Of a DNA stretch of 64,000 nucleotides, positions 1 to 64,000 are shown piece after piece; positions within the stretch are counted from its first letter, which is position 1; each line of letters begins with the position of its first letter. A model generated the notes under the pieces. It ran no database searches. It was not told where the DNA came from and saw only the letters and a program-made list of their open reading frames with translations. The translations under genes and the position numbers were made by a program. This DNA is from Mobula birostris (Eukaryota), in the NCBI RefSeq assembly GCF_030028105.1, contig NC_092402.1, positions 41,662,538 through 41,726,537 of the forward strand. The letters run 5' to 3'.

Positions 1-299
1 CAAAAAAAAATCATTTGTAAGACATGACTTCTCCTGCACAAATCCATGTTGACCCTAATAAGTCTATACATTAACAATGTGAATCAATCCTATCCCTCAC
101 TCTTCAAGAATTTCCTTACACTGGCTCACTGGCATACAATTTCCTGGCATGTTAATGGGCTTCTAAAGTCCAACATCAAATTCAGCAGTTTTAGATAATC
201 AGCCTTCCCATCCTGGTATTTCATTACCAGCATTTAGATTTTTTTTCCATTCTTCTATCAAATGCTGAATTTATTTGTTTCCTTTTTGGCAGACCTGCC

Positions 300-640
300 T
301 TTTGTTATTCAGTCACTTTCAGCCACTACCCAAATATAGATTTTCCTGTTGGTTCTTTTATCCCCTCCTATCTTTCTTTGCAATTTAGAAACATTTTTTA
401 TTTCCTTTGGTAGAATGTTCCAAACAGTCAGTACCCTCTGGCTGAAGAAATTTTTTGTCTGTCCTAAATGCCTAATCCCATATTTTGGACTGACCCCTGT
501 TTCTGGACACTGGTTAAGTAAAACATTGTCTCTGTACCTGCTGTTGCAAGAGCCATAAGAATTTGTTAATTTCAGTGAGACCATTCTTGTTCATCTAAAA
601 TCCAGAGGCAAAAGACCCAGGCCTTTTTAAGTTCTCATCA
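300..640 (-). mobile_element. Old CR1-type LINE 3' fragment
   Basis: Minus-strand peptide KNFFSQRVLTVWNILP resembles the CR1 ORF2 C-terminus. Confidence 0.6.
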
Positions 641-1510
641 CAGGATAATTTTGCCACAGTCCTCCCAATTTCTATGTTTCACTTCCTCTTCCATAACCAA
701 ATCATTTTTGGGTAGGGAGACCAGATCTGTATATGTTATTTCAGACATGCTCTCTCCAGAGCTCTTCATAATTGTAGTAAGATGTCATTGCTTCTATGCA
801 TCAATTATGTTCAAGAAAGATCATCATGCTGATGGCTTCCTATTTGCTCGTTGAACCTTCTTGTTAGCCTTCACTGTCGTATACATGAGCACCCATGTCC
901 TTCTGAGAATCAATATCTTGGAATGTTTCAATTCCTATCACTTAAAAGAAATGTTTTCAGTTTTTCTGTGCAAGAGAGTATATTTTTTCACATTGTATTC
1001 CATCTTCTATAACCTCATCCATTCAATTACTCTGGCTACATACAACAAAGACCCTCTGCATTCTTTATGGAACCACACTGGTAACCAGCTTTGTTTTGGC
1101 AGCAGCTTAGCTATATTGCTCTTGAATTATTTCATCCAAATTTTTAATCTGCTGGGCCCCAGCACCAACCCAAGCCAGTATGTTTTCCACACTATTTCTT
1201 TAATTGTCTCATTTTATCTCTCCCTTTTAATAGACAGACATAATTGTTGAAAATAAGTTATTTTTCATATTTGCAGATGTTAAACTGTATTGATCACAAC
1301 CTGTGATTTATTGTTGGGTTTCTACAATCAAGTAGCATATTCTTTAGCAACAGATATATTTAGGCAAAATGATAAGCATGTTCAAAAAATTGTCTTTCAG
1401 CTTCTAGAATTTAGTGTTCATCTGTGTTCCAATTATAATGGTATGTAACCAGGTCAAAAGTTGCTCTTATACTTGGCATGCTGTTACTAGAAAATCTGTT
1501 ACACTTGTAG

Positions 1511-1666
1511 GTGTGAGAAATTAGCTGAGACAATATGGCAGAATCGTCAGCAGATCAGAAGAGCTGAACACCAACGACAGCAGCTTCCCATTCCAGGCCC
1601 AGTGGAGGAGTTGCTTACAGAGCTCAATGCAACAATTACAGATGTAATATCTGCACTAGTTACCAG
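1511..1666 (+). CDS. stat5: STAT5 coding exon, coiled-coil end ([20 protein letters not shown]...DVISALVT)
   Basis: AG/GT bounded, 156 nt, translation matches STAT5; upstream exons lie outside the window. Confidence 0.96.
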
Positions 1667-1904
1667 GTCAGTAATGTAACATACCGCATATTTAACATTT
1701 CGCTGCAAACAATGTGCAGTATTTCACTCTCGGAATCACAGTCACCTAATTTTCACACAGTAATGCTCAAGGGGAACCCATCTTGTAAAGGCACTGCCCA
1801 GAAGAAGGCAACGGCGAACCATTTCTATAGAAAATTTGCCAAGAACAATCATGGTCATGAGATAATGATTGCTTGCATCATACGACACGGCACATCATAA
1901 TGAT

Positions 1905-2290
1905 GAATGCTCGAGAGATCACATTGAAACCTATTGAATATTGAAAGACCTAGACCGAGTGCATGTGGAATGGGTGTTTCCTATGGGGGAGGAGTAGGGA
2001 GTCCAGTACCAGAGTGTACAGACTCAGGCTGGAAAGATGTGTCTTTAGAACAGAGATGAGGAATTTTAGAGGGTGGTGAATCTGTGGAATTCATTTCCAC
2101 AGACATCTTGTGGGGGCCAAGTCATTGGGTATAATTAAAGCGGAAGTTGGTATGATTAGTAAGGGTGTAAAAGGGTATGGGGAGAAGGCTGCAGAATAGA
2201 GTTGAGAAGGATAAATCAGCCATGATGGAATGGCAGAGCAGACTCGATGGGCCAAATGACCTAATTCTGCTTCTGTGTCTTCTGGTAAGA
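1905..2290 (+). mobile_element. CR1 LINE 3' fragment
   Basis: agagggtggtgaatctgtggaattc and the typical gatgggccaaatgacctaattctgct 3' end. Confidence 0.75.
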
Positions 2291-2648
2291 CTGGATATAA
2301 AATACAATTTTTCAATCAAATTTCCATTTCATTCCAAATCCTAATAAAAACATTTTAATGGAACACACTTTGCCCTTGGAAACTCTCAATAATGTAAGCT
2401 ATTTCATCACCAGAAATTGTACGACTATAGAGAAACGGCAGGGGAGTGGAAATATTCTTGCACAGAACCAGCATGGTCACAGCAGGCTAACTAGCAGCCT
2501 CTTGTGCTATAACTTTTCTGTGGTTGTGTAAAAATTGCAAGGAGATGTGTTTTTGGAGATTAAAAGCTATTTTATAATGTTTAATTTGTCATAAGCTTAT
2601 TGAAGTAGAACACATTGTACAAAGTAGTTATTCATTTGTTTTATACAG

Positions 2649-2828
2649 CACCTTTATTATCGAGAAACAACCCCCTCAGGTTTTGAAGACTCAGACAAAG
2701 TTTGCAGCCACTGTACGTTTGTTAGTTGGTGGAAAGCTGAACGTACACATGAACCCACCCCAAGTAAAAGCAACTATTATCAGTGAACAGCAAGCAAAGG
2801 CACTTCTGAAAAATGAAAATACAAGAAA
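2649..2828 (+). CDS. stat5: STAT5 exon, DNA-binding domain start ([39 protein letters not shown]...ENTR)
   Basis: tacag/gtaag boundaries, 180 nt, phase consistent with flanking exons. Confidence 0.97.
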
Positions 2829-3019
2829 GTAAGTACCTCATCCATGAAATTCAGAAATCAGTTTATCTATTCAGTGTACATTCCATTCAGTTCTATTTTA
2901 CTATATCTCAGTTGTTCTGTTCTCCCACTAAGTTATCCTGCTCATTGCTTGCATAACTTAATGTTTCTCTGCAAAGAATTTTATCTGCCCTTCATTCTGC
3001 AATGTTTCTCCCAATTAGA

Positions 3020-3212
3020 GACACACAAGACTGCAGATGCTGAATTTGGGAGCGAGAATTGTTCTGCTGGAGGAACTCAGTGGGTGAAGCAGCATCTGTA
3101 GAGCAAAGGGATGGTTGATGTTTCAGGTCAAGACCATTTCAACCTGAAATGTCAACCATCCCTTTGCTCTACAGATGCTGCCTGTACCGCTGGGTTTCTC
3201 CAACAGATTATT
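3020..3212. mobile_element. Penelope pLTR-derived fold-back element (40-bp arms 3089-3128 and 3142-3181)
   Basis: Inverted arms differ at one decayed CpG; same family as 21143-21357. Confidence 0.7.
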
Positions 3213-3221
3213 TTCCTACTA

Positions 3222-5055
3222 GTTATAGAACAGTACAGCACAGTACAGGCCCTTCGGCCCACAATGTGTTCCGACCCTTAAACCCTGCCTCCCATATACC
3301 CCCCCCCACCTTAAATTCCTCCATATACCTGTCTAGTAGTCTCTTAAATTTCACTAGTGTATCTGCCTCCACCACTCACTCAGGCAGTGTGTTCCACGCA
3401 CCAACTACTCTCCGAGTAAAAAATTTCCCTCTAATATCCCCCTTGAACTTCCCTCCCCTTACCTTAAAGCCATGTCCTCTTGTACTGAGCAGTGGTGCCC
3501 TGGGGAAGAGGCGCTGGCTATCCACTCTATCTATTTCTCTTAATATCTTGTACGCCTCTATCGTGTCTCCTCCCATCATCTTCCTCTCCAAAGAGTAAAG
3601 CCCTAGCTCCCTTAATCTCTGATCATAATGCATACTCTCTAAACCAGGCAGCATCCTGGTAAATCTCCTCTGTACCCTTTCCAATGCTTCCACATCCTTC
3701 CTATAGTGAGGTGACCAGAACTGGACACAGTACTCCAAGTGTGGCCTAACCAGAGTTTTATAGAGCTGCATCATTACATCGCGACTCTTAAACTCTATCC
3801 CTCGACTTATGAAAGCTAACACCCCATAAGCTTTCTTAACTACCCTATCCACCTGTGAGGCAACTCTCAGGGATCTGTGGACATGTTCCCCCAGATCCCT
3901 CTGCTCCTCCACACTACCAAGTGTCTTGCCATTTAAGTTGTACTCTGCCTTGGAGTTTGTCCTTCCAAAGTGTACCACCTCACACTTCTCCGGGTTGAAC
4001 TCCATCTGCCACTTCTCAGCCCACTTCTGCATCCTATCAATGTCTCTCTGCAATCTTCGACAATCCTCTACAATATCCACACCACCACCAACCTTTGTGT
4101 CGTCTGCAAACTTGCCAACCCACCCTTCTACCCCCACATCCAGGTCGTTAATAAAAATCACGAAAAGTAGAGGTCCCAGAACAGATCCTTGTGGGACACC
4201 ACTAGTCACATCCCTCCAACCCGAATGTACTCTCTCCACCATAACCCTCTGCTTTCTGTAGGCGAGCCAATTCTGAATCCACCTGGCCGAACTTCCCTGG
4301 ATCCCATGCCTTCTGACTTTCTGAATAAGCCGACCGTGTGGAACCTTGTTAAGTGCCTTACTAAAATCCATGTAGATCACATCCACGGCACTACCCTCAT
4401 GTATATGCCTGGTCACCTCCTCAAAGAACTCTATCAGGCTTGTTAGACACGATCTGCCCTTCACAAAGCCATGCTGACTGTCCCTGATCAGGCCATGATT
4501 CTCTAAATGCCCATAGATCCTATCTCTAAGAATCTTTTCCAACAGCTTTCCCACCACAGACCTATGGCTCACTGGGCTATAATTATCCGGACTATCCCTA
4601 CTACCTTTTTTGAACAAGGGGACAACATTCGCCTCCCTCCAATCCTCCGGTACCATTCCCGTGGACAACGAGGACATAAAGATCCTAGCCAGAGGCTCAG
4701 CAAACTCTTCCCTCGCCTCGTGGAGCAGCCTGGGGAATATTCCCGTCAGGCCCCGGGGACTTATTTGTCCTAATGTATTTTAACAACTCCAACACCTCCT
4801 CTCCCTTAATATCAACGTGCTCCAGAACATCAACCTCACTCATATTGTCCTCACCTTCATCAAGTTCCCTCTCATTGGTGAATACCGAAGAGAAGTATTC
4901 ATTGAGGGCCTCGCTCATTCCCACAGCCTCCAGACACATCTTCCCACCTTTATCTCTAATTGGTCCTACCTTCACTCCTGTCATCATTTTGTTCTTCACA
5001 TAATTGAAGAATGCCTTGGGGTTTTTCTTTACCCTACTCGCCAAAGCCTTCTCAT
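3222..5055 (-). mobile_element. Young 5'-truncated CR1 LINE (RT domain, ORF 3376-4677)
   Basis: QHGF, GVPQGSVLGP, FADDTK and LEYCVQFW motifs; 433-aa open frame; intact 3' UTR. Confidence 0.95.
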
Positions 5056-5752
5056 TTACTCAGATCTCTAAATATCTGAAACCATTTTCACATTCTTTAG
5101 TAATGGCATATCCCTGTGCAGCTTAAAAAATGTGAATTTACTCTTTCTAATATTTTTCCTTCCTTCCTTAGTCTAAGCAGTGATGTCCCCATTGTTAAAG
5201 TAATGTTTTATTTTGAGTACACGTATAATATTCATTGTGCCTGTATTAAGATTTTTTAATTATGCATTGACATTTTAACGAAATGCGTCCATTCTGAATG
5301 TATATTACTTGTACCTAATTTAGGCTAAGCCTGGTATTGTAGAATCCAGAATTTTTCCCACAATAGAGGAACATTAATTTACTGTTTTGTTTTGCTTAGC
5401 CTCATTTAGAAACTTAAGAAATTCATTATCTTCAAAGTCGAGTTTATTGTCATATGCACAAGTTACTCAAATGCACGGGTGCAATGAAAAGCTTGCAGCA
5501 GCTTCACAGGCAAAAAGCATTATCTAAGCAGCATTCAAAAGAAGAGCAAGTTAAATTTAAACAATTTTTACAAGAAGGAATACAATTAGAGCTAAAGAAA
5601 ACACTGTCCATACTGGTCAAAGTGCTTATGATATTGCTTAGCTCTAGTAATTAGGGTTGTGCCAGATGGTTCAAGAGGTTGAAAGGAAGTAGCTGTTTTT
5701 GAAACTGGTGACGTGCCACTAGTAATCCCTTACCATAGTCCAATATTTCATG

Positions 5753-7305
5753 TACAGTACTGTGCAAAAGTCTTAGGCATCATAGAGTTTATGTATAAAT
5801 TTTGTTTTAGATGTCTATGGTCTTGTGCATTAGTGTGTCAGTGGAAAAGAGCAAATTTTAGATTTTCAGACATGTAATTTCTAAAAAAAAATGTTAGAAA
5901 ATATTTGTATTTCATCAAAGAAAGTAACATTAATTAATAGACCACTTTTCAAATAAAAACTTGATTACTTTGTTGGTGTAGTTCAGTGCGTAATTAAACA
6001 CAGGTAACATACAGGTGCTAATGATCAATGACATGATGAGTAGAATTAACTGAACTGACATGGATTGAGAACAAATCAAACTGGGTGAAGGATAACTGAA
6101 GTAAAAGGTGAGGGTGTGGCAGATATGACAGCTTAACCTTCAAATCATCCAATTCTGACACCATGGCAAGGGTGAGCATAGCAACGAGACACAAGATAGT
6201 TATCAGCAAGGCCTCTCCCAAGCAGAAATTTTGCAGCAGACTGGAACTTTAAGGTGTGCTATCCAAGCTCTTCTGAAGAAGCACGAAGAAATGGGCAAGG
6301 TTGAGGACCAGAAACACAGTGGTCGGTCACGGATATTGCGTGCAGCAGATGGGAGATTCAGTACATCGAGCTGACATCTTTCTAAATCAGAAAAGGTCCA
6401 GCACTGCTACCAGCTCTGAACTCACAGAAACCACTGGAACCCAAGTATATCCCTCTATGTTCTGGAGAAGTCTTGTCAGAAGTGGCCTTCATATAAGAGT
6501 TGCTGCAAAAAAACTATTCCTCCAAAATGGAAACAAGTCAAGAGACTCACGTACGCACAAAAACACAAAGTCTGGGGTGCTGAACATTGGCTTCAAGTGC
6601 TCTGGACGAGGAGTCAAAATATGAAATTTTGGCTCAAACAGGAGGCAGTTTGTATGTAGAAGAACTGGAGAGCGCTACATGGATGAGTACCTGCTACCAA
6701 CAGTAAAGCACGGCAGAGATTCCCTACAGGTTTGGGGCTGCAAATGGAGTTGGTGAACTGGTCAGAATTAATGGAATCCTCAATGCTAACAAGTACAAGC
6801 CGATCCTTATCCATCACAGAATACCATCAGGGAGGCCTATGATTGGTCCTAACATCCTGCAGCAGTACAATGACCCCAAGCACAAGGTCAAGGTCATAAA
6901 GAACTATCTGCAGCGAAAAGAAAAGAAGAACAAAGGGTTCTGCAACAGATGGTATGGCCCCCATAGAGCCCTGATCTCAACATCCACGCTGTGTGGGATT
7001 ACCTGGAGAGACAGAGGCAAGCGAGAATGCCAAAGTCTGCAGAACTGTGGCAAATTCTCCAAGATGCTTGGAACAACCTACTAGACAGTTTTCTTATAAA
7101 AGTGCATGATGGTGTACCTAAGAGAATTGATGCAGTTTTAAGGGCAAAGGGTAGTCGCACCAAATATTGATTTGATTTAGTTTATTTACTGCTTACTGCT
7201 CTTTATTGTAAATTTTTTGATACTTTAGAAATTTTTCATTTTTTTAAGCATCTTTGCTTTACTGGATTATTTTACATGTGCCTAAGACTTTTGCACAGTG
7301 CTTTA
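5753..7305 (+). mobile_element. Tc1-like DNA transposon, decayed transposase
   Basis: TIRs cagtactgtgcaaaagtcttaggca / tgcctaagacttttgcacagtgct with TA ends; QQYNDPKH motif in ORF track and WPP-SPDLN-like coding nearby. Confidence 0.92.
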
Positions 7306-8361
7306 TAAGCTGAGTGAATATTTTATATTTTAATCCCATCAAATAATTTTAATTTTTCTTTTGAATTTTGAACATCTGGAATTTTCATAATCTGCAGTTT
7401 CACCTTTGTGATATTTTAAAACAAGTACACCATGGAGGAATCTGTATTAAACATCTCTTTGCTTAAAGTTATGTCCTTCCTACTCCCTCACTAATTTGTC
7501 TTTTGTAACTCCTTTTTCTATGGATTGCACTAATTATTTTTGACTCTCCAAATATTCTCTGATTAACTTGGAGTCATGAGCGATACCGTATACATATGGG
7601 CACTTTGGTCCAACCAGTTCACTAATCAGTGCCCACTCAGCTATTCCCAGTTTCCTGCATTTGGCCCATGTCCCTTTAAACCTCATGCCTCGATGTACCT
7701 ATCCAAGTACTGTACATGATATTTCTGATTTGTTCCTCTGTTCCTCCTAAATCTAAAATTTCTCATTTGTAACTTCCTAAAACATTTTTCTTCATCCCTT
7801 CTGTCAATGTGTGTCCTGCTTAAACTTGCCACTTGGTTGCCATCAGAGGGAACAGTACATTTTGTGGATGGGAGGAGTGAGGGTTTGTGATGCAGGCTGT
7901 TATCATTGATATGGGGTGGATATTTAGGTTCTATGATGAGACAGACTCTGCTAGGGAGAAAATCTTTAAAAATTAGAAATGTGAAACTAGTAACCTGGAT
8001 TACTGCAGTGCTCTGCACCATCTGGAGTAGAAATGAAGATGATCAATGTGCAGCTTGAGGCATCATGCAGGGTTCGGGGCTTCAACTTCATGGGGTATTG
8101 TGACTGGCTCTGAGACAGAAGGCATCTGTTCAAAAAGGAAAGGCTGAAACATGACAGGGATCTATGTATTCGAGGACAGATTCACTTATGATATGGGAGG
8201 ATTTTAACTAAGGGTATGGATGCTAGCACATGGAAGTGGAAGAGAGCAGTACATAAGGGAGGGTGTGTGTTGAGAAAAGCTAGAGAAGGAAACACAAGTA
8301 TGCTAGTAAGGACCACGAGGAATACCAGCACTGAATATTTACCCACTTGTGTTTCTGGCAG

Positions 8362-8449
8362 TGACAGCAGTGGTGAAATATTAAATAACTGTTGTGTTAT
8401 GGAGTACCATCAAGCAACAGGAACCTTAAGTGCCAACTTTAGAAATATG
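8362..8449 (+). CDS. stat5: STAT5 exon ([29 protein letters not shown])
   Basis: cag/gtaag boundaries, 88 nt, STAT5 DNA-binding domain peptide. Confidence 0.96.
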
Positions 8450-8559
8450 GTAAGCAAAAATCTTTAGTACAACATTTGGTATCCCTACTACAGTACAGTT
8501 GATTTGGGACCAGTTATTTCCTTTATCCCATTATTATTCTCCTCATATTCTATCAACTT

Positions 8560-8750
8560 GCTTGTCACTAGCCTGCACACACCGAGACAAAATTACTGTG
8601 GCCAATTAACCTACCAACCTACTTGTCTTTGAGGTGTGTGTGTGGGGTGGGGGGAGGTGGGGGGGAAGTAAAACACCTGAGGGAGAATGTTCAAACTATG
8701 CTCAGAGAGCACCTGAAATCTCTGGCATTGTTAGGCAGTGGCTGTACACT
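8560..8750 (-). mobile_element. Degenerate V-SINE (HE1-like) fragment
   Basis: ccaattaacctaccaacc...gtctttgaggtgtg matches other SINE copies in the window. Confidence 0.5.
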
Positions 8751-9114
8751 AGAAAAAGATCTGAGCAGTATCATTTGAAATGTCATGATCACTTCATAAC
8801 TTTTGTTTATTCATGGTGCTTGTATGTTGTTGCTGCTGCCAGAGTCTATTGTTCGCCTCCAGTTTCCACTAAACTAAGGTGGCAGTTAAGATTCAACCAC
8901 ATTAGTGATTTTACAATCAGAAATAGGGCGCACTCCATTAGAATGGAACAGATGAGTGTTTCTGGTAATCTGATAGCTTCGTAGTTGCTAATTTAATTCA
9001 AAGGATTCAAAGTACATTTATTATCAAAGTATATATGCAGTATATAACCCTGAGATTCATAATCTCCAGACAGCCACAAAACAAAGAAAACCATGGAACT
9101 TGTTCAAAGAAAAA

Positions 9115-9365
9115 TATCAACCCTCTCCCTCAGCACAAAAAAAACAAATTGCGCAAACAGCAACAGAACATCAACCCCTGCGCAAAAAAAACATGCAAAC
9201 GGCAACAAGAACATCAATCCCCTACGCAAAAAAAGCAAATCGCGCAAACAGCAACAAGAATATCAACCTCCCCATGTGCAAAAAACAAGTCGCGCAAAAG
9301 GCAACAAGAACATCAGAAATCCCCCCAAGTGCAAAAACAAAATCGCGCAAATGGCAACAAGAAAG
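9115..9365 (+). repeat. Minisatellite, ~5 units of 45-55 bp (caaaaaaa..aatcgcgcaaacagcaacaagaacatcaacccc), within a retroposon tail
   Basis: Units directly visible; preceded by a tcaaagtacatttattatcaaagta LINE/SINE-tail motif. Confidence 0.85.
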
Positions 9366-10016
9366 AATGAGCGAAAGCACAGATAATAAAACACAAAATT
9401 GAAAGAGTCCATATTCAGTTAACTCAGTATTCATTAGTCCAATCCACAAAAAGCAGACCCAGAGCCTTGGTGCCATCTTTCGACAGAATCAAGGGAGGGA
9501 GAGGCCACTCGAACGCAGGGACCTTCCCTCAGGAGCAGCAAGTGAAAGGCTAGTAGATGGCGCTGCACACTAGCTCACCTTCCATACTTGCCTCAATGTT
9601 TTAATTTTCCTCTGCTTTAATCGGTGAGATCTGCGAGTAATGGTCTATAAGCTGCTTGGCTCAAGAATGTCACCTGCAGTAGCATTGTTCGCTCATGCCA
9701 TCTTCCGGAGGCTTACTCTCCATATTTGAATTGAATTAAAATTTCCCAGCTGCTGTGATTGGATTTGAACTTGCATCTTTGCATGTACAGTCCATTATGT
9801 TAACTACAAAGCCACTTCAATGTGCGGTGTAGTGGGAGAAACAATATGGGGTATATGGGAGATGTGTGTTTATTTGTCAATATTTTTGGGAGCCCAGGGT
9901 GGGTCAAATGCAAAGATCCATATTTTTATAAACAAAATGTAAATGAAGTTTCTGTGTTTCATAAATTCTGATAGTGTTGCACAATCTTGATGCCACTTTA
10001 TTTTTGATTGTTTTAG

Positions 10017-10202
<186 letters not shown>

Positions 10203-10220
10203 TAATTAATGTCCAAATAA

Positions 10221-10388
<168 letters not shown>

Positions 10389-10974
10389 TAAAATTTGCAG
10401 TAAATATAGATCAATGTGTGTGAACACATCAGTAATCATCAATTTAGGTAGTGTCTGAACACTAAAGAAAAAATTAATAAATCTGTGAGAATTGGGTTTT
10501 ACAGTTACATAATCTGGATTTTTTTACTTGCCAAGTTCTCAGATCTTCATCTCTAAAGTTACCTTGAGATGTTGCAGATAGAAAACCTATAAAATAATTA
10601 AGGAGGATACTTGTATTCAAAGCAAACAGTCTTCTAATTTTTAGAACAAAATAATCCTCCTTGATTTTTTTTGTACTGACCAGAAAAGATTTCTGGGCAT
10701 CTGTGCTGCTCATCAAATTATATAATAAGACTGTATACAGATTTTCCAGGCTATAATCCTCTTTTGAGACATTTGGCTCAAGAGCAACTTCCAACGTATA
10801 TAGTGTATAACCAGATTGGCTTTGTATCAAATCCCTCTCCCAAGTTGTCATTTTAGAAACAAACTTTGTGTTGAATTCATGAATCTTAATTAGATTTTTA
10901 AAAATTGTATAAGATCAATGTGAAAATGCTGAAGAGGTTTTACTTCTCTCTCATTAGAAACCATTAGGATAGCA

Positions 10975-12472
10975 ATAAAACATTAGGATAGATAAATCCC
11001 CAGGACCCAACAGAATCGACCCCAGGATACTTTGGAAAACAAGGGAAGAGATTGCTGTGCCTTTGGTGATGACCGTTATGGCCATCTGGCCACAGAAGTA
11101 GTACCAGATGATTGGAAGGTGGCAAATGTTATTCCTTTGTTCAAGAAAGGGATTAGGGATAACCCTGCGAATGATAGACCAGTGAGTCTTAATTCAGTGT
11201 TTGGCAAATTATTGTAGATTCTTAGAGGCAGGATTTATGAGTATTTGGAGAAGCATAGTCAGATTTGGAATAGTCAGCATAGCTTTGTGAAGGGTGAGTC
11301 ATGTCTCACAAGCCTGATTGAATCCTTTGAGAATGTAACAAAGTACATTGGAGCTAGAACAGTGGATTTGGTGTTTATGGATTTTAGTAAGATGTTTGAT
11401 AAGGTTCCCCATGGTAGGCTCATTCAGAAAGTCAGGAGAAACTTTGCTGTGTGGACATAGAATTGGCTTACTGATAGAAGGTTGAGGGTCATTGTAGATG
11501 GAGCATGTTCTGGCTAGAGGTTGGTGACCAGAGGTATTCCACAGGAATTTTGTAAATTACTTGGATGAGGAACTGGAAGAGTGGATTAGAAAGTTTGCAA
11601 TTAACATGAACGTTGGTAGAGTTGTGGACAGTGTAGAAGGTTGTCGTAGGTTAAAGTAGGACATTGATAGTTTGCAGAGCTGGGTTGAAAAGTGGCAGAC
11701 ACTGGCGTTTAACCTGGAGAAGTGTGAAGTGATTCACTTTAGAAGGTCCAATTTGAAGACAATGCAGCGTTAAGATTCTTAGTAGTGTGGAGGAACAAGG
11801 GTATCTTGGTGTACACATCTATAGATCCCTCGAAGTTGATGTGCAAGTTGATAGAGTGGTTTAAGAAGGCACATGGTGTGTTGGCCTTCATTGGTCGGGG
11901 GGGTTGAGTACAAGAGCCACAAGGAGATGTTGCAGCTCTATAAAAGTCTGGTTAGACCACACTTGGAATATTGTTCTGCTGTGGTCGTCTCATTACAGGA
12001 AGGTTGTGGAATCTTTAGAAGGGGTGCAGAGGAGATTTAGCAGGATGCTGCCTGGATTAGAGAACATGTCTTTAGAGACAGGTTGAGCGAGCTAGGGCTT
12101 TTCTCTTTGGAACGAAAGAGGTTGAAAGATGACTTGCAAGAGGTGTACAAGTTGATAAGAGACATAGATCAAGTGGGCAGCCATAGACCTTTTTCCAAGT
12201 CTGAAATGGCATAATTTCAAGGTGATTGGAGCGAAGTATAGAGGGGGATGTCAGAGGTAGGTTCTTTACATGGAGAGTGGTGAGTACGTGGAACATCCTA
12301 CCAGGGTTGATGGTAAAGGCAGATAGATTAGGGGCATCTAAGAAAATTTTAGACAGACACACAGATGATAGAAAAATGGAGGGCTATGTAGGAGGGAAGG
12401 GTTAGATTGATCTTAAAAAAGGTTAAAAGGTCAAAATAACACTGTGGGCCAAAGAACCTGTTCTATGTTCTA
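10975..12472 (+). mobile_element. Decayed CR1 LINE (RT to 3' UTR)
   Basis: Fragmented peptides VPDDWKVANVIPLFKKG, QHSFVKG, DFSKMFDKVPH; tgttctatgttcta tail. Confidence 0.92.
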
Positions 12473-12706
12473 AATAACACAGGACCTCAGATGTTCGATT
12501 CTTTTCAAGTTTAACTGCAAATAAGATGACTAATTTATCTTACCTGGTTTAGTTAAATTAGTCATTAAATTGCTTGATTGTTTTTTTTACTCTGTAAATA
12601 CTTATTTAGAACATGCTTATCATTGAATGGCTGGAATGTATTTGTGTTAAAATGGAAGTCTTATATCAGTAAAATGTTCATACTGGTTTCCTATTTGCAT
12701 CTTCAG

Positions 12707-12913
12707 GGTAGAGTCCCATTTGTAGTCCCTGATAAGGTACTGTGGCCACAGTTATGTGAGGCTCTCAATATGAAATTCAAAGCAGAGGTTCAGAGCAACA
12801 GAGGATTATCGGAAGAAAATCTTGTTTTCCTAGCTCAGAAAGCATTCAGCAGTTCAGCTATTCATCCAGAAGATTACAGTAATATGACTATCTCCTGGTC
12901 TCAATTTAATAGG
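12707..12913 (+). CDS. stat5: STAT5 exon, linker domain ([24 protein letters not shown]...SWSQFNR)
   Basis: cag/gtaag boundaries, 207 nt. Confidence 0.97.
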
Positions 12914-14683
12914 GTAAGAAATTATCTTAACCATTATGCAGCTTTTGTGTGTACTTGCCAGTGTGAAAGACCTCCAAAAGCTGGCTTGCGCAGTTTCAGA
13001 GAAGTTAACAATGAGAAACTGGCCCTTTCACCAGTCTGCATGTGCGTGTATGTATTTTGGCTTCACTTGTTTTCCACATTTTAATACCCTTGAAGGAAAA
13101 GTTGTAACACATTTGTAACTCATTGTAACTCATTCCATTTTGATTAACTATGTTCATTGCTACAGTATTTATCATAAACGCTTGATAAAGTATTTATGAA
13201 TCTGCAAAAGTGACGATCTCTTCAGCCTTTCCTCATTCCCACTTTCTTACTCTCACTCTAGTGCGGTTAATACTAGCAATCTTCCTCACCTTCCTCTGAT
13301 TTCAGAGTAGTGAATTTCTTTCTCCAGATTCTTGTTCAAGGCAATTTTTACTCTTGTCAACATTCTGTGTGACACTTCTTATTATTTTACTCTTTCCTCA
13401 GTTTATAGTTGCTGGCTTAGTCAGTTACTTCTCCATTTTTTACTAATGGTCTTCATTCTTGTTCTGGGTTTGTAATGATGTTCTATCCTATCTGCTTTCC
13501 CATATAACATCCAATCACCCCATTTTATACTGACAGAGATTATCACCTGAATCCTATCCCTTTAAGATGTTTTTTTTTTACCTTGACTCCTTTTATGCTT
13601 TTTCTTTGAAGTATTAGCTATGATTCAGTTAGTAACACCCTTAATTCTGAGTCAATTTTTTGATTTGTTTCATTCTAGAGTCTTAAAGACAAAAAAATCT
13701 GGTCTGAAATGCTCAATCTTTGAAGTGTCAGAGATGACCACTTTTGGATAACTTGGTTAACTGAAGCCCATCTATTATCTCTGGATAAAAGAGGCCCATG
13801 CCAGTACTCCAAATATATAGCAAGGGGGAATTGCCAAAGTCCTAGCCAATACTCATTCCACAATTAATATCATGAGACTGTATCAACTGGACATTTACAG
13901 TTATTCTTTGAAACCTCTAGTGCTCATATTAGCATTTCTGTGAGTTTGCTTCTGTGCACCATCTGAGATCTATCGTGCACTCACAAGCTGTTGTAAACAA
14001 GTGCTGCAGAGTAGGTAATCTTCCCAAGTTAGAGGACCCTTCAGATATAACCTGAAAGAGTTCCCAGACAAACAAAACTGACCATTGTGATTTCTAAGTG
14101 AGTGACTGTATTTAATGAAATAATACTTTAACTGTAAAAATGTTTTGGATCTTCTGTGATGATGTAAGGGGTATAAAATATGGGTGTTTGTCTATTGTAT
14201 ACTGTTTTACTTTTAGCAAAATAGTGAACCAGTTTTTTTTCTTAATTTTTCTTAAGTCCTGTCTTTTTCCTCTTTGCTGAATCCTGCTTTTGTCCTTTGA
14301 CCAAAACTTGACACTGTTCATGCCCGCTATTTATCACAGTTTAATAATTTGCAGATACAAGCAGAAGTGAGATTGATTTTTTTCATGTTGACATTTCCCA
14401 GTGAATGCTTTCTTACTGTGCATTGGGGATGTATTAGAATCATCCAGTTTCTTCATGCTTGAAGAAACATAAAATGGTCCTAATGCATCTCCAATGTCTA
14501 GGGAATGATTGTAGAGTGATTAGTGGAATTAAGGGATGTGCCCATTCATTCTTGAATCTTATTTCCATAAGCTAAAAATACTAGAAATTATCCAAAGATT
14601 GCTAGTTTCATTTTGTAGATGGAAGAATGAACATAAAGGTGAATAGGATCCAATTTGAAACATTTTGATTTTATTTTCAAAAG

Positions 14684-14778
14684 GAAAGTTTACCTGGTCG
14701 AAGTTTCACATTCTGGCAGTGGTTTGATGGAGTTATGGAGCTGACAAAAAAACATCTGAAGCCTCATTGGAATGATGG
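14684..14778 (+). CDS. stat5: STAT5 exon ([31 protein letters not shown])
   Basis: aag/gtaat boundaries, 95 nt, FTFWQWF motif. Confidence 0.96.
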
Positions 14779-15108
14779 GTAATTTCTTTAAAGCTATAAC
14801 TGTTTGACTGTGTCTGCTTTTGGTAGCTCCATGTGTTCCTGCCTTTGAACGCACTGCAAGCCAATCACTTTAGTGTTCAGATGTTGAGGACATTCATTTG
14901 CTTTTTTCATTCATGCAATATTGGCACAGCTGGTAATATTTATTGCTCATTCTGGATTAACAATCTAGCAGGAATAAGTACCTAGTCAAAAGAAATTCAG
15001 TAGTGAAATTGGCAATAAAGTGTTCAGTTATTTTTTACAAAGCAACTTGAGTATTTTATTTGAAATGAAACTTTAATAATATTAGATGTTCATCTGTGTT
15101 TCACACAG

Positions 15109-15251
15109 GGCGATTTTGGGGTTTGTAAACAAGCAACAGGCACAAGATATGCTGCTTTCCAAGCCAAATGGAACCTTTCTGCTGCGATTTAGTGACTCAG
15201 AGATTGGAGGGATTACAATAGCGTGGGTAGCAGATAACCCCAACAAAGCAG
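15109..15251 (+). CDS. stat5: STAT5 exon, SH2 domain ([47 protein letters not shown])
   Basis: [12 protein letters not shown]2 signature; cag/gtgtga boundaries, 143 nt. Confidence 0.95.
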
Positions 15252-15566
15252 GTGTGATCATAGGAAAGCATCTCTGTCCTTCTGACTCTTGTGGCAGCTG
15301 TCATGGAATTAACCTTTTAAGTCATTTCTGATTAAATGTTAAAATGTTTAGATAATTGTGAAAGATATGTATTTAAATTTTTAAAATAGTTCAGTGTATT
15401 CAAATCCATTAAATACAGACTGGCTCAGAGTTTAGAACACTCTGCAAATGAACGAACTTCCATAATGTTCAATATTTAAAGCATTAAAACAAGTTTCTTT
15501 AAAAAAAAACTGCCACTTCTCTTAAAGCATAAGTTATGTATTATCTTTAAAATGTAAATTTTACAG

Positions 15567-15722
15567 GTGAAAGGATGGTTTGGAATCTTATGCCATACAC
15601 AACCAAAGATTTTTCAATTCGATCACTGGCAGATCGCATCAGTGATCTCAATCATTTGCTGTATTTGTATCCAGACAGACCCAAGGATGATGTGTTTTCT
15701 AAATATTATACACCACCATTAT
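15567..15722 (+). CDS. stat5: STAT5 exon, SH2 C-terminal half ([24 protein letters not shown]...YYTPPL)
   Basis: tacag/gtaag boundaries, 156 nt. Confidence 0.96.
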
Positions 15723-16079
15723 GTAAGTGTCAATTCTTTTACTACTTAAGCATGGGTGTTTCTCCTGCCACTACAAGGCGAGAAAATGAAACCAATCATA
15801 TAATCTGCATGTGATTGATTGCTATTGTGAACAGATACTTCTGCTTTACTCTTTTTGTAGCTGCTTGAATTATCAAATACAAAATAAAAGTACTTTGTTA
15901 ATTTTCTTTTGCATTTTGAAGCAATAATATTTAAAATCAAAACAATCAAATTACAGTGTAACTGATCATGGCTATGTTTTACTTCTGTAGCAAAGATTTC
16001 AAGTATATTATTCAGAATGTTTAAAGATCTCCAAGTGTTAATGTTTTCTGTTGTTTTGTTTGCTTATCCCCAATTGCAG

Positions 16080-16131
16080 CAAAAGCAGTAGATGGATATG
16101 TAAAACCACAGATCAAACAAGTGGTTCCAGA
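16080..16131 (+). CDS. stat5: STAT5 exon with the activating tyrosine (KAVDGYVKPQIKQVVPE; Tyr codon 16097-16099)
   Basis: tgcag/gtaag boundaries, 52 nt; GYVKPQI motif equivalent to human Y694/Y699. Confidence 0.97.
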
Positions 16132-17625
16132 GTAAGTATTGCAGTAACGTGTTCAAGACCACTTTAAAAGTTTGTTTTAATTTCATATCCAAGTTTCTGC
16201 AAATTGTCTGATGGTGCTTTCTTATCATTTTTCTTTGCTATTCATTATGTAATTAATTTTTTTGTCACACTTAATTTCTGTCACGTACCCCAAACAGTAA
16301 TAAAACAAAAGGCTGAAGATATTCATCAGGTCAGACAGCAATGGTTGCAGATCAGTGACTTTATCAATTATGGGAAAATTAAAATGTTCAAAAAGCACTT
16401 GATAAGGTATCACACCACACCAATGTTTTTATTGGAAATAATAGCTCGGAATAATAGTTCATTGGTGTGGATAGAAATTTGCTGGCTACCAGGAAATGGA
16501 GAGCAGATGTATGTTTTTGTTCCTGAGAAGATGATTTCGGTTGAGAAGATGTAGCAAGTGATATCCTATAGGGATCAATGTCGGGTCCTTGATATATTGA
16601 ATACAAATGTGGAAAGTTATGCATCAGTTACATAGGACCAAATCTGAAGTACAAGATGTCTTTCTTAAGACTTGTTTGAAATATGTTGCAGCTTCATAGA
16701 TGCTGCACTGACGCAGGCCCTTCAGTCCTTTTGGGTCCATGGGTCCATCAACAATGAATCACGCATTTACACTAGTCCTGATTTTTCTTTATGCCCAATT
16801 GACATTTACTGTCTCTCTCCACTACCCCCCCCCCCGCCCAATTCCATGGCTGGTTTACACACTGGGTAATTTACAGTAGCCAACTTGCATGTCTTTGGGA
16901 TGAGGGAGGAAACCAGAGCACCTAAAGGAAATCCATGAAGTTGCATGGAGAACTTTTAAATTTCACACCAACAGCGCGTAAGATCCTGCTTTCTCTGGCG
17001 GACAGAGCGTCCGTTTTTAACAAGAAAGATTTGATGCGTATTTTTTTTTCCTCTGAGGGTCTTAAGTCTGTAATTCAGTTTATTTGAGGTTGGAGTAAGT
17101 AGAATTGCAATAATATTAAGGCGGAAGTTTTAGATGTTTAAAAAGCGAGATAAGTGACTACTGAAGGGAGATGGAAATGCGGAGCTGAGGTTACGTCCTT
17201 AGCAGCCATGATTTAAATAAATAGTGCAGTTTTGAAAGGCTGACTAGCCTACAGCAATTTCTAATTTGTTTGATCATAAGTGAATATGTTTTCCTCAAAT
17301 ATTGCTTGAATGTTTCCAGCATTTTCTGTTATTTAAAATATAGCCCATTACGAGGCCACTAGATTATTTTTCCTATTGGAATAGCTATAGAGAATTTGAT
17401 TATTCTTAATGTGTGATCTGTTCAGAGATCTTCTCAAATGTTTAGATCAGTAAAGGAACATGGCATGTTAATGTTTTATTAGGTTGGTCTGAAGTTTTAT
17501 GGTGCAAGCTGCTATATCGTATGAAATTTGTAACTGCATTTACAATATTCTAGATTATTGCAAGTGTTTGTGGGAGTGATCATTCAATCACCTATACTGT
17601 TTAAAACTGATCTTGCTTGTTGCAG

Positions 17626-17733
17626 ATTTGCTACAGCATCATCTGATGGATCATCAGCGAGTAATACCTATATGGAACCAGCAACATCGCCTGCAGTTTG
17701 TCACCCACCACAATATCCTCTCTACCCACAGAA
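17626..17733 (+). CDS. stat5: STAT5 exon, transactivation domain (FATASSDGSSASNTYMEPATSPAVCHPPQYPLYPQ)
   Basis: tgcag/gtaag boundaries, 108 nt, TYM..SPAVC motif. Confidence 0.93.
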
Positions 17734-19234
17734 GTAAGCTTTTTTCTCCGATTGTTAATTATTTTGAGGACTTGTGTTCAGGAGAGATCCGACTTGTCTT
17801 TAAAAATGCCTATTTTGATCCAAATGAACTAATTTTTATGACTTAGGAATGTATTTGATGGTTTCACTTTAAGTTTGCAATCTGTATTTTTGTTTCAAAT
17901 TCTCTTGGAAATGCGGGAGTTATCCCTATGCAGAATCTGTTTATAAGTGAGTAACATAACTAATGGTAAAATATTAAAATTACAATGTGCCTGTAATATA
18001 AAACAATACCTATAATGGGTTATTGGCTATTTATAAGCACATCACTGTTTCAAGACAAGTTTGACAAATTCATAAATTACATTGTTGCCTTGAGGAAAAA
18101 TCCATTTTTGCTTGGATCTCTGCATCAGATGAATTAGCAATCATGCTTTTTAAAGTGGCCTTTGTGGCTAGCATGATTGTAAGGGTCCCATATTTCTTTG
18201 ATTACTTTGATCATTTCACATGATTCAATAAAGCAATGTAAGCAATGCACTAACATGTGAGCATTTCTCTTGGTAGCCTTGTGCACATAAGCATCTCAAA
18301 AGTATCCAACAATCTTCGAGAGATTAATATACACATACCTGCCCCCCCCCCGCCGTTCATCTGCAGTGTGTAGAAGTACATCATTTAATCTATATTGTCT
18401 TTTTGCTTGTTTTTTTTTTCCAACCAAAATATACTAATTCGCTGTAAATTGCTGTCCATTTTGGTAACCTCGCAGCATACTTTTGTTCTTTAGCTAAGCA
18501 CTCTGTTACAAAGTTTGGTGCCATCTGCAGTGTTGAAACTTTACTCAACACACTTATATCCAAATCATTAATATTGTAAAATGGTGGTGCAGATTTATTT
18601 CAAGTTTGTCAGACACAGTTGGTCAATAGCAAATCCATGCTGGCTGTTATATTAAATCAAATTTCAGTTGTGCCCATTATATTTCCTGTGATTGTCTTGA
18701 AAAGCTTTGAGCTGCTCAGATTAAACTGATCTGTCTGTAGTTGCTAAGGACATTGGGATTCCCATTTTTCCTCTCCTCTTGCACTCCGCAGTATGTAGGA
18801 AGGATTGGAAAATTACAGCAAACCCACTTACAATCTCCATTGCCATTGCAGTCAGCCCATCTGCTACCACTGAGATTAGATAGTTTGACCAACATCTAGC
18901 CCTAAATAAGACAATTTAAGCTAAATATTCTGAAGGACCATGACATTGTCTTTAGTTACAGATGCAACCAACTTGCTGTGATTTCGATTTTCCATCCTCG
19001 TCTCATCTAATTGGCATAGTGTCTGCTTGTATCTGATTATTGTTTGTAAAGTGGCATGGACATTGTCCTAAAATAAGTGTATTCTTGCAAATTCTTGCTT
19101 TAACTTAGGATGTATGAAATGGTTTGTTTACAAAGATGCATTCGGAAAATGCAACAGAAATAATTTTTAGCAGATAAAATTGGCATACTGAAAATTGAAC
19201 TCTTTATAATATTTCATGATTTTCTGTTGTTCAG

Positions 19235-19361
19235 CCCAGACAGCATGCTTGATCCTGATGGTGATTTTGACCTTGATGATACAATGGATGTTGCCAGACA
19301 TGTGGAAGAGCTTCTACGCAGACCAATGGATAATCAGTGGCTTCCTCATCAATCAACATGA
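19235..19361 (+). CDS. stat5: STAT5 last coding exon ([41 protein letters not shown])
   Basis: tcag acceptor, in-frame TGA at 19359-19361, short STAT5B-like C-terminus. Confidence 0.95.
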
Positions 19362-20769
19362 TTGCCACCCCCACCTCACAGAAAATTGTTTCTTATGGTT
19401 TCATTCCATAAGTTGCTTCATTTCCAAATCGTTCATAATGTGAAATGTTAATATTGCTCGTGAATCTAATATTTTTGTGCATGTTGAAGCAGTGCAAATG
19501 TTTCTAAATGTCCCGATTGCTTGGAAGAGGCTGCAGTTTTGGAGACTGCAATTACTATTGTTATTTTATGTTGTACAAAATGCAAGTTGCTATTTGCATG
19601 ATTTTTATTTACCCTTCCAGAATTTTAGTTACGTTTTGGTAAATAGTGTTAATTTGTATTTTAGTGTGCCAAGGCAAATGCTTAACTAAGTCCCAAATTG
19701 GATCATTCACTTAGAAACCAGTCAAAGCTACTTTATTTGTGCATGGATTCTATTTTTCAGTCATTCACCGAGATATTACTTCACATGATTTATTGGAAAT
19801 GATTACTCAGTTTTTGATTGAAGCTTTGAATATTGGCTCATAATTGGCAGAAAAGGGCCACAATAACAGAGATTTTGCTCCTCTTTTGGAATTTACAAAT
19901 TGACTTATCACAATATCAGTGACATATTGAAGAGATAGGTGGGAGGGATAGTTTGTATATTTTTGTATCCCTGAACCATTTGTTCATAATTATATTTGTG
20001 TCTATGGTCACTCTGAATTGAACAAGGGTTTAAAAATAATCATACATTCAACCACTTTCATTGAGGAGTGTTTAAAAAAAGATAGTTATGTATTTGAACT
20101 GTCTCAGGATCAAGGCAATTTCAAACAATTTCATTGGATATCTAGGCTATGTGGTTTGTTTTAAAAAAAAAAGTGCATGAGTTTGGAATGGCATAGCTTT
20201 CAAGATTTACACTGCAAAATTAAGGCATGTATGTGCTCTGTAGGTAACTATTTTATACTGTATCATTTTTGGCAAAATTAAGTACTTGCTAAATTTGATC
20301 ATAAAGCTAGTTACTTTGGAATACTTAAATTTGTTGCAGATATCAGAGAAAAGCTGTACAAGGTGCTGTTTAATCATGTAAGAGCAATGTTATCCTTGCA
20401 GGTCTACTTGAAGAAAGTGTCTTACTTTGGTTGCCTTTATGCCTGTATGGCAGACCTGTCTTCTGTTTGATGTAGTGTTAAGCCAAAATGCCATGCTGAA
20501 TCAATTGTACTCAATATCTTGATCAGTCTCGTGAGTAATAAGAAATATGTGCAAAATGGATTTAGTACATTTTGACCTCTGATAGTTAAGGCTCACAATG
20601 AGTAAAAGCAGCCAGACTTTTCAGATGCCTTAAGCAATAGTGTAAATTAATTGATGCAAAAGCTGCGTAGTATACATAAACTTAAGTATGCATTCCTGAA
20701 TATGACTTGTCACTGTTCCTGATGTTGGTACTATTCGGACGTAAGTTGCTAACTGAAACTTCTTGTTTC

Positions 20770-20775
20770 AATAAA
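20770..20775 (+). promoter_or_regulatory. Candidate STAT5 polyadenylation signal AATAAA
   Basis: First AATAAA I noticed after ~1.4 kb of repeat-free AT-rich UTR-like sequence; usage not provable from sequence. Confidence 0.45.
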
Positions 20776-21142
20776 TGCTTTTTAAAGGGACCACTGGTCT
20801 AATCAATAGGTAAAGGGAATGTTTGAAATCATTCATTTTTTAAGCAACCACTATTACAATTAACAGGGATTGAAATATTTTTTGAAGGGATCCCCATTCT
20901 GATATTTGCCATTATCATTTGTTCAGGAATGCCACGTTCAGCCTAATAGCCACAAGCAAACTGTGGACAACATAAGCAATGAAGATGTTTACATTTTAAG
21001 TACTAGATATGCTTACCCATTTTTAATCAATTATTCTGGCTGCTTCTGTTCAAATGCCTGGGCCTACTGAGATGTAACAAATTTAAATTTAGTTACATAA
21101 TTGGTTATCTTTAATGTAGGGAAAACTAACAAAATACCAGCT

Positions 21143-21357
21143 ACACACATCAAAGTTGCTGGTGAACGCAGCAGGCCAGGCAGCATCTCTAGGAAGAGGT
21201 GCAGTCGACGTTTCAGGCCGAGACCCTTCGTCAGGACTAACCTGAAACGTCGACTGCACCTCTTCCTAGAGATGCTGCCTGGCCTGCTGCGTTCACCAGC
21301 AACTTTGATGTGTGTTGCTTGAATTTCCAACATCTGCAGAATTCCTGTTGTTTGCGT
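21143..21357. mobile_element. Young Penelope pLTR-derived insertion with a perfect 75-bp inverted repeat and 13-14 bp TSD
   Basis: Arms 21143-21217 and 21241-21315 are exact reverse complements; TSD caaaataccagct(a) at 21130 and 21358. Confidence 0.9.
21203..21238 (-). ncRNA. Minimal type I hammerhead ribozyme motif of Penelope-like elements
   Basis: Minus strand reads AGUC-CUGACGA-A-GGGU(CUCG)GCCU-GAAA-CG-UC-GACU: core boxes, stem I AGUC/GACU, stem II, palindromic ACGU in place of stem III. Confidence 0.8.
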
Positions 21358-22250
21358 CAAAATACCAGCTAATTGCTACTGCCAAACTTTAATTCTGAGA
21401 CAATTATGGAGTTGTACATCATATGGTGAAAACATCTCTTCAGGACACTTGCATATATTACTGGCATTTACTAAATATAGTCCATACAGGGAAAAAACAT
21501 TCTATTCCTCTAAATTCTGGTAGGTATGCTCCCACTGTTTTTGGTATATAAAATGCTATACTGTATCTTTCATTCAGCTGTATCTTCCCTAGGAAAGATT
21601 ATTCCTCCCACAACTTCCCGACCAGACTTCATTGGCAACATAATGTTAAATCACTTCCTAACGCATATCAACTGAAGCATGATTTGACTCGCAGTCTTAT
21701 ATTGGCCAGTGCATTTTTTCTACAAGGAAGTCCTATAGAGAAAGATGCATTTCATTCCTTTTACGTGTTAGCAGAAAGCAGTGGAATAGTTTACTTCAGG
21801 ATGTGAATTTAGTTTAGACAAGAATGGGGTGCATTCTCTTTTTAGATTTGCTTTATCTCAGTTCTTGGTCCATGTCATACAATTTAGTAGCACAGATGGC
21901 GCATTCAAGATTGCTGGCTTGAGAACTGATCACCTTTGAAAATGGGATGAAGATGTATTGCTGAGATAATGTAATGATTCTAAAATCTGTTACAATGAAT
22001 TTTATCTGTTACAGTGGCTGTTACTTTTATATACATATATATAGTTTCTGCTGTCTGGCATTCATAATGAAATTTAAAGAAATCTACTGAAACTATCATT
22101 AATATTCAAGTGGTGCTGTTATTGTATGTAAGTTGAGAGATGAATTTTAGTGGAATATGATCTGTCTTTAAGGTGTCTGTAACAGTTACTGGTTTGCTGG
22201 GGGAGGGGGTTTTCTGATGCAGACACTGAAGCCTTATGTTAATTCAGTGT

Positions 22251-23826
22251 TACAGTGGTGTTAGAAAGTTTGTGAACCCTGGAGAGTTTTCTCTATTTCT
22301 CCATAAATACGACCTAAAATGTTATCAGATCTTCATACAAGTCCCAAAACTAGATAAAGGGAACCCAATTAAATAAATAACGGAAAAAAACATTATACTT
22401 GTTCATTTATTTATTGAGGAAAAATGATCAAATATTGCATGTATTTGTTGGAAAAAGTATGTGAACATTTGCTTTCAGTAACTGGTGTGACCTCCTTGCA
22501 CACCAATAACTTAAACCAAATGTTTCCGGTAACATATTGGCTTGGAGGAATTTTAGGCCGTTCCTCGTTACAAAACTGCTTCAACTCTGGGATGTTGGTG
22601 GTCTTCCTTGCATGAATTGCTTGCTTCAGGTCCTTCCACAACAACTCAATTGGATTAAGGTCAGGACTTTGACTCGGCCATACCAAAGCATAAATTTTCT
22701 TCTTTTTAAACCATTCTATTGTTGATTTACTCTTGTGTTTCAGATCATTGTCTTGTTGTATTATCCAACTTCTATTAAGCTTTAGGTGACAGACTGCTAC
22801 CCTGACACTCTCCTGTAAAATGTCTTAATACAATTTTGGATTCATTGTTCCCTCAACAATTGATTGCAAGCTGTCCAGGCCCTGAGACAGCAAAGCAGCC
22901 CCAAACCGTGATGCTCTTTCCACCATGCTTCACAGTTGGAATTGAGGTGTTGGTGTGCAAAGCCCTTTTTCCTACAAACATAGCAATGTGCATTTCTGCT
23001 AAAGAGTTCCAACTTTTGTCTCATCTGTCCACAGAACATTGTCCCTGAATTGTTGTGAAACATCTAAGTGGTCTTTTGCAAACTTGAAACGCACAGCAAT
23101 GTGTTTTTTTTTTTGGAGAGTAGTGGTTTCCTACGTGGTATCCTTCCATGAAGACCAATCTTGTTCAGTGCCTTTCTGATAATGGACACACGAACAGAGA
23201 CTTCAGCAAGTTCTAGAGATTTCTGCAGGACTTTTGCTGTTACCCTTGGATTCTTTTTCGCCTCTTTCAACATTGCACGTTGTGCTCTTTGCAGGATGCC
23301 CACTACTAGAGAGAGTAGCAACAGTACTGAGTTTCCTCCATTTGTAGACAGTTTCTCTTACTGTGGACTGATGAACACTCAGGTCTTTAGAAATACTTTT
23401 GTAGCTTTTTCCAGCTTCATGCATCTCTACAATTCTTCTAAAGTCCTCTGAAAATTGTTTTGATTGAGGCATGGTGCACATAAACAGATCTTTCTTGAAA
23501 AGAGCAGGCTGTGTCAGTAACCTGACTTTGTGCGTCTTATAGGACAGGGCACCTCTACAACCCACACCTCCAATCTCATCTCATTGATTGCAACACCTGA
23601 CTCCAAATAGCTTTTGTAGAAGGTGTTACCCCAGAGGTTCACATACTTTATATATGTAATATTGGATCATTTTTCTCAATGAACAAGTACAATGTTTTTG
23701 TGTTATTTAATTGGGTTTTCTTTATCTAGTTTTAGGACTTGCGTGAAGATCTGATCACATTTTAGGTCATATTTATGCAGAAAGAGAAAATTCTACAGCG
23801 TTGACAAACTTTCTAGCACCTCTGTA
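22251..23826 (-). mobile_element. Tc1 transposon with long (~210 bp) terminal inverted repeats, decayed transposase
   Basis: TA-cagtggtgttagaaagtttgtgaacc / ttgacaaactttctagcacctctg-TA ends; WPSQSPDLNPIELLW and HTH peptides on the minus strand. Confidence 0.95.
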
Positions 23827-24699
23827 TCTTCAAGGCAGGGCATCGTTCAGTATAACAGAGCCATACAAGCTAGCACTGGTTTTCTTGAGAGCTTCAGGAA
23901 CCCAGCATACACTATTGGAGCATTTCCACTTTTGGTTGAAGAAAGTATTTTTCTCAGAATCATTTGGAATCCTCTGTTTCTATTGTAAAGGTCCAGAACC
24001 TCTGTGATATAGCTCAGTTCTTTATTCCCTACCCTCAATTCAATCCTAGCCTTGGGTTTATTTAGTGAAGGAAGTTGTGGCCTAGAAAGAAGTCATTTAG
24101 TATATGTGAAAGTTTTCGGCAGAGTGGTTAGTAGTGTATAATAAGTCATAGTAGTCCTCTTGCCTGGAAATTTGGTGCCAACAGAGACCTCCAACAGCAT
24201 CCTGAATATCAGCTAAACTGAAACTAATATTCAGTGAATGTGAAGGTGCTTTGTAAGCAAACTGCATAAAATATCACACCCTGTATTTTGCTGATAAATC
24301 CTAAATGCAGACTCTTCAGCAAAATTTTTCAGTGGGTGCATTGTAGAATTCACTGTGGAAAGACAGTGCTAGAGTTGGATTTTGCTGAGATTCACTGAAT
24401 CAAATCTAGTGCCACGATAGACTTGGTACAGGTCCCCAGTCCATTGATTTCAATGGGGGTTGTAGGGCTACAGTGAAAAATATGCAAGTTCCTATTTAGA
24501 TTATTTTTGGTTGTTTGATGTTTGTATCTTTAATGGTGCTTGTTTTTAGTTGAATTTACTTTTTTAATTTTTTTCAATTTTACATGTTTAAAGTGTAACA
24601 AAAGTTAAAGCCAGCAACATTTTAGAAACCCTAATGACTTTGGCTTGCAAAGCGAAGGAGTTGGGAGGGTTAGGGCTTCACCAGCTCTCAGAAGCTATG

Positions 24700-25175
24700 T
24701 CTCCATCTCTGTAAACAAACTGTCAATCAACATCTTTTGTGCACCTATCAAATCCCAGTTACCTTGACTATACCTCTTCCCACCCTGTCTCCTGCAAAAA
24801 TGCTATTCCGTTTTCTCAGTTCCTTCATCTCTGCTGCATCTGTTCCCAGGATGCGACTTTCAAGGCTTCCTTCAAAGAATGGGGTTTCCCTTCCTCCACC
24901 ATTAATGCTGCCATCACTATTTCCCGAACACCTGCACTCGCTCCATCTTTCCGCCACCTTAATAGTGATAGAATTCCTCTTGTGGGACCTACCATCCCAT
25001 GAGCCTTGTATCCAACACATCATCCTTTGCAACTTCTGCCATCTCCAAAGGGATCCTACCATCAAACATATCTTTATCTCTCTCTTCTCCTCTCCCCCAA
25101 CTTTCCACAGAGATTACTCCCTCGTGATTCCCTTGTCCATTCGTCTCTCCCCAATTAATTTCCCTCCTGGAACGG
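24700..25175 (+). mobile_element. Penelope-like element RT C-terminal fragment
   Basis: YLDYTSSHPVSCKNAIPFSQFLHLCCICS peptide. Confidence 0.85.
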
Positions 25176-28100
25176 TCTAGGTTAATATGAGAACCAAACA
25201 TTGCAACTTAAATTGGGCAGAATGCAGAAAAACACTGTTACATGCCCTTCACTATCACAAGTAGAAGCAATCTTTATCATGAGTCCACACATCAGGAAGG
25301 GTTCCCTTCTGGAGGACTGTTCAAATCTGGATATTTTGTAAATCGGGAATGAACAAAAACTGTATGGAAGAGAATCACAGAAGCAGCTGTGATGGAAGAG
25401 CAGCCAGCCTCACTGACTCATTGAGCAAGTGAATACTCAATTCTCTCAAGTCTGTGTGATTTGGCCCAGCCACTCCTAATCTTGTGGCTCAGTGTGGGGG
25501 TGGGGGGAGGGGGAATGTTGAGAGAAGACACAGGGAAATGCTCTGTTCCCACCTGGGAAAAGATGTCTGCAGTCGCACAGCAGCTAGGAAATCCAGTCTC
25601 ATCCATCCTGCATGTCTCCCAAACACCCGAGAAAATATCTGCTCAACCCTGATAAAGATCACCTGCAACCTATACTGGCTGGCAAATCTATCTCCATACA
25701 GACCTTGGAACAGCTGGCACAACAGCTCAATCCACTAATTACTGATGATAATATTGCCTCTGCCTCAGCAGCATCCAGCTATGTGGTTGGCCTCCAACTG
25801 CACTGACTAACTCCAAATCATTTGTGATTTGCTTCACACTTGTGTAGTTCTGCTATAGAGTTGGGGTACTTGTTTAAAAATTGTTCAAAAAATTTCGGAA
25901 ACTCAAATTAGCAAGCTTGTTTGTATGCAGAGGTGTCCTTAAATTTGTTTGCAACCCGGACCGGGCCTATATATTTAAATAAAAGCGTTTATTATATAGT
26001 GGTTAAGCATGTGAAGAAAACCGAAATAGACAGAAATCAAGAACAACCTTGAAAGAATCATTATTTTTTTTTCAAATTATAGAGTCAATAAATACTCAAA
26101 TGCTTCATCATTTCATTAAAATTTGATTGTCAGAAGTTTGAAGAATTTTTTTCTTGGTACAGGATTAAAAATAAAAATAGCTGTTACCCATGCCTTTTAA
26201 TCTGTACATATGGTTGGAAATACGAGCTACTTGGGTATCATCTTGGTGTTAAGGCCAAAATATATTTTTCACAGAATCAGCAACAATTGTGACAGAGATG
26301 CTGTGACCCACAAGATATCTGGCAAGGTTGAGCCTTGCAATGCTGACTTAGTCTTGCTTTTCTCTCCTAAACCATAACCAATAAGATGGCAAAACCTCAA
26401 TCAGTATTCAGTTAGAAACCTGTATGCCATTGACTGAGAACAGAATTGGGTTTAGCTGTGAGTTTACACAATTAGTTTTAAGCTCATCATAAAGTTCAAG
26501 TAGATGATAGAATTTTTTTTTCTAGTGATGCTTCATCTGTCAAATTAAATTGACCTTGTAGACCAGCCACCAGAGTAAAGAACCAAATTCTAGCAGGACG
26601 GTTACTCATCAGGAGGCTAAAAATAATACTTGTAACTGTTTAGTTGCTCAGGTTTTACTCAGTATTGACCTAATGTTTGCGGCAAGCACCTATTGAAAAT
26701 TAGATTGTGAAGTTCAATTCACGTAAAACTATATTCAGTTTTTCTTTTTCCACCCCTCCAGAGTGTGATGCCATTGGTCAGAAAAAATAATTAGAGAAGC
26801 ATAAAAATAAGGTTGTGTCTCCACCATGACACAGTGACGTGGACTGATGAATGCATTCCTGTGTGAATTTTAAAAAGACAATTATATTTAGCCTAGCACT
26901 TTTATAAGTAATTTAGTACATGAAGGATTCTTGTAAAACGAAGAGTGGACAACTACACCTTCAGTGTACTTTCAACCTGTTCTACTTCTCACCTAGAGTG
27001 ATGTAATTGTATTTTGTCCCTCTAAAAATGATGAAAGAGGGGGAAGAACAATTTGCAGTCTCGACCTAATTTTACTAATACTAGTTAAAGCAATATTTTA
27101 ATAGAGTACCTAAGTTATGCTGTACATGTTCATTGTGCTTATGCTATGCACACCATAAAAGATTACAGATTAACAGTGACAATTTTATGGTTTGTTATCA
27201 CTAAATCCATAAAACAGCACACTTTTCATGAATTTAGTTACAAAAGTATTGTAATAACATAAACGTTTACAATCTAAAAGTTCATTTAAATTGGATAGAA
27301 TGTATGTCTGTTAATAAGCTTTCCAGTAAATTGATTTATTTTTTAACTAGCTCTGTTGTCTCAGTGCTTTCCTCATTTTTGCATCTGGTTAACTGGGTTT
27401 CAGTTAAAGCGAACTGTTTTTAAAAAAACTTGTCTACATTGTTTTTTTTATGCAGGAGCAGTTTTTGGTTTTGTGGAGTAAGGTCAGCATTTTTTTTTTT
27501 TGCAGTTATATACCTGGATTGTGGACAAATAACCAATTTCTAACCATCCTCTCTCCACACCTTTGCAATCAATATTTGCAGCATACTAAGCTGAAGATGG
27601 TCATCAGGCTGGTAGCATGTGTGGGCAGAGAGGAAAAGAAAGTGAAAGATAAGCAGGTTTTATAAAATGCAAAGAGCAGGAGAAAACAAGGTGGAAAGGT
27701 GGTGAGATTAAATGACAAATGTGCAAGGAACAGAGTTGAGGTCTATAATTGGCAGGAGCCCTTAAATGAAGACAAAATTAGAACTATTGTTAGTTGAGAG
27801 AAGAATGTTAGGCAGAAGGTCAAGTTATCCTGCTGTTAAAATACTGCTTTAGGATCTTTTTCTCTCAAGCAGATAGAAGAAGCCCCAGTGTAAATATCAA
27901 GTGAAAGTAGTTTTGGGATTAGAACATTTCTGTGCTGCATTGGAGCGTTAGTGGAGGTAAACACATTCAAGCTCTGGGTCAGAGATTGAACCTTCAGGTT
28001 TAAATAAGAATTAGTCACAGAGTAATACAATATGGAAATGAGTCCTTCAGCCAACTCATCCATGGTGACCAGTGCCCACCAAGCTAGTCCCATTTGCACC

Positions 28101-29729
28101 TGTTTAGCTCATATCCCTCAATTCCTCCTATCCATGTACTTACCCAAATGTATTTCAAATGTTACTGTACCTATTACAGTACAATAATTTTGAATCTATT
28201 GAAATAATTCAAAGCTGTGTAATTTTGTCTAAGTTTTAATAATTGCATTTTTGCATTAAAACATTTTACCTTCCAAAATGTTCAGTCACGCCATATAAAA
28301 GTTGTTCAAACTTGTGGTCATCTGTCACAATTGCCTGGTTCTAAATCTATCTTTGCTGCTATTAACTTTAATTAATAAAATGTGATTCTAAAAGTACAGA
28401 GAATGAAATTATGTCCCCAGAATTTTTTTGTCATCAATCACATCTCAAAATTGTTTCATGCTGTTGGATAAGTGGGTATTTCATTTAAATGAACATTTAA
28501 AGCCATACAATTTGGATTAGTTTTCCATTTTGTTGAGAACCCAGACTTCCCAATCACCAATTATAGACATACATTTTTGTACAGTATTCATAGTGGTGCA
28601 AAAGAAATTGTTTCAGACTATTTGAAAGCATGATGGGGTACCATAAACAGTACACAAGACATCACTCAATTCACTTTGTTGAACCAAGGAAATATATGTT
28701 GCTTAATTAAGGGTAAACAGTGAATTATATGGGTAGTCTTTAAAAAAAATGCATGCAGAGAGTTGATTTTTGAACACCAACATGTATTTAGTGCATCTAG
28801 AATCTGGCATTTACATGAAGTGATGGATTCATGACTTACTGCAACTGAAAGGCTCACCATTTTTCTAAACATGACATTCTGCATATTCCATTATAGGGAT
28901 GCTGCCTGATCTGCTGAGTTCCTCCACCATTTATTCTAAAGCAAGATTTTGTATTTGGCAGTACAAATGGAGCTCTTCATTCTGTGTAAAGCTGGGTGCA
29001 AACATATATTTGTGTGCCAACTTATTGCCAAGTAGTGGTAACATATTACTTTCAAGGTTTCTTGGGTCTACTACTGTATAAGGACAAGAATATAGGAGCA
29101 GAAGTAGACCATCTGGCCCTTCATGTGTGTCATGCCATTCAGTATCATCATAGCCCTCAATTCACTAAGAATTTTTCTATTTCCACTAATAGTGAACCAG
29201 CATCGATAACCCTATAGGTTTACTACCATCTGCATGAAATTCTTATGCAGCTCTATCCTCTAAGTCCTCTCATTTAAAACTTTCCCAATAATAAAAATAT
29301 TTCACCATGTCCCTTGTCAAGTCCAAGGATTTTGTGTGTTTCAATAAGATCACCCTTCATTTTTCTAAACTCTAAAGAATAAAGAAACAACATTCTCATG
29401 CCAGGAATTAGTCTAACAAATCTCTCCAAAGCTGGTACCCGGGATTATGTAAGTGTTCCATTTCTGAGAACTGTCCATAATCCAATTTATCTGTGAGCCA
29501 AAAGCAGACAATTTCTCAGTAAGGGAAAAGCAAGTGGGTGACAGAAATAACAAAAGTTCACTCATTTGCAGCCAATTGATGATATAGTCATAAAGTCAGA
29601 GCGCCAGCAGAGACAATGAGATTGCATCAATCATTTCTTGTAAATCAAGCCATAGTTCAAACACTTGCATGCACATACAAGCATTTCCAACATGAATCCT
29701 CTGGTGTTATTTTAAACTTTGAAAACTAT

Positions 29730-31385
29730 AACATCCCAGACCCATAGCAATTTGCCAATAGGCCTACGGCAGATGTGATCTCATTGGCTCTTCATGCAGG
29801 CTTGGATCATCTCAGTGTTAAAAGCAATCATTCCCACAGTCCTGATCGAAAAACTGGGCTTCTGTACCTCCCTCTGCAACTGGATCCTCAAATTCCTAAC
29901 TGAAAGACCATAATCTGTGCAGATTGGATATAACATCTGCACCTCACTGACAATCAACACTGGTGCACCACTGCTCTATGCTCTCTACATCATGACTGTG
30001 TGGCTAGGTACAGCTCAAATGCCATCTATAAATTTGCTGATGAGACAACTATTGTTGGCAGAACTTCAGATGGCAACGAGAGGGTGTTCAGGAGTGAGAT
30101 ATATTAGCTGGCTGAGTGGTGTCTTAGCAACAACCTTGCACTCAACATCAGTAAGACCAAAGAATTGATTGTGGACTTCAGAAAGGGTAAGACATGTTAA
30201 CACATAGCAGTCCTCATCGAGGGATCAGAAGTGGAAAGGGTGAGCAATTTCAAGTTCCTGGGTGTTAATATCTCTGAGGACCTAACCTGGACAAACATAT
30301 TGATGCAGCTGCAAAGAAGGCATGGCAGAGGCTATATATCATTAGGAATTTGAGGAGATTTGGTATCTCACCAAAGACACTCAAATTTCTGCAGATACTT
30401 TATACTTCATTGTCGCCAAACAATTGATACTAGAGCGTACAATCATCACAGCGATATTTGATTCTGCACTTTGCGCTCCTTGGAGTACAAATCAATAGTA
30501 AATATTAAAAATTTAAATTATAAATCATAAATAGAAAATAGAAAAGAGAAAGTAAGGTAGTGCAAAAAAAATGAGAGGCAGGTCCGGATATTTGGAGGAT
30601 ACAGCCCAGATCCGGGTCAGGATCCGTTCAGCAGTCTTATCACAGTTGGAAAGCAGCTGTTCCCAAATCTGGCCGTACGAGTCTTCAAGCTCCTGAGCCT
30701 TCTTTTGGAGGGAAGAGGGACGGAAAGTGTGTTGGCTGGGTGGGTCGTGTCCTTGATTATCCTGGCAGCACTGCTCCGACAGCATGCGGTGTAAGGTGAG
30801 TCCAAGGACGGAAGATTGGTTTGTGTGATGTGCTGGGCTGTGTTCACGATCTTCTGCAGCTTCTTCCGGTCTTGGACAGGACAACTTCCATACCAGGTTG
30901 TGATGCACCCCAGAAGAATGCTTTCCATGGTGCATCTATAAAAATTTGTGAGGGTTTTAGGGGACAGGCCAAATTTCCTTAGCTTCCTCAGAAAGTAAAG
31001 GTGCTGGTGGGCCTTCTTGGCAGTGGACTCTGCTTGGTTGGACCAAGTCAGATGTACTGTGGAGAGCATTCTAACTGGCTGCATCACCATATGGTATGGG
31101 GAGAGGCTGCTGCACAAGACCAAAATAAGCTGCAGAGAGTTGTAAACTTAGTCAGCTCCATCATGGGTACTAGCCTCTCCAGCATCCAGGACATTGTCAA
31201 CGAGCAATTCCTCAAAAGGTAGAATCCATTATTAAGGACCTCCATCACTCAGCTCATGCCTTGTTCTCATTGCTACCATCAGGAAGGATGTACAGGAGCT
31301 TGAAGGCGCATATTCAGCAATTCAGGAATAGCTTCTTCCATCAGATTTCTGAATGGACATTGAACCCATGAACACTATCTCACTA
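29730..31385 (+). mobile_element. Rex1/Babar-type LINE RT-to-3' fragment, interrupted by a younger related copy
   Basis: KFADETTIVG, FKFLGV and VESILTGCITIWYG coding segments. Confidence 0.8.
30397..31048 (-). mobile_element. Younger Rex1-type LINE 3' end nested in opposite orientation
   Basis: Open frame KKAHQHLYFLRKLRKFG...FPTVIRLLN; flanked by CAGAT at 30392-30396 and 31049-31053. Confidence 0.85.
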
Positions 31386-31799
31386 TTTATTTTATATATC
31401 AAAGAATGTATACAGTATACATCCTGAAATTCTTGGTCTTTGCAGACATCCACATAAACAGAAGAGTACCACAAAGAATGAATGACAGTAAAAATGTTGG
31501 AACCCCAAAGCCCCCCCCCTCAGAAATAGCAGCAAAGCATCAACCCTCTCCCTCCTGCACTTATTTCAGCAAAAAGCATCAGCACCCACCACCCACTAAG
31601 CAAGCAACAGCAAAGCTCCCAAAAGAGACCATGATCTGCAGTTTTTCCATTTTTTGCTATTATTATGTATTACATTGGACTGCTGCTGCAAAAATGTCAA
31701 ATTTCATGCCATATGCTGGTGACATTAAACCTGATTTTAATTCTGATTCTGACCAAGTACAATTGACAAGGGAGAGGGTAAACAGCCAGACATCATTGT

Positions 31800-32820
31800 T
31801 CATGTTAGCACAAGTAACATCAACAGAGAAAGGGATGAGATCCTGCAGAGTGAATATAGGGAACAAGTTAAAATGCAGGACTTCTAGGTAGAAATCTGGA
31901 TTACTTCTAGTGCCACATGTTAGTGAGGTTAAGAGTAGGGAAATATTGAAAATGAATGCCTGGCTGAAATATTGGTATATTCAGGAATTCAGATTTTTGG
32001 ACCATTGAGATCTTTTCTGGGCAGAAGTAACCTGGACTGGAGGGGGACCAATATCCTGGCAGGCAGATTTTCTAGTGCAGCTAGGGTGGGTTTAAAATAG
32101 ATTGGCATGGGGGTGGGATTCCAAGCATCAGGGAGGCAAATAAGAGACTGGAAAGTGATGGGAAGTTGAATAGATATGACAGGCAGCAGAATGGCCAGAA
32201 GTGAGTTAAGTCTATTAGGATTAATCTGCACTTATTTCAATACAGGAAGTTGATAGGTAAAATGGAAGAACTTAATGGTTGGGATTGTTATGTGGGACTG
32301 GGATATTTTAGCCATAAAGGAAACATAGCTAAGGGAGGTCAGGACTAGCAGCTTAATGTTCTGAAGTACAGGTGTTTTAGGTGGGATAGAGGTGGAGGAA
32401 GAGGAGTTGCATTTTCAATTAAGGGGTATGTCACAGTAGTGAGAAAATAGATCACCCACTGAGGCCTTATGGATGAAGCTGAGAAATGAGCAGGCATAAT
32501 CGCATTATTGGAATTGTACTAAAGAGTCCCCAAATATGCTGAGAGATTGTGTGGAGCTGTAAGAATTATATGGTTGTCACAATAGGGGATCTTAACTTTC
32601 TTCAAAAGTTTAGATGGGGCATTCAGGAAAGTTTACTTGAGCAATATATGGAGAGGGTAAAGCCCAGCCTGTTGTTGGGTAACATGGCAGGCAAGTGACT
32701 GAGGTGACAGAAGTACTTTGACAACAATGACCATAGTTATATTAGTTTAAAAATGGTATGGAAAGGGACCATAGTGGTCGACGGGTTCAAGCTCCACACT
32801 GGGACAAAGCAAATTTTGAC
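31800..32820 (+). mobile_element. Highly decayed CR1 5' region (ORF1 end and endonuclease)
   Basis: tctggattact...gtgccacatg and gggaccaatatcctggcagg segments, GDLNF and DH-like remnants. Confidence 0.65.
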
Positions 32821-32889
32821 CCCCTGAGCTTGTCTTCTTTAGGCATTTTTGGTCGAACTACTTGCAGTCTTTGGGAACGCAAATTTAAG

Positions 32890-33300
32890 AAAAGCACACT
32901 GACGCAGAACAGTACTAACGCTTGGGTGGCAATAAGTAACTGTTCCGCTCTCTGCTGTTTATAGGATGACCTCCGCTGCTTTAACGTCAGCGCGCCGGGT
33001 GCGAACCTCGCAGCGTGGCTGAGGCGGAAGGTGAGTAAAAGCCCGTCTGTAACTAGCGGCCGTGGTAAAGGGCGATGGAGTTTGGGCACGCTGACAATCC
33101 AAGCGGGTCGTCAGAATCTCCCACCGTTTTCTGTGATACAGGGACGGACCCCGACATGATTAAGTCTGATTTTATTCGTTTCTGAATATTATAGGGAATG
33201 TTATAAAATATAGAGCAGTTATTCCCGGAAGAATAAAATAAAACCTCACGGTGAAAATAAAATGATAATTAATACCGTCGCACGATGCACGAGAAAATGT
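32890..33300 (+). promoter_or_regulatory. ghdc: CpG-rich GHDC promoter and non-coding first exon ending at 33030 (donor AAG|GTGAGT at 33031)
   Basis: Sharp local CpG enrichment in non-repeat sequence, consensus donor, CGGAAG and TGACG motifs; next exon starts with ATG right after an acceptor. Confidence 0.75.
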
Positions 33301-34940
33301 TATGCCGACTGACAAATACGAACGAATTAGATTTCCTGTTATTTCTCGGCTATATTTTCAGGCCTCGTATTCATGAATTACAAATACACGTGATCTCTCC
33401 CGATTCTGTTTCCACCACCCATAATCACTGGGTAATTTGACTCCCGTGAAATGAAAGTGAAACTCTTGAAAAACAGGCCAAGCAGAATCTGGGAAGAAAA
33501 AAGAAAACGCTAGATGTGTCTCTTCATATAGATCTGAACACTGATGACGTTTGTGGAGAAAAGGAATTTGCAACTTATTTTGAACAAATACACGGTGATA
33601 CTTTAATTGATAATCTTTGACCTGCCTTGTGCTTATCTATACCATTTATGAGATCCAGGGGTGTTTGGATAAGCATGATTCGGGGAACATGGAGTTGACG
33701 CTGAATGAAAGATGGTAGACTAATGCAGCATTATTAAAGGTGGCGACAATCGATTTTCGTTCAACAAATACCCCTGGAGGTCAGGGTCTGAAGTTTGCAA
33801 ATTTGCAGTAAAGTTGATAAGTTTTTTTTTCACAAATAAAAGTTATTAATTTGCATTGGAATATATTGAACACAGATAATAAACATTAATGGGTTCACAG
33901 TTAAAAGTACTGTTTGCAGTTCAGGACCTATAGGAAGAACGTTGTTGCTTTAGAGAAGGTACATTAACATTCACTTAGATGCTGTTAAGTATGAGGAAAA
34001 TAAATATAATTTGACAACTTGGATTTATTCCATTGCAATGGTACAGATGTGATGCAAAAGTGTTGAAAATCATGCAGGATGTGACAGTGAGTACAGCCAG
34101 AACTACACTAGTCTGGATGTCAAAGATTCAAACATTGTTAATTGTAAGACATTTAGAAGAACAGCAGGAGAAAAGTCTGGAAACTGAACACAGAGTTTCA
34201 ATTCAGATGGAGACTTTCAATACAGGAGACATTTGGGAAGATTAGGAATCATAAACAATAAGTTGATACTGGCCATAGCATGGAAACAGACTCTAGTTCA
34301 ACTCATCCATGCCAGCCCAAGATGCCTAGTTCCAGTTCCCCTGCATTTGTCCTGTCTCCCTCTAAGTGTTTCCTAACCATGGGGCTGGAGAAAAGTACTA
34401 TCAAATGATTATTTTTAAAACTTTTCTACTTTGTTGATGTTAATTAAGGAAGCGTGTTTAATTAAATTAACTTACTTTCATACAAAGTCATATAATATAT
34501 ACTTGCAACACAGACAGAGGGTATTCACCCTGTAAAGTTAATGCCAATTTCAAGGGCAGCTGTCTCATCTCCCCTCCCTTTTCCCCATGTACCCCTTGCA
34601 ACATACTGTTTCATACATGTCCATCAACCTCCCCCCCCCCCACTTGTTTCTTTTTTGTCATTATCCTACACCAAGGATATTTACAGTCACTAGTTAACCT
34701 ACCAGCACACCTTCACACCTTCGTGATGAGGGAAGAAGCTTGGCTCCTGGAATAAAGAATACACAGTCGTGGAGAGAACGTGAATACACCCAGACAACAT
34801 CCAAAATTAGAATCCTGAAGGTGAGGGACATCAGCAATATTGTGTCAAGTTGAACTGGTGGCAGATCACTAGGAGGTAGTATTTATAATGGTGGGATTTC
34901 ACTTGTATTTGATGTATTCACAGTGGTTATTTCTTGACAG

Positions 34941-35417
34941 ATGCTTCTCCTTGCTGCCTTTGTAATCCCTGCCCTGTGGGTATTGGTATTGCTCTGGTAT
35001 TATATCTGCAGAAAGTCGCCGGGCCAGAAGAGACCTTTCTTCAGCCTTTTGCACCAGTACCTCTTTCAGAGGTATGTGAGCCTTCTAAGCCTTTGGCAGA
35101 GGCAAAGACTTGAACTCAGCACCAAAGATGTTCAACAAGTGCAGCAAAGCACTCTGCTGCACAGGCTGCACAAGGATAGAAACACGGAGTATGGAAAAGT
35201 GTACCGATTCTCTGAAGTTACAGACCGTGAATCATTCTGCAACTTTCACCTCCTGACACAATACGGTCACTATAAAGATTACATCCAGCGCATTGGCAAA
35301 GGAGAGGAAAACGTATTGATTTCCGAGAGACCAAGTGCCCTCTCTGTGACATCAGGGACCTCAGGCTCTACCGCTATCTTACTGAGCGTCGAAACAGCAA
35401 CTAGTGACTTCCATCAG
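34941..35417 (+). CDS. ghdc: GHDC coding exon 1: hydrophobic signal/anchor plus GH3 N-terminus with VTSGTSG P-loop-like motif
   Basis: ttgacag|ATG, donor CAG|gta, 159 codons; NTEYGK and TSGTSG GH3/ANL motifs. Confidence 0.92.
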
Positions 35418-35466
35418 GTACTGGAACTTTATATAATGTGGTGTATCTTTGTGTTTAATGTCTAAA

Positions 35467-35797
35467 GGGGGGCATGCTAGCGTAGCGGTGAGTGCGGTTT
35501 CTTTAGAGCACCAGTGATCACTGATTGGGGTTTGATTCCTGCCACGGTCCGTAAGAAATTTGTGTGTTCTGCCAGTGACTGCGTGGGTTTACTCTGGGTG
35601 CTCTGGTTTCCTCCCACATTGTAAAGGCGTACAAGTTAGGCTTAGTAAGTTGTGGAATGCCATGTTGGCACTGGAAGCATGGTGTCACTTTCCTGGCTGC
35701 CCTCACAATCTTTGCTGATTTGGTTTGACACAAATGATGCATTTCACTGTACGTTTTGATGTACATGTGACAAATAAAGTTAATCTTTAATCTTTAA
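35467..35797 (+). mobile_element. tRNA-derived V-SINE with LINE-derived tail
   Basis: A/B-box-like head, V-domain gtgggtttactctgggtgctctggtttcctcccacat, (aatcttt)n tail. Confidence 0.8.
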
Positions 35798-35844
35798 ATT
35801 TAACTACTGATTTCTTTCTACTTCATTCATCTATTAATTGAAGA

Positions 35845-36125
35845 GTCGAGGATCTAAGGGCACGGCCTCAGAATATAGGAACACACCTTTAGAACTGAGA
35901 CGAGGAGGAATTTCTTTAGCCACAGGATGATGAATCTGTAGAACTTGTTACCACAGAGGACCGGGGAGGCCAGGCCATTTGTGTATTTAAGGTAGAGATT
36001 GATATGTTCTTGATTGGAAAGGGAGTTAAGGTTTATGGGGAGAAGACAGTAAGAGGGGGTTGAAAATAATGTTGGTCATGATTGAATGGTAGAGCAGACC
36101 TAATTCTGCTCCTATATCTTATGAT
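35845..36125 (+). mobile_element. CR1 3' fragment
   Basis: gaggaggaatttctttagcca...ctaattctgctcctatatcttatg. Confidence 0.75.
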
Positions 36126-36684
36126 CAAATTAAGGCAATATTGCTCCAGCCTGTCCGCTGCTCTCCAAGATATATATTTTTGAGGTTCCATGTCGTGATT
36201 CTCACTGACTTCTGAGTACAGTGCTCAATGGAAAACTTGGTGTGTAAACACAGAAAATGTAGTACGATTTTGGGTGTGCAGTGATGATGAGCAGTAAATT
36301 GTTTCACATTGTAGCAGAATTTGATTTCCATTGAAATTTTAATTTGTTGTGAGCAATGCTACAGGAGATGGGTAATATACCTATGTATTTAAATCACAGA
36401 CTAACCAAGTAGATATCAGTTGCATCAGGAAGTCTTTGTGTGAATCATAAACATAATGTAACCAGACATTCTGCAGATAGCTTTCACTGCGCAAATTATG
36501 ATCAGCAAATTCAGTGACATTTAAGCAAAGAGCAACGTAATTTTTAGTCAATGACCTTGCTCAGGCAATGAAGAGTATGCCTTCGCAGAGGAGAGTTTGA
36601 GCCATTCCCCCAGGAAGTGGGGGGAGGGGGTTGTAGAACTGGAACGTGCTTTTGCACAAGGAGAAAACTGGAAAATGGAATGTT

Positions 36685-37720
36685 AAACACAAAAGATTCT
36701 GCAGATACTGCCAATCCAGAACTACACACACACACACACACACACACAATGCAGAAGGAACTCAACAGGTTCGACAGCATCTATGGAAATAAATAAACAG
36801 TCGATATTTTGGGCTGAGAACCTTCATCAGGACTGGAAATGAAGGGGTAAGAAGGTGGAGAGAGGGAAGGAGTATAAGCTGGAAGATAATAGGTGAAGCC
36901 AGGTGGATGGGGGAGGGGGAGATGAAGTGAAAAGCTGGGAGAGGATAGGTGGAAAAGGCAAAGGGCTGGAGAAGAAGGAATCTTTATAGAAGAGGAGAAT
37001 GGATCATGGGAGAAAGGGAAGGAGGAGGCATACCAGGGGATGTGATAGGCAGGTGAGGAAAAGAGTAGAGGTAAGAAGGTGCCAGAGGGGAGAATTCAAG
37101 AAGAAAAAGGGGGGGGGAGGGAAGAGAAATTACCAGAAGGAGAAATCACTGTTCATGCCATCAGGTTGGAGCTACCCAGACTGAATATGAGGTGTTTCTT
37201 CTCCAACCTGAGAGTGGCCTCATCATGGCAGTAGAGGAGGCCATGGACCAACATGTCGGAATGGGATTGGAGATTAGAATTAAAGTGGTTGGCCACCAGG
37301 AAATCCTGCTTTTTGTAGATGGAGTGAAGATGCTCAACAAAGCAGTTCCCCCAGTCTATATTAGGTCTCACCAATGTAGAAGAGACTGCATCGGGAGCCG
37401 GATATAGTAGGTGACCCCAACAGATTTGCAGGTGAAGTGTTGCCTTACCTGGGAGGACTGTTTGGGGACAGGAATGGTAGTGAGGGAGGAAGTGAATGGG
37501 CAGGTGTACCACTTTTTCCACTTGCAGGGATAAGTGCCAGGAGGGAGATCGGGGGAAGGGACGAATGGGAGAAGGGAACCATAGAGGGAGTGACCCCTGC
37601 GGAAAACAGAGAGTGGGGAGAGGGAGGTAAAGATGTGCTTGATGGTAGGGTCCCGCTGGAAGATGAAATATTGCCTGGTGGTGGTTGAGTCGAGGAGAAC
37701 GTATGTCTGCAGCGGCTGAA
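36685..37720 (-). mobile_element. Penelope-like element 3' part: GIY-YIG endonuclease remnant plus pLTR with degenerate hammerhead at ~36799-36834; (CA)n at 36724-36747
   Basis: FVEHLHS...VANHFNS...H...RLEKKHLIFSLG peptide; minus-strand agtcctgatgaaggttctcagcccaaaatatcgact. Confidence 0.85.
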
Positions 37721-38565
37721 GAGAAAGGAACAGAAGGTGCCTTCCCCCTTGTATCCTTGCACCAGTTTGTGTACGTAATCAACCTGATAAAAGGGCACTG
37801 AAGACAAAAGTTCAAACATTACAGTAAGTCAAAGAAAGATAGAACAAGATGAGCTAAAAATATAATTGGTGTATGTGGGACAAATAAAAAAGGGACTCTG
37901 CCCCCTATCGTATTTGTAAATCGCAACTGTTAAATGTGTGTATGCATCTGTATTATGAGTTATTCTGTATACGGTGGAGATTTACGCCATAACTCAGCAG
38001 CATATAAAGTTTGGGCTTTAAAGAAGCAAATATACGCTCACAAGCTGAGTGTAAGACAATTAGATATTAGTTAAAACAATACAATGTGGGGCAGCATGCA
38101 ATGTCGAGGTGGAATAACTGATAGTTTGCATATACACAGGAAGTTGCAGTTTTGAGATGCCTGCCTCTCGCCTGGCTGTGGTGTAAAAGTCCCTCACCAG
38201 TGTATTGTCCTTACAACCCCCTTAATGCCATGAAGTAGTGGTATTTGCTCACTCTTCATCTGATGATCATACCTGTAAATGGATGGAGCCTGTGTAGGAA
38301 ATTATGATGGTGATATGTCATAATGATAAATAATCTCACTGATCCTGAAATTTCAAGTTAAAAGTGTAGAATATTCTTAGATTTTAGTGTTTGTTTGTTC
38401 ATATTTAGATCACTTTTTATTTTCTGTACATAATTTCAATCTATGCTTTTTGGTTTAGACAGTCACAGTGAGCCTCAATGCTGTTTTTCTGCTCGCACCT
38501 CCTGTTCACCTCAGTGAGTCTGTTTTAAATCCTTACAGAGTATCCAGACATTGTCAAGTATCAGC

Positions 38566-39011
38566 CATAACCATATAACAATTACAGCACGGAAACAGGC
38601 CATCTCGGCCCTTCTAGTCCGTGCCGAGCGCTTACTCTCACCTAGTCCCACCGACCTGCACTCAGCCCATAACCCTCCATTCCTTTCCTGTCCATATACC
38701 TATCCAATTTAACTTTAAATGACAACATCGAACCTGCCTCAACCACTTCTGCTGGAAGCTCGTTCCACACAGCCACCACTCTCTGTGTAAAGAAGTTCCC
38801 CCTCATGTTACCCCTAAACTTTTGCCCTTTAACTCTCAACTCATGTCCACTTGTTTGAATGTCCCCCATTCTCAATGGAAAAACCCAATCCACGTCAACT
38901 CTATCTATCCCTCTCATAATTTTAAACACCTCTATCAAGTCCCCCCTCAACCTTCTACGCTCCAAAGAATAAAGACCCAACTTGTTCAACCTTTCTCTGT
39001 AACTTAGGTGC
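38566..39011 (-). mobile_element. Young CR1 3' end
   Basis: Open peptide LGLYSLERRRLRGDLIEVFKIM...FFTQRVVAVWNELP. Confidence 0.92.
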
Positions 39012-39284
39012 TCTTTAGTGATTGATCCTGGTTCCAGTAAACAAATGAATTAATTATATAAATCAATAAAGTAATAAAATCTGATTCCCAGCAAAACTTA
39101 GTAAGTTTTCAAAATGAAAATTTTGAAAGTTTTTGAAGGATTACTTCAATATGAAGATATTGATTATATTAACAATTTAAAATCTTACTGAAAGTATTAA
39201 GAATATATTGACATTGTTGGGTTGTGATTTATTATTCCTTGACTGAACTGATTTAACTGGAGGTGTGGTTCCAGTTAGTAATAC

Positions 39285-39840
39285 AAATCAAAATCAACTG
39301 TATTTGGCATAGACACTTAAATGTATTAGGAATTTGCTGTGGTGTATTGGTCAGGGTGCAACCTGCAACAGAAAAAGTCCAACAACTTTTTTAAAATGAT
39401 ATAACGAAAGGTAGAGTTTAAAGTAAAAAACAAAGTAAGGTTAAGTATGGATATGAATAAAAAGTGCATAAGTACATAAATACCAGCATGTATTTACAAT
39501 GTAAGTAGCATTATAACAAGCGGTTTAAAGTGTTTACAGTGCAGTGATGAGAGTAATAGATAGGGGGGGTGAGGGGGTTAACTAGAATGGTCGACCAGTT
39601 TATCTGCCTGGGAGAGAAAATGTTTAAGATGGTGTGAAGCTGTTGGTTTTAATAGCTCTATAGCGCTTTCCAGAAGAGAGGTTTTGGAAAAGGCGGTTTG
39701 TAGGGTGGGTAGTGTCTGCAATGGTTTTTCCTGCCCATATCTTTGTCCTGACACATACTGTACAGGTCCTGCAGTGATGATAGACTGCAGCCAATGACCT
39801 TTTCTGCTGACCTGACAACTCAGTGTAGTTCTTGTACATT
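39285..39840 (-). mobile_element. Rex1-type LINE 3' fragment
   Basis: IADTTHPTNRLFQNLSSGKRYRAIKT peptide. Confidence 0.7.
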
Positions 39841-40413
39841 GTCAGAGGATGCTGCACCGTACCGAACTGGGAAGTGGCGCTGAAGAAGCCTTGGCTTGTG
39901 CTGTAGACTATTTCATAGGTGTACATCAGCCACTATGTGGCTGAGGGAGTCGGTGAATTGGCTGCCTTGACCTGGATGGGTGTTGAGTTGCTCGGGTGGA
40001 GGGGAGTTGAAGTGATCTAATTAGGTGGGGAATCAAATCCTCAACACAAGATTCTGAAGATGCTGGAAATCCAGAGTTAATATGCATGAAATGCTGGATG
40101 AAGAGTCTCTGCCCAAAATGTTGACTCTATTCCTCTCCATAAGTGCTGCCTGACCTGCTGAGTTCCTCCAGCATTTTGTGTTTGTTACTCAGGTAGGAGG
40201 AGAGCCACCTTTGGCATTCCAGACCAGTGTGAAGTTTACAGTTGGAATGTCATCTTTAAACAATTCCTTAAAGTCAGGTTTGTTCCTATTATTAAAATGA
40301 TAGATACTTCTTATAGAAATAACCATAGTGATTTCTCCAGTATATTGAAACTCTTTGCTATCACTGCCTTATATTAACACTGTCTAAAACTATTGATTTT
40401 CTCCATGTTACAG

Positions 40414-41026
40414 GCCTTTGGCGCATGCTATAATGCAAGGATTAATACCTACCCACAGACCAGAAATCTACAGAGAACTGCAAAGTTTTTCTACCCACCC
40501 GTTTGGAGAAAATCGGAATCCGACCTTCTAATTGGCTCCGGCTATGTCTCTACAATGGCTTCCAAACACTCACTGAGCTCGTACTCGACACCTGCGGTCG
40601 GATATGAAATAACAGCTGCAGCTGAGGCACAGTACATCCACCTCCTTTTTGCCCTCAAAGATCAAACTTTGGGGATCCTGGAGGCAACCTTTGCTTCCAT
40701 AATCTATCATGCTTTTGCTTTTCTGCAGCTTCGGTGGGAACAGTTGGTTGAGGACATTAGGGTGGGGCGTGTGAATCCAGAGCTGACCGTTGCCGAAGGT
40801 GTTCGCCTGAAGTTAAATGCCCAGTTGAAGCCTGATCCGCAAAGGGCGTTGAAGCTTGCTGCAGAGTTCGTGAGTGGATTTAAGGGAATTGCTCGCAGAG
40901 TGTGGCCCCACCTCAGCTTGGTTGTTGCTGTGGATTCTGGTGCAAACAAACTGTACGGTGATCACCTGAAACGATTCTACTGTGAAGGTGTTCCTATTTA
41001 CTCTCCTATTTATGCAGCCACTGAAG
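40414..41026 (+). CDS. ghdc: GHDC coding exon 2 (...LQYIHLLFALKD-like, WPHL, IYSPIYAATE)
   Basis: tacag/gtaac boundaries, 613 nt; YAATEG GH3 motif 2. Confidence 0.93.
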
Positions 41027-43992
41027 GTAACGAGGATTCGCTTGGCTTAGCGTAATACCCTAACTACTTAACAAATTTCTGTGTTTCGTCACATTCCAAG
41101 GTCAGATAAATGAGGCAAGCAGCTCTCAGGCTCGCCGAGATATACTTCCAATCATGAGCTTGAATTTATTTTGTGCCTTTAACATAGAAAAAATTATCCC
41201 AAGGCAGAACGGCATTGTAGGGAGAAAGCTGCCAAGCCAAAAGCTTGGTTGATGGTTTTGGAGACGGATCCAGAGTATTAAACTTGGCCCAGACTGGCTT
41301 ACTCCTTTCCTTTCCCATGTACAGTGTTACGGGAGATCTCGACAGAAATGTGCAAATGGTTATAAACACATTTTGCAGATGCTGGAAATCCAGAGTAACA
41401 CACACAAGAGGCTGGAGGAACTCAGCAGGCCAGGATTAAGGTCTAGACAGTGGACAGCCAGAACCTTTTTTTTCCCACCAGCGTGGCAGTGGCTAATACC
41501 AGAGGGCATCCTTTTAAAGTGAGTGGAACAAAGTTTAGGGGGGAGATGCCAGAGGTAGGTTTCTTTCTTACGCAGAATCAGATTTAATATCACTGACATA
41601 CATCGCCTTGTTCCTTGCAACAGCAGTACAGTGGGTGCGGGGTTGGTGGCAGAGGCTGATACATCAGGGATGTTTAAGAGACTCCGAGATAGTCACATAG
41701 ATGTAAGAAAAATGGAAGATTAAGGTGTCGATTGATTGTGGTGTCGGTTAAAAGGTTGGCACAACATTGTGGGCTGAAGGGCCTGTACTGTACTGCACTG
41801 TTCTAAAATCAGTTTGTGATCCTGAGACATGATCAACATAATCATTCACACAAAATGCTGGAGGAACTCAGCAGGTCAGGCACAATCAGTGGAGAGGAAT
41901 ACAGAGTCAATGTTTCGGGCTGAGATCTTTTATGTGCCTCTGGAGCCTGCTTGACCATTTAACAACATAAGGCTGATCCAAATCAACTGTTCTAACATTT
42001 GACACTCTTAATGACTAACACTCTACTCGTTTCGTTTGTGAGTAAACTCGGTGTCATGTCTCCACAGCTTTCCGGGATAGGGAATTCCAAAAATTCACAA
42101 TGCTGAGCAGAAGTATTTGTTCTGAATAGCAGACCTATCCCAAGCTATGATGTCCATTTCTAGGCTTTCTTGTTGCAGGAAATGTAGGTGTAAGACATCA
42201 GCTATTAACTTATACTTTGGAACATCATTGTAGGTTCATTCATTTTGGGGGAAAAAATCATCCTATCCATCAATATCATTTGAAGCTGAGTATTTTCAAA
42301 TGCTATTTTCATCAATGAAATACAATTGCATGTACTCCTCTATCCATATTCTGCAACACCATGGAAACACTACCATCAAATAATTACTCCACTGTAATAC
42401 TGAAACGACTGACTTCAGATTTTCCTTCTTAAAATCTAGGTGAATTTGATTATATTATGATCACTTGCCCCAAGGGTTCATTTACCTTCATGTGGTACGG
42501 AATCAAAACTGATACATGGACAGGGCATCCCCGTACGCCCTCACCTACCTGGGCCACATGCCTCTCATTCTGTTGCACACTTCTCTCAAGTCGCCTCTTA
42601 TTCTCCTTTGCTCCAAAGGGAAAATCCCTAACTTGTTTCAATCTATAAGATAGATATAAGATAGGATAAGACATATTCTCTTATCCGGGGCCATCCTGGT
42701 AAACCTCTTCTGCAACTTCTCTAAAGCTTCCTCAACCTTCCTATAATAGTACAGTACAGGAACAGGCCCTTCGGCCCACAACATTGTGCTGGACCAAATA
42801 AATTGGTAATCAAATGGTCATCTAAACTAATCCTTACTGCCAGCACAATCCATCTCCCTCACATTCATGTGCCTATCTAAATGTCTCTTAAAAGTCCCTA
42901 ATGTATCTGCCTCTACCACCCACCTCAACAAGTGCATTGCAGGCACCCGTCACTCTCTGTGTTTTGCATGCTATCCATACAGGTCATTTCATCACATCAG
43001 TACATTGCAGTAACACATGGAGAAAACAATAAAAGAATGCAGAATAAAGTGTTACAGTTGCAAAGAAAGTGGAGTGCAGGCAGACAATAATGTGCAAGTT
43101 CATGACTAGGTAGATGTGAAGTCAAGAGTCTACCTTATTGTACAAGAGGTCTGTTCAATAGTCTTGCACAGTGGGATAGAAACTGTCGTTGAGCCTTGTG
43201 GCACATGCTTTCAGGCTCTTATATAACCTACCTGATGGGAGTGGGGAGAAGAGAAAATTTTGGGGATAGGAGGGTATTTGAATATGGCGGTTGCTTTACA
43301 GAGGTAGGGAGAAGTGTAGACAGAGGCCATAAGATGAGATAAAACTTTATTTATCCCAAAGGAAATTATTGTTGCAAGGTTGTTCAGTCAGAAATAAAGA
43401 CAAAATGTAAGCATTGAGGTATAAAAATACAAAATGTGCTTTAAAAACACAGATGTGCAATGAAACCATATACTTGTATACTTGAGGAGGAGGAGTTGTT
43501 GTAGGGTTTTATAGCTACAAGGAGAAAGGATCTCCTGTGGTGTTCAGAGGTGCCATGAGGAGGAAGCTGGTGCTTCATGTGAAAACCTTGTAATTTAGCC
43601 TGCCCTTTGTGAGAAGGTATTTGGAACACGTAAACTACTGACTCAATAAAGCTGAGTAAGAGCAGTTACCTCCCCAGTGAAATTGACCATCTGGTGTCCA
43701 CCTTCCAATGTGAACATGGTGGATTCTAGAATTTCTGCAACGTTAGCATAACGTCATGGGTTTAGCTCACCAATTTCCAAACAGCTTCTTCCTGTGTGCC
43801 ATCAGGTTGCTGAACAGAACACCAACCCACGGGCACTCTCATTATCGCTTTTTTTTTGCACTGCTTATTTGTTTTGTAACTTAAAGTCATACTTTGCAGT
43901 GTACTGCATAATAATAAACTTCATGCCATATTGGTTAGTGATCATAAATCTGATTCTGGAAAGGATTGAATTGATCCTGATGATTCTACAAA

Positions 43993-44518
43993 CAGTGATC
44001 AATTTGTTGGGTACCTCTGTACCTAATAAAGTGGTCACTGAGTGTATGTTCGTGGTCTTCTGCTGCTGTGGCCCATCCGCTTCACGGTTTGACGTGTTGG
44101 GCATTTAGAGACATTCTTCTGCACACCACTAATGTAATGTCTGGTTATTTGAGTTACTGTCACCTTCCTTTCAACTTTGGCCATTCTCCCCTGACCACTC
44201 TCATTAAGAGGACATTTTTGCCCACAGAACTGCCACTCACTGGATGCTGTTTGTGTTTCGCACCATACTAGAGACTGTTTGTGAAAATACTGGGAGATCA
44301 GCAGTATCTGAGATACTCAAACCACCCCATCTCACACCAACAATCACTCCACAGTCAAAATCACTTAGATCACAGTTCTTCCCAATCTTGGTGTTTGGTC
44401 TGAACAACTGAACCTCTTTGACCACGACTGCATGTTTTTATGCATTGAGCTGCTGCCACATGATTGGCTGATGAGATATTTGCATTGATGTACAGGTGTA
44501 GCTAATAAAGTGGCCGTG
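43993..44518 (-). mobile_element. Non-autonomous Tc1 derivative
   Basis: ctaataaagtgg(c/t)c end motifs; transposase N-terminus GKNCDLSDFDCGVIVGVRWGGLSISDTADL. Confidence 0.8.
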
Positions 44519-44994
44519 GACCATGTGATTGGTTCAAACGGCCTGATACCATACTGCAGTTTCAGTGTAATCCTATATAGGGATCGTCTGTATTGATGTG
44601 CACCTGCAGGGGATCTTATGTTCTTGGTTTTGATGTGGAATGGTGGGCGTGAAATGTTCCTCTGGTCTTTACCTAATGTAGCCATTGGACAATCCCGAAG
44701 ATGAATTTTCATGATTAACGACGCTGATTGAACTTGCAGTGGCATGGTGGTGGAGTTACTGAACCAATATCCAAAGGGCAGGAAAGTTGATGGAGAGACA
44801 CGAGTTCAGATCTTTGGGGAATTTAAGTGTAAGAATTTGAAATGATCTGGAATTAAAAAATAAACATTTGTAATTGTGGTCGTAATTGTTATAAAAACAC
44901 ACCTGGTTCACCAATGCCTTTCAGGGAAGGAAAAGTACCTCCATCACCTTGTCTGTGCTATGTGCCTTTATACCCACACCAGTGTGTTTTGTTC

Positions 44995-45385
44995 TAAGAC
45001 ATAAGACATAGGAGCAGAATTAGGCCATTTGGCCCATTGAGTCTACCCTATTCTCCTGTTTTCTCCCTGTAACCTTTGACACCTTTACTAATCAAGAGCC
45101 TATCAATCTCCACTTTAAATATACCCAATGACTTGGCCTCCACAGTCATCTGTGGCAATCAATTCCACAGATTCACCACCCTTTGGCAAAAGAAATTCCT
45201 CCTCATCTCTGTTCTAAAGGGGTGTCCTTGTATTCTGATGCTGTGCCCTCTGGTCCTAGACTCCTCTCTACATCTACTCTGTCTAGGCCTTTCAGTATTC
45301 GACTGGTTTCAATAAGAGGAGCCCCCCTCCCTTTAGTCTTCTAAACTCCAGGGAGTACAGCCCCAGAGGCATCAAACACTGCTCA
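44995..45385 (-). mobile_element. CR1 3' fragment
   Basis: taagacataagacatag tail followed by CR1 3' sequence. Confidence 0.8.
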
Positions 45386-45736
45386 TATGTTAACTAAAAT
45401 GGCAATTAGAAATGACCAATGAGCAACACAGTCTGTGAATAAATAAACCAAATAAGATGAGCCCTGGCATAGAATAGTCCATTTACAGTTTGCTCTTGGG
45501 CTCAAGCAAAGGATTTGGCCCCTGCTATGGCGAGCCGCCAGCGAGTACTGACAGACTGCATAACTGGAGCCTGACACTCTCAGCCCCTCTTGTCCTTGTG
45601 CATACTTTCCACCAAGAATCATTGAACAGCAGGGAGGAACTGGAACACTGGCTCTTTTATTTTCCCCGATTTAGCTCAAGGGCGCTTAGAACAAATGTGA
45701 GTATGTTTGCTGAAACATCTTGAACCTATTTCCTAG

Positions 45737-45926
45737 GCCTCATTGGAGTGAATCTGTGGCCAGAACAGCAGGAACGACATTACCTTCTATGTCCGCAATC
45801 AATGTTTTATGAATTTATTCCTGTTAACTTCTCTGAAGATGAACAACCACAAACACTGTTTATGGAGGAAGTGAAGGAAAATGAGTTATATGAACTGGTC
45901 ATCACCAATGCATCTGGTTTGTACAG
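45737..45926 (+). CDS. ghdc: GHDC coding exon 3 (LIGVNLWPEQQERHYLLCPQSMFYEFIP...YELVITNASGLY)
   Basis: cctag/gtaaa boundaries, 190 nt; FYEFIP and YELVIT..GLYR motifs. Confidence 0.95.
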
Positions 45927-48194
45927 GTAAAACATCAGATATTTAAAAGCAAATTTAAACATTGTTACTTGCTTTCTTGCATTATTAAGAAAGTAAAATA
46001 TCAGCATATTGCAAACTTATATTCAAAGGCAAAGGTTTAAAAATGCAGCACAATTTTTTTTAATTTGTTACTGTTGGTTCTGTTCTATTAATTGAAGTCT
46101 GATAATTGAAGACACTATTGATGTCTGTCATGGCTGTCTGTTCCCTATCCTCTTTGCTACTGCCATCTTAGGGAAGCATCCTAGTAATGTTGAAGGTCAA
46201 TAGGTGAACAAACCTCACAAAGCATATGTCATTTTAAAAGCTTTATAATCATCATGCTTTGTAAAGTACTTGAGCTTCATCGAGCAGCGTCTATCACACA
46301 TCTTGTTCTGAGCTCATAATGGACCTGTGAGTGTCTGCTTCCTACTTAACCTGTAAACTGCTGAATGCAAGTAGTCTCCATTCGATCCATTAGTCACCAT
46401 TGGCACAGTTCAGTCCACTATACTAACTGGTCCTGAAACATTAACCCTGTTCCTCTCTCTCCAGATGCTGTCTAATCTGCTGAGTACATCTAACATTTTT
46501 TTTTGCTTCTATTTCAACTTTTTCATCTCAGTTTTTTTTAGCTTGTCGATAACTGCTTAAGTTCTGGTATAATTCTGCTGAACCCAAATCAGGGTTAGCA
46601 CATCCTCCCCCATGTGAAGAGCCACTGACTTGAAAATATTAACTTTGCTCCCTCCTGCTGATGTGTACAACCTGCTGAGCATTTCCAGCAGTTTTTAAAA
46701 AAATTTATTGTACTCCACGTGAATTTTAACCAGAACTTTCATTTCAGCCATCCTTTGTATGTTCCAGACTTCACAGCTTAAAGGTGAAGCTTTAGAGAGG
46801 ATGCAGAGGAGATTTACCAGGATTCTGCCTGGATTACAGAGCATATTTTATGAGGATAGGTTGAGCGAGCTAGGGTTTTTCTCTTTGGAACAAAGGAGGA
46901 TGAGAGATCACTTTATACAAGTGTACAAGATGTAACTCTGTGTCATCAGTAATGTGCATCCATAGATGTCCACTCCTTCATCTAAACTCTAAGATTGGCT
47001 GCCGCTGTTGTTAAGTTTTGTATGTGTCCAGGTTTACTTTTGGCCTTTGGGGATCATGAGGAAAATGAGTAATGAGCTGCATGTTGTATGACCTTGTAGT
47101 ACCAAAATTTAGCCACAGGATGGAGCTCTGATCTAGCTAATGCGTGCAACAGTGAGTGTTCCTCTGATTCTCATCTCCGGGAATGTCCACACCCAGCACG
47201 TGATCATACAATATGTACAAACATAAACATGCAAAGTACTGGAGTTGTTGTTGACACAACGATTCTTCCTGCATTTTCATACACCTGAAATAGAATTCCA
47301 CAGCTTCAAGACATCATTGTCCATGCTACACATAATTGTACTGTATGAGTTGTGTTACTGAACTAATATTCAGAGACACAAACTAATTATCTAGAGTTCA
47401 ATTTTCACTACTGCAGGTAGGGAATATAAAGTTATGTTAATAAAACGAATTGGAAAATTGAACCATGATTGGTAATGATGACCATGAGACTTCCAGACAG
47501 TGATTAAAACTCTATCTAGTTCCTTAATGACCTTCATTTAAGGAATTTTCCTTGGTTGTCCTTTATGCTTGCTTCAACATGGCTCCAGACCCACTGTCAT
47601 CCATTTTGGTTCCAGTAGCTCTTTTGAAAGACAACTACATGCAAACAGCAAGTTCTGGGTAGGTACCTGTTGTGCCTTTTGTAACCTCAGGACATCCCAA
47701 ACTAATTTATAATCATTAGCTTATTCTCTTTTAAAGTATAGCCATTACTATAATGTAGAAATCGTGACACTTAATCAGTGTACAGCAAGCTCTCATGAAT
47801 AACAATGTGATGAGATTTTTTAGTGACACGGATTTGGCAACAATTGGATATGCACCACTAGGGAAAATACTAGGGCTTTGATCAAGTTGCTCTAAATCGT
47901 TCTGGTCTTCGTTCCAATGACAGACTACTTACTGCCAACATGATATCAGCCAGTGAATTGCTGATAGGGCGGGGTGAGTAACATATACTGCAACAAATAA
48001 CCTGTTGCTAAGCAGAGTAAATTACTCAATAACTAGTCAATTTAATGCGTGGATGAAATTAATGACAATGGCTCCTTCTGGTAATGGCAGCATAATTACT
48101 CCAGAAAATGACTCCCAAGTCCAAGGGACTATAGAGATGCAGAAAAATGTTTTAGTATAATGGTGCGGTGGCTGGTTGATTTTAGTTAGCCAGT

Positions 48195-48510
48195 TTTATT
48201 TGATTGTGTTTTATTTAGCGATACAGCGCGGAGTTAGGCCCGCCTGACCCTTTGCGCCTCGCCACCTTAGCAATCCCCAACAAACCTGATTAACCCTAAC
48301 CTAATCACCGGACAACTTGCAATGATCGATGCGCCTACCCGACACGTCTTTGGGCTGTGGGAGGAAAGCGGAGGACCCAGGGAAAGCCCCCACATTCTAC
48401 GGGGAGGACGTACAGAGACCCCTTACAGGACGCCACCGGAATTGACTCCGAACTCCGGAACGCCCCGAACTGTAATAGCGTCGTGCTAGTCGCTTCACTG
48501 CCGTGGCGTG
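48195..48510 (-). mobile_element. CpG-rich V-SINE copy
   Basis: Reverse-complement V-domain (gtgggaggaaa.cggag.accc) and tRNA-like head; tttat tail. Confidence 0.75.
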
Positions 48511-48716
48511 GAAGCTGTGGTTATTTTAGTTGGAGCCGAGGCACTGGGAGGTGATTTGATTGTTAATTGGTGATTGACCTTGCACAGGTTCCAAGCTGTG
48601 CAGTGGGAAGGTGATGAGGTAAAAACTTGGCAGAATTGCAGTTTCTAGTGTATTGTCAATTTTCTCTGCAGGTTATAAAACTGTAGAGGATGACAAATAA
48701 ACTCCCTTCTGAGCTT

Positions 48717-51700
48717 GTAAGGCATTATGATGACAGACAAGCCAACAAACCATATACTTCCAGAGCCAGGAGTGCTCAGGAACTCTGCGGAACGCCCAGA
48801 CCCTGGTCTAGACAGGCAGTATGAAGATGCAACCTCAAACCCCACGGGGAGGGTTGAGTCCGACAAGGGGGCTGAGCGAACTGCGCCTCTTTTGCGTTGT
48901 AAGGTAAAAACAATCATCTCAACCTTCAACGCAAACACCATCCGCCTCTTGCCTCGATGCACAGAGTTGGCATCACAGGCAAGCAGCTACAAGATCTCCA
49001 TCCTGGGGATCCAAGAACACCGTCATGTACACCCTGACAAAGAGATAAGGTTCACAGACGTAGAGGGGATGCACCTCATCACCTCGTCTGCATGGAGAGA
49101 GCTGACGACAATGTCAGCACAAGGTGGAGTAGGGCTGATGTTGAACCACAAGGTGAAGGAGGCACTGAGGGGCGTAGTCTCAGTCAGTGACAGAATCCTT
49201 ACTGCGGAATTCAACGGAAACCCGGCGACCTCTGTCATCATCTGTTACTCCCCGCACAACTGCAGCGAGGAGAAGGAGGTGGAGGCCTTCTACAGTAAAC
49301 TTCACAAAACTGTCACTTCAATAATGGCACGTAACTTCCTGGCCGTGCTCGGTGATTTTAATGCCCAGGTTGGACTGGAAGATATTCCGTACTCATACCA
49401 AGACTTTACCAACAGAAATGGACAATTTCTAGTTGATTTCATCCAGGAACACAGTCTCATTGCCGCCAACACACAATTCAAGAAGCGAGCTGGTAAACTG
49501 TGGACATACGAAAACAGAGCCTCCATCTACAGGAAACAGCTCGATTACATCCTCGTAAGAACAAAATGGCGTAATTGTGTGATCAACACAGAAGCCTACA
49601 GCACCTTCAACTCAGTCAGTTCTGACCACAGAGTAGTGTCAATGCAAGTGGGACTGAGCCTGCGGCAACCCAAAGCCACGGGTCCCAAGGAGAAGATAGA
49701 CTGGAAGGCATTCTCCTCACAACCTGTTCTTCAAGCTCAGTACACAGTGGAGGTGAGAAATCACCTCAGCCCACTGGAAAGGGAGGAGGAAGAGACTGCC
49801 ACCGACCGCTATCAACGGCTCATAGACACACACACAGATGCAACAAAGAGTTTGCCTACTGTGAAGCGAATCAAGAAGAGTCGGACCTCGAAACATCCTG
49901 ACGTCGTGTCAGCAAGAAGTGTGGTCAATGCTTGTCATGCCAAACTTAGAGGGAGCGAAACAGAAGAGCTAAGAGACAAGTTCAAGGCAGCAAAGAAGAA
50001 TCCCTTTGCCACCTATGACCAACTGAAGGAAGGGGAACTAGCTGAGAGGATTAGAGAGGTAGAGTCTGCTAATGAAGACAAGCAGCACGGAGAAGCATGG
50101 CGCCTAGTCAATGAGAGCAGCAGATGGAAGAAGTCCCCATCAGGTCAAATAAGTGATAAAACAGCAGAGGACTGTGTCTAGACTATGGTTTACCCACTTT
50201 AAGAACCTGCTGGGAAGCCCTCCAACGATCACAGAAGAAGAAGAGGACATACCCACGATACTAACGCAAGTCAACATCGATGACAGCCCATTCACCATTG
50301 AGGAACTGAAGAAGGCCAAATATGCACTCAGACAGGGCAGGAGCGCTGGACCAGATGGGATATCACCAGATGTCCTGAAGAACTGCGACCTGGATGACAT
50401 CTTGCTGGACATATGTAATACAGCACTGATGAGAGGCGGCAAACCAGAACAGTGGTCACTCTCAAACATTATCCCAGTCCCCAAGTCTGGATCCCTCACA
50501 AAGACAGATAACTACCGCAGTATCAGCTTGACCTGCATCTTAGCAAAGCTATACAATCAGATGATCTTGAACAGGATTCACACCGCCATTAACCCTAAGC
50601 TAAGATTCAATCAGAATGGTTTTTGGCAGAAGCGCACAATAGTGATGCAAATACTTGCTCTCCGTGGAATCATCGAGGAAGTCAAGAAGAACAACTTACC
50701 AGCCGTGCTTGCTTACATCGATTTCCGCAAAGCTTCTGACTCCATTCACTGAGGTAAAATGCTGAAGATCCTGAAAGCTTACGGAGTGCCAGACCATCTA
50801 CTGAGAGCAATAGAGTCCAGTTATACCAAAACCATGGCGAAAGTTATATCACCAGATGGAGAAACAGCAGTGTTTGAGCTCCTAGCTGGTGTGCTGCAAG
50901 GACACACTCTGGCACCCGACATCTTTATAATTGTCCTTGATTACGCTCTGCGACAGGCTACCAAAGATCATGACAAGCTTGGTTTTACCATAAAACCAGG
51001 ACGAACCAAAAGGGTCAGACCAGTTATGCTCACAGATCTCGATTTTGCAGATGACATAGTCCTGCTCTCTGACCGGATGGAGGAAGCACAGCAGCTACTG
51101 ACAAAAGTGGAAATTGAGTGCAATAAGATTGAACTTCACCTAAACGCTAAAAAGATAGAGTACATGGCGTTTAACTGCGACGAAGGTACTCTCAAGGCCG
51201 TAAAGAATGGTACCATTAAGAAAGTCTTTGACTACGAGTACCTTGGGTCAAGAATGATGAGTTCGGAGAAGGACATAAAGATACGGAAGGCGCTGGCGTG
51301 GAGGGCTATGAATGACATGAAGGAAATCTGGAAGTTGAACCTGACCAAAGGGCTTAAAAAGAGGATTTTCATAGCAGTCATAGAGTCCATTCTCACGTAC
51401 GGATGCGAGGCGTGGACACTCACCAAGACTATGTGAAAGTCTCTAGATGGTTGCTATACACGAATGCTCCGGATGGCTCTTGACGTGAGTTGGCAACAGC
51501 ACATGACGAACGTCGAGCTCTATGACGACCTACCGATGCTCACCACTAAAATCGAGACGAGGAGACTGCAACTAGCAGGGCACTGTCTACGCCACCCCGA
51601 GCTACCTGCCAGCCTAGTCATCATATGGGAGCCCAAGCACGGGATGATGAACCCTGGGCGCCCTCCCAAGACTATGGTCAACACGCTCCTAGAAGACAGC

Positions 51701-51811
51701 GGCGTGGCTAATGTAGATGAACTGAACACACTGATGAGGGAGAGGGAGAAGTGGAGGGTCCGTCATCATGCCCTACACCGGCCCCCTAGGCCTGAGTTGA
51801 CATAGTAGTCA
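48717..51811 (+). mobile_element. Near-intact RTE-clade LINE, single APE+RT ORF (48727-51805) with one frameshift and two premature stops
   Basis: APE motifs LGIQE, GDFNA, QLDYIL, SDH; RT motifs QNGF, GVLQG, DFADD; LAGHCLRH C-terminus; tagtag tail; possible TSD TGAGCTT. Confidence 0.9.
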
Positions 51812-51819
51812 TGAGCTTT

Positions 51820-51987
51820 TACGAGGATGATTGATAAGTTCCTGGTCTAAGGTAGAAGGAGATGAGTTATACAGCTCTCGTTACGTGCACGTGCAGTTCA
51901 ACTCTTTGAGTGATTATGCAGAAAGTTTGAAGTTAATAACTCATCTCCTTCTACCTTAGGCCACAAACCTATCAATCACCCCTGGTA
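51820..51987. mobile_element. Mariner-type MITE
   Basis: TA-flanked ~50-bp imperfect TIRs with a perfect 24-bp core (51847-51870 / 51936-51959). Confidence 0.85.
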
Positions 51988-52233
51988 TGTTCTGCTCATT
52001 AATTAAATGCAGATGTATTTCTACTTTGGGCTCACTGGGTGATAAAGCCCCATTTAGCTAAGTTGCTTTGAAGTTTCGGAAACTGAGGTTTAGCATTGTT
52101 TATTGGGGAATTACAGGCACAGGGCCTCCATGTGTGAGGTGCTCTGAAATAGACAGAAAACTCAAAATTCAACTTTAAGAAGTTCATGCTGTACCTCAGA
52201 ATACCTCATGATGATTTTTGTTGATCCTTTCAG

Positions 52234-52305
52234 ATACCGGATTGGAGACATTGTGAAGGTGGTGGCTTTTCACAATCAGAGTCCAGTGGTTGAGTTTAAG
52301 TACAG
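52234..52305 (+). CDS. ghdc: GHDC coding exon 4 (YRIGDIVKVVAFHNQSPVVEFKY)
   Basis: ttcag/gtgtg boundaries, 72 nt; YRxGD GH3 motif 3. Confidence 0.94.
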
Positions 52306-52411
52306 GTGTGCAAGTTTACTTTCATCAGTTTGTTTTATCTAGTTTTTTTTTCTGTGAAATATTTACCTCAAAAATAATACATTAATATCTTTTTATAAAT
52401 TTCTTTGTCAG

Positions 52412-52545
52412 GCAAGGGCAGATGTTAAATGTCAGAGGAGAAAAAATTACAGAGGAGGCCTTCTACCAAACACTACTGCGTGCTGTGAAGTTGTGGCCTG
52501 GTGCTGTGCTCCTTGATTACTGTTGTGTAGAGAGTGGCCTTTTGG
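52412..52545 (+). CDS. ghdc: GHDC coding exon 5 (QGQMLNVRGEKITEEAFYQTLL...DYCCVESGLL)
   Basis: tcag/gtgag boundaries, 134 nt, GEK motif, phases consistent. Confidence 0.94.
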
Positions 52546-54989
52546 GTGAGTGTTATTTGATAAGTGATAAATCTGAAGGGATTTTCCCTGTACATTGTAG
52601 AGAACGTGCCTCGTTCGATTTTATAACGTGTGTTGTATTACCTTTGCTTCAAAACTGAAAGACAAGCTTGCAGCTGGTGATTGGAGCACCACAATGCTGA
52701 AGCAATAACCATTGTATACCTCTGCTGTCCAGAATCAAAGGAAAGGGCTTTTGGCGGAATCCAACAGAGAGAGCAAGATGACCATTACAGAACAAGGAAT
52801 CCTCCAGCAGCTCGTCGCTCCAGATTCCAGCATCTGCAATTGCTTGTCTCCTCCAAATTTCCTCTTACTTTAGAACATAAAACAGCTTTTAGCACAGGAC
52901 TTTCAGCCCACAATGTTGTGCCAAACTAATTAAGCCGATGATTGTTCTAATCCCTTCTGCCTGCACATGGTCCATATCCCTCCATTCTCTGCATATTCAT
53001 GTATTATCAAAGAGCTTATTAAATATCTCTGTCATATCTGCCTCCATCACCTCCCCTAGACACCCACCACTGACCTTTTTAAAAAAAAGACTTGACCCAC
53101 ACATCTCCTTTCCACTTATCAAAAGCATTTCTGCAGATCCTGGAAATCCAGAGTTAACACGCACCAAATGCTGGAGCAACTCAGCAGGTCAGTCAGCATC
53201 CATGGAGAGGAATAAATAGTCAGCGTTTCAGGCCGAGACCCTTCATCCTGACCTGCTGAGTTCTTCAAGCATTTGTTGTGTTACACTATTATTTGACCCT
53301 GGAAGAAAGATACCAGCTGTCCACTCTGTCTGTCATCTACCTTTGTAATTGATAAGGGATAACTAAAATACTGTTGTTCCAAACTCCACATTGTTTTCAT
53401 AAATCATGGTTTGCATTTATGTAGCTCCTTTCTTCAAATTCTTTTATAACACTTGTACAAACGTTGTAAATTCAAGAAGTTGAATTAAAGATCCTGCAAA
53501 CACTGAAGTGCTAAGGATCAGACTTTCTGTTTTATTAATATCACAGGTGGGGCGAGCAATTGTTCTCCAAAATACCAGAGATAATGCTCCTGCCCTTTTT
53601 AGAAACAGTGGCCTTTACTGGAGAAGCAGAGAGCTTCAGTGTAGTATTTTAACCTAAGGTAGCACCTCCATCAGTTCAACAATCTCTCAGTGCTACACTG
53701 GTGTGTCAGCTATTGTTTTTATGCTCAAGCTGCTGGAGTAGAATGTACCACCAAATTTTAACTCAAAATCAGAATGTTACTAAATTTATCACAGAAATAT
53801 ATAATTTACACTGGTTTTACCCTCTCTTTCTATCATTTGAAGGCAAAAGTATTTTGTAGACATGTAGAATTATTCAAATCACACTGCTGCTTATAGATGC
53901 ACCAGAGCGAAGCTGAGAGGATCAAACATCTAACCCTAACTTGATGAATCAGGTCAGACTGAGCACGTTGCAAGGTGAACATCAGTGTTATGTGCTTTCA
54001 CTAGGGTTGCAGACAGTGTTTTTTACTGTATGTGTTAATGCACCATTTACAAATGGATGCAGTCAAATCAGGATGCATCGCACTCAAACTTAAATGAGCT
54101 GTTCAAGTAGATAGGCTCGAGTTGGTTTGCTGGGGAAGACGATGGACGTTTCCCTGAATGTCAGAGTGCAGAGCTGAGCTCATACACGTAACTGACTCCT
54201 CCTCTGAATGGGATCCTGTTTCTGCATTTATTAGCTACTGCCTATCAATCTCTTTCAGAGTTCTATGTGTTTCAATGAGTTCTCTTTTCACAGAGTTCCA
54301 CTGTTTACTCTGTACTTACTCATTTATGCCTTTGCTGTCTATGCATCATTTGTTCCTCTAAGACCAACACAAGTGCCTATGTCCAGAACTGACTGAATGG
54401 TGAGGAATTCCGCATCCTTTGTAGATACCTCATCCAAAGCACAGGACAGGTGAGGAGTGCCCGAAGGCTTGTTTTTCAAAAAAAAGTGCTGGACACCGAT
54501 GGCAGTGTATGATGTGTGTGGAATTGATGAGAAACTTGTCCTGCTTTTGTCGGCAAGAAGTATAATGCAATACATACATAGCACAGGCATAGATGATATT
54601 CAATCCAGTCAGAAATACTGATGCATGGACTTTGCCTGGCACTTGAGGAAGGACTCAGTCTTGGAAGGCTTCCTAGCAAAACAGCTTCCACAGAAACAAA
54701 CTTTCAGAGCTTCCAAACAATTGATCCACAGGGAATACTCCACTGTCTCTAAGAACCATTTTAATGTTTGTAATGACTGGTGTAGCCAATCCTCCCAGGA
54801 GCAATGCTTCACACAGAGATCAAAAACTAACAAACTTAATACCCAGATCCACCCAAGTTCCCTCTTTCCACATTTTGTTACAGTACTAAGGAAGCATTAT
54901 TGTTCCTCTCTGTGTCTTGTGGTACATCAGGTGGCAACCTTGCACTTAACCGTTTTTTTACCATGCTGAGTTGCTAGCTCAACACTTAA

Positions 54990-55076
54990 CCCAGTGTGCA
55001 AGGAGCCACTCAGATTCGAACCCGGGACCATTCGCCTCTAAGTCCAGTGCTGATGCCGCTACACCACCGGCTGGCT
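54990..55076 (-). mobile_element. tRNA-derived SINE head
   Basis: Minus strand gccagccggtggtgtagcgg...cccgggttcgaatc (A and B boxes); no acceptor stem. Confidence 0.65.
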
Positions 55077-55409
55077 TACTGAGGAAGCGTGTTCTTGTCT
55101 TAATGATGAGTCATTAAGCAGTCTTTTACCTGTGCTGTGTAGATGTGCCATGGATCCCAAGAGCCTCTTCAAAGAAGAGCAGGAAGATTTCTCTTCCTTG
55201 AATAATCTTAGATATTAATCAAACAGGTTCCACTTGTCATGAGAAGACAGAAATAGTTGCTTTCTCGTTACTGATGGCTAACATTGTTCCTTCAGTCGAC
55301 ACCACCCAGAAATAGATTAACTGGAAATTAGTCCATGTCTGCTTCCCATGGTACTTTGCTATGTTTAAATTAATTGTTACAATTTAGCAAATTACAATGA
55401 TAAACTTCA

Positions 55410-58400
55410 GGGGGACTTCCGGTAGAGCTCATGGAGTGAAGTCGTGTTCTTGACTCGCTCCATCACCTCTTGAGTTTTTTTTCCTATGATCAGCTATATT
55501 TAACTAACCATTAAGGCATCGACTTTTACAATAATCTGAAATAAATTGGGCTTTTTGGTATTCGGATGCTTTTAAGGTCTGCTATGTCTAAGAACAGTAA
55601 AAATGGGAAAGACGGCAAACCTCCGGTTAGACCGAAAGGTACCGATCTCCCTCCGACTGAACCACCTTTGACTTTGAAAGCTATATCGGATCTAATTCAA
55701 AGGGAAATATCAACCTCTATAAAGGAGCTGATTCGTGCGGAAATTTCAATTAATTTCCAGAAAATTGCCGATTCAATCGATAAAATGCAAACATCTATCA
55801 CGGAACATCAGTCGGCTATATTTAATCTTCAAAAATCCACGCAACAAAATGAACTCAAGATGGAGAAAATTGAAGAAACAATTACTATAATGAAGAAAAA
55901 ACTTGACTTTCTGACTTTTAAAAACTCTGACTTAGAATCCAGAATGCGACGGCAGAATATTCGAATTATTGGTGTTCGTGAAGCTGCTGAATCTGACAAC
56001 TCTATAAAGTTTTTTTTCTCAACTTTTAAAAGATGCATTTCCTACCATATTTCCTGACCAACCACCATTATTGGATTGGGCTCACAGAGTTCCATCATAT
56101 TCGTCTAAGTCAGATAAACCTCGGCATGTCATTTTACGTTTTCATTATTTTCAAGACAAGGAGAAACTGCTTCGATTTGTTCGATCTAAAGGTTAGATTG
56201 AGTTTTTGGATCTTCAGTTCCGATTCGTGGAGGACTTCAGCAAACAGATTCGGCATCAACGGGTTCGTTACAGATCTGTGATGTCGGAACTCTACAAGAT
56301 GGATTTAAAACCAGCGCTGCTTTACCCAGCGCGTCTAAGGATCCGCACGCCTGACGGAGCTTTCCGTTTTTTTGAATCTCCATCGGATGCCCAGAGTTAT
56401 CTGGATCAATTTTCACCTTCAACATCTTAATCGTAATTTTTAACTATCTCTGTTTGATCGGAGGTTGTGAATCTGTCGGGTTTAATTTTTGTTTGCTTTA
56501 TATGGGCAGAAAAGTTTATTTTTGATTAATTAATATGGTTGCCAAACTTTCTTTCCAACTGCGTCATTCCTTTCTTTTTCCTTGGGGATTATGGGTGGTT
56601 AGTCCCTTAGTATCATTTTGCGTATTTCCTTTGAGGCCTTAAATTTCGTAGTCTTTAAATGTACTTTTTTTTGTAGGTTTTCCTAACTAGTTTATATTAA
56701 TAATTTCATTTCTTTTTTTTGGTTAATCATTGGATTTGTGGTCTGTTACGGTTTTCTTTATATTTTCTGGCTTTTTCTCTGTTTTACATTGTGCTTGTCT
56801 TAATTGATCTACCTTCTTTTATTCTTCTACTGTTTTATAACTAGCTGATCTTTTTTATATTTACACTTTTTTTAGTGAGCATCTATCGGAAGTCATGGGG
56901 GTAGTTTTAGTGCTTGCTTCTTTCTGGCGGGTCTGCTTTAGATCTAGCCTTGGGGTCATGGGATGGGGGGTGGTGGGAGGGGCTTCACGTTTTAGGTTTT
57001 TTCTTCTTGGGCTACTTACATTACTGAAGTATTGGTTGCGTTCTCCTTCCCGTTATCTCTGGTTTGTTCTGCTCCCTTTCCGGGTTCATGGGTCGAACCT
57101 ATCGTCAATCCTTTTTTTTGCGGGTTGACTTTAGGGTTTATGGAGTCTATTATTAATTTTGTCTCCTGGAATACTAATGGTCTTAATAATCCTATTAAAA
57201 AGAAAAAAGTTTTTAAAGTATTCCAGAGACTTAAAGCACATGTTCTATTTTTACAAGAGACCCATGTGCGGAGGGGGGACAGACTACATTTTTTTAAATT
57301 CTGGAAGAGAAAACAGTTTCATTCGAACTCTAACGCTAAGATTCGAGGCGTCTCTATTTTTATAGACTCCTCAGTCACTTTTGTACAACATGATATTATC
57401 TCTGATCCGAATGGTAGATTTTTACTGGTTAGTGGTCTACTATTTAATAAAAAGGTAGTTTTGGTCAATGTTTATGCACCCAATATGGACTGTCCGGAAT
57501 TTTATAAATCATTATTTAATCAGTTCCCGAATCTGAATGAGTTTTCATTGATCTGGGGTGGAGATCTTAATACTTGCTTATCCCCAGTTTTGGACCGTTC
57601 GGCTCCTTATACGGACTTTACCCAATAAATCTGCAACTTTGATTAACTCATTCCTCTCTGATTCTGGGTCGACGGACATCTGGCGTTTTTTGCATCCTCA
57701 GGAAAAAGATTTTTCTTTTTTTTCACATGTTCACCGTTCTTATTCAAGAATTGATTATTTCTTTATTGATTCTCGGCTTATCTCTTCGGTGATTAAATGT
57801 GATTATGACTCTATTACCATTTCGGATCATGCTCCACTTAAGCTTTCTATTAAAATTCAGGTCAATGCACAAAATAATAGACAATGGCGTTTTAATTTGT
57901 TGCTGCTTCAGGACTCGGATTTTGTTAACTTTAGGAATGAACAGATTGATCTTTTTTTTACAATCAACTACACAGAGGATATTTCTGTGAACATTCTTTG
58001 GGATACTTTTAAAGCTTATATTCCTGGTCAGATTATCTCGTATTCTGCTGCTTTGAGGAAGAAGCTGAAGCAGGAGGAGCTGGTCATTGTGGACAAGATT
58101 AAGGAAATTGATAAGAAATATGTTACAGCTCCCTCTGAGGAGTTGTATAAACAAAGAACTGAACTTCAAATGGAACATAGTTTATTACTTTCGTCTTCGA
58201 TTGTAAACCAATTAAAGAAAACAAGAAGTGAATTTTATGTACACAGTGACAAAGTTGGCAAATTGTTGGCTAACCAATTGAAGTCTAATTATACTAAATC
58301 TCAAATTAATCAGATTTATAATCAAAATGATCGATTGATATTTGATCATGCGGAGATTAATCAAACCTTTTTTGATTTTTATTCTTCCTTATATCAATCT

Positions 58401-61281
58401 GAGTCTTTACGAGACTCTAAATATATGAATGACTTTTTAGATAACCTAGATTTCCCTGAGATTTCACAGGATATGTCTTCTATGCTAGATACTCCCATTA
58501 CCACTGATGAGATTAAGAATGTTATTTCCTCTATGAACCTGGGGAAAGCTCCTGGCCCTGATGGGTTTACCGTGGAATTTTATAGGTTTTTTGCACCTTC
58601 ATTAATCCCTTGGTTCGGTAGGGTTTTGGAGGCTTCATTAAAACTTGGTAAACTTCCCGAATCCTTCTATAGAGCGTCAATCTCTCTAATATTAAAGAAG
58701 GATAAAGATCCTGCTCAATGTGCATCTTATAGACCAATATCTTTATTAAATGTTGATTCTAAAATTTTTTCTAAATTATTAGCAAACAGATTAGAAAAAG
58801 TTCTCCCTTTTATTATTTCGGAAGACCAAACGGGTTTTATTAAAGGTCGTTACTCTTTCTATAACATTCGCACATTGTTAAATATTGTTTATACCCCCTC
58901 ACAAAATGTTCCTGAGTGTGTTATCTCTTTAGATGCTGAAAAAGCTTTTGATAGAGTAGAATGGCCTTACTTATTTAAGGTGCTTGAAATGTTTAATTTT
59001 AGCTCGAAATTTATATCTTGGATCAAACTGTTATATCATTCTCCTATGGCCTCGGTCCGTACTAACTCCTTAAGCTCACCTTTTTTCCCTCTTTTTCGAG
59101 GTACTCGACAAGGTTGTCCTCTTAGTCCTTTATTATTTGATATTGCATTAGAACCTCTTGCAATTGCCATTCGAGAATCTCCAAATATTATTGGGATAAC
59201 TCGGGGCTTAAAGTCCCATAAAATATCACTCTATGCTGATGACTTACTTTTATATATTTCTAATCCTCAAAAATCTATCCCTGCTGCTTTAGATTTATTA
59301 GCACAATTCAGTCTTTTTTCAGGTTATAAATTAAATCTTAGTAAGAGTGAACTTTTTCCGATTAATAAACAACTTCCCTTGTATCATAACTTTCCGTTTA
59401 AATTGATTAATAATTATTTCTCATATCTTGGGATTAAAATTACTTATAAACACAAAGATTTATTTAAGACTAATTTTTTACCCTTAATTGATCATATTAC
59501 TCAACTTTCATCTAAATGGTTTCCATTATATTTAACTTTGATTGGTTGTATTAATGCAGTTAAGATGTTTTTTCTACCAAAATTTTTATATATATTTCAG
59601 GCATTACCGATTTCTGTTCCAAAATCTTTTTTTGATAAAGTTGACTCTAAAATTTCTTCATTTATTTGGCAAAATAAAAACCCGAGACTGGGTAAAATAC
59701 ATCTACAGAAAGCTAAGAGAGATGGAGGTTTAGCATTACCTAACTTTAGATTCTATTACTGGGCAATTAATATTCGACATATGAAATTTTGGTTACTTGA
59801 CCAAGATACACGATCCATCCCTAAATGGGTAGTTTTGGAATTACAATCTGCTCAGGGCTATGCACTTGGCTCTATTTTAGGTTCCTCTCTTCCTTTCGAT
59901 TTGAAACGCCTCAAACTGGTTTCTAACCCGATAGTTAAATATACCTTACGTATTTGGTTTCAATTCAGAAAATTTTTCGATCTTAACCAATTTGGGCTAG
60001 TGATCCCTATTTTTAGGTAACATTTTTTCCTCCCTCTTTCACGGATCGTGTGTTTCAAATTTGGAAGACTAAGGGTATTTCACGGTTTTTGGATTTATTT
60101 TTAGATGGTTCCTTTATGTCTTTTGAACAATTATCTAATAAATATAATTTACCAAGAATACATTTTTTTAGATATCTTCAAGTTAGAAATTTCCTAAGTA
60201 CTATACTTTCTTCCTTTCCAATGCTTCCTCCTACATATATTTTAGATACTATAATTAACCTTAATCCATGTCAGAAAGGTGCAACGACTATTATTTATAA
60301 TATTATTATGAAACTTAGGAAAGCTCCATTTGATAAGATTAGGTCAGATTGGGAACAAGAATTGGGTTCTATTATTTCCGTGGATGACTGGGGGCAGATT
60401 TTACAATTAGTCAATACTTCCTCTATCTGTGCTAAACATTCCCTAATTCAATTTAAAGTTGTTCATAGAGCACATATGTCCAAAGATAAGTTAGCTCATT
60501 TTTATTCTCATATTAATCCTTTATGTGATAGATGTCCGGGGCAGATAGCTCCCTTAACTCATATGTTTTGGTCTTGTCCTACTCTGGAAACTTTTTGAAG
60601 AGACATTTTTAATATTATCTCAAAGGTATTGAATATAGATATCTCTCCTTATCCTATTACTGCTATCTTTGGATTACCTAAAATTTCCAGTAATCTTTCC
60701 CCTTCAGCCCGTAGAATGATTGCATTTCTTACTTTAATGGCAAAAAGATGTATCTTACAACATTAATGTTAATGCTCCAACTACCTTTTTTTGGTTCTCC
60801 CAGACGATATTATGCTTAAATTTGGAGAAAATTAGAAGTAATCTTTATGATTCCTCATTTAAATTTGAACAGACCTGGAGATCTTTTATTCAATATTTTC
60901 ATTTAATGTAATTTTTTTTTTCTCTTTTGTTTCATATTTATATTCCCTTGTTTTTTTAACTGTTTTTAATGGAGGTCGGGTTTGAGGACGTGATTTTAAG
61001 TTCTTTAACTCTACCTGTTTCCAAGTTAGCCCATTGATTTGCTTTGCTTTTAGTTTAGTTGCACGGTGGGTTTTTTTTGGGTTTTTTTTTCCCTTTTCTC
61101 TATTGATATATATAAAAATTAGTATACTATTAATTTACCTTATTATTTTATGTTTAAACTGCACTGTTTGTATCAATTTTTTTCTGTATTAATATCCCCT
61201 GTAATTTCTAACAGTGTATTAGTGCTTATATGGTTTACCTTTTGTATACTTATTTAATAAAAAGATTTAAAAAGAAAGAAA
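55410..61281 (+). mobile_element. Full-length L1-clade LINE: ORF1 ~55566-56430, ORF2 ~57140-60911, several disabling mutations
   Basis: TSD gataaacttca (55399-55409 / 61282-61292); ORF1 LESRMRRQNIRIIG; ORF2 APE (GGDLN, SRIDYF, SDH), RT (GTRQGCPLSP, YADD), CCHC knuckle; AATAAA plus (aaag)n tail. Confidence 0.97.
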
Positions 61282-61711
61282 GATAAACTTCAAAGTTAAT
61301 CAATTAGTTATAAATTATCCATAACATGATGTGTAAGTGAAAATTCTTTCTGTCAATGTACCAATATAGTCCATCAGATTAATGCTATGACAGATTGTAA
61401 ACTTATCTTACCACTTTTATTAAGGGAAATGACAGCTCTTAATTTTCAGTGGCTTTACAGTGTGTCAAATATTGATAATTATGGTAAGGTTCTTGACTGT
61501 GACATCCAGGGGCTGATTTTTCTCAATCTGTAGCAAGACGATCAATGTTAGTATACTTGGAGTAACTATAACTCTGCTATTGTGATATAAAATAGCCTGT
61601 TTTTAATTCAAAATTATTGTAAAGCATTTCATTGTCAAACGAACTGCTGAAATACAGGGTTATGCTGATAATTCTGAATTCTTTACAAGTAGCTCAAATT
61701 TCTTCCTCTAG

Positions 61712-61800
61712 GACAATTTTCTGGTGGTTCAGATCCTCATTATGAGGTATTTGTAGAGATAGAAGGAGTCAGAAACTTGTCAGAGGATCAGCGTTACAAG
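61712..61800 (+). CDS. ghdc: GHDC coding exon 6 (QFSGGSDPHYEVFVEIEGVRNLSEDQRYK)
   Basis: ctag/gtgag boundaries, 89 nt, PHYEVFVE motif. Confidence 0.92.
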
Positions 61801-62090
61801 GTGAGACTCCATCTTTATTTTCCTTTATGGAGAAAAATTATGCTGATTTAAGCTTAAAATTATTTCACCTTTGAATTTTTCAGATGGTTGTAAAGCAAAA
61901 ATATTTGATAAATAATATAATCATAGAAATCATGTAAAATAGCCATTCTCCTATTCTGATTGGTAGTAGATTTATCTATCCACCTCAACAGAGCGTTATA
62001 GTTAATTTTAGATTTATTTTCTGTTTAATTGCTAACAAAAGCTAAGCTGTATTTTATTATTATTGACATCCACTTATCTATCTCCTTTAG

Positions 62091-62312
62091 TTGGATCAGT
62101 GCCTTCAAGAAGATTCAGCAGTGTATCAGTTATTTCGACGCAAGGGCAGCATTGGACCAATGAGAGTTCACATTGTTGCAATGGGCAGCTTCAAGGAGCT
62201 AACAGATTTCATCATCGCAAATTTAGGCACTTCGCATAATCAGTTCCAAATCCCCCGTGTTCTGAAGAACAAACAATTTTTGGACTTCATTCAAAGAAAA
62301 GTGATTTCATGA
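62091..62312 (+). CDS. ghdc: GHDC last coding exon (LDQCLQEDSAVYQLFRRKGSIGPMRVHIV...QFQIPRVLK...VIS*)
   Basis: tttag acceptor, Q-x-x-x-PR GH3 C-terminal motif, TGA stop; spliced CDS 1797 nt = 598 aa plus stop. Confidence 0.93.
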   Translation: MDQCLQEDSAVYQLFRRKGSIGPMRVHIVAMGSFKELTDFIIANLGTSHNQFQIPRVLKNKQFLDFIQRKVIS

Positions 62313-63278
62313 AACCTTTGCTTTTTTAGTTTCATGTCTTTGAGCCTTAATTTAGCTTCATTCACCTCTTCCTTGCATTGGATTGATAAAGACCAACAGC
62401 AGCCCCTTTTGGATGTAATTCTACCTGACTCTTGTGACTGATTTTGTTTTTACCCTTTTGTTGCGAGTCTTCATGAAGTCAGTCCTGGGGGTTGGTGGTG
62501 TAGGGGTGAGGTGGGTGTTGTGGTTGGAGCTGGTCAGACTGTGCAAGCTCTATTGGAGCGTGGAACCAACCCTGATGGACAGTCATTGTCATTTTGCCAA
62601 TATTTGGATTCTAATATACTGTATACTGTAGCTTCCTATGAGGTCTCTGCAGTGAAAATTGTGGATTGGATGCACTGGAATGAACTGAAATCCTGCTTCA
62701 GACACTCTGTGAGAGCACTGTTGGTCAGTGGGATTTGGTATCTGCCGAGATGAAACCTCTTCCAGAGAAACCCACTATTATCATAACTAATCACAGCTCA
62801 TTTATCTGCATAATTATTGGGTTTTTTTGCTTTAAAGCAATTTACAGCAGTAAACTTATACATTCAGTTATTAAATCTGCTTGTATTGATGCAAAATTTA
62901 ACTTTATTGTTCCTTCCCTTGCAAGTTACTTGCAGGGGACTGCTGCCATTGCTTGACAGTAAAGAGTTTTTTTTACTCTGTCACGTTTTAGCCTGGTTGT
63001 TGCCTGTCCTGATATACCCAATTAAAGTTGGAGTTGGTCCACCGCTATGTGTTTCAAATGTGGTCATTTTGATGGTACAACCTCACCCGTGAGTGATTGC
63101 TTTCTGACATGGAACATTTGTTTGTATATAGGGCAGACAGTCAACTGTTCCATCATGTGGTTGTGCTGTGGGAACTTGACACAACACCTTCACCTTAAAA
63201 CCAGTGTGTGGCCTCTTATGAATGCGATAACATCTAGGCAGCTATTAATCTCGCCTATTTGTGTGTGACTACAGCACA

Positions 63279-63284
63279 AATAAA
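63279..63284 (+). promoter_or_regulatory. Candidate GHDC polyadenylation signal AATAAA
   Basis: ~1 kb after the stop; ATTAAA alternatives near 62870 and 63021. Confidence 0.35.
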
Positions 63285-63659
63285 ATCATGGATGTTTATG
63301 ATATGAATGGAGTCCTCACAGCCTTTCGAAGTATTATCAGTTGATGTATTGCAGTTGAGAATTTTCACACTTGTTCTGTGCTTATCCAGATATCGTTTGA
63401 TAGGCTTTCCCCATGCATTTGAGAAATGAGCGTTAGATCCCCACCATCATCCTGCTGCTCCCATTTAGTCCTTTCAGCTATTGTCATAAATCAAAGGCTG
63501 TAGTTAGTGAATGTGCCACATTGGCAATCTGAGATTGTGAAGCTGCTTCTAAACTCTAAGGATTAATTGGGGCACAGGGGGACTACAGCTTTTAAGACAG
63601 AAAAGAGTAACAATATGATTGTCCTTTCTTTTAAAGTTCAAAGTAAATTGATTATCGAA

Positions 63660-64000
63660 CTATTTTGTGTCAGTTTTCACTGTGAAAGACACTGCCAATA
63701 TGCCAGAAATTCGAGAGTGTCATGGGGCTGAAGTGAGTGTAGTTGGTATTACTAAGGATTGGGAAGCTGAAAGGTCTGAAGGTGGATAAGTCGCCTGCAC
63801 CAGATGGACTACACTCCAGGGTTCTGAAAGAGGTGGCTGAAGAAATTGTGGAGGCATTAGTAATGATCTTTCAAGAATCACTAAATTCTGGAATAGTTCC
63901 AGAGAAGAGGAAAATTGCAAATATCACTCCACTCTTTAAGAAGGGAGGGAGGCAGAGGAAAGGAAATTATAGGCCAGTTAGCCTGACTTCAGTGGTTGGG
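63660..64000 (+). mobile_element. CR1 ORF2 fragment running off the window end
   Basis: Encodes DGLHSRVLKEVAEEI...ANITPLFKKGGR..KGNYRPVSLTSVVG. Confidence 0.85.

Follow-up and report, generated by a model that had tools for sequence, protein, structure and literature searches.

Insertions of Penelope-like elements (PLEs) in which an inverted copy carries a tail on one side only are a described pattern (PMC3846280, PMC8557442), and the one-sided tail itself is documented in PMC8557442, PMC3846280 and PMC11167929. By the account given in PMC11167929, a PLE protein predicted to act as a dimer cuts and extends both DNA strands in vitro, uses uncut RNA and initiates at two sites, one at each boundary of the tail; in that system, PAc Poseidon, hammerhead cutting was not needed for insertion. 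For inverted pLTRs, fold-back self-priming has been proposed in PMC3846280. A CX2-5CxxC linker is used in PMC8557442 to define Neptune/Nematis elements. As presented in PMC4209133, the minimal hammerheads of PLEs showed no activity as monomers, carry a G10.1-C11.1 pair that is termed 'highly conserved' rather than invariant, and are found as pairs 100-700 bp apart on opposite strands. The same source describes an intron in the Drosophila virilis Penelope element that ends at hammerhead helix I.

Here we describe a related structure in Mobula birostris, found in a 64,000-nt stretch of DNA that was analysed as a whole and that we call the window. The initial annotation had reported an insertion of about 215 bp with a 13-14 bp TSD and two 75-bp arms free of mismatches, and this description holds. 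The insert is 214 bp long and is flanked by a 14-bp TSD, CAAAATACCAGCTA, present as 100 % identical direct repeats at 21130-21143 and 21358-21371 (plus strand); the last A of the left copy can alternatively be read as the first base of the element. The inverted arms at 21143-21217 and 21241-21315 measure 75 bp each, with 0 mismatches and 3 CpG per arm, and enclose a loop of 23 nt.

The anatomy is asymmetric. The tail-less arm (21143-21241, minus strand) is a copy of the 3' end of the element from an inner start site to the front edge of the hammerhead and corresponds to a putative first cDNA. The parent reads CTTCAG before TTAGTCC, and it is at this G that the tail-less arm ends. The loop (21218-21240) is the portion of the hammerhead found in one arm only. 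The arms are joined at 21241, where a C matches both parents and so provides a 1-nt microhomology; the same joint is present in 3 further loci. The second arm (21241-21315, plus strand), a putative second cDNA, starts within helix II and holds the 3' half-core only, GAAACGTCGACT at 21244-21255 (plus strand), as had been noted earlier for the strand opposite the full motif. It continues into a 42-nt one-sided extension (21316-21357, plus strand), absent from the earlier description, which is the diagnostic PLE tail located between the two start sites and which has an A at 21330 in place of the common G. The perfect match of the arms marks this copy as young and not as exceptional. Recent homogenisation, which had been offered as an explanation of that match, is not needed, as a single RNA was likely the template of both arms, and an absence of arm mismatches is also seen in 14 of 79 sister pairs.

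We read the locus as a doubly 5'-truncated head-to-head PLE insertion, likely the product of one event of paired starts and predicted to be a dead end with an inactive ribozyme; we place the probability of this reading at about 0.87. The enzyme of the element would nick both DNA strands 14 bp apart, and two short cDNAs would be started on one RNA, one per strand. The first cDNA would begin at the inner start site and stop at the hammerhead front edge after ~99 nt, while the second would begin 42 nt further 3', which gives the tail, and stop inside helix II after 117 nt. Joining of the two at the 1-nt microhomology and subsequent gap filling would yield the TSD. We infer the cDNA starts and their joining from features that are seen directly, namely the anatomy, the parent, an empty site, a one-tail rule, the match between the arms of a pair and arm lengths that vary independently.

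The parent element is found in very high copy number. A 22-mer of the hammerhead has 46,320 exact matches in the 4.0-Gb genome (control 0), and 27 of the first 30 matches run on upstream into one common sequence, consisting of a 330-nt pyrimidine-rich UTR and, beyond it, a GIY-YIG endonuclease and RT. Locus L215 is a near-full RT plus GIY-YIG copy with ORF pieces of 793 and 172 aa and one frameshift; its motifs are YIDD, GVIY-CxxC-LYIG, two His, CCHH and a CX4CxxC linker. The linker reads CKRNKCYTC in L215-L217, which fits CX2-5CxxC between RT and endonuclease. The RT piece of L215 matches the Pfam family RVT_1 at E 4e-5, under the curated cut-off, and a Pfam search of the endonuclease piece gave no family match, so that the endonuclease label rests on motifs. 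We therefore assign the parent to the EN+ PLEs of Neptune/Nematis type, a clade placement made from sequence motifs by the definitions set out in PMC8557442 rather than from a tree.

The earlier proposal of an ORF-less Penelope derivative is supported on both counts: the insert is the 3' end of an RT plus GIY-YIG element, and neither the ORF nor its 3' UTR is left in arms of ~100-120 nt. In 86 copies taken in genome order, which come from the first 100 matches after omission of 9 partner arms of pairs already included, 1 other and the last 4, the element is 5'-truncated from +1 to ~+1,800 nt past the 22-mer, with a median of ~375.

The insertion had been placed just downstream of STAT5. It does lie past the stop codon (1.78 kb after 19361) but apparently inside the transcribed 3' UTR, not downstream of it. 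The last exon of STAT5 (19235-22262, plus strand) is coding up to the stop at 19361 and then continues as 3' UTR to at least 22262; the exon upstream of it matches STAT5A/B (E 4e-19). The position in the 3' UTR follows from RNA-like contigs of two runs of the same species (X5 and X7) that cover 19235-21164, into the left arm, and 21327, in the tail, up to 22262-22304, and that leave the intron bin 19100-19230 uncovered; no single piece spans the repeat itself. The RNA label of these runs is the guess of a tool, none being recorded as RNA, and a further run, X6, was later flagged 'probably DNA'. The contigs end where another repeat begins (~22270). This repeat (~22270-23600) contains minus-strand reading frames, which we take to resemble a Tc1/mariner transposase; depth jumps at its edge, and it may hide the end of the STAT5 3' UTR.

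In a related species, 21129 is followed directly by 21358 in one DNA-like and one RNA-like contig, and the TSD is present once, which represents the empty site. That species differs from the window at 23 letters in ~2,950 (~0.8 %). The youth of the insertion, suspected in the initial annotation, is borne out by this empty site, and the element would have entered the STAT5 3' UTR after the split from the close relative.

With the insert in the 3' UTR, long transcripts of STAT5 would contain a double-stranded stem of 75 bp. It is conceivable that this hairpin has a function in the STAT5 3' UTR and was selected for a role in editing, nuclear retention or decay of the long message. In the contigs, thousands of other copies pile up on the arms and mask any editing of the stem. 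Its location in the transcribed UTR and the predicted plus-strand fold of -167.7 kcal/mol are consistent with such a role, as are the RNA-like contigs of two samples that run unbroken through the TSD into the arms, so that no empty allele is apparent. However, the two samples may be one animal, the insert is absent from the related species and an AATAAA at 20770 could terminate some messages ahead of it. Moreover, with thousands of similar hairpins in the genome, a UTR insertion is expected by chance. We consider a selected function improbable and the stem in the STAT5 message most likely nearly neutral. The full and the empty site, both expressed in two close species, form a ready pair for testing the effect of a new stem on an immune-signalling message.

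Support for paired starts comes from other head-to-head copies. The loci examined contain 152 such pairs, 121 of which were not selected by likeness to this copy; 80 of the 121 come from loci selected by joint patterns, and nearly all lie on contigs C1 and C3. Exactly one tail is present in 116 of the 121 (p 2e-28 compared to the 50 % expected from independent choice). The five exceptions are two pairs with two tails (L193 and L266), one tail-less pair (L123), one misread pair and one clipped by the locus edge. Subfamily letters are shared between the arms of a pair in 85 of 93 (expected 47.7), 96 of 101 (expected 74.8) and 93 of 99 cases (expected 70.8). Arm lengths in the 116 pairs vary independently, the tail-less arm being longer in 52 and the tailed arm in 49, with 15 equal. 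With one mismatch allowed, the TSD is 13-17 bp long in 25 of the 29 sisters scored. The one-tail rule, the shared letters and the independent stops would fit a single RNA on which reverse transcription started twice, with microhomology joining of the two products. The step that places both starts on the same RNA depends on the shared letters, which could also be given by later gene conversion between the arms. We found no paper in the open literature on the pairing rule, that is one start site per strand; supplements could contain such counts.

Alternatively, one cDNA may have turned back to copy itself into the second arm by fold-back self-priming. Such an event would result in identical arms with shared letters, and short fold-back fillers are found at some joints. 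In its plain form it cannot make this copy, because loop and tail sit on different arms: the loop is in the tail-less arm only and the tail in the other only, so neither arm contains all the letters of the other. The same layout, with loop and tail apart, is found in 52 of the 116 pairs and would require an added template switch. We judge fold-back to be somewhat less probable again than a selected UTR function, and paired starts on one RNA remain the preferred reading.

The minus-strand hammerhead quoted in the initial annotation is present exactly as given, at 21238-21203. It is a complete minimal hammerhead (21203-21238, minus strand) with helix I AGUC/GACU, CUGACGA, an extra A, helix II, GAAA and a palindromic ACGU, and the predicted cut lies between 21207 and 21206. 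A strict scan for minimal hammerheads returned this site as the sole match in the window, while 100 mononucleotide shuffles gave 0.0 matches on average. In Rfam at E<=10 no hammerhead model matched, and only generic hairpin (miRNA) models were returned, below their cut-offs. The core elements CUGANGA, GAAA and NUH, helix I, the extra base 9/10.1 and the palindromic 15.2-16.2 are all present, and the consensus pair G10.1-C11.1 is replaced by a G.U closing helix II (A-U in another register). The motif is the commonest form in the loci examined, with 110 of 335 motif sites, many of these loci having been picked for carrying this very hammerhead motif. Position 11.1 in the family motifs is U (T) in 228 and C in 60 of the 288 counted; an expanding subfamily may have weakened helix II.

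Cutting by the ribozyme of this copy is predicted to be unlikely, because the motif lies antisense to the STAT5 message and, on its own strand, is predicted to be trapped in the stem. The sense strand in the STAT5 message contains only the 3' half-core. In the minus-strand RNA, forcing the hammerhead fold (helices I and II) would cost 34 kcal/mol compared to the 75-bp stem, and antisense transcription would produce the complementary arm first. The term self-cleaving RNA, applied earlier, is thus unlikely to describe this copy.

A mobilised non-autonomous family had also been suggested, and it is conceivable that a retrozyme- or MITE-like hairpin moves as a unit and cuts its own RNA by the hammerhead. 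Sister junctions do exist, this exact joint being found at 4 places on 4 contigs; they are too few and too mixed for a family, however, since short hairpins whose exact 16-mer arms are separated by a gap of 40-70 nt number at least 3,025 in the genome. Among the loci with the same joint, L004 differs from this copy in the subfamily letter of both arms, while L030 differs in its subfamily letter and in the arm that bears the tail, and because of these differences in letters or tail side the four look like separate events. In L003 the joint, layout and subfamily letters are the same as in this copy, which fits either origin, as it could be a sister by descent or a separate event. Further joints recur (L337/L338, L345/L347 and L111/L113/L115), but these sit on short shared letters. 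Non-autonomous PLE derivatives have been described, according to 10.64898/2026.07.22.740005. The insert has no tandem units, leaving its hammerhead without a dimer partner in cis, and the ribozyme is predicted to be trapped by the stem. A hairpin family moving as a unit is therefore largely refuted and is the least probable of the three alternatives. Instead, the mixed backgrounds of the four copies of the joint, and the 13 distinct joints found in 15 short hairpins examined, suggest that such hairpins arise repeatedly by independent events rather than by spread of one unit.

To estimate where cDNAs stop, match counts were multiplied by the fraction of true stops, determined from 30 loci each. 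cDNAs often stop within the hammerhead or shortly ahead of it, at ~1 % per base, and stops peak, about twofold, at the G that ends the left arm of this copy (~1,180, or 2.5 % of all matches to the 22-mer). The estimates are ~490-590 one base before the peak and 520-680 one base after; three bases after it, the raw count is 633 matches. Of the 86 genome-order copies, 7 have their stop within 6 nt and 18 have it within 45 nt, which represents a gradual fall. The modest peak and this gradual fall give no sharp edge, and they would allow an RNA start at the hammerhead front edge but do not show it. We rejected the reading of the 'CC' at the joint as a cap copied into cDNA or as a very short first exon. 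The base after the 22-mer is C in 530 matches (13 of 30 true stops) and A or G in 1,355 (21 of 30 true stops), and without an excess of C there is no cap signature; continuation into the donor-exon letters was found at 0 of 376 sites examined. After the cut site, C or T follows in 1,021 matches, with 10 of 30 true stops, 4 from the shared AGTC, the C/T classes alone being counted. Taken as a genomic proxy of self-cleavage, the cut site has no clear pile-up of stops relative to a control that is incomplete. As a separate observation, both arms of one copy (L128/L129) end at the same G, generating a perfect palindrome at the hammerhead front edge.

The parent may also contain an intron. Positions 316-660 of L215 (contig C1 near 2,524,200) form a possible 345-nt GT-AG intron whose 5' end lies at the end of the endonuclease region and whose terminal AG falls within hammerhead helix I. 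Ahead of the hammerhead core the parent has a branch-like TACT(A/C)AC, a pyrimidine tract and CAGTTAG, and CTGG/GTAGCC lies 345 nt upstream. The joint 316-662 of L215 occurs in three RNA-like runs from both species at depths of 21, 84 and 37, and shifted by one base it skips CT..AC, equal to a GT-AG intron on the sense strand. For this joint the letters between are marked as not known, and 14 of the 15 listed joints are also at 0 in the DNA run, which is an incomplete count; one run, X6, was flagged as probably DNA, and the contig may derive from a related family. An exact-pattern search of the genome found no copy of the spliced form. The candidate intron parallels the D. virilis Penelope intron, as far as PMC4209133 describes it, in ending at helix I, and if true it would extend the link between intron end and hammerhead to a vertebrate Neptune-type element.

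Other repeats are found in the window. Older related PLE ends, 70-85 % alike, lie at 36758-36860, 53158-53247, 41370-41434, 40051-40189, 41856-41925 and 28894-28921, the first of which has a pyrimidine tract and AG immediately ahead of the hammerhead core. A decayed hairpin of the same build at 3065-3196 belongs to an older related family and has its turn inside helix II. A related PLE ORF fragment from the linker region, like L215, lies at ~24590-25180 (plus strand), and a STAT5 intron contains, at ~10950-12400, what are presumably CR1-like LINE RT fragments, labelled from motifs.

This copy is in itself ordinary, a young stub of a very common element. The class of stubs represents a natural record of a poorly understood insertion, in which the one-tail rule, the shared letters and the stops can be tested against the PLE in vitro. 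We are doubtful of a broader claim, namely that the stubs preserve, as fossils, the paired priming carried out by a PLE dimer and that, in addition, the 345-nt intron rewrites the ribozyme, with only unspliced RNA being copied, and the stem alters STAT5 output.

Compared to the EN+ PLE insertions described in PMC8557442 and, for Adineta Pen2a, in PMC3846280, the locus is alike in its head-to-head arms, its tail at one end, its TSD and its variable 5' truncation, and the parent is alike in combining RT with a C-terminal GIY-YIG and the CX2-5CxxC linker of Neptune/Nematis (PMC8557442). While the tail in those insertions is given as 30-40 bp, here both arms are ~100-120 nt and the tail is 42 nt; the TSD is 14 bp compared to the 8-10 bp reported for Adineta in PMC3846280. 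With the minimal hammerheads of PMC4209133 the motif shares the type I core (CUGANGA, GAAA and NUH), the extra nucleotide between 9 and 10.1, a short helix I, the palindromic 15.2-16.2 and the lack of helix III. It differs from those hammerheads, as they are depicted there, in having G.U (or A-U) for G10.1-C11.1 with a helix II of 3-4 bp, and in the arrangement of one full and one half motif within a 75-bp stem. The in vitro reactions of PAc Poseidon (PMC11167929) are similar in that two RT starts bound the tail and both strands are extended. However, PAc Poseidon belongs to another clade and its start site shows no strand difference in that account, which, as far as it extends, contains no report of one site being paired with the other in each insertion, as seen here in the genome at 116 of 121 pairs. 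Finally, the non-LTR retrozymes described in 10.64898/2026.07.22.740005 are also non-coding and pLTR-derived, carry a type I hammerhead and are occasionally found in 3' UTRs; by that description they consist of units repeated directly in tandem and contain two or more full motifs, whereas the arms of the present insert form one inverted pair in which only one motif is full.
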